Virus record (IMG/VR): IMGVR_UViG_2061766007_000731
Source of the DNA: an uncultured virus (IMG/VR IMGVR_UViG_2061766007_000731)
Lineage: Duplodnaviria; Heunggongvirae; Uroviricota; Caudoviricetes
Reading direction: 5' to 3' (one strand)
DNA length: 7,076 bases
In this document: in pieces, positions 1 through 7,076 of the stretch
How the letters are laid out: the number at the start of each line of letters is the position of its first letter
How positions within the stretch are numbered: position 1 is the stretch's first letter
Translations under genes and position numbers: made by a program
The notes under the pieces: model-generated
What the model saw: the letters and a program-made list of their open reading frames with translations, nothing else
The model's database searches: none
Told to the model about the DNA's origin: nothing

Positions 1-61
1 TAATTTAATTAAATTATTATAGTCACTCCAAACGGCTTTGCTCCGTTGACCCATACATTAA

Positions 62-707
62 CCTACTACTCTATATTACTATAGCCAGTTATTAACTGTT
101 GTAGTCTGGACTATTTCATAACCATATTATTTCTAACTTAGGTTGCAGGTACATAGTCTCTACACATTTACAATATTTCTACTGATTTAGCTCGTCGTTG
201 TCCATTTTTGGAGTTTCGTCGAATTCGCCTGCTTCTACATTCAAAATTTCTTTTGACGCACTCTTAAAATAATTATTAAATGTATGATCTTTAATAAAAA
301 TAATTCCTTTCATTTGGCTATTTTTAGGTATATCTTCTCTGACATAGACACATGTTTTATCTCCAATTTCTTCAATATTAAACATAATACAANNNNNNNN
401 NNNNNNNNNNNNNAAAGCAATAATATCTACTTCATTTTTATATTTGTTTCTTGCTTTATTAGTAGTATGATTTTTACTACTTTCACATCTGCAACATCAT
501 GAATTATTATCTGATTTACAATCAGTATATTTAACTTGAACTTTTTTCAATAAAGATCCATTATCTATAATTAAATCATATCTTGCATTATCTCCAAATG
601 GAAAAGAAACTGTACAACCTCATTTAATAAACTCATAGGCTATTGCAATTTCTCCTAAATTACCTTTTGTTTTAGAATTTATCATATATTTATAATTATT
701 GGTTTAA
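62..707 (-). ncRNA. Group I self-splicing intron in tRNA-Lys (position 34/35), with homing endonuclease ORF starting in the P1 loop
   Basis: Minus strand shows IGS GAGUGC (263-258), P2 UCAAAA-GAAA-UUUUGA (256-241), P3 GCAGG/CCUGC (232-228 / 149-145), P AAUUCGACGAA, Q AACGACGAGC, R GUGUAGAGACUA, S UGAAAUAGUCC, an ACUAC/GUAGU terminal helix and terminal G at 62. The 5' boundary is inferred at the gap edge. Confidence 0.9.
179..685 (-). CDS. Intron-encoded PD-(D/E)XK homing endonuclease (I-Ssp6803I-like), ~168 aa when TGA is read as Trp
   Basis: Manual translation from ATG 685: MINSKTKGNLGEIAIAYEFIK*GCTVSFPFGDNARYDLIIDNGSLLKKVQVKYTD..., with the KG..GE / P.GD..RYDLI / VQVK motifs of group I intron PD-(D/E)XK nucleases. 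It is in frame with the listed ORF 179..385. In-frame TGA at 622-620 and 499-497; ends at TAG 181-179 inside the ribozyme core. Confidence 0.85.
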
Positions 708-750
708 NNNNNNNNNNNNNNNNNNNNNNNNNNNNNNNNNNNNNNNNNNN

Positions 751-935
751 TCTCATTTATTATTATACAATAATAAATTAATAACTTCTCGACATTTGAA
801 TAGAGCGTCAAATTGGTTATTAATTTCAAAATTTTCCTTTTTATATGGTCATAATGCTTCTCCAGATTCTTTGCCATAAATTGCAGCATTTAAATAAGCA
901 AAAGCTGCATACAATTGTCTATCTTTTTCGTTCAT
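751..935 (-). CDS. Small hypothetical phage protein (about 60 aa or more), requires TGA=Trp; 3' end at TGA 755-753 or inside the gap
   Basis: ATG 935 after an A-rich leader: MNEKDRQLYAAFAYLNAAIYGKESGEAL*PYKKENFEINNQFDALFKCREVINLLLYNNK*. The frame stays open for 31 codons after TGA 851-849 in very AT-rich DNA. Confidence 0.6.
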
Positions 936-957
936 TTTTATTTTTTTTTTCAATAAA

Positions 958-1036
958 AATTAACTCCTACAACCTATGTTATACCTAGGAATGCTTCTAC
1001 ATAGGCATCCACGCCACCACCACCTCGGAGTTAATT
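958..1036 (-). other. Intergenic nested stem-loop (terminator-like or small structured RNA)
   Basis: Outer 10-bp inverted repeat AATTAACTCC (958-967) / GGAGTTAATT (1027-1036) and inner 7-bp CCTATGT (973-979) / ACATAGG (999-1005), followed by a T run on the minus strand. Confidence 0.55.
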
Positions 1037-1070
1037 AAATTATATTCATATGTAATTGTGATTACTCGTT

Positions 1071-1625
1071 TTATTCTACAAAAGAATTAGGATGCTTCTT
1101 TCTATCCGTTGCGGAAGTGTTTTTACTACCAACCGTAGCATCTACATATTTTTGAATATCTTCGGCTTTGAATATAGTGGCTGTTATTTGCTTATGAGGA
1201 CACAGCCAGTACTCATCAAGACATTTAGAGCATCCGTTGCAGAGTTCTTTCTTGGCGAGTTCGAGGAGCTCCGCCGCTTGAGCATTCATTACTTCATTCC
1301 ACTTCTTCTCGTCCCATTTTTTTGTTGCAAAGAACTCAAAGTCGTTTTTCAAATAATCTGACAATGCTTGGGCAAGAGGTGTCAACGGCTCATTAGCAAC
1401 GAGAACAAGGTCAAGGTTAGACGGCTTTGCATTGAATTTCCCATCTATATACCATCCCGCAGCATATTCATATCCCTCTTGCACATAAGAGCCGAGGATT
1501 GGCGTACCTTCCTTGTCCTTGTAATCCCAGCGGTAAATTTTTACGGGGTACCCAGATTCAGTAACCACTGTGTACTCGCCCGATTCAATCTGGGGGCGAA
1601 ATTTGATATCAAAAGGAATTTTCAT
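1071..1625 (-). CDS. Hypothetical phage protein (MKIPFDIKFRPQIESGEY...), 184 aa
   Basis: Long ORF ending TAA. ATG 1625 is preferred over 1667 because it lies 1 nt after the upstream stop (1629-1627). The N-terminus resembles small Bacteroidales phage proteins (from memory, not searched). Confidence 0.8.
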   Translation of the reverse strand: MKIPFDIKFRPQIESGEYTVVTESGYPVKIYRWDYKDKEGTPILGSYVQEGYEYAAGWYIDGKFNAKPSNLDLVLVANEPLTPLAQALSDYLKNDFEFFATKKWDEKKWNEVMNAQAAELLELAKKELCNGCSKCLDEYWLCPHKQITATIFKAEDIQKYVDATVGSKNTSATDRKKHPNSFVE

Positions 1626-1626
1626 A

Positions 1627-1851
1627 TTACATAGAATTAAGTTTATTAACAACTTCTTGAAATGCAAGGTCTCTTGTTATTGCATTCTCGTGTGGAACGG
1701 CTCTTGTCTCTTCTATCCACTCCAGCAAAGCGTCCTTGCGGATGTACTCAATATCTTGACTGTTTTTATAACCACATGGGACATTAGTAAATGTATGGGA
1801 AAGGAAGCCAGTGCGTTCATACAATACATAAATTTTATCTGGTGCTATCAT
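1627..1851 (-). CDS. Hypothetical phage protein, 74 aa
   Basis: ORF preceded by AAGGAGG, ATGA overlap with the upstream gene, TAA stop. Confidence 0.8.
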   Translation of the reverse strand: MIAPDKIYVLYERTGFLSHTFTNVPCGYKNSQDIEYIRKDALLEWIEETRAVPHENAITRDLAFQEVVNKLNSM

Positions 1852-2180
1852 TTGTTTTCCTCCTTCAAAAGTGAAATTGCTTTCTCCATCGCAGGGATGG
1901 CATTATCGTTATACCATTTGCGTACAAGAGTATCAATTTCTTTTTTGCTTCTCCCATTAATATAGCCGCTTTCGATAAGAAGTATCGGTTCATACTCTCC
2001 TGCTGGTTCTCTTACATTGTCTATAAAATACAAAGAACATTGTGCCGTATTATCCGGCCAATATCGTGTATAAGCGGTTATCAGGTCAAAATCAAGGTCT
2101 CTTTTCCCGCAGCAGTCATCAGTCCAGACGGCATTTCGCGTAACATCTATTCCGAGATATATCTTATCAGATGCTTTCAT
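1848..2180 (-). CDS. Hypothetical phage protein, 110 aa
   Basis: AGGAGG 7 nt upstream of the ATG. Ends TGA immediately followed by TAG, so it terminates under either genetic code. Confidence 0.8.
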   Translation of the reverse strand: MKASDKIYLGIDVTRNAVWTDDCCGKRDLDFDLITAYTRYWPDNTAQCSLYFIDNVREPAGEYEPILLIESGYINGRSKKEIDTLVRKWYNDNAIPAMEKAISLLKEENK

Positions 2181-2191
2181 TTATTTTCCTC

Positions 2192-2299
2192 CTATTTAAT
2201 TAATGGCAACATTATGAAGTACCATAATATTTGAAAACCCACAAACCCAACAATAAAGGCAAGTGCGTTTCGTAAGGATTGTTTTTCGTTATCTTTCAT
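2192..2299 (-). CDS. Small single-pass membrane protein, 35 aa
   Basis: AAGGAGG then ATG 2299: MKDNEKQSLRNALAFIVGFVGFQILWYFIMLPLIK, TAG stop. Fills the space between neighbouring genes. Confidence 0.65.
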   Translation of the reverse strand: MKDNEKQSLRNALAFIVGFVGFQILWYFIMLPLIK

Positions 2300-2312
2300 T
2301 TGTTTTCCTCCT

Positions 2313-2490
2313 TTAGTGTTTTAACCTACAATGAATACCTAAAACAAATGGAAACTCTAACCAGCAAAGGGGTACAAGTATTAATATGAAAAACAATATC
2401 TTTCCTGCCGAACTTTTGAAATTGTCCCATTCGACACTACCTACCGTAAATAGTAGGCTGAATAGATNNNNNNNNNNNNNNNNNNNNCAT
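2313..2490 (-). CDS. Small hydrophobic protein, N-terminus partly masked
   Basis: Open frame 2465->2313: LFSLLFTVGSVEWDNFKSSAGKILFFILILVPLCWLEFPFVLGIHCRLKH*. ATG 2490 follows GGAGG but is in frame only if the N gap length is inexact. Confidence 0.5.
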
Positions 2491-2493
2491 ACC

Positions 2494-2577
2494 TTATCCC
2501 TCCTTTACGATGATGATGCGAACATTCTGCCCGTCCTTCTCGGCTTTCAGTTTTTCTGCATCAATGTATTTTGCCAT
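2494..2577 (-). CDS. 27-aa mini-ORF, possibly an internally deleted gene remnant
   Basis: MAKYIDAEKLKAEKDGQNVRIIIVKEG*, starting 3 nt after the upstream stop and ending 3 nt before the next ATG. Confidence 0.5.
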   Translation of the reverse strand: MAKYIDAEKLKAEKDGQNVRIIIVKEG

Positions 2578-2580
2578 AAT

Positions 2581-2997
2581 CTAAATCAAATTTTCTAAAC
2601 AATATTTAATAGCAGCTTCACAGGCTTCTTCATAAGTTTGATAGAAGACCTCATCAACGGCATCTTGAAGCATCATTTCAAAATCTGAATCAGTTTTCTG
2701 GATAACCACATAATATCCCGTGTGGCCTCCGCAAGCCCAGGAATCAAGCATTACCTGAATATAATAATGATGTACTTCCCTCAGCCACTTCATAGCCATT
2801 TGAAGAGTTGGAGCGGAATAACATTTATGTGGTTCTATTGTATTATCTAAATCACTATTAGACAATGGGGCAGATAGAGTAGTAAACAAAATGCCAACTG
2901 CTTCTTTTTCTTCATAACAGTGAAAAGAAGCATAATCAAACCCCTTCTCTTTCAGGAGTTTTGCCACTTCAAAGGAAACATAATCTTCTGTAACCAT
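2581..2997 (-). CDS. Hypothetical phage protein, 138 aa
   Basis: ORF MVTEDYVSFEVAKLLKEKGF...APTLQMAMKWLRE...TYEEACEAAIKYCL, tightly packed with neighbours. Resembles a common Bacteroidales phage family of unknown function (from memory). Confidence 0.85.
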   Translation of the reverse strand: MVTEDYVSFEVAKLLKEKGFDYASFHCYEEKEAVGILFTTLSAPLSNSDLDNTIEPHKCYSAPTLQMAMKWLREVHHYYIQVMLDSWACGGHTGYYVVIQKTDSDFEMMLQDAVDEVFYQTYEEACEAAIKYCLENLI

Positions 2998-2999
2998 AG

Positions 3000-3395
3000 T
3001 TATTTAGTTTTATACATTCCTTCAGGTGCATCAAGAGCAAGTCCTTTTTCAATCAAACCTCTAAAATCAAACATATGTTCATTAAGCCAATCATATGTCT
3101 TAATTGTTGGATAATCTTGAATTGATAATGTTTTTGTATAATTATACTCTCTTTTTTCTTCCTCGGTCATACTTGACATTGGACGAAGATATGGTTTGAC
3201 TTCCCCAATTTTAAAAGGTCTGCTGCCACTTTCAGANNNNNNNNNNNNNNNCCACCCATCGAATGTATCTGGGTAAATGTTAGTTATTTTCCAATGCGGA
3301 ACTTCAAATTCATTTTCCTTATAGTCAACGATTACCCCATAAGGTAATCTTGCGCAAAGGTCTTTCAACAGCAATTGTTTTTCTTCTTGTGTCAT
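3000..3395 (-). CDS. Hypothetical phage protein, ~131 aa
   Basis: ORF MTQEEKQLLLKDLCARLPYGV...KPYLRPMSSMTEEE...DFRGLIEKGLALDAPEGMY, in frame across a short gap, TAA stop. Resembles a common Bacteroidales phage family (from memory). Confidence 0.85.
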   Translation of the reverse strand: MTQEEKQLLLKDLCARLPYGVIVDYKENEFEVPHWKITNIYPDTFDGWXXXXXSESGSRPFKIGEVKPYLRPMSSMTEEEKREYNYTKTLSIQDYPTIKTYDWLNEHMFDFRGLIEKGLALDAPEGMYKTK

Positions 3396-3516
3396 ATAGA
3401 TAATATTTTATTTTATTTATACATACAAATAANNNNNNNNNNNNNNNNNNNNNNNNNNNNNNNNNNNNNNNNNNNNNNNNNNNNNNNNNNNNNNNNNNNA
3501 TTATTTAATAATTAAG

Positions 3517-3555
3517 TAGTCTTGCTGGGACTCCAACCCAGAACTTACAGATTAT
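3517..3555 (-). tRNA. 3' half of a tRNA (anticodon N-A-U Ile/Met type, or N-C-U Arg); 5' half not visible
   Basis: Minus strand: ATAA-TCTGT-AAGTT-CTGGG TTGGAGT CCCAG-CAAGACT-A, with correct spacing for tRNA positions 35-73 and a perfect T stem. No matching 5' half in unmasked sequence. Confidence 0.7.
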
Positions 3556-3996
3556 TTAATAGTTCTATACCTATAAAAACGATCACTATTTTTATTTTTA
3601 AATTTGTATGTATCTAATTGACTATCACAATTTGGACAAATACAACGTAAATTATCACGTTTATTATTCGAAGCATGANNNNNNNNNNNNNNNNNNNNAA
3701 ACTAATTTTTGACCATTTCATTCAGGAGATATACCACAAATAGCACACTTATTATCTTGTTCTTTTAGTATATCCTCTTTAAAAATCCTTGGAGAATAAT
3801 TAGCTCTCATTATACTTGGGTCTCCATCAATTATTAATTGATACTTTTGTTTATGTTGAAACTGTTGTTGACATTGTAATGAGCAATATTTTCCATTATG
3901 TTCTGGATATTTTATAAATTCTTTTCCGCAATTAATACATTTAGAAATAGGATAGTTTTTATTAACCTCGATTTTATTATTAAATTTACTATGTTT
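3552..3996 (-). CDS. HNH endonuclease with Cys-rich zinc-binding motifs, start hidden in gap, requires TGA=Trp
   Basis: Manual translation: ...KCINCGKEF...GKYCSLQCQ...KCAICGISPE*NGQKLV[gap]HASNNKRDNLRCICPNCDSQLDTYK...RTIK-TAA. This matches the HNH pattern C..C....WNG..L.L.LDHIDG...NN...NLR..CPNC.SQ. The two visible halves are one nt out of frame across the 20-N gap, probably from inexact gap length. Confidence 0.85.
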
Positions 3997-4538
3997 NNNN
4001 NNNNNNNNNNNNNNNNNNNNNNNNNNNNNNNNNNNNNNNNNNNNNNNNNNNNNNNNNNNNNNNNNNNNNNNNNNNNNNNNNNNNNNNNNNNNNNNNNNNN
4101 NNNNNNNNNNNNNNNNNNNNNNNNNNNNNNNNNNNNNNNNNNNNNNNNNNNNNNNNNNNNNNNNNNNNNNNNNNNNNNNNNNNNNNNNNNNNNNNNNNNN
4201 NNNNNNNNNNNNNNNNNNNNNNNNNNNNNNNNNNNNNNNNNNNNNNNNNNNNNNNNNNNNNNNNNNNNNNNNNNNNNNNNNNNNNNNNNNNNNNNNNNNN
4301 NNNNNNNNNNNNNNNNNNNNNNNNNNNNNNNNNNNNNNNNNNNNNNNNNNNNNNNNNNNNNNNNNNNNNNNNNNNNNNNNNNNNNNNNNNNNNNNNNNNN
4401 NNNNNNNNNNNNNNNNNNNNNNNNNNNNNNNNNNNNNNNNNNNNNNNNNNNNNNNNNNNNNNNNNNNNNNNNNNNNNNNNNNNNNNNNNNNNNNNNNNNN
4501 NNNNNNNNNNNNNNNNNNNNNNNNNNNNNNNNNNNNNN

Positions 4539-4574
4539 TTAAAAAATCTCCAGAAACTATTAAAACTGGAGATT
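4539..4574 (-). terminator. Hairpin plus TTTTAA (terminator-like or tRNA-leader element)
   Basis: 9-bp inverted repeat AATCTCCAG (4545-4553) / CTGGAGATT (4566-4574), followed on the minus strand by TTTTAA. Confidence 0.5.
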
Positions 4575-4675
4575 GGCCCCATCATTAAATAGGAGGTGTA
4601 AGAATCTATCCTATAATAGTTTTTTAAGTCAAATCTTATGAAGTTCTACAATTTGTCTTTGATGCTCATGCATCG

Positions 4676-5362
4676 TAGCTCAGGCCGGACTCGAACCGGC
4701 ACGGTCATTACTGACCAACGGATTTTCTTACCACTATAGTTTTCACTACCAAATTTTACAACCTTTTGACGTGTCACTATTGAAAGTGAATGCCTATTCT
4801 AAGGCTAGACTCGAACTAGCAACATAACCTTGCACGTTATTCCGTTTTAACTAAATTTGTTTGTGGTCTGGACTCTATCTTAACCATATTGAAATCTTGC
4901 AAGAACTATTGTTTTATGTCCATCTTTCAGGTTTAGTACAATAGCAAATTTATTTCAACTTAGGCCCCTCCTGTATAGTCTCTACACACGCCTGTTAGCC
5001 TTCTACCACTCTAAAAGATAGGGCTTCTAGTATGCTAACTGCTTGGCTCGGTATTAGCATATAAAGTCCGTGTTCTTCTCTCTCCTAAACCATCGTTGGC
5101 TATCTTCACAGAAATTCCATTAATAGGAGTATAGGACTTGTCCTTTAAGCTTTAACAAGTTAATTTACACAATTATCCGTATCGTATGCCTTATATTACT
5201 ATAAGTAACGCTGCGCGACCTGTAAAACTTTACTTAGCTTTCACCGAATTAGGGAGGTTCTGCATCTGGAGTTTCCCCCAGTGCACTCAAATTTATAACT
5301 TACTGTCTATCAACAAGTTAAAGACAAAAGTCCGTAGTGTCTACCTATTCCACCACTGAGCC
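4676..5362 (-). tRNA. trnL: tRNA-Leu(UAA) split by a group I intron; exon 1 5362-5328, exon 2 4726-4676
   Basis: Joined exons give GGCTCAGTGGTGGAATAGGTAGACACTACGGACTT|AAAATCCGTTGGTCAGTAATGACCGTGCCGGTTCGAGTCCGGCCTGAGCTA: acceptor GGCTCAG/CTGAGCT, anticodon stem ACGGA/TCCGT, loop CT-TAA-AA, long variable arm GGTCA/TGACC, T arm GCCGG-TTCGAGT-CCGGC, discriminator A. Confidence 0.95.
4727..5327 (-). ncRNA. Group I self-splicing intron (601 nt, no ORF) between U34 and A35 of tRNA-Leu(UAA)
   Basis: P1 exon ACUU pairs with IGS GAGU (5288-5285) including the U.G splice-site pair. P2 CUGGGG-GAAA-CUCCAG (5281-5266), P3 CCUCC/GGAGG (5257-5253 / 4971-4967), P4 UUCGGU/ACCGAG, R GUGUAGAGACUA, S AAGAUAGAGUCC, ACCAC/GUGGU helix, terminal G at 4727. 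Confidence 0.95.
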
Positions 5363-5404
5363 TTAAAAATCTACTTCCAAACCTTCACAGGACCCTAAGT
5401 AGAT
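5363..5404 (-). terminator. Hairpin plus TTTTAA directly before tRNA-Leu
   Basis: 8-bp inverted repeat ATCTACTT (5369-5376) / AAGTAGAT (5397-5404), then TTTTAA, then G1 of the tRNA. Confidence 0.45.
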
Positions 5405-5438
5405 GAAGAGTTTTAGAGATATGAGTAGCAAAATCATA

Positions 5439-5645
5439 TCAAGCTTTTGCTCCTACATCAAGAATAAGTTCTTTCGCGTTTTGTTTAATTTCAGGTTCAA
5501 TATATTCTTTAATAAACTCTGCAGAAATGGCATCCATCCAATTAGATATCATAATGCCTTCAAGTTTACCAGAAGTTGTTTTAAAATTTTCAGGATTTTT
5601 AAAAAAATTACGAATTTTCGTAATAGATTCTAACAAATCATTCAT
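5439..5645 (-). CDS. Hypothetical protein, 68 aa or more (3' end uncertain because it ends at TGA)
   Basis: ORF MNDLLESITKIRN...LDVGAKA overlapping the upstream gene end. With TGA=Trp it would continue WYDFATHISKTLHLL... Confidence 0.6.
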   Translation of the reverse strand: MNDLLESITKIRNFFKNPENFKTTSGKLEGIMISNWMDAISAEFIKEYIEPEIKQNAKELILDVGAKA

Positions 5646-5927
5646 AATCTACTGGGATTACTTTATAATACCAATCAACCACTTCTCCATCAACTCGTTT
5701 TTCAACAAGTTCTACATCACCTACAATATAATGATCTATGGCATCGGATTGCACATTTCGCTTATTTCTGTTAAATAGAAAAATCGCACATCCGATAAGA
5801 ATGATAGATACAATAAGGCAAGGAATTGTAAATTTAGATTTTATGACTTCCTTAAAACTATAAGTAATAGATAAGTCAATAAAAGACCAAATAATAATAG
5901 TAGCGACAATTACTGCCATTAAAGCAA
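5638..5927 (-). CDS. Hypothetical membrane protein with two hydrophobic segments; start probably in gap 5928-5968
   Basis: ALMAVIVATIIIWSFIDLSITY...FTIPCLIVSIILIGCAIFLFNRNKR...YYKVIPVDYE. Ends at TGA 5640-5638, or at a TAA 10 codons later under code 4. Confidence 0.7.
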
Positions 5928-5968
5928 NNNNNNNNNNNNNNNNNNNNNNNNNNNNNNNNNNNNNNNNN

Positions 5969-6148
5969 TAATAATTGATTTTCGGTAAATCACTTACAAA
6001 TACGATGTGTTGAAGGAATGCTGTTAGATACCCAGACATGAAGACGAACTTTAGGATAAATTGCTTTACCGTCCTTGTTCTCCGGAACAACGTTGGAACA
6101 TTTGTCAATAAACCTTACAAAAATTCCTCTAAAATTTTTCTTATTCAT
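5969..6148 (-). CDS. Small hypothetical protein; 52 aa in standard code, or continuing into the gap if TGA=Trp
   Basis: ATG 6148 overlaps the upstream stop (GATGAATAA): MNKKNFRGIFVRFIDKCSNVVPENKDGKAIYPKVRLHVWVSNSIPSTHRICK*FTENQLL, TGA at 5992-5990. Confidence 0.6.
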
Positions 6149-6431
6149 CGATTTTATTTATTAAATTAATTAAATTTTTCTTAAGACGGGGTCTTGAATT
6201 AACAAAATCTTTAAATTGCCCATCATCATAAACCCTTCCATCATCATAACCGTTTAAATCTTTAACTAATTCAAGATTATATTTGTTAATTATTTTAGTT
6301 GCTATTTTATCGTCTAGATCAGTGATAGTAATTCCTTTACCGTTATTACTGATTTTAATATGGCAATATTTATATTTATTAACCGCTTCAGTTNNNNNNN
6401 NNNNNNNNNNNNNNNNNNNNNNNNNNNNNAT
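6141..6431 (-). CDS. Hypothetical protein, ~96 aa, missed by the ORF track because the start is masked
   Basis: Open frame 6392->6141: TEAVNKYKYCHIKISNNGKGITITDLDDKIATKIINKYNLELVKDLNGYDDGRVYDDGQFKDFVNSRPRLKKNLINLINKIDE-TAA. An in-frame ATN at 6431-6429 follows AAGGGA. Confidence 0.7.
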   Translation of the reverse strand, partial: XXXXXXXXXXXXXTEAVNKYKYCHIKISNNGKGITITDLDDKIATKIINKYNLELVKDLNGYDDGRVYDDGQFKDFVNSRPRLKKNLINLINKIDE

Positions 6432-6467
6432 TTAATCCCTTGTTTATTTTATAAATTTTTAAATATG

Positions 6468-6545
6468 TGGGAATGATCTGAATCGAACAGATGAAAATGC
6501 CCATCTTGTAAGGATGGCGGCTTAAACCAACTGGCCCACATTCCC
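6468..6545 (-). tRNA. trnV: tRNA-Val(UAC), uninterrupted
   Basis: GGGAATG/CATTCCC acceptor, D loop AGTTGGTTTAA, anticodon arm CCATC-CTTACAA-GATGG, T arm ATCTG-TTCGATT-CAGAT, discriminator A, 8-nt variable region. Confidence 0.92.
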
Positions 6546-6551
6546 ATAAAT

Positions 6552-7076
6552 TTGCAGAAACGATTAAACTGCAATGGACTCTTGCGTTACTATTATTCCA
6601 AAATTTAAATAACGTTTGATAATCCTTTTTTAGACAAAATTTGGATTTTTGTTCTAATCGAGTTTTTAAATATAAAATATAACATTTGACATCAAGTTCC
6701 TCGTAACTCACTGTTATATGAAATAATTATTAGAGGTTTGCTTTCATCTTGCTATACTTGATACGTCAAAATATCAAAAGTTATAGTAATTCAAATAGCA
6801 AGTTTCTTGAAAAATTAGCCCTTATTTCACTTCAATATAATTCGCCAATCATATTAAAGAACACTAATCTTCCTCAAATGCCCAATTCTTATCCTAAACT
6901 ACATTCGGATCCAGCTAAATTGAGTTAGCTCCTTTATTAACTCATTCGCATTAATAAAAGTTGTAATTTAATTTTTCTGGTTTCGCCGTTAACTATGTCT
7001 AGACTTATGGATTCAACAAAATAGTTTACTTTTTGCTAGATAGGATGTTATCCAGATATACCGTGTAATTAAGAAC
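6552..7076 (-). ncRNA. Candidate large structured non-coding RNA, probably extending beyond the window
   Basis: No credible ORF found. Dense inverted repeats at 6552-6557/6569-6574, 6621-6625/6643-6647, 6677-6684/6712-6719, 6748-6755/6795-6802 (inner 6758-6763/6772-6777), 6913-6918/6925-6930, 6933-6940/6951-6958, and long-range 6891-6896/7041-7046. Strand assumed from neighbours. Confidence 0.45.

Follow-up and report, generated by a model that had tools for sequence, protein, structure and literature searches.

The window analysed here, 7,076 nucleotides with about 22% G+C, is a cluster of tRNA genes in a phage-like genome that comes from the cattle rumen. Its tRNA genes are densely packed, with endonuclease genes mixed in among them. 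Two tRNA genes appear to be split by group I introns, named A and C, and the intron, exon and HNH/tRNA features below are all on the minus strand:

23..61, minus strand: 3' exon of the tRNA gene that hosts intron A, UUAA-UGUAU-GGGUC-AACGG-AGCAAAG-CCGUU-UGGAGUG-A (read from the sequence)
62..707, minus strand: predicted group I intron A, about 646 nt, with its 5' end as placed by the first-pass annotation (own model R2, Rfam RF00028)
179..685, minus strand: putative homing endonuclease gene in L1 of intron A, 168 codons (Pfam PF11645, phrog_5018, PDB 2ost_A)
708..750, minus strand: expected site of the 5' exon for intron A, masked (N)
3517..3551, minus strand: tRNA 3' fragment adjoining the stop codon of the HNH gene and not preceded by a G; its T loop is UUGGAGU (read from the sequence)
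3552..3996, minus strand: visible part of an HNH endonuclease gene, broken by a mask at 3679-3698, start in the mask 3997-4538, one in-frame TGA (similarity to cr116_1)
4675..4726, minus strand: tRNA-Leu(UAA) 3' exon, 52 nt, AAAAUCCGU, long variable arm, discriminator A (stem/loop search, ARAGORN)
4727..5327, minus strand: predicted group I intron C, 601 nt, no ORF (Rfam RF00028, own model R2, free-energy fold)
5328..5362, minus strand: tRNA-Leu(UAA) 5' exon, 35 nt, ending ...ACGGACUU at U34 (anticodon stem/loop search, ARAGORN on the joined exons)
6467..6545, minus strand: tRNA-Val(UAC), an uninterrupted gene of the same cluster (ARAGORN)

Intron C is inserted between U34 and A35 of tRNA-Leu(UAA), the classic site to which it had been assigned from the sequence at first sight. 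The tRNA itself fixes the splice sites, with stem ACGGA, loop CUU/AAAA and stem UCCGU, and the 3' exon continues into a T arm GCCGG-UUCGAGU-CCGGC followed by the acceptor strand. Removal of the intron leaves a regular tRNA, and ARAGORN calls the joined exons tRNA-Leu(taa) of 87 nt with a score of 120.0. The exon end ACUU, proposed earlier as the target, indeed pairs with the guide GAGU in P1, with a U5328.G5288 pair at the cut, so that U at -1 and a terminal G are both present. Large inserts lie in L1, P5, P6, P8 and L9, and no ORF of at least 25 aa is found on the minus strand inside the intron. Free-energy folding recovers P2, P3, P4, P5, P6, P8 and P9 (z -2.58, 0 of 20 shuffles as good). 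Contigs 97-99% identical to parts of intron C occur in four of four metatranscriptome runs from four studies; the differences number 2-3 over 5043-5258 and 4-5 over 4725-4885, and none of the RNA contig matches listed from these runs contains an exon-to-exon joint. The cyanobacterial and plastid tRNA-Leu(UAA) intron, class Leu.3Ug, occupies the same gene and site (CUU/intron/AAAA) and is alike in U at -1, terminal G and kind of core (bioRxiv 10.1101/2020.01.27.920355), whereas intron C lies in a phage-like tRNA cluster and carries its peripheral inserts in a length of 601 nt.

The 5' exon of intron A falls wholly within the mask, so the ...ACUU site claimed for it is deduced from the guide UAAGAGU and the visible 3' exon; the exon side of P1 is masked, and the visible splice features are the omega-G at 62 and the guide GAGU. 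The guide and the 3' exon, UUAAUGUAU..., fit tRNA-Lys(UUU) at the same loop site as intron C. The identical guide word is found in three of four other introns at site 3 of tRNA-Lys(UUU) (L056, L049 and L032; L012 differs), and the cores closest to that of intron A are those of tRNA-Lys introns. The host is thus most likely tRNA-Lys(UUU), split after U34, as judged from guide and exon. In the 3' exon, UUAA, the stem UGUAU, the variable loop, the T arm and the acceptor strand are all of regular length. Its T loop AGCAAAG is non-canonical, and because U54-U55 are lacking, the host tRNA may be impaired.

The reading frame in L1 of intron A contains two in-frame TGA codons, passes through the guide, P2, P3, P4 and P5, and ends at a UAG (181..179) inside P6. 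With both TGA codons read as sense, its product belongs to the PD-(D/E)XK family PF11645 (E 4.1e-26, 92.1 bits against a cut-off of 26.1, profile positions 1-137 of 138). It also matches phrog_5018 (E 1.9e-21) and PDB 2ost_A (E 2.5e-6), and the alignments to relatives and to 2ost include its words YDLIIDNG and VQVK. From these alignments the protein is classed as a PD-(D/E)XK homing endonuclease of the I-Ssp6803I-like type, one that requires TGA to be read as Trp. Neighbouring ORFs apparently end at TGA (1848-1850, 5638-5640), so translation of the gene may be impossible some or all of the time. In IMG/VR its relatives stand alone, located between tRNA genes of phages. The tRNA-fMet intron of Synechocystis PCC 6803 is likewise an anticodon-loop group I intron with a PD-(D/E)XK homing endonuclease, which we take to be I-Ssp6803I, PDB 2OST; the match 2ost is annotated 'Putative endonuclease'. 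Intron A differs from it in the tRNA (most likely Lys UUU) and the loop position, and in that its gene sits in the P1 loop, overlaps the core up to P6 and needs TGA as Trp. For the Synechocystis endonuclease, the reference given in the review PMC3984707 is Bonocora and Shub 2001.

Both introns carry a recognisable group I core, which is complete in A. The words reported as common to the two are present far above chance: GTGTAGAGACTA-N(8-16)-CCTAAGTT, which forms the P7/P3'/P8 block, occurs twice in the window (165..135 in A, 4987..4957 in C), as does AGTCCAGACYACAA (112..99 in A, 4874..4861 in C), with 0.00 occurrences of either expected from 200 shuffles. In A, P10 is UUAA (267..264), followed by the guide GAGU (263..260); in C they are UUU (5291..5289) and GAGU (5288..5285). 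The P4 5' strands lie at 223..218 and 5248..5243. Each of the compensatory swaps described by the first-pass annotation is borne out: P2 is UCAAAA/UUUUGA in A (256..251 / 246..241) and CUGGGG/CUCCAG in C (5281..5276 / 5271..5266), capped by GAAA in both; P3 is GCAGG/CCUGC (232..228 / 149..145) against CCUCC/GGAGG (5257..5253 / 4971..4967); and the closing helix P9 is ACUAC/GUAGU (105..101 / 69..65) against ACCAC/GUGGU (4867..4863 / 4734..4730). The last intron base is the omega-G in both (62 and 4727).

Searched against short stretches, the Rfam covariance model RF00028 matches both introns over its full length, with 43.0 bits for A (E 5.3e-10, stretch 20-300) and 35.3 bits for C (E 2.6e-7, stretch 4700-5370), but both scores fall below the gathering score of 50 bits, and two runs on the whole window returned no group I match. 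Williams 2020 worked with 18-20 bits for tRNA introns (bioRxiv 10.1101/2020.01.27.920355). Our own model R2, built from seven short phage tRNA introns, matches A with 115.1 bits (E 7e-23, full model 1-132, one non-standard pair) and C with 37.1 bits (E 1e-6); elsewhere in the window a single match reaches an E value of 1 or better, with 14.1 bits (E 0.07, 6642..6574). In the family alignment of 81 matches, of which 75 rows are distinct, 94.7% of cells pair, whereas shuffles reach 73.7%; both sides change in 12 of 15 pairs, and slid controls pair at 30-54%. An anchored read-out of 62 unique introns finds P3 paired in 302 of 310 cases with 26 helix types, and P8 in 194 of 196 with 10 types. The own model and the family alignment back the core helix set P3, P4, P7 and P8, to which P7, being invariant in the family, contributes nothing either way on covariation. 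We put the probability that two tRNA genes of this phage-like cluster are split after U34 by A and C, as group I introns from the classical family of bacterial tRNA anticodon loops, at about 0.85.

Among IMG/VR phage stretches, 89 contain the core motif, which in 77 lies within a tRNA call that is split, and the shortest phage relatives measure 195-209 nt. Bacterial genome assemblies share the core word in 36 stretches; 32 of these contain a tRNA call with a split longer than 150 nt, among them one from an Anaeroplasmatales MAG. According to Williams 2020 (bioRxiv 10.1101/2020.01.27.920355), a group I intron database marks the four classical bacterial tRNA classes as IC3, and by that statement the subgroup label IC3 would be the one the literature attaches to such introns. 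Among phages the family occupies many different tRNA genes, and the guide is altered to fit each. Introns in Leu(UAA) use UUUGAGU (C, L036 and L006, with variants in L029, L078 and L021), those in Lys(UUU) use UAAGAGU (A, L056, L049 and L032), and those in CAU tRNAs cut at site 5 use AUUGUGU. On average 6.03 of the 7 guide positions fit the exons of the same intron, compared with 5.02 for exons of other classes, and the own exons fit better in 52 of 61 cases. The core words of A and C presumably resemble those of the Azoarcus sp. BH72 pre-tRNA-Ile(CAU) intron. The latter, for which structures are given in PMC13168695, belongs to this family and is small; it differs from A and C in being bacterial and about 200 nt long, with neither peripheral inserts nor an ORF.

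Splicing would proceed as expected for the family. In the precursor tRNA, the 7-nt guide would form P1 by pairing with the last exon bases ACUU, leaving a U.G pair at the cut, and P10 by pairing with the start of the 3' exon. Free guanosine would then attack the 5' splice site, after which the terminal G would take its place, joining the exons and rebuilding the 7-nt anticodon loop. The endonuclease of intron A may cut intron-less alleles in co-infecting phages, into which the intron would be copied. The supply of the two tRNAs would depend on splicing.

The interrupted genes, one or both, could instead be decaying relics, with an intron that does not splice or a pseudogene tRNA, in a phage independent of both. 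The T loop AGCAAAG of the intron A exon, the TGA codons in the endonuclease gene and the missing ligated joint among the RNA contig matches listed all point this way, and the clearly broken fragment at 3551..3517 next door is evidence of tRNA gene decay within the cluster. However, the core of intron A fits the whole of model R2 with a single non-standard pair, and a frame of 168 codons free of TAA and TAG persists in DNA of about 22% G+C. Moreover, all helices of intron C pair and its exons form a canonical tRNA-Leu. Decay is thus an unlikely explanation.

The two introns were probably acquired separately, as their core sequences suggest. Compared over 107-109 concatenated core positions, A shares 69% identity with C (74/107) but 87% (93/107) with L056 and L032, which are tRNA-Lys introns from other contigs. 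For C the identity rises to 95% (104/109) with L011 and L024, its closest relatives, which also come from other contigs and split tRNAs with a CAU anticodon. The latter two interrupt loop site 5 and correspond to class Ile2.5Ug of Williams 2020 (bioRxiv 10.1101/2020.01.27.920355). Because each intron is so much closer to introns of other phages than to its neighbour, separate acquisition is favoured over spread within the genome. Consistently, A and C fall in different major clades with 96/99 support each, in a tree of only 109 columns whose bootstrap is not fully settled. The first-pass annotation had proposed that a single lineage spread between different tRNA genes of this genome. Within this genome, copying might seem easy, with both introns cut after U34, a common guide core GAGU and long core words, and retargeting that needs a change of just three P10 guide bases. 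However, besides the low identity and the separate clades, C has no endonuclease gene and the peripheral inserts are unlike throughout, which makes in-genome copying rather improbable.

The cluster was also described as repeatedly interrupted, which is true of the two introns A and C; the third candidate site, at the HNH gene, is devoid of intron features in the visible sequence. It was considered whether the region 3996..3517, with the 542 masked bases upstream, is a third intron-split tRNA. The tRNA 3' part directly follows the HNH gene and starts about where site-3 introns end, an HNH gene lies inside a tRNA-Lys intron in the relative L032, and a core could hide in the masked bases. However, no G precedes the fragment, its T loop is UUGGAGU, and neither a P9 closing helix nor the core word lies between gene and fragment; core, omega-G and closing helix are absent from all of the visible sequence around the gene. 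The HNH protein is 64% and 90% identical to a free-standing HNH protein of the crAss-like phage cr116_1, with its TGA aligned to W. Among the eight closest IMG/VR relatives, an intact tRNA-Arg(UCU) stands just after the gene in six, and the intron core word in none. These missing elements and the free-standing relatives speak against an intron-encoded gene; the gene is probably free-standing, and a third split tRNA at this site is quite unlikely.

The phage-like surroundings are upheld by PHROG families and by the relatives found in crAss-like phages and IMG/VR contigs. A very unlikely alternative is that the DNA comes from a cell reading TGA as Trp, such as a Mollicutes-like bacterium, and carries ordinary bacterial tRNA introns: the window has no phage hallmark gene within its 7,076 nt, its low G+C and TGA as Trp would suit such a cell, and the core word occurs in bacterial assemblies, but both at the DNA and at the protein level the top matches come from crAss-like phages and IMG/VR contigs, three ORFs match PHROG families at E values of 1e-8 or below and a fourth marginally (E 0.0096), tRNA genes and endonuclease genes are densely interspersed, and TGA is apparently also a stop here, as passages in two reports describe for phages with recoded late genes (PMC7886860; 10.1101/2021.08.26.457843).

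A bolder and doubtful extension of the tRNA-intron reading is that rumen phages switching the meaning of TGA late use the tRNA cluster as a regulated arena, more than a mere repository of selfish DNA, in which introns hop between U34 tRNAs via changes of the 7-nt guide and trade endonuclease genes with free-standing neighbours. Because production of the endonucleases would have to await the reading of TGA as Trp, homing would be timed to late infection. The split precursors of Leu UAA and Lys UUU might then hold back tRNAs needed by A+T-rich late genes, or shield them from anticodon-cutting host defences.

The T4 introns td, nrdB and nrdD are phage-borne group I introns with homing endonucleases; they interrupt protein genes, whereas A and C interrupt tRNA genes. 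Up to 2014 all observed phage introns lay in protein-coding genes despite the many phage tRNA genes (PMC3984707), in contrast to the phage-like genome described here. SegB, presented in a passage of PMC13096335, is an endonuclease gene among T4 tRNA genes and in this respect resembles the free-standing relatives of the endonucleases found here.

Introns A and C of the window are both genuine members of the classical family of group I introns that interrupt tRNA genes, and the tRNA cluster in which they lie is phage-like. Cyanobacteria, plastids and some proteobacteria are known to have group I introns in the anticodon loops of tRNAs. All features of this finding are on the minus strand, and N masks hide nine parts of the window (393-413, 708-750, 2468-2487, 3237-3251, 3433-3499, 3679-3698, 3997-4538, 5928-5968 and 6394-6429).

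Features of introns A and C and of a third endonuclease site
5362..5328, minus strand: 5' exon of tRNA-Leu(UAA), 3' terminus reading ...ACGGACUU
5327..4727, minus strand: intron C
4726..4675, minus strand: 3' exon of tRNA-Leu(UAA), first bases AAAAUCCGU
3996..3552, minus strand: visible part of an HNH gene, ending three bases before the tRNA 3' fragment
3551..3517, minus strand: tRNA 3' fragment, T loop UUGGAGU
707..62, minus strand: intron A, 3' terminus ...GUAGUAGG, last base 62
685..179, minus strand: endonuclease ORF of intron A, 168 codons, from the 5' splice-site side across the guide into the core
61..23, minus strand: 3' exon of intron A, with UUAA, stem UGUAU, variable loop GGGUC, T arm AACGG-AGCAAAG-CCGUU, acceptor strand UGGAGUG and discriminator A

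The split-site rule, which demands a 5-bp stem, a loop of 7 nt with U33 and a purine at 37, U or C at -1 and an intron-final G, allows only one solution for intron C, ACGGA-CUU/AAAA-UCCGU, in which the slash marks a cut between U34 and A35 of the anticodon UAA. When the exons are joined, ARAGORN recognizes an 87-nt tRNA-Leu(UAA) with a long variable arm, a canonical T arm and a score of 120.0. The first-pass annotation had placed the interruptions at the anticodon (34/35), and for intron C the rule and the joined exons support this. The unconstrained free-energy fold of the intron recovers P2, P3, P4, P5, P6, P8 and P9 at -148.9 kcal/mol (z -2.58), and none of 20 shuffles folds equally well. 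The intron owes its 601 nt to inserts in L1, P5, P6, P8 and L9, and no ORF of 25 codons or more is present on its own strand. Among the loci compared, the L9, L8 and L1 inserts have no match, and just the last 18-36 bases of the P5 insert are shared. At about 4795-4845 (minus strand), L9 contains a T-arm-shaped hairpin, GCUAG-UUCGAGU-CUAGC, preceded by a variable-arm-like hairpin; RNA contigs of relatives have different inserts exactly there, and the L9 region folded alone is no better than shuffles (z -1.48).

The core of intron A (236..106) matches all 132 positions of our own family model, a covariance model of seven short phage tRNA introns, with 115.1 bits (E 7e-23) and one non-standard pair, in P4. 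Its 3' exon has the length and layout of a tRNA 3' part with the loop CUU/UUAA of Lys(UUU), the position of the 5' exon being masked (708-750), and its T loop has A and G in place of the expected U54 and U55. Three indirect lines point to tRNA-Lys(UUU), cut after U34, as the probable host. The 7-nt internal guide UAAGAGU (266..260) recurs unchanged in three of the four other tRNA-Lys(UUU) introns at loop site 3, after U34 (loci L056, L049 and L032), the guide of Leu(UAA) introns being mostly UUUGAGU. The UAA part of this guide pairs with the first exon bases UUA(A) as P10, and the cores closest to intron A are those of these Lys introns.

Covariance models of group I introns had been proposed as a check in the first-pass annotation. 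Searched alone, both introns match Rfam RF00028, intron A with 43.0 bits (20-300, E 5.3e-10) and intron C with 35.3 bits (4700-5370, E 2.6e-7, model positions 1-253), but both scores are below the gathering score of 50, and the whole window yields no Rfam match at gathering scores or at E up to 10. ARAGORN in default mode reports one tRNA in the window, tRNA-Val(UAC) at 6545..6467 (minus strand). Its intron search misplaces intron C by two bases under the label 'tRNA-Stop(tta)' i(38,599), and many Leu genes are labelled Phe. Because such intron placement is unreliable and ranking of candidate splits by ARAGORN score is ambiguous, the split-site rule was used in its place. Promoter-like and terminator-like sites occur in the window in chance numbers only. 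At 6574-6642 (minus strand), a weak intron-model match (14.1 bits, E 0.07) consists of AGUCCA, a hairpin and ...AUG abutting base 1 of tRNA-Val; it could be the decayed 3' part of an intron, or chance.

Thirteen RNA runs, all of animal gut or rumen origin, contain parts of 4676-5362, and contigs of four of these runs, from four studies, were compared at 90% likeness. In each of the four runs, 5043-5258 is covered by contigs showing 2-3 differences, and contigs with 4-5 differences cover 4725-4874 in run X3 and 4729-4885 in run X6. Many further contigs share core words only and carry other inserts (for example, joints of 4751/4752 to 4857/4858), and they represent relatives. In X3, X6 and X9 there are contigs that link the intron 3' end (4722-4727) to the guide region (5265-5293) through 4-27 intervening letters, as expected of the full-length circular intron of a relative. 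Because these are contigs at 90% likeness, they give a hint only, and RNA libraries may contain DNA too. No exon-to-exon joint occurs among the joints listed for the four runs (32 further joints stand outside the list). Contig depth is zero in the bins 4539-4679 and 5385-5927 in the four runs, and missing cover carries no weight.

The core word of the family, the P7/P3'/P8 motif GTGTAGAGACTA-N(8-16)-CCTAAGTT, occurs in 89 IMG/VR stretches, in 77 of which it lies inside a split tRNA call of the ARAGORN intron search. In the alignment of 81 model matches, which make 75 distinct rows, the paired share of cells is 94.7% vs 73.7% in shuffles, and the fit of this alignment to the model favours pairing; sliding the partners by 1-3 columns leaves 30-54% paired. 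Double-sided changes are seen in 12 of the 15 pairs. In a read-out of 62 unique introns anchored on invariant words, P3 is paired at 302 of 310 positions with 26 helix types and P8 at 194 of 196 with 10 types, the P3 5' strand being chosen partly by pairing, which favours pairing; five more unique introns, on which the word anchors failed, were left out. The compensatory changes in P2, P3 and the closing helix noticed at first reading are all in place and hold across the family.

Targets of 61 unique phage introns, intron A excluded (loop sites from the split-site rule)
Leu(UAA), loop site 3: 33 introns
Leu(UAA), loop site 2: 3 introns
Arg(UCU), loop site 3: 4 introns
Lys(UUU), loop site 3: 4 introns
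Lys(UUU), loop site 5: 1 intron
CAU anticodon, loop site 5: 4 introns
CAU anticodon, loop site 2: 1 intron
Ser(UGA), loop site 3: 2 introns
Gln(UUG), loop site 4: 2 introns
CUA suppressor-like, loop site 4: 2 introns
Leu(CAA), loop site 2 or 3: 2 introns
Asn(GUU), loop site 4: 1 intron
Target unclear: 2 introns

On average, a guide matches its own exons at 6.03 of 7 positions, with 23 perfect fits, vs 5.02 for exons of other classes, both means being inflated because the best site per window was taken. The fit to the own exons is superior in 52 of the 61 introns. Bacterial genome assemblies also carry the core word, in 36 stretches; in 32 of these, including isolates of Polynucleobacter and Limnohabitans, a tRNA call is interrupted by more than 150 nt. 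Therefore, this is the classical bacterial family and not a phage-only one. The IMG/VR loci L016 and L017 contain two CUA-anticodon, amber-suppressor-like tRNAs split at loop site 4 by introns of the same family.

Movement of the family from one tRNA gene to another is plain. Over 107-109 concatenated core positions, intron C is identical to the intron of L011 at 104 of 109, and the L011 intron interrupts a tRNA with CAU anticodon at a different place in the loop. Intron A shares 93 of 107 positions with L056 and 74 of 107 with intron C. In a tree built from just 109 columns, with a bootstrap not fully settled, introns A and C fall one each in the two major clades (support 96/99 apiece), intron A with L056 and L032 (86/84) and intron C with L011 and L024 (100/99). 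The first-pass annotation had one lineage spreading between the tRNA genes of one genome. Movement between tRNA genes stands, but copying within the genome is not supported by the identity of introns A and C or by their separate clades; separate arrivals are most likely the better explanation.

No phage hallmark gene is found within the window. Three of its ORFs match PHROG at E 1e-8 or better, and its DNA matches crAss-like phages and a tRNA of Lak phages. A 138-aa protein has relatives at 61-71% identity on seven IMG/VR contigs; one is on a 363-kb contig that also bears an intron-split tRNA (L005), and another adjoins a tRNA cluster with a split tRNA. The 198-aa ORF has no tblastn match in the phage collection. 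A mitochondrial origin, suggested by TGA as Trp and low G+C, was dropped, the relatives being phage contigs and the tRNAs of bacterial type.

According to the standard review (PMC3984707), all phage introns seen are in protein genes despite many phage tRNA genes. Williams 2020 (preprint 10.1101/2020.01.27.920355) extends the bacterial classes from 4 to 21 and names CUU/a...g/AAAA 'Leu.3Ug', and the word 'phage' is absent from its text. No description of group I introns in phage tRNA genes was found in full-text searches of a literature that includes few subscription journals. Together with the 89 IMG/VR stretches, the window shows that this classical intron family occurs commonly among phage tRNA clusters and occupies at least eight anticodon classes. 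Standard tRNA finders miss such intron-split genes, and therefore phage tRNA and suppressor inventories are undercounted. The family offers a natural series in which to study the retargeting of a ribozyme guide and the association of introns with homing endonuclease genes.

Judged from its sequence, the ORF of intron A is an I-Ssp6803I-like endonuclease gene. Its best-covered match is to the PD-(D/E)XK endonuclease profile of Pfam, PF11645 (E 4.1e-26, profile positions 1-137 of 138), and it also matches phrog_5018 and, at E 2.5e-6, PDB 2ost. The latter is I-Ssp6803I, which is encoded by the tRNA-fMet intron of Synechocystis. Although the DNA has only about 22% G+C, the frame has two TGA and zero TAA or TAG codons; it crosses the guide, P2, P3, P4 and P5, and reaches a UAG stop within P6. 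Six relatives in IMG/VR, with 38-61% identity, sit next to or at tRNA genes in five of six loci; the core word is absent from all six, and they are therefore free-standing. L032 has an HNH gene at the intron position where intron A has its PD-(D/E)XK gene, and both enzyme types have free-standing relatives among phage tRNA genes. We infer splicing and homing. The tRNA-Lys(UUU) intron of L032 (674-1693) has its HNH gene, with in-frame TAG codons, in the P1 loop, and L056 has a shortened copy; the first exon bases are repeated (UAAUGUAA) at a distance of seventeen bases ahead of the true 3' splice site.

The HNH region of the window is probably a free-standing endonuclease gene beside a broken tRNA gene. 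The two visible pieces of the HNH protein share 64% and 90% identity with the HNH protein of cr116_1, a crAss-like phage, where the gene is free-standing with tRNA-Leu on one side and tRNA-Arg on the other. Among its eight closest IMG/VR relatives, six have an intact tRNA-Arg(UCU) after the gene and none has the core word. A third intron-split tRNA at this gene is unlikely: the visible sequence, upstream of which 542 bases are masked, has no G before the tRNA fragment 3551..3517, no closing helix and no core match, and the closest relatives are free-standing. The DNA 3' of the gene does not align convincingly with cr116_1, and an exact search with 3543..3520 of the fragment finds no IMG/VR stretch.

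Both endonuclease genes (179-685 and 3700-3996) use TGA as a sense codon, as does a small ORF (753-953), and the TGA of the HNH gene aligns with W of the cr116_1 protein. TGA also appears to terminate two neighbouring ORFs, at 1848-1850 and 5638-5640, in overlaps of the ATGA type. Such mixed use agrees with reports (PMC7886860 and the preprint 10.1101/2021.08.26.457843) of gut phages whose late genes have recoded stop codons, the preprint also describing a TGA-rich intron endonuclease proposed to be made only late in infection. The mixed use of TGA as sense and stop within 7 kb fits stage-specific recoding, in which the endonucleases would be translatable only late. A long inverted repeat without Rfam match (TTAACTCC...GGAGTTAA) lies between two ORFs at 961-1036. 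A block of five small standard-code ORFs (1071-3395) interrupts the tRNA cluster, with G+C of 0.35-0.44 vs 0.20-0.30. The 138-aa protein family is present in several copies on IMG/VR contigs, with five in L152.

Follow-up and report, generated by a model that had tools for sequence, protein, structure and literature searches.

The minus strand of the window (the whole stretch of 7,076 nt analysed here) very probably carries a mobile group I intron, near subgroup IC3, in the anticodon loop of a phage tRNA-Lys(UUU) gene, between positions 34 and 35. A ribozyme core with its terminal G, a guide and a P10 strand complementary to the exons, and an intact endonuclease domain are all present, and an orthologous whole gene is found in a 167-kb viral contig (L049). 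The preliminary description of this DNA had placed a group I intron in a tRNA-Lys(UUU) here, and a group I intron is indeed found, running from position 62 to 706 or 707 in a tRNA whose anticodon reads xUU. It is a further case of an already known intron type, in a host tRNA that is not classical yet is recurrent. The setting is that of a phage: three of nine window proteins match PHROG families, in-frame TGA codons occur, and relatives are found in IMG/VR contigs.

The features discussed below are as follows, all on the minus strand:

23–61: tRNA 3' exon, positions 35–73 (from the sequence; layout as in the 3' exons of loci L049, L039 and L064)
62: terminal (omega) G, 3' splice site (from the register of the helix ACUAC/GUAGU plus two bases)
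62–267: ribozyme core (Rfam RF00028, nhmmer family profile, consensus core pairs)
69–65 with 105–101: helix ACUAC/GUAGU
about 84–71: hairpin with a GUAA loop
about 113–108: 3' strand of P7
232–228 with 149–145: P3
within the core: P4–P6, then J6/7–P7 (about 162–152) and P8
255–242: P2 hairpin with a GAAA loop
263–259: guide GAGUG (sequence read and family alignment)
267–264: P10 guide UUAA (sequence read)
179–685: PD-(D/E)XK homing-endonuclease gene in the P1 loop (open reading frame listing, Pfam, PDB, PHROG)
686–707: intron 5' end (first base 707 or 706), comprising the 5' strand of P1 and the endonuclease gene leader
708–750: stretch of 43 N that would contain the 5' half of the tRNA (33–34 nt, to U33 or U34) and, following the upstream open reading frame, a spacer of about 9–10 nt
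4675–5362: tRNA-Leu(UAA) with a group I intron of the same family (sequence, ARAGORN span, nhmmer)

The ribozyme core

When 392 nt are searched, the Rfam model RF00028 (Intron_gpI) matches positions 289–85 over its full length with 45.5 bits (E = 1.3e-10). This is below the Rfam gathering score of 50, since the long P1 open reading frame and the N bases break the model. A whole-window Rfam search returned no intron at the gathering threshold, nor at E values up to 10, and the introns of the related loci L039 and L064 were likewise missed in a 20-kb search. Cut-offs of 18–20 bits are given for such tRNA introns in the text of Williams 2020 (bioRxiv 10.1101/2020.01.27.920355). The first hairpin of the Rfam alignment (about 286–258) was considered as P1 and rejected, the family alignment placing the guide at 263–259.

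A stronger match comes from an nhmmer profile, a sequence-only comparison built from 23 compact relatives in phage tRNA genes other than tRNA-Lys. It aligns with window positions 265–58 at 121.8 bits (E = 8.7e-38). In the consensus structure of this family, 26 of 39 pairs show compensatory changes across the 23-intron alignment, and 29 of the 30 consensus core base pairs are formed by the Lys intron. A small core, P2 and P9 hairpins with GNRA loops (GAAA and GUAA in the window) and a closely similar J6/7–P7 segment are presumably shared with the Azoarcus intron, which resides in another host tRNA at another site (“Ile2.5Ug”) and is not known to carry an open reading frame.

Splice sites, guide and P10

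The 3' end of the intron reads GUAGUAGG, with its last G at position 62, and continues as UUAAUGUAU on the minus strand. In the family alignment, GUAGU pairs with ACUAC just past P7 and the terminal G follows two bases on, an arrangement shared by 23 of 23 members. The window keeps this register (ACUAC at 105–101 and GUAGU at 69–65, then A64, G63 and G62), and the terminal G is therefore 62 and not 63, in agreement with the preliminary description. In relatives with type II Leu tRNAs that also end in ...UAGG, the alternative splice would lead to an impossible Phe reading.

The guide GAGUG points to a 5' exon ending in CACUU. Its U260 and G259 complement A31 and C30, which are predicted independently from the stem strand UGUAU of the 3' exon, and the guide further fits C32, U33 and U or C at position 34. 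P10 is formed by UUAA (267–264) against the UUAA that opens the 3' exon (61–58), giving four pairs. Across the family, this strand tracks the host exon: UUU is found with Leu AAAA, UAG with Arg CUAA, and UUAA or UAA with Lys UUAA. The complementarity from which a CACUU exon end, a P10 with UUAA and a UUU anticodon had been proposed is thus confirmed, with CACUU a prediction for an exon that in the window reads N.

At the 5' splice site, G263 of the P1 pair is present and its partner U lies either in the N stretch or at U707. The P1 splice-site pair is U-G in 20 of the 23 family members and C-G in the other three. In L049 and L039, which read CAC-UUU-AA and are spliced after the second U, a U precedes the splice site, opposite the guide G that corresponds to G263, and the introns start with UAAC or UAAAC directly after CACUU. 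By analogy, U707 would be the wobble base if the window is spliced as in these two loci. The UUAA at 707–704 could extend P1 by pairing with the UUAA at 267–264. The rule, set out in the preliminary description, that a gap ending in ...ACT would mean tRNA-Asn(GUU) does not hold: an end of ...CACT need not mean Asn, as U707 may itself be U34.

The host tRNA

The 3' exon folds as expected of a tRNA 3' half: the loop bases UUAA and the stem strand UGUAU are followed by a variable loop of 5 nt, a T stem of 5 bp, and then the 7-nt strand of the acceptor stem and A73. U35, U36, A37 and A38 are seen at 61–58 and the discriminator A is at 23. Its T-loop, AGCAAAG, is non-standard, lacking U54 and U55 of the usual U54 U55 C56 purine57 A58. 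Among 185 other tRNAs of the fetched loci, the T-loop starts with UU in 173 and with AG in two. T-loops of the AGC type occur elsewhere in an Ile tRNA (L003) and an Ala tRNA (L009), both of which have D-loops without GG.

The host tRNA could be impaired, to judge from its sequence, because of this odd T-loop and because no relative with the same tRNA body was found. An exact 30-nt pattern of the 3' exon gave no match in viral contigs, and the same exon pattern with a free T-loop gave none in metagenome contigs; a 17-nt T-arm pattern gave 12 matches, all in unrelated coding DNA. It is thus conceivable, if unlikely, that the intron and its enzyme are alive while the tRNA is decaying, the locus being a mere home for a selfish element. 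Against such decay, neither the 5-bp T stem nor the anticodon-stem strand is disrupted, guide pairing and P10 are preserved, and the AGC-type loops of the Ile and Ala tRNAs suggest that this is a tolerated variant of the elbow. Position 58, however, is U in the Ile and Ala tRNAs and A in the window tRNA, whose D-loop would fall in the N stretch.

Contigs from public sequencing runs were compared with the N-free part of the window only (positions 1–392). The exon is covered by X1 only, with 0 differences, and X1 is possibly the source of the window DNA, hence no independent control for the T-loop. X7 contigs include relatives of 86–252 and 273–391, and X3 and X6 match the conserved core only. 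No joint was seen among the run contigs compared with 1–392, and the run search found no RNA sequencing run with the window sequence.

The homing endonuclease gene

The P1 loop holds an open reading frame that spans 168 codons when its two in-frame TGA codons are translated as Trp (genetic code 4). About seven codons fall in N bases (393–413), the stop codon UAG is at 181–179, and the last 28 or so codons overlap the guide and P2–P6 of the ribozyme. The protein scores 92.1 bits with Pfam PF11645 (PDDEXK_5; cut-off 26.1, E = 4.1e-26), its residues 2–136 covering profile positions 1–137 of 138, and matches PHROG 5018. It is also similar over about 100 residues to I-Ssp6803I (PDB 2OST, E = 2.5e-6), and the catalytic D...(E/Q)-x-K motif is represented by YDL and VQVK, which align with the same residues of 2OST. 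The two TGA codons imply that the enzyme would be made only while TGA-as-Trp decoding by the phage is active.

Further relatives of the endonuclease, found with peptide patterns (L110–L113 and L115), are free-standing genes in tRNA arrays that have no ribozyme motifs and are uninformative on splice sites. Two of these genes directly follow an intact tRNA-Lys gene. A tblastn search of phages with a 198-aa neighbouring protein gave no match.

A second intron in tRNA-Leu(UAA)

The window contains a second member of the family. Its intron, of 601 nt (5327–4727), lies in a tRNA-Leu(UAA) gene, follows CUU, ends with GUGGUAAG at G4727 and is succeeded by AAAA. The nhmmer family profile matches it in four collinear pieces, and all 30 consensus core pairs are kept. 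With introns allowed, ARAGORN spans the gene (4675–5362) but reports it as “Stop(tta)”; under the terminal-G rule the anticodon is UAA.

Relatives and their hosts

One motif scan of viral contigs yielded 108 such phage tRNA intron loci. Hosts were counted for the 89 resolved IMG/VR loci, with splice sites placed using ARAGORN anchors: Leu(UAA) in 68, Leu(CAA) in seven, Arg(UCU) in five, CUA suppressors in five, Lys(UUU) in three and UCA in one. Five metagenome loci carry the same intron lineage in a Lys tRNA, with the same intron end and Lys-type 3' exons, and ARAGORN reports two of these five as tRNA-Lys(ttt) with an intron. The preliminary description had called tRNA-Lys(UUU) a rarely reported host; it is non-classical, but it recurs in three of 89 IMG/VR loci and five metagenome loci, and few reports need not mean rarity.

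The closest counterpart is L049, with a complete tRNA-Lys(UUU) whose 5' exon ends in CACUU and whose intron is 641 nt long. The guide context of L049 is the same as in the window, as is the intron end, GUAGUAGG followed by UUAAUGUA, and the L049 endonuclease is 71% identical to that of the window (118/166) and has its two TGA codons at the same Trp positions. In L039 and L064 the same ribozyme occupies this site of tRNA-Lys(UUU), in the former with an HNH gene containing three in-frame TAG codons and in the latter with the remnant of an HNH gene, and L129 has a compact intron of 227 nt with no open reading frame. All of these Lys(UUU) introns, together with that of L131, share with the window the insertion site, the guide AAGAGUG, the intron 3' end and the start of the 3' exon. 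The window tRNA body differs from theirs in the acceptor, the T arm and the non-standard T-loop. In the phage collection, the sole match was one of 92 nt to the core, in a 735-kb uncultured phage (L001) in which group I motifs or a split tRNA were not found.

The family occurs where the anticodon loop begins C-U-U/C, as the conserved guide GAG needs. The enzyme cassette is swapped between loci, being either PD-(D/E)XK with TGA or HNH with TAG, upstream of the same K-S-A codons over the guide. The Lys case illustrates a change of host in which the ribozyme and the guide GAG are constant and P10 and two further guide bases are altered.

Proposed mechanism and possible roles

Both splicing and homing, like the time at which the enzyme is made, are predictions from the sequence. 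The gene would be transcribed as a single precursor, in which the guide GAGUG of the ribozyme base-pairs with C-A-C-U-U at the end of the 5' exon, so placing U34 opposite G263 as a wobble pair. Free guanosine would then cut, the UUAA of the 3' exon would be aligned on the neighbouring guide UUAA (P10), and the exons would be joined after G62, giving a UUU anticodon. The enzyme encoded in the P1 loop, a member of the I-Ssp6803I family, presumably cleaves tRNA-Lys genes without the intron in co-infecting relatives, and repair of the cut would copy the intron in. The pattern of host sites fits a selfish element that spreads among compatible sites.

PrrC and PARIS AriB target tRNA-Lys(UUU). The preliminary description had accordingly put forward the split gene as a cleavage-resistant or timed reservoir of tRNA-Lys, a precursor immune to anticodon nucleases or a tRNA that is freed late. 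Such a role is compatible with a mobile intron, whose insertion takes the intact anticodon loop out of the precursor and whose enzyme gene is readable only with TGA-as-Trp decoding; moreover, recoding has been proposed to delay an intron endonuclease in TGA-recoded phages in the text of Borges et al. (bioRxiv 10.1101/2021.08.26.457843). The idea nevertheless finds no support here and is decidedly unlikely. With 68 of 89 loci in Leu(UAA) and three in Lys, the family argues against a Lys-specific role, and what its hosts have in common is a loop start C-U-U/C for the guide GAG, not sensitivity to nucleases. The spliced product would also have an ordinary UUU anticodon loop, and compact copies without an enzyme exist, such as the 227-nt intron of L129. 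The most elaborate form of the idea appears very unlikely: a regulated counter-defence store, in which the loop-less precursor, perhaps helped by the odd elbow AGCAAAG, could not be cut, and in which splicing and the TGA-gated enzyme would link tRNA release with the switch of the phage to its own genetic code.

The N stretch and the choice between Lys and Asn

U34 and the tRNA 5' half are predicted to lie at the 43 N, with U34 possibly at U707. The length of this stretch is compatible with 5' exons of 34 nt, as in L039 and L049. ARAGORN makes no call for the Lys tRNA of the window because its 5' half is N. A reading frame upstream (935–753) is still open, under code 4, where it enters the N stretch. 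It hardly seems credible that the 5' half is absent from the gap and the 3' half an orphan or part of a split, trans-spliced gene, as that frame and the 43 N might allow, since the gap length fits an exon of 33–34 nt and a short spacer, the intron start (707–704) abuts the N stretch like the exon-intron boundary of L049 and L039, and the guide and P10 are still complementary to the predicted exons.

The wobble position decides between Lys(UUU) and Asn(GUU). The latter would result if the intron ended at G63 and G62 opened the 3' exon, and the end ...UAGG does offer two adjacent G. ARAGORN called the L049 ortholog “Asn(gtt)”, and a genuine Asn(GUU) intron exists in the family, at L059. In an Asn gene, however, U33 would face A262, so that there would be no U-G wobble with GAGUG, and by the helix register, which all 23 family members share, position 62 is the terminal G. 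The intron of L059 splits its tRNA one base further on, ends in ..GGUAAAG and has a discriminator G. G73 marks tRNA-Asn and A73 marks tRNA-Lys, and the window tRNA has A here, like all eight Lys-type relatives examined. An Asn host is therefore extremely improbable. The Lys(UUU) host named in the preliminary description is far better backed than Asn(GUU), with U34 itself a prediction for a gene that reads N at 708–750.

Comparison with known introns

Among the known introns closest to the Lys element is that of bacterial and plastid tRNA-Leu(UAA), of subgroup IC3 (“Leu.3Ug” in Williams 2020). It has the same 34/35 site, after loop base 3, and a U before the splice, and it shares with the Lys intron the terminal G, the guide GAG with C-U-U and the core. 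The Leu intron of the window and the 68 of 89 viral loci of the Leu(UAA) type align with the Lys intron column for column. The Lys intron of the window differs from the tRNA-Leu(UAA) intron in its host, its phage setting and its P10 guide, which is UUAA instead of UUU, as well as in a guide lengthened to GAGUG to match the Lys anticodon stem and an endonuclease gene in the P1 loop.

The tRNA-fMet intron of Synechocystis PCC 6803 with its enzyme I-Ssp6803I (Bonocora and Shub 2001, as referenced in PMC3984707) likewise combines a PD-(D/E)XK enzyme with an anticodon-loop group I intron, and both enzymes belong to PF11645. That intron (“fMet.2Ug” in Williams 2020) occupies another tRNA and another site, and the similarity of the proteins is distant (E = 2.5e-6). 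In contrast to the Synechocystis gene, that of the window is TGA-recoded and has its tail read from the ribozyme core.

Williams 2020 (bioRxiv 10.1101/2020.01.27.920355) distinguishes 21 classes of tRNA intron, comprising Leu, Arg, fMet, Ile and 17 further ones, and Lys is not named in the text of that preprint. The proposal that Lys falls outside the four classical hosts agrees with this text. According to the text of a 2014 review of bacterial group I introns (PMC3984707), all phage introns then known were in protein genes, despite the many phage tRNA genes. A literature search found no paper describing group I introns in phage tRNA genes, compared with the 108 viral-contig loci here. Standard tRNA finders miss the Lys gene of the window and mislabel its Leu neighbour as “Stop(tta)” and L049 as “Asn(gtt)”, so that the tRNA complement of recoded phages is underestimated.

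The Lys Intron and Its Locus

The features of the Lys intron and its tRNA all lie on the minus strand, in a window with several N stretches, including 393-413 and 708-750.

Features of the Lys locus
From 707, minus: short AT-rich leader (sequence reading)
685-179, minus: ORF in which TGA is read as Trp at two codons (ORF listing)
Overlapping the end of ORF 685-179, minus: group I ribozyme hallmarks (sequence reading)
62, minus: last G of the intron end GUAGUAGG (sequence reading)
61-23, minus: tRNA 3' half, with loop bases UUAA, stem strand UGUAU, 5-nt variable loop, 5-bp T stem, 7-nt acceptor strand and discriminator A

At this locus ARAGORN makes no tRNA call, because the 5' half would fall in the mask. 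Rfam, run on the whole window, found no group I intron. When bases 1-392 were searched alone, RF00028 matched 289-85 over the full model with 45.5 bits (E 1.3e-10), slightly below its gathering score of 50.

A motif string derived from both window introns, the Lys intron and the Leu intron of the tRNA-Leu(UAA) gene, matched 108 loci in a scan of viral contigs. The family alignment was built from 23 compact ORF-free introns, none of them from tRNA-Lys. RNAalifold recovered from it the exon anticodon stem, a P1 with a U-G pair, P3, P4, P8 and the 3'-terminal helices, with compensatory changes in 26 of 39 pairs. The profile of these introns matches window 265-58 as a single collinear piece (121.8 bits, E 8.7e-38). 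Added to the alignment, the window core forms 29 of 30 core pairs, the exception being an A-A that is common to its ortholog on the 167-kb viral contig L049. The two matches and the core pairs bear out the preliminary description of a group I intron in a tRNA.

Splice Sites and Anticodon

Each of the 23 aligned introns pairs GUAGU with ACUAC just 3' of P7 and has its terminal G two bases further on. In the Lys intron, ACUAC lies at 105-101, and GUAGU (69-65) is followed by A64, G63 and G62. The family register is kept, and the intron therefore ends at 62, as first proposed. For relatives that end in ...UAGG and interrupt long-arm (type II) Leu tRNAs, the same end has to be chosen, because the alternative would read Phe.

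The guide GAGUG (263-259) pairs with the 5' exon end. Its last two bases complement A31 and C30, whose identity was derived from the 3' exon, and its two middle bases complement U33 and C32. G263 faces the base before the splice, where U (wobble) or C is required. For P10, UUAA at 267-264 is complementary to the first four 3' exon bases, and across the family P10 varies with the exon of the host tRNA, being UUU in Leu, UAG in Arg and UUAA or UAA in Lys. Guide and exon pairing thus give the anticodon U/C-U-U, or UUU given the usual U-G pair. Together with the Lys(UUU) relatives, this complementarity makes the claimed anticodon UUU, and hence a tRNA-Lys(UUU) host with a masked 5' half, very likely.

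The first base of the intron is 707 or 706. At L049 and at a second Lys locus, L039, the DNA reads CAC-TTT-AA and is spliced after the second T; by this pattern, U707 would be the wobble base. The preliminary description took a gap ending in ...ACT, with splicing before G62, as the mark of tRNA-Asn. The L049 and L039 splice calls for a correction: since U707 can be the wobble base, a mask ending in ...CACT is no argument for Asn.

Relatives and Host Range

Anticodons at the 108 loci (ARAGORN with introns allowed, calls corrected by the terminal-G motif)
UAA: 68
CAA: 7
UCU: 5
CUA: 5
UUU: 3 (L039, L049, L064)
UCA: 1
Core not covered by any ARAGORN call: 17, mostly short loci
No motif-consistent solution: 2 (L023; L059, an Asn(GUU) with the split one base downstream)

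L049 carries a complete tRNA-Lys(UUU) with a 641-nt intron that has the same guide context as the window, identical P3 strands and the end GUAGUAGG followed by UUAAUGUA. Its ORF is 71% identical (118/166) to the window ORF, with TGA at the same two Trp codons. L039 shares the ribozyme and site; its ORF, in which TAG occurs in frame three times, encodes an HNH endonuclease, and L064 retains a 60-codon remnant of this gene. Codons K-S-A overlie the guide in all three ORFs, so enzyme cassettes were exchanged upstream of an unchanged ribozyme.

A Lys-specific pattern found five further loci in metagenome contigs. Each combines a 3' exon of Lys type with a standard T-loop and discriminator A, and two receive an ARAGORN call of tRNA-Lys(ttt), their introns measuring 227 and 827 nt. 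With these and the three viral loci, the supposed rarity of the tRNA-Lys host was overstated. Williams (2020, bioRxiv 10.1101/2020.01.27.920355) names Leu, Arg, fMet and Ile2 as the four classical classes of tRNA intron and adds 17 new ones from bacteria. A passage in Hausner et al. (2014, PMC3984707) places all phage introns known by 2014 in protein genes, and a literature search found no publication describing a group I intron in a tRNA gene of a phage. The Lys intron is a further example of an already known intron type.

It was also suggested that the split gene serves as a defence-related reservoir of tRNA-Lys, cleavage-resistant or timed, against PrrC or PARIS AriB. This idea is unsupported and unlikely: the host range of the family tracks what the guide requires, a loop starting C-U-U/C, with Leu(UAA) dominant, compact copies exist without the enzyme, and the anticodon loop after splicing is ordinary.

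The same family splits stop-codon-reading tRNAs of viral contigs at L017, L022, L024, L037 and L087 (CUA) and at L103 (UCA), so that splicing is needed to create the stop-reading anticodon. ARAGORN labels these tRNAs wrongly as Glu, Ser or Cys.

The Intron Endonuclease

The window ORF matches Pfam PF11645 (PDDEXK_5) over residues 2-136 (92.1 bits, E 4.1e-26) and, in an alignment that includes YDL and VQVK, the I-Ssp6803I structure 2OST (E 2.5e-6). About 7 of its codons are masked; its frame and length agree with the L049 ORF. The PDDEXK domain stops just before the guide, and the guide and P2 to P6 encode the final ~28 codons. Relatives of the PD-(D/E)XK enzyme also occur as stand-alone genes in the tRNA arrays of phages; two of them, at L110 (1501-1662) and L112 (1501-1761), have no ribozyme and lie directly 3' of an intact tRNA-Lys gene.

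We infer the most probable course of splicing, homing and timing of the Lys intron as follows. The precursor would fold and guanosine would attack after U34; P10 would then recruit the 3' exon, whose ligation after G62 would make the UUU anticodon. The endonuclease would carry the intron into tRNA-Lys genes that lack it, and the TGA codons would limit its synthesis to the period when the phage actively decodes TGA as Trp. In TGA-recoded phages, the same control was proposed for the endonuclease of an intron (Borges et al., bioRxiv 10.1101/2021.08.26.457843).

An Unusual T-Loop

The T-loop of the window tRNA-Lys is AGCAAAG (36-42, minus). Among 185 resolved uninterrupted tRNAs from all fetched loci, the T-loop starts with UU in 173, UC in 8 and AG in 2. 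The AG cases, tRNA-Ile(GAU) at L003 (2261-2334, plus) and tRNA-Ala(UGC) at L009 (947-1022, minus), both start AGC, have a D-loop without GG and carry U at position 58, as against A in the window tRNA. This combination hints at a variant tRNA elbow, and the AGC-type T-loop may be a recurrent one in phages. The D-loop of the window tRNA falls in the mask, and sequence-pattern searches of viral and metagenome contigs found no relatives with its tRNA body. It may be a tolerated variant or impaired.

Genomic Setting

PHROG matches were obtained for three of the nine window proteins, all to families of unknown function. Several ORFs need TGA as a sense codon, and there are at least two other tRNA genes. 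The neighbouring 1.7 kb occurs in DNA runs that carry the label bovine gut metagenome; the two that contain it in full are not independent, because they are possibly the source of the window DNA.

In the tRNA-Leu(UAA) gene (4675-5362, minus), a 601-nt group I intron belonging to the same family (5327-4727) interrupts the sequence after U34 (5328). Its extended P9 region, in the 3' extension, holds a hairpin resembling a standard tRNA T arm (~4790-4830, minus; 5-bp stem, loop UUCGAGU). ARAGORN labels this tRNA "tRNA-Stop(tta)"; in a recoded phage, this label could wrongly suggest a suppressor.

A partly masked HNH-type ORF with one in-frame TGA, in the region 3510-3990 (minus), ends ~10 nt before a tRNA 3' part with T-loop UUGGAGU (G56), followed by an acceptor strand. 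The 5' part and any ribozyme would fall in the 541-nt mask 3998-4538, and this may be a third interrupted tRNA. A 61-codon ORF at 753-935 (minus) has an internal in-frame TGA and a terminal TGA just before the mask; having no visible stop under code 4, it would enter or abut the predicted tRNA start.

The region 1071-3400 has 35-44% G+C and ORFs that need no internal TGA, and the flanking DNA has 20-30% G+C and ORFs using TGA as a sense codon, a mosaic that is consistent with the early/late split described for recoded phages.

Follow-up and report, generated by a model that had tools for sequence, protein, structure and literature searches.

The window, by which we mean the whole 7,076-nucleotide stretch of viral DNA analyzed here, is probably a tRNA-rich early region, for the most part readable with the standard code, of a large phage in which TGA means tryptophan once the phage's own opal-suppressor tRNA is active. 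In-frame TGA codons are confined to 3 of the 13 open reading frames (ORFs) of the window, namely a PD-(D/E)XK homing endonuclease gene, an HNH homing endonuclease gene, and one small ORF, called the 935 ORF (Table 1). The other 10 are referred to below as ordinary ORFs.

Table 1. Position of genes and ORFs in the window, with the basis for each assignment.
Feature	Position	Strand	Basis
tRNA gene with probable group-I-like intron holding the nuclease ORF	23..750	-	3′ exon read; analogy to L010/G002; core alignment
PD-(D/E)XK (PDDEXK_5, I-Ssp6803I-like) homing endonuclease ORF	179..685	-	Pfam; PDB 2OST match; W columns
935 ORF, small, 60 visible codons	756..935	-	TGA 851-849 on Trp column
Ordinary phage ORFs 1667-1071, 1851-1627, 2180-1848, 2299-2192, 2997-2581, 3395-3000	1071..3395	-	Homologs in phage records
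HNH homing endonuclease, visible part	3552..3996	-	PHROG HNH families; W column of relatives
tRNA with long variable arm and 599-base intron in the anticodon loop, without ORF	4675..5362	-	ARAGORN (introns allowed); exons; intron alignment
Four AT-rich ordinary ORFs 6392-6144, 6148-5990, 5925-5638, 5645-5439	5439..6392	-	
tRNA-Val(UAC), sole uninterrupted visible tRNA	6467..6545	-	

An earlier note on this DNA had listed in-frame TGA codons in the PD-(D/E)XK ORF (622-620, 499-497), the 935 ORF (851-849), the HNH gene (3720-3718), and possibly the 6148 ORF (5992-5990). Each is present on the minus strand in that frame, and the visible nuclease frames and the 935 ORF contain 0 TAA and 0 TAG internally, as the note had also said. 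It had suggested aligning homologs at the TGA columns. All four testable sites (4/4) fall on tryptophan columns, which bears out its reading of TGA as tryptophan in the PD-(D/E)XK, HNH, and 935 ORFs. At its fifth candidate, 5992-5990, the homolog column is a glycine near the C-terminal end, and this TGA is most likely a real stop. The tryptophan-column codons in the three ORFs are 4 TGA and 0 TGG, vs. 0 in-frame TGA and 19 TGG in the 10 ordinary ORFs (exact test on the 2 × 2 table, 1 in 8855). Of the single-base changes that would create a stop codon in the TGA-bearing ORFs, only 3-5% start from a tryptophan codon. The placement of TGA in the nuclease and 935 ORFs is beyond chance.

The PD-(D/E)XK ORF has 168 codons, ends with TAG at 181-179, and has two tryptophan codons only, both of which are TGA. 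The protein matches the Pfam family PDDEXK_5 (E-value 4.1e-26; score 92.1 bits, curated family cut-off 26.1), with residues 2-136 aligned to profile positions 1-137 of 138, a span that includes both TGA codons. A profile of the window protein and its homologs matches PDB chain 2OST_A (E-value 2.1e-10) with the GD..YDL...QVK motif aligned. 2OST is I-Ssp6803I, which is located in a group I intron of a tRNA-fMet gene. The PD-(D/E)XK assignment is solid on these profile matches. Each of the two TGA columns holds W in 13 of the 18 aligned homologs (35 matches in total), and the W in the closest of these may itself be a TGA that was translated by a code-4 gene caller. A copy that is 70% identical by tblastn (L010) has TGA at both of the same codons, and dN/dS between the two copies is 0.24 over 159 codons.

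This nuclease ORF probably lies in the intron of a tRNA gene. The 3′ exon is at approximately 61-23, with conserved intron core blocks at approximately 166-152 and 118-104, and the core alignment shows that the final ~28 codons of the ORF overlap the conserved RNA core. At the equivalent locus in L010/G002, ARAGORN predicts a complete tRNA with a 641-base intron enclosing the nuclease ORF. The 5′ exon should fall within the masked bases 708-750, and by analogy the anticodon would be GUU or UUU. For the second interrupted tRNA (4675..5362), ARAGORN gave the anticodon tta in a 9-base loop; with a 7-base loop it would be tRNA-Leu(UAA). Five copies of the intron lack an ORF. They interrupt tRNA genes for Leu, Arg, Ser, Gln, and Leu, have long invariant blocks in common, and terminate in G. 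Traits of a group I intron are present: insertion in a tRNA anticodon loop, a U preceding the 5′ splice site, a final G, and conserved core blocks common to copies in different genes. The core blocks presumably resemble those of the Azoarcus tRNA-Ile intron. The Rfam group I intron model had no match in the window (E-values up to 1) or in L010 (up to 0.1).

The HNH gene matches PHROG HNH families with E-values of 4.2e-9 and 2.5e-8. Its start is within the mask at 3997-4538. The N-terminal part (3996-3700) includes the TGA at 3720-3718 as the W of a WNG motif, and the part with the HNH motif (3677-3555, followed by TAA at 3554-3552) is in a different frame. The frame change falls within masked bases 3679-3698, where the window has 22 bases vs. 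24 in most relatives. The gene appears not to be one continuous ORF here; it is continuous in the relatives. The tryptophan before the HNH motif that the earlier note named as typical is present in all 11 relatives read from DNA (W of WNG or WNN); the codon is TGG in seven and TGA in four. L062-L065 have TGA at the same codon, with dN/dS of 0.24 and 0.11. Across both families, the related copies sharing the TGAs differ by 25-37% at the protein level, with dN/dS of 0.11-0.24. The nuclease TGAs are thus not random nonsense, because the same codons are TGA in related copies that are under purifying selection.

The 935 ORF had no family match in profile searches. Its one homolog, an 88-aa protein in G002, has a TGG-encoded tryptophan in the column of the TGA at 851-849. 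A second TGA (755-753) closes the visible ORF just ahead of the mask, where the G002 homolog also ends. The 935 ORF is ~27 residues shorter than this homolog at the N-terminal end.

The ordinary ORFs follow other rules. The block at 1071..3395 (GC 0.31-0.41) has 15 TGG and no in-frame TGA, and the four AT-rich ORFs at 5439..6392 (GC 0.25-0.35) have 4 TGG and no in-frame TGA. The earlier note had described recoding as a trait of the AT-rich genes, which these last four ORFs do not bear out. TGA ends three of them, at 5992-5990, at 5640-5638 in a ATGAATGA start-stop overlap, and at 5441-5439. With ORF 2180-1848, which ends TGA-TAG and whose TGA overlaps the next start as ATGA, 4 of the 10 ordinary ORFs end at TGA; one other of these has a TAA 10 codons on. 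Read-through of 5441-5439 would add 44 codons across a tRNA gene. The note's own caution that 5640-5638 and 5441-5439 could be real stops was right, but its proposal of plain genetic code 4 is not supported by the 19 TGG, 0 TGA, and four TGA ends of the ordinary ORFs. TGA is not rare as a true stop here, as it would be in recoded phages as defined by Borges et al., and the share of 4/10 exceeds the 9-26% in the standard-code relatives counted. Coding density in the window rises from 0.75 to 0.80 with code 4, to 0.89 with code 15, and to 0.85 with TAA read through. This comparison, which the note had proposed, is decisive only on whole genomes of relatives, not on 7 kb within an early region.

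Two relatives, G001 and G002, carry TGA-bearing nuclease copies, and both are recoded genome-wide. The ORF density of G002 is 0.724 with code 11, 0.931 with code 4, and 0.779 with code 15, and across 172 ORFs it has 403 in-frame TGA vs. 336 TGG. For G001 the values are 0.822 with code 11 and 0.930 with code 4, with 169 TGA vs. 432 TGG. Each genome has a tRNA(UCA) and a tRNA(CUA). In G002-G001 protein pairs, the residue opposite a TGA is W or another TGA in 28/77 and 16/40 cases, against a background of W below 1%; Gly occurs in 1 and 2 cases and Ser in 4 and 1. The G002 nuclease is within a low-TGA block at 30-60 kb, where 34/47 ORFs are without TGA and 7/47 have a TGA no more than 12 codons from the end. 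G002 also has, side by side, homologs of ORFs 3395-3000 (50% identity) and 2997-2581 (38%). The tRNA region of G001 has five HNH ORFs with 2-3 TGA apiece. No nuclease ORF with in-frame TGA was found in the standard-code relatives G006, G008, G010, and G011; TGA-bearing nucleases are thus in 2/2 recoded genomes vs. 0/4 standard ones. For gene 2997-2581, the closest whole-genome relative is G006 (61% identical in amino acids, 86% in nucleotides across 240 bases), which uses the standard code without a suppressor and whose tRNA genes contain introns of the same family.

The recoding is partial and probably time-dependent, unlike a fixed code. The ordinary genes avoid in-frame TGA and some stop at TGA, and are therefore translatable by unmodified host machinery. 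In the mobile nuclease genes (the intron-borne PD-(D/E)XK and the free-standing HNH) and the one small ORF, every tryptophan is spelled TGA, so that full-length nuclease could be made only after suppression is on. Before then, ribosomes would halt at codon 22 of the PD-(D/E)XK ORF. We infer that the phage carries the suppressor itself and that the arrangement of TGAs delays nuclease production. AT drift in genes required only late could just as well have left this TGA usage behind.

The window could instead come from a standard-code phage that acquired its nuclease genes, along with their intron, from co-infecting TGA-recoded phages through homing or recombination. The nucleases would be untranslatable here, as silent passengers or decaying copies, while the intron would still splice and therefore the tRNA would still work. 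We consider this unlikely, though several observations favor it or speak against a phage with its own suppressor. The closest backbone relative, G006, has a standard code, no suppressor, and the same introns. The ordinary ORFs have 19 TGG and no TGA, and their share of TGA stops, including the one with a read-through across a tRNA gene, is high. The HNH gene appears frameshifted and the 935 ORF is shortened, and either could be a decaying copy. No tRNA(UCA) was found in the 6271 visible bases, nor was a release factor or TrpRS visible in the window; a suppressor tRNA of the phage's own could go unseen because the window is 7 kb with 805 masked bases. In both G001 and G002, the variable arm of the tRNA(UCA) is long, which is unusual for a tryptophan tRNA. 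On the other side, none of the four standard-code genomes holds a TGA-bearing nuclease ORF, three separate ORFs within 4 kb have TGA on tryptophan columns, and the PD-(D/E)XK ORF, apart from its TGAs, is intact and retains the catalytic motif. Recoded G002 also looks standard in the corresponding region. A more speculative variant, which we regard as improbable, is a standard-code phage like the 363-kb relative, with opal-coded nucleases that are active only if a co-infecting TGA-recoded phage supplies the suppressor tRNA. If true, the genetic code would be a key that allows selfish elements to pass between phage lineages of different codes, staying silent and doing no harm in the meantime.

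Of the stop codons, UGA is the leakiest, and TGA could be a true stop that the host tRNA-Trp misreads at a low rate, with the two or three TGAs keeping toxic nucleases at trace level. The TGAs are exactly on tryptophan codons, where near-cognate read-through restores the right residue. However, relatives with the same TGAs encode tRNA(UCA) and have hundreds of TGAs in large essential-looking ORFs, which trace read-through could not serve, and this attenuation is very unlikely. Less probable still is a uniform code 4, in which phage and host always read TGA as tryptophan in the manner of Mycoplasma. The tryptophan columns and the AT-rich composition of the window (GC 0.33) would fit, but not the exclusive use of TGG in the ordinary ORFs, AT-rich ones included, the TGAs at gene ends in ATGA and ATGAATGA overlaps, the extension of 5441-5439 across a tRNA gene, or the many TGG codons (336 and 432) in even the recoded relatives. 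That the TGAs are random nonsense in dead nucleases of a standard-code phage is close to refuted. TGG to TGA is a single transition favored by AT pressure, and the HNH frame change suits a pseudogene. Set against this are four of four testable TGAs on tryptophan columns where 3-5% of one-step routes lead, the lack of in-frame TAA or TAG, and the conservation of the same TGAs under purifying selection in diverged copies.

Mixed-code use also has consequences for annotation. Both nucleases are broken up and missed by a standard-code gene caller, and a plain code-4 run would wrongly extend four neighboring genes; such regions need mixed-code handling. Organisms of NCBI translation table 4, such as Mycoplasma and Spiroplasma, read TGA as tryptophan, but in the window TGA is used in this way in 3/13 ORFs only and is an apparent stop in four others. 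The known PD-(D/E)XK homing endonuclease I-Ssp6803I (review PMC3384342) is similar to the window nuclease in the 2OST_A profile match and shared Pfam family. The window gene differs in that it is in a phage tRNA intron, spells tryptophan as TGA, and overlaps the intron RNA core at its 3′ end.

Opal-to-tryptophan recoding in gut phages, which the earlier note had mentioned, is documented in two reports (bioRxiv 10.1101/2021.08.26.457843; PMC12386605). The latter describes Lera, a zeta crAss-like phage in which TGA encodes tryptophan. Its 26 tRNA genes include both suppressors, tRNA-SUP-TCA and tRNA-SUP-CTA; tRNA and nucleic-acid genes form a forward block, and five ORFs encode homing endonucleases. 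G001 and G002 likewise carry both suppressor tRNAs. Among GenBank phages, the sole match to a backbone protein of the window was the crAss-like cr106_1 (33% identity).

Among the closest parallels are the Agate phages of gut and rumen, in which TGA encodes tryptophan and the predicted hosts use the standard code (Borges et al., bioRxiv 10.1101/2021.08.26.457843). Their replication genes are largely TGA-free, and one early gene harbors a group I intron whose endonuclease uses TGA in preference to TGG. Borges et al. proposed that TGA withholds this endonuclease until late infection, and most of the recoded phages had no UCA suppressor tRNA (bioRxiv 10.1101/2021.08.26.457843). The window appears to share with them a TGA-spelled, intron-borne homing endonuclease among early genes. 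It differs in that the intron interrupts a tRNA gene instead of a protein-coding one, and in having a PD-(D/E)XK and a free-standing HNH nuclease; the published passage names no nuclease family. The pattern is already published for Agate phages and opens no new question. The window is one more independent case in which recoded phages have selfish endonucleases, lying among early genes, that are spelled in the late code. It adds two further nuclease families and tRNA-intron carriers to the known pattern and agrees with the published proposal that recoding sets the timing of gene expression.

TGA stands for Trp in both nuclease ORFs of the window and in one small ORF. All of the in-frame TGAs listed in the earlier note were found, each in frame, and no TAA or TAG interrupts the visible frames of the two nucleases or of the 935 ORF. 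The HNH site (3720-3718) is the W of WNG/WNN and is Trp in 11/11 related loci when read from the DNA, spelled TGG in seven and TGA in four (L062-L065). At each of the two PD-(D/E)XK sites, 13 of 18 aligned homologues have W and the remainder Y, F or M; the alignment holds 18 of 35 database hits, and some of the W may reflect gene calling in which TGA was translated as W. The PD-(D/E)XK copy at locus L010 in IMG/VR (70% identity, tblastn) has TGA at the identical two codons. Distant IMG/VR relatives of this nuclease (≤51% identity, partial matches) showed no in-frame TGA in the 36 loci translated, and are thus uninformative on recoding. The 935 ORF site (851-849) lies opposite a TGG Trp in its one homologue, an 88-residue ORF of record G002. 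The TGA at 5992-5990 in the 6148 ORF, which had been suspected of recoding, aligns with Gly six residues before the homologue's end and is most likely a stop.

Both nucleases are recognizable as such. The PD-(D/E)XK ORF matches the whole Pfam PDDEXK_5 profile across both TGAs (E 4.1e-26), and a profile built on it matches PDB chain 2OST_A (E 2.1e-10), the catalytic motif being in alignment. Each visible part of the HNH ORF hits a PHROG HNH family (E 4.2e-9 and 2.5e-8). Comparison of the window with L010 gave a dN/dS of 0.24 for PD-(D/E)XK (159 codons); comparison with L062 gave 0.24 for the HNH N-part (97 codons) and 0.11 for the motif part (40 codons). Since diverging from these copies, the nuclease ORFs have evolved under purifying selection. 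Trp codons account for 3-5% of the one-base paths to stop in the TGA-bearing ORFs, so random nonsense mutation is excluded for practical purposes.

The window is a phage tRNA-array region rich in mobile elements, with every recognizable gene on the minus strand. N-masking covers 805 bases in nine stretches.

Layout of the window
Feature	Coordinates	Strand	Remarks
ORF-free stretch	7076-6546		530 bases
tRNA-Val(UAC)	6545-6467	-	
Small AT-rich ORFs (four)	6392-5439	-	GC 0.25-0.35
Split tRNA gene	5362-4675	-	long variable arm, 599-base intron
Terminator-like hairpin	about 4600-4540		
Mask	4538-3997		542 bases
HNH endonuclease ORF	3996-3552	-	
Ordinary phage ORFs (block of six)	3395-1071	-	GC 0.31-0.41
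935 ORF	935-756	-	between six-ORF block and second split tRNA gene
Second split tRNA gene (probable)	ORF 685-179	-	PD-(D/E)XK endonuclease ORF within intron

The earlier note had proposed genetic code 4 for the AT-rich genes. The Trp reading holds only for the mobile nucleases and a single small ORF; a fixed code 4 does not hold, as equally AT-rich ORFs use TGG. The ten ordinary ORFs (those other than the nucleases and the 935 ORF) contain 19 TGG and no in-frame TGA, versus no TGG and four TGA in the three TGA-bearing ORFs. Base composition does not explain the split: the ORFs in 5442-6392 have a GC of 0.25-0.35 and use TGG, and the nucleases have 0.24-0.26. TGA also terminates four ordinary ORFs (2180-1848, 5925-5638, 5645-5439 and 6148-5990). 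ORF 2180-1848 ends in TGA-TAG and overlaps the following start codon as ATGA, and ORF 5925-5638 ends within a ATGAATGA overlap, with a TAA 10 codons on. Reading through the TGA of ORF 5645-5439 would add 44 codons crossing a tRNA gene. The caution that the TGAs at 5640-5638 and 5441-5439 could be real stops was well placed. Coding density, suggested as a check, does not discriminate between codes in the window or at the 10-20 kb scale, but the whole relatives G002 and G001 gain under code 4. For this comparison, the six IMG/VR records that contain related loci were taken whole, and their greedy ORF maps were compared under different codes.

Genetic codes of the six IMG/VR records behind the related loci
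Record	Size	Relation to window	Density, code 11	Density, code 4	TGA/TGG	tRNA(UCA)	Nuclease ORFs with TGA
G002	166.9 kb, terminal repeats	TGA-bearing PD-(D/E)XK copy	0.724	0.931	403/336 in 172 ORFs	yes	yes
G001	140.7 kb	TGA-bearing HNH copy	0.822	0.930	169/432	yes	yes
G006	363 kb	backbone relative	0.927	0.921		no	none
G008	96 kb	TGG-spelled HNH relative	0.911	0.917		no	none
G010	88 kb	TGG-spelled HNH relative	0.849	0.850		no	none
G011	167 kb	TGG-spelled HNH relative	0.902	0.912		no	none

TGA-bearing nucleases are found in 2/2 recoded genomes versus 0/4 standard-code genomes, a small sample. When proteins of G002 and G001 are paired, TGA lies opposite W or TGA in 28/77 and 16/40 cases (background W <1%). 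Gly occurs in 1/77 and 2/40 and Ser in 4 and 1, and TGA as Gly (code 25), Ser or Sec was rejected. Amber recoding was likewise rejected: density under code 15 is just 0.779 in G002 and 0.840 in G001, despite a tRNA(CUA) in both. The opal-suppressor tRNAs (L078, L086; G002 59870-59962, G001 29413-29503) measure 91-93 bases, combine a long variable arm with an otherwise Trp-like body, and are called tRNA-SeC by ARAGORN. The one in G002 shows A1-U72 pairing, G73, the anticodon arm GGUCU-UCA-AAACC and a variable arm of roughly 22 bases; we take the pair, G73 and anticodon arm to resemble those of bacterial tRNA-Trp. In the tRNA region of G001, each of five HNH ORFs carries 2-3 TGA. A recoded genome looks standard too in the region matching the window: at 30-60 kb of G002, 34/47 ORFs lack TGA, and the PD-(D/E)XK nuclease lies inside that block. 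Homologues of ORFs 3395-3000 and 2997-2581 form an adjacent pair in G002, as in the window. In G006 (L093-L111), tblastn matches to ORF 2997-2581 (12) and ORF 3395-3000 (at least seven) cluster near both record ends.

The HNH ORF changes frame at 3678-3699 (mask 3679-3698). The junction holds 22 bases between the last visible N-part codon and the first motif-part codon, versus 24 in most relatives. The mask in the PD-(D/E)XK ORF keeps its expected 8-residue length, so the masks seem length-preserving. Possible sources of the frame change are a genuine frameshift, an error in the assembly or a feature concealed under the mask. The bases that immediately follow the HNH stop (3518-3551, minus strand) appear to be the 3′ part of a tRNA alone, with its T arm and 3′ acceptor strand; a 67-base mask comes next. 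A matching 5′ half was looked for upstream and not found. A complete tRNA-Arg(UCU) follows the HNH gene in its relatives.

The TGAs sit on Trp columns, are conserved under selection and, in relatives, are found together with a tRNA(UCA) and recoding of the whole genome. We infer that the window's phage, too, produces an opal suppressor. Until that suppressor acts, ribosomes would halt at codon 22 of the PD-(D/E)XK ORF, and full-length nuclease would be made only later in infection. Judged from sequence, the arrangement may be a timing lock under selection, or may have arisen as a side effect of AT drift in genes not needed early.

It is also conceivable, if unlikely, that the phage uses the standard code and that the nuclease genes are immigrants it cannot translate. 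We keep this explanation because identity of the backbone gene 2997-2581 to its match in the standard-code G006 (61% aa; 86% nt over 240 bases) exceeds that to G002 (38% aa), no suppressor tRNA is seen in the visible sequence of the window, the share of TGA stops among ordinary ORFs is high (4/10) and the HNH ORF changes frame within the masked 20 bases. However, the family of ORF 2997-2581 is multi-copy in G006, so orthology is unsure.

The tRNA at 4675-5362 has its anticodon loop split by an ORF-less intron and reads as tRNA-Leu(UAA) if the loop is 7 bases. ARAGORN labels it 'tRNA-Stop (tta)' because a 9-base loop is allowed. Introns in tRNA genes of G006 (Arg, Ser and Gln) and G002 (Leu) have long invariant blocks in common with this intron. 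The Rfam group I model matched neither this intron nor its G006/G002 counterparts, and an Rfam search of the window returned no group I intron and no tRNA. In the PD-(D/E)XK ORF, the final ~28 codons (from about ...FKSASKEILNVEAGEFDETP...; window 179-262, minus strand; L010 10430-10560) share bases with a conserved intron core block that is also present in ORF-less introns. The C-terminal tail is conserved solely in the closest homologues because the same bases form the intron core. In the database protein P0002, the reading continues into the next intron core block.

Upstream of tRNA-Val, the approximately 530 bases at 6546-7076 contain no minus-strand ORF of ≥60 codons under any code tried. 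Similarity to G001, G002 or G006 was not found, and the stretch may be a non-coding RNA or regulatory region. Between ORF 1667-1071 and the 935 ORF, a stretch of ~75 bases (955-1045, minus strand) is closed by a stem of 8 base pairs (TTAACTCC ... GGAGTTAA). The motif ATAATTTAATTAA occurs twice, just before this stretch (about 1046-1034) and at the window start (about 18-6). By BLASTN, 1060-3400 had no GenBank phage match, and the sole matches of 4540-7076 were ~70 bases long and tRNA-like. Identities between ORF 1667-1071 and its relatives do not exceed 53%.

The principle of TGA-spelled homing endonucleases in recoded phages is not new. In TGA-recoded Agate phages, Borges et al. (bioRxiv 10.1101/2021.08.26.457843) describe a group I intron endonuclease within an early gene that favors TGA over TGG, and propose that this preference blocks endonuclease production until late infection. 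The Zeta crAss-like phage Lera (PMC12386605) reads TGA as Trp; it encodes 26 tRNA genes, both suppressor tRNAs among them, as well as five homing endonucleases. The window contributes two more nuclease families and tRNA-intron carriers.

Follow-up and report, generated by a model that had tools for sequence, protein, structure and literature searches.

How the coding sequence of a phage nuclease comes to end inside the anticodon loop of a tRNA, and whether such a tRNA can still work, is the question raised by a locus of an uncultured virus of the Caudoviricetes (IMG/VR record IMGVR_UViG_2061766007_000731). The whole stretch of DNA that was analysed, 7,076 nucleotides long, is called the window in the following. 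For the junction between an HNH endonuclease ORF and a tRNA 3' half a first-pass annotation of the letters had offered three readings: an atypical tRNA intron with its core hidden in a masked stretch, a split tRNA, or a free-standing nuclease cassette whose insertion into a tRNA left a displaced 3' fragment. These readings are weighed here with the help of 54 loci carrying relatives of the HNH gene, 18 of them viral (IMG/VR) and 36 metagenomic.

All genes of the window are encoded on the minus strand and the gene content is phage-like. The DNA was found nearly complete in two bovine gut runs of one sample (X1 and X2) and in part in other rumen runs, and the closest HNH relatives are encoded on crAss-like phage genomes, namely cr116_1, cr53_1 and Zeta-type contigs such as L063. 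The phage is crAss-like, partly TGA-recoded and derived from rumen samples. TGA is read as Trp in two nuclease ORFs (3717-3719; 179-685) and is apparently used as a stop in an ATGA stop/start overlap at 1848-1851 between two GC-richer genes, so that the recoding appears to be partial or gene-class specific. The coordinates of the features around the junction are summarized in Table 1.

Table 1. Features of the window at and upstream of the junction between HNH ORF and tRNA 3' half.
Feature	Position	Strand	Basis and remarks
tRNA 3' half, positions 36-73	3517..3554	-	Direct reading, T-arm motif test, homology; consists of loop TAA, anticodon-stem 3' strand, 5-nt variable loop, T arm, acceptor 3' strand and discriminator A
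HNH homing-endonuclease ORF, visible part	3552..3996	-	Translation, PHROG match, identity to relatives
Short mask in the HNH ORF (20 N)	3679..3698		Site of the catalytic DH..G segment in relatives; frame shifted as printed
Masked stretch (542 bases)	3997..4538	.	Presumed about 145 nt of HNH N-terminus plus about 395 nt of other content
Hairpin (9 bp) with U-rich tail	4539..4574	-	Folding; stem part 4574-4545
tRNA-Leu(UAA) with group I intron of about 600 nt, ending in G	4675..5362	-	ARAGORN with introns, Rfam

The HNH ORF and its junction with the tRNA 3' half

The HNH ORF continues into the mask, and from relatives of 202-206 aa its start is expected near 4140. It is readable only with TGA as Trp, which occurs at a conserved PEWNG motif. 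At 3679-3698 the same sample provides a contig with two additional letters and no other difference from the window; it restores the frame with eight codons, as in the relatives. The N-terminal part matches phrog_1271, annotated as 'HNH endonuclease', with an E of 4e-9 in PHROG, its relative L010 matches phrog_10822 (E 2.6e-22), and the homologues in cr116_1 and cr53_1 are annotated as HNH endonucleases; the Pfam families HNH_3 and Endonuclease_7 match the HNH relatives only below their cut-offs. The sequence shows two CxxC pairs, CAIC and CPNC, along with the NN..N segment; the DH segment lies under the 20-N mask. The N-terminal and C-terminal parts are 72.5% and 84% identical to the L010 type, compared with 41% and 72.5% for the in-loop type of cr53_1; the best HNH identity in protein-anchored searches was 71%. 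At its C-terminus the ORF is 2-8 residues shorter than the L010-type and other free-standing relatives, and relative to the L010-type loci the window misses just tRNA positions 1-35. The ORF looks full-length and belongs to an HNH family living flush against phage-array tRNA genes.

The ORF ends in ...DRFYRYRTIK*. That its stop codon TAA (3554-3552) is at the same time positions 36-38 of a tRNA had been claimed in the first-pass annotation and holds true on reading the minus strand, where the TAA is followed by TCTGT (positions 39-43), the variable loop AAGTT, the T arm CTGGG/TTGGAGT/CCCAG and the acceptor 3' strand CAAGACT, with A73 at 3517. The T-arm motif, defined by a perfect 5-bp stem, G53-C61 and the T-loop consensus, has four copies in the window, none of them on the plus strand. 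One each belongs to tRNA-Val, to tRNA-Leu, to a segment of the Leu intron and to the 3' half at 3517-3554. In block shuffles the mean was 0.008 copies, and four copies were reached in none of 500. The 3' half is homologous to the split tRNA of cr53_1 and to intact tRNA-Arg(UCU) genes. Its sequence points to an Arg(UCU)-type tRNA, with tRNA-Lys (UUU) as a further possibility. To the 3' half of the cr53_1 split tRNA it is identical at 30 of 38 positions (manual count from the alignment), and in the T stem the two differ by a compensatory change, C-G in the window versus A-T in cr53_1.

A complete cloverleaf with paired acceptor, D, anticodon and T arms is not seen, as positions 36-73 alone are visible. 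Neither a 5' acceptor strand RGTCTTG nor a homologue of the D arm was found on the minus strand of the visible window, and ARAGORN, with or without introns, called no tRNA at the 3517-3554 locus. The junction of ORF and tRNA reads ACTATTAAATAATCTGT. A guanosine as last intron nucleotide is a defining requirement of group I splicing; direct reading bears out the earlier observation that there is no such G ahead of the exon, the sequence running ...ACTATTAAA up to the junction and TAATCTGT beyond it, with the nearest G 14 nt before the anticodon stem. Equally, the claim that no ribozyme core is visible stands: Rfam at E<=10 over 3400-4000 returned no intron and no ribozyme, the core motifs of the window's own intron family are absent from the same region, and a group I core (P3-P8 with the G-binding P7) is not seen in the visible sequence, the masked 542 nt lying outside this test.

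Exact scans for close relatives gave no match, neither with a 35-mer of the 3' half in viral contigs, nor with a 24-mer of it in metagenome contigs, nor with the hairpin in viral contigs. These scans thus yielded neither a close relative of the window's own phage nor an empty allele of it. In contigs of four runs no joint or loose end near 3552 was present among the matches listed, which is conclusive neither way, and contigs of the RNA run leave the 3' half uncovered. The relatives of the neighbouring gene at 2581-2997 share no tRNA context with the window except L006, which has a tRNA array upstream.

The masked stretch and the upstream hairpin

With the ORF start near 4140, about 395 masked bases are left between the start and the hairpin, far more than the leaders of 22-62 nt elsewhere in the HNH family. 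Candidates for this content are a tRNA 5' half, at least one complete tRNA, or both. It had been noted before that the hairpin beyond the mask resembles the one preceding tRNA-Leu; folding supports this and adds tRNA-Val, hairpins ending 6 nt before both tRNAs. The hairpin at 4574-4545 with its U-rich tail folds at -11.4 kcal/mol, and the three hairpins are singly unremarkable (z of -1.6, -1.1 and -0.6). By analogy this arrangement suggests that a tRNA 5' end starts near 4538, where probably at least one complete tRNA begins. The 5' half of the broken tRNA may lie just before the ORF or at 4538, or may be gone. None of the contigs of the four runs bridges 3997-4538, which again is conclusive in neither direction.

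Group I introns in tRNA genes of the window and of its relatives

Group I introns in tRNA genes are present in the window itself. The intron of tRNA-Leu(UAA) is inserted at the classical site between U34 and A35 and matches Intron_gpI of Rfam with 35.3 bits (E 3.3e-7), below the gathering score of 50. It was detected by Rfam only with a sub-region as query, and Rfam on the whole window at E<=1 also missed tRNA-Val; the sole match of that search, to Plastid-ycf2 on the strand opposite tRNA-Val, was rejected as spurious. The core motifs of this intron family occur at two places in the window, in the Leu intron and at 114-97. The latter belong to the 3' part of a second group I element at 60-685 on the minus strand, which shows 84% identity to an intron of L006. 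Its ORF at 179-685, with two TGA read through, matches the PD-(D/E)XK endonuclease family PF11645 of Pfam (E 6e-22).

Several observations concern the Leu intron on its own. Related cores are abundant in rumen DNA and RNA contigs, with a summed depth of up to about 3400 in RNA run X3. Its P9 region holds a tRNA 3'-half-like piece at 4792-4848 (minus strand), with a long variable arm, a perfect T arm GCTAG/TTCGAGT/CTAGC and an acceptor strand unpaired with the Leu 5' exon. DNA and RNA contigs join 4751/4752 to 4857/4858, skipping about 105 nt, and relatives lacking this piece therefore exist. Contigs of X3 moreover join the intron end at 4725-4727 back to 5261-5295. Circularised intron RNA may be behind this, as may an assembly artefact or relatives whose 5' ends differ.

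The HNH family itself is carried by group I introns in tRNA anticodon loops at five loci (L072, L073, L074/L075 and L076). L072 matches Intron_gpI with 57.8 bits, above the gathering score. L073 and L075 gave no Intron_gpI match at E<=0.01 and are called group I because of the core motifs and the terminal G that they share with L072 and with the Leu intron of the window, and because of the L072 match. In L072-L075, the four with visible exon junctions, the ORF starts 22-62 nt past the 5' exon, and the core lies behind the ORF and ends in ...GTAG or ...GTG right at the 3' exon; in L076 the core directly follows the HNH stop and the contig ends before the exon. The layout of the window is the opposite of that in L072-L075, with coding sequence up to the exon and no G.

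A split tRNA without room for a ribozyme in cr53_1 and its relatives

The closest counterpart of the junction was found in cr53_1 (locus L002), to which window 3515-3668 aligns at 3165-3001 with 75% identity over 166 nt in local BLAST, the alignment crossing the junction of ORF and tRNA. As found by ARAGORN with introns, the tRNA of cr53_1 (L002 2602-3164) is perfectly paired in its four stems and interrupted in the anticodon loop. The insert measures 488 nt and contains an HNH CDS of 426 nt plus stop (2695-3120), with about 58 nt ahead of it and 3-6 nt behind it. As the ORF takes up about 429 of the 488 nt, what remains is too short for a ribozyme such as a group I core; Rfam at E<=10 on the insert found no intron and no ribozyme. 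Relative to cr53_1 a further 5 nt of the anticodon loop are gone at the junction of the window. When run with long introns, ARAGORN also called split tRNAs in L015, L018, L020, L022 and L068. These are false, two complete neighbouring tRNAs having been mispaired, and they were rejected, since both tRNAs come out complete in ARAGORN's normal mode and in Rfam.

When IMG/VR was scanned for the 3' half with a degenerate pattern, 34 loci emerged, 27 of them cr53-like with identical flanks, while the remaining 7 are other tRNAs (Arg, Lys, Leu) of unrelated phages. Among the 27 cr53-like contigs, counted without de-replication, 15 contain an intact tRNA-Arg(UCU) with the loop CTTCTAA, 6 carry the HNH insert in the anticodon loop, 3 have the loop TTTTTAA, 2 the loop CCTCTAA, and in one (L030) about 22 nt are deleted from the D loop to the anticodon loop. 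Among the homologous tRNAs there are thus intact copies and copies that a related naked ORF interrupts at the same position, and the cassette is present in some and absent from other collinear genomes in which the empty site is intact. Judged by the alignments, this is the presence/absence pattern expected of a mobile nuclease gene, and it lends indirect support to a putative site-specific cleavage of nuclease-less alleles and to homing. The comparison with HNH-less relatives that had been proposed for the window accordingly succeeded for the cr53-like phages, 15 of 27 having the intact gene, but yielded no empty allele of the window's own phage. HNH-less variants are found at locus position about 1460-1534 in L030, L039, L046, L047, L048 and L056. 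The anticodon-loop variants and the deletion may be nuclease-resistant or healed target sites, as would be expected at a site under nuclease attack.

In the interrupted cr53-like alleles C35 is absent and T runs form the bounds of the insert, so joining of the halves could not restore the anticodon UCU. Both tRNA halves are flawless in all seven interrupted alleles (the 6 from IMG/VR and cr53_1), and where the acceptor varies, pairing is preserved (AGTTCCT opposite AGGAACT in L034; L061 has a G-U wobble). Such flawless halves fit a recent insertion and would fit selection on a working split tRNA as well. No spare tRNA-Arg(UCU) is encoded in cr53_1, whose other tRNAs are a CUA suppressor, Leu(UAA) and His. 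Genomes of this kind circulate nevertheless, and the phage presumably tolerates the loss of this tRNA.

The HNH family beside tRNA genes

Outside introns and split tRNAs, the HNH family is found next to complete tRNA genes. In 15 of the 54 loci a tRNA(UCU) overlaps the HNH ORF or lies within 15 nt of it on either side, the placements being a 22-nt overlap with the ORF end, 9 nt past the stop, or at most 15 nt before the start. At 6 further loci of the 54 the stop is overlapped by a different kind of tRNA or followed by the start of one within 10 nt. The order tRNA-Leu(UAA), HNH, tRNA-Arg(UCU) in cr116_1 equals that of the window and is also seen in L016.

In Zeta-type loci (L010-L013, L014/L067, L062-L065, L081) the HNH-adjacent tRNAs are 87-88 nt long with a long variable arm and the anticodon UCU (e.g., L010 3386-3473), that is, type II tRNAs with a Ser/Leu-like body; if these are charged according to their body, decoding of AGA/AGG would be unusual. 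An odd tRNA-like sequence at 3407-3482 of L017 directly past the HNH stop scores 35.3 bits in Rfam and was not called by ARAGORN.

A second precedent for the junction is provided by L078 and L079, which overlap and represent one element. Here tRNA-Leu(UAA) is followed by a tRNA 5' half that ends in the anticodon loop, an intact tRNA-Arg(UCU), 14 nt and an HNH gene of 142 aa, whose stop directly abuts a degenerate tRNA 3' fragment. The acceptor strand of this fragment pairs with the orphan 5' half in 7 pairs, 2 of them G-U (manual reading), and the element is a tRNA-Arg plus HNH cassette inside another tRNA. Broken tRNA 3' pieces right after the HNH stop therefore recur in the family.

Weighing the explanations

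Of the three readings offered at the outset, it is the last that the relatives favour, with a nuclease cassette inserted into a tRNA of which a 3' fragment stayed behind; cr53_1, the 6 contigs with the same insert and L078/L079 are its counterparts. From the sequence comparisons it is probable that a ribozyme-less homing-endonuclease cassette broke a dispensable Arg(UCU)-type phage tRNA at its anticodon loop and that 3517-3554 is the leftover. A hidden or unconventional intron of whatever type is, taken together, unlikely. One form of it, with a roughly 1-kb group I intron of the tRNA whose core lies in the mask upstream of the ORF and which splices at a non-G terminus, would be in keeping with the two tRNA-associated group I elements of the window, with the HNH family being carried by such introns in L072-L076, with masked sequence upstream of the expected ORF start that is long enough for a core, and with the hairpin hinting at a tRNA 5' end at 4538. 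However, in L072-L075 the core follows the ORF and is G-ended and in L076 it is likewise past the stop, whereas the ORF of the window reaches the exon and allows no P7/P9 sequence after it, the last visible G being that 14 nt before the anticodon stem. An upstream core is disfavoured because the 3' elements and the terminal G would still be missing, and cr53_1 has the same type of junction and no room for any core. We consider the intron with its core in the gap, as proposed initially, to be very improbable.

The interrupted tRNA might instead work, either because the insert is removed and the halves are joined by a non-group-I route, e.g., by a protein endonuclease and an RNA ligase or by a trans-acting ribozyme, or because the tRNA frame processes or stabilises the nuclease mRNA. 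The flawless halves and paired acceptor variants of the interrupted alleles and the lack of a spare copy in cr53_1 speak for this, as does the uninterrupted loop TTTTTAA of three contigs, which is the product expected from joining across the T runs. Yet the insert of cr53_1 matches no known ribozyme or intron family, with C35 lost the product of joining is not tRNA-Arg(UCU), and homing with short co-conversion tracts accounts for the matched exon variants with no selection needed. The partial deletion of the tRNA gene in L030 and the degenerate fragment of L079 argue that the gene is dispensable, and the window junction has lost 5 more loop nucleotides than cr53_1. Protein-only splicing of tRNAs is not known from bacteria and their phages; archaeal-type bulge-helix-bulge splicing and a split tRNA like those of Nanoarchaeum were considered as well, and an enzyme for this is not known from Bacteroidota and their phages. 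A working interrupted tRNA is thus given a slim chance. Highly doubtful is likewise the wider proposal that naked HNH ORFs in tRNA loops form a new class of phage tRNA intervening sequences without a group I ribozyme, or that the tRNA frame serves in processing the nuclease mRNA; if it were true, processing by, e.g., nuclease and ligase would give a working tRNA with its anticodon switched from UCU to UUU.

Within the preferred explanation, a sub-variant does without any insertion: a free-standing HNH gene upstream of an intact tRNA, from which a deletion took tRNA positions 1-35 together with the ORF tail and the spacer. On this view a 5' half should be missing altogether. The HNH protein of the window is nearest to free-standing types (the cr116_1 and L010 arrangement), its ORF is 2-8 residues shorter than these, the synteny Leu(UAA)-HNH-Arg(UCU) is that of cr116_1 and L016, and deletions at the site do occur (L030). 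Against it, the deletion must end exactly in the anticodon loop, the site of the cr53_1 insertion and of the introns, and leave an ORF of normal length, and the extra masked sequence of about 395 nt between tRNA-Leu and the ORF has no counterpart in cr116_1. This sub-variant accordingly appears conceivable and rather doubtful. Because the HNH of the window is closer to the L010 type beside an intact tRNA than to cr53_1, the in-loop cases of window and cr53_1 may have arisen independently, or a deletion may have produced that of the window. Within the preferred explanation, the 5' half has nearly an even chance of sitting in the mask directly ahead of the ORF, which is the cr53_1 arrangement. 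That it was deleted is a tentative possibility, and that it lies near 4538 with cargo, perhaps a whole tRNA, before the ORF, as in L078/L079, is unlikely.

Proposed mechanism and comparison with known systems

The broken tRNA could be explained by a mechanism modelled on intronless homing and on SegB of phage T4. During co-infection, the HNH endonuclease would cleave the uninterrupted tRNA-Arg(UCU) gene of a relative within the anticodon region or close to it, and recombinational repair from nuclease-bearing genomes would copy the cassette in. The insertion would destroy the cassette's own target and render the carrier immune to its own nuclease, at the cost of one accessory tRNA whose loss the phage would tolerate; 3517-3554 would then be a non-functional leftover and no exon.

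SegB, a GIY-YIG endonuclease encoded in the tRNA cluster of T4, cuts within tRNA genes of relatives lacking the nuclease and spreads together with flanking tRNA genes (PMC2330249); background on SegB and intronless homing is also given in PMC3984707. The loci described here resemble SegB in the position of a nuclease gene among phage tRNA genes, and the cr53-like contigs share the presence/absence polymorphism. They differ in that SegB lies between intact tRNA genes and recognises the T-arm, whereas in the window and cr53_1 an HNH gene lies inside a tRNA or truncates it at the anticodon loop. Bacterial group I introns in tRNA anticodon loops, such as the tRNA-fMet intron encoding I-Ssp6803I, have the insertion region and the carried nuclease ORF in common with these elements. 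L072-L076 and the tRNA-Leu of the window provide true group I introns in phage tRNA genes. The element of the window differs from these, being without visible ribozyme or terminal G, and the insert of cr53_1 is too short for a core.

According to a 2014 review, the phage introns then known were all in protein-coding genes, despite the many tRNA genes of phages (PMC3984707). The literature search, which covered main texts and left out most subscription journals, yielded no later description of group I introns residing in tRNA genes of phages, and none of a nuclease ORF lying naked in a phage tRNA. Crass-like phages of the Zeta group were described as extremely rich in introns and inteins and as TGA-recoded, and the contig OHFV01000001 (L063) contains 14 introns and 3 inteins (Yutin et al., PMC7886860). 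The window shares with them its closest HNH relatives, which are encoded on Zeta-type contigs, and TGA as Trp within nuclease ORFs. In the part of that study covered here, the Zeta-group introns are described in protein-coding genes, and the words 'tRNA genes' do not occur in its main text (Yutin et al., PMC7886860).

Implications

The element is a homing nuclease cassette of a known kind and involves no new mechanism; the window is best described as a nuclease gene plus what is probably a tRNA leftover. Its significance lies in the family, as a single kind of HNH endonuclease covers every stage proposed by theory for homing elements, being found free-standing next to its probable target tRNA, intron-borne, and naked in a tRNA. 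The tRNA arrays in which it lies constitute a natural series for how nuclease genes enter and outlive introns and for how dispensable phage tRNAs absorb the cost. At the same time, tRNA counts of crAss-like phages are distorted by the split, intron-bearing and truncated genes that standard tRNA finders miss.
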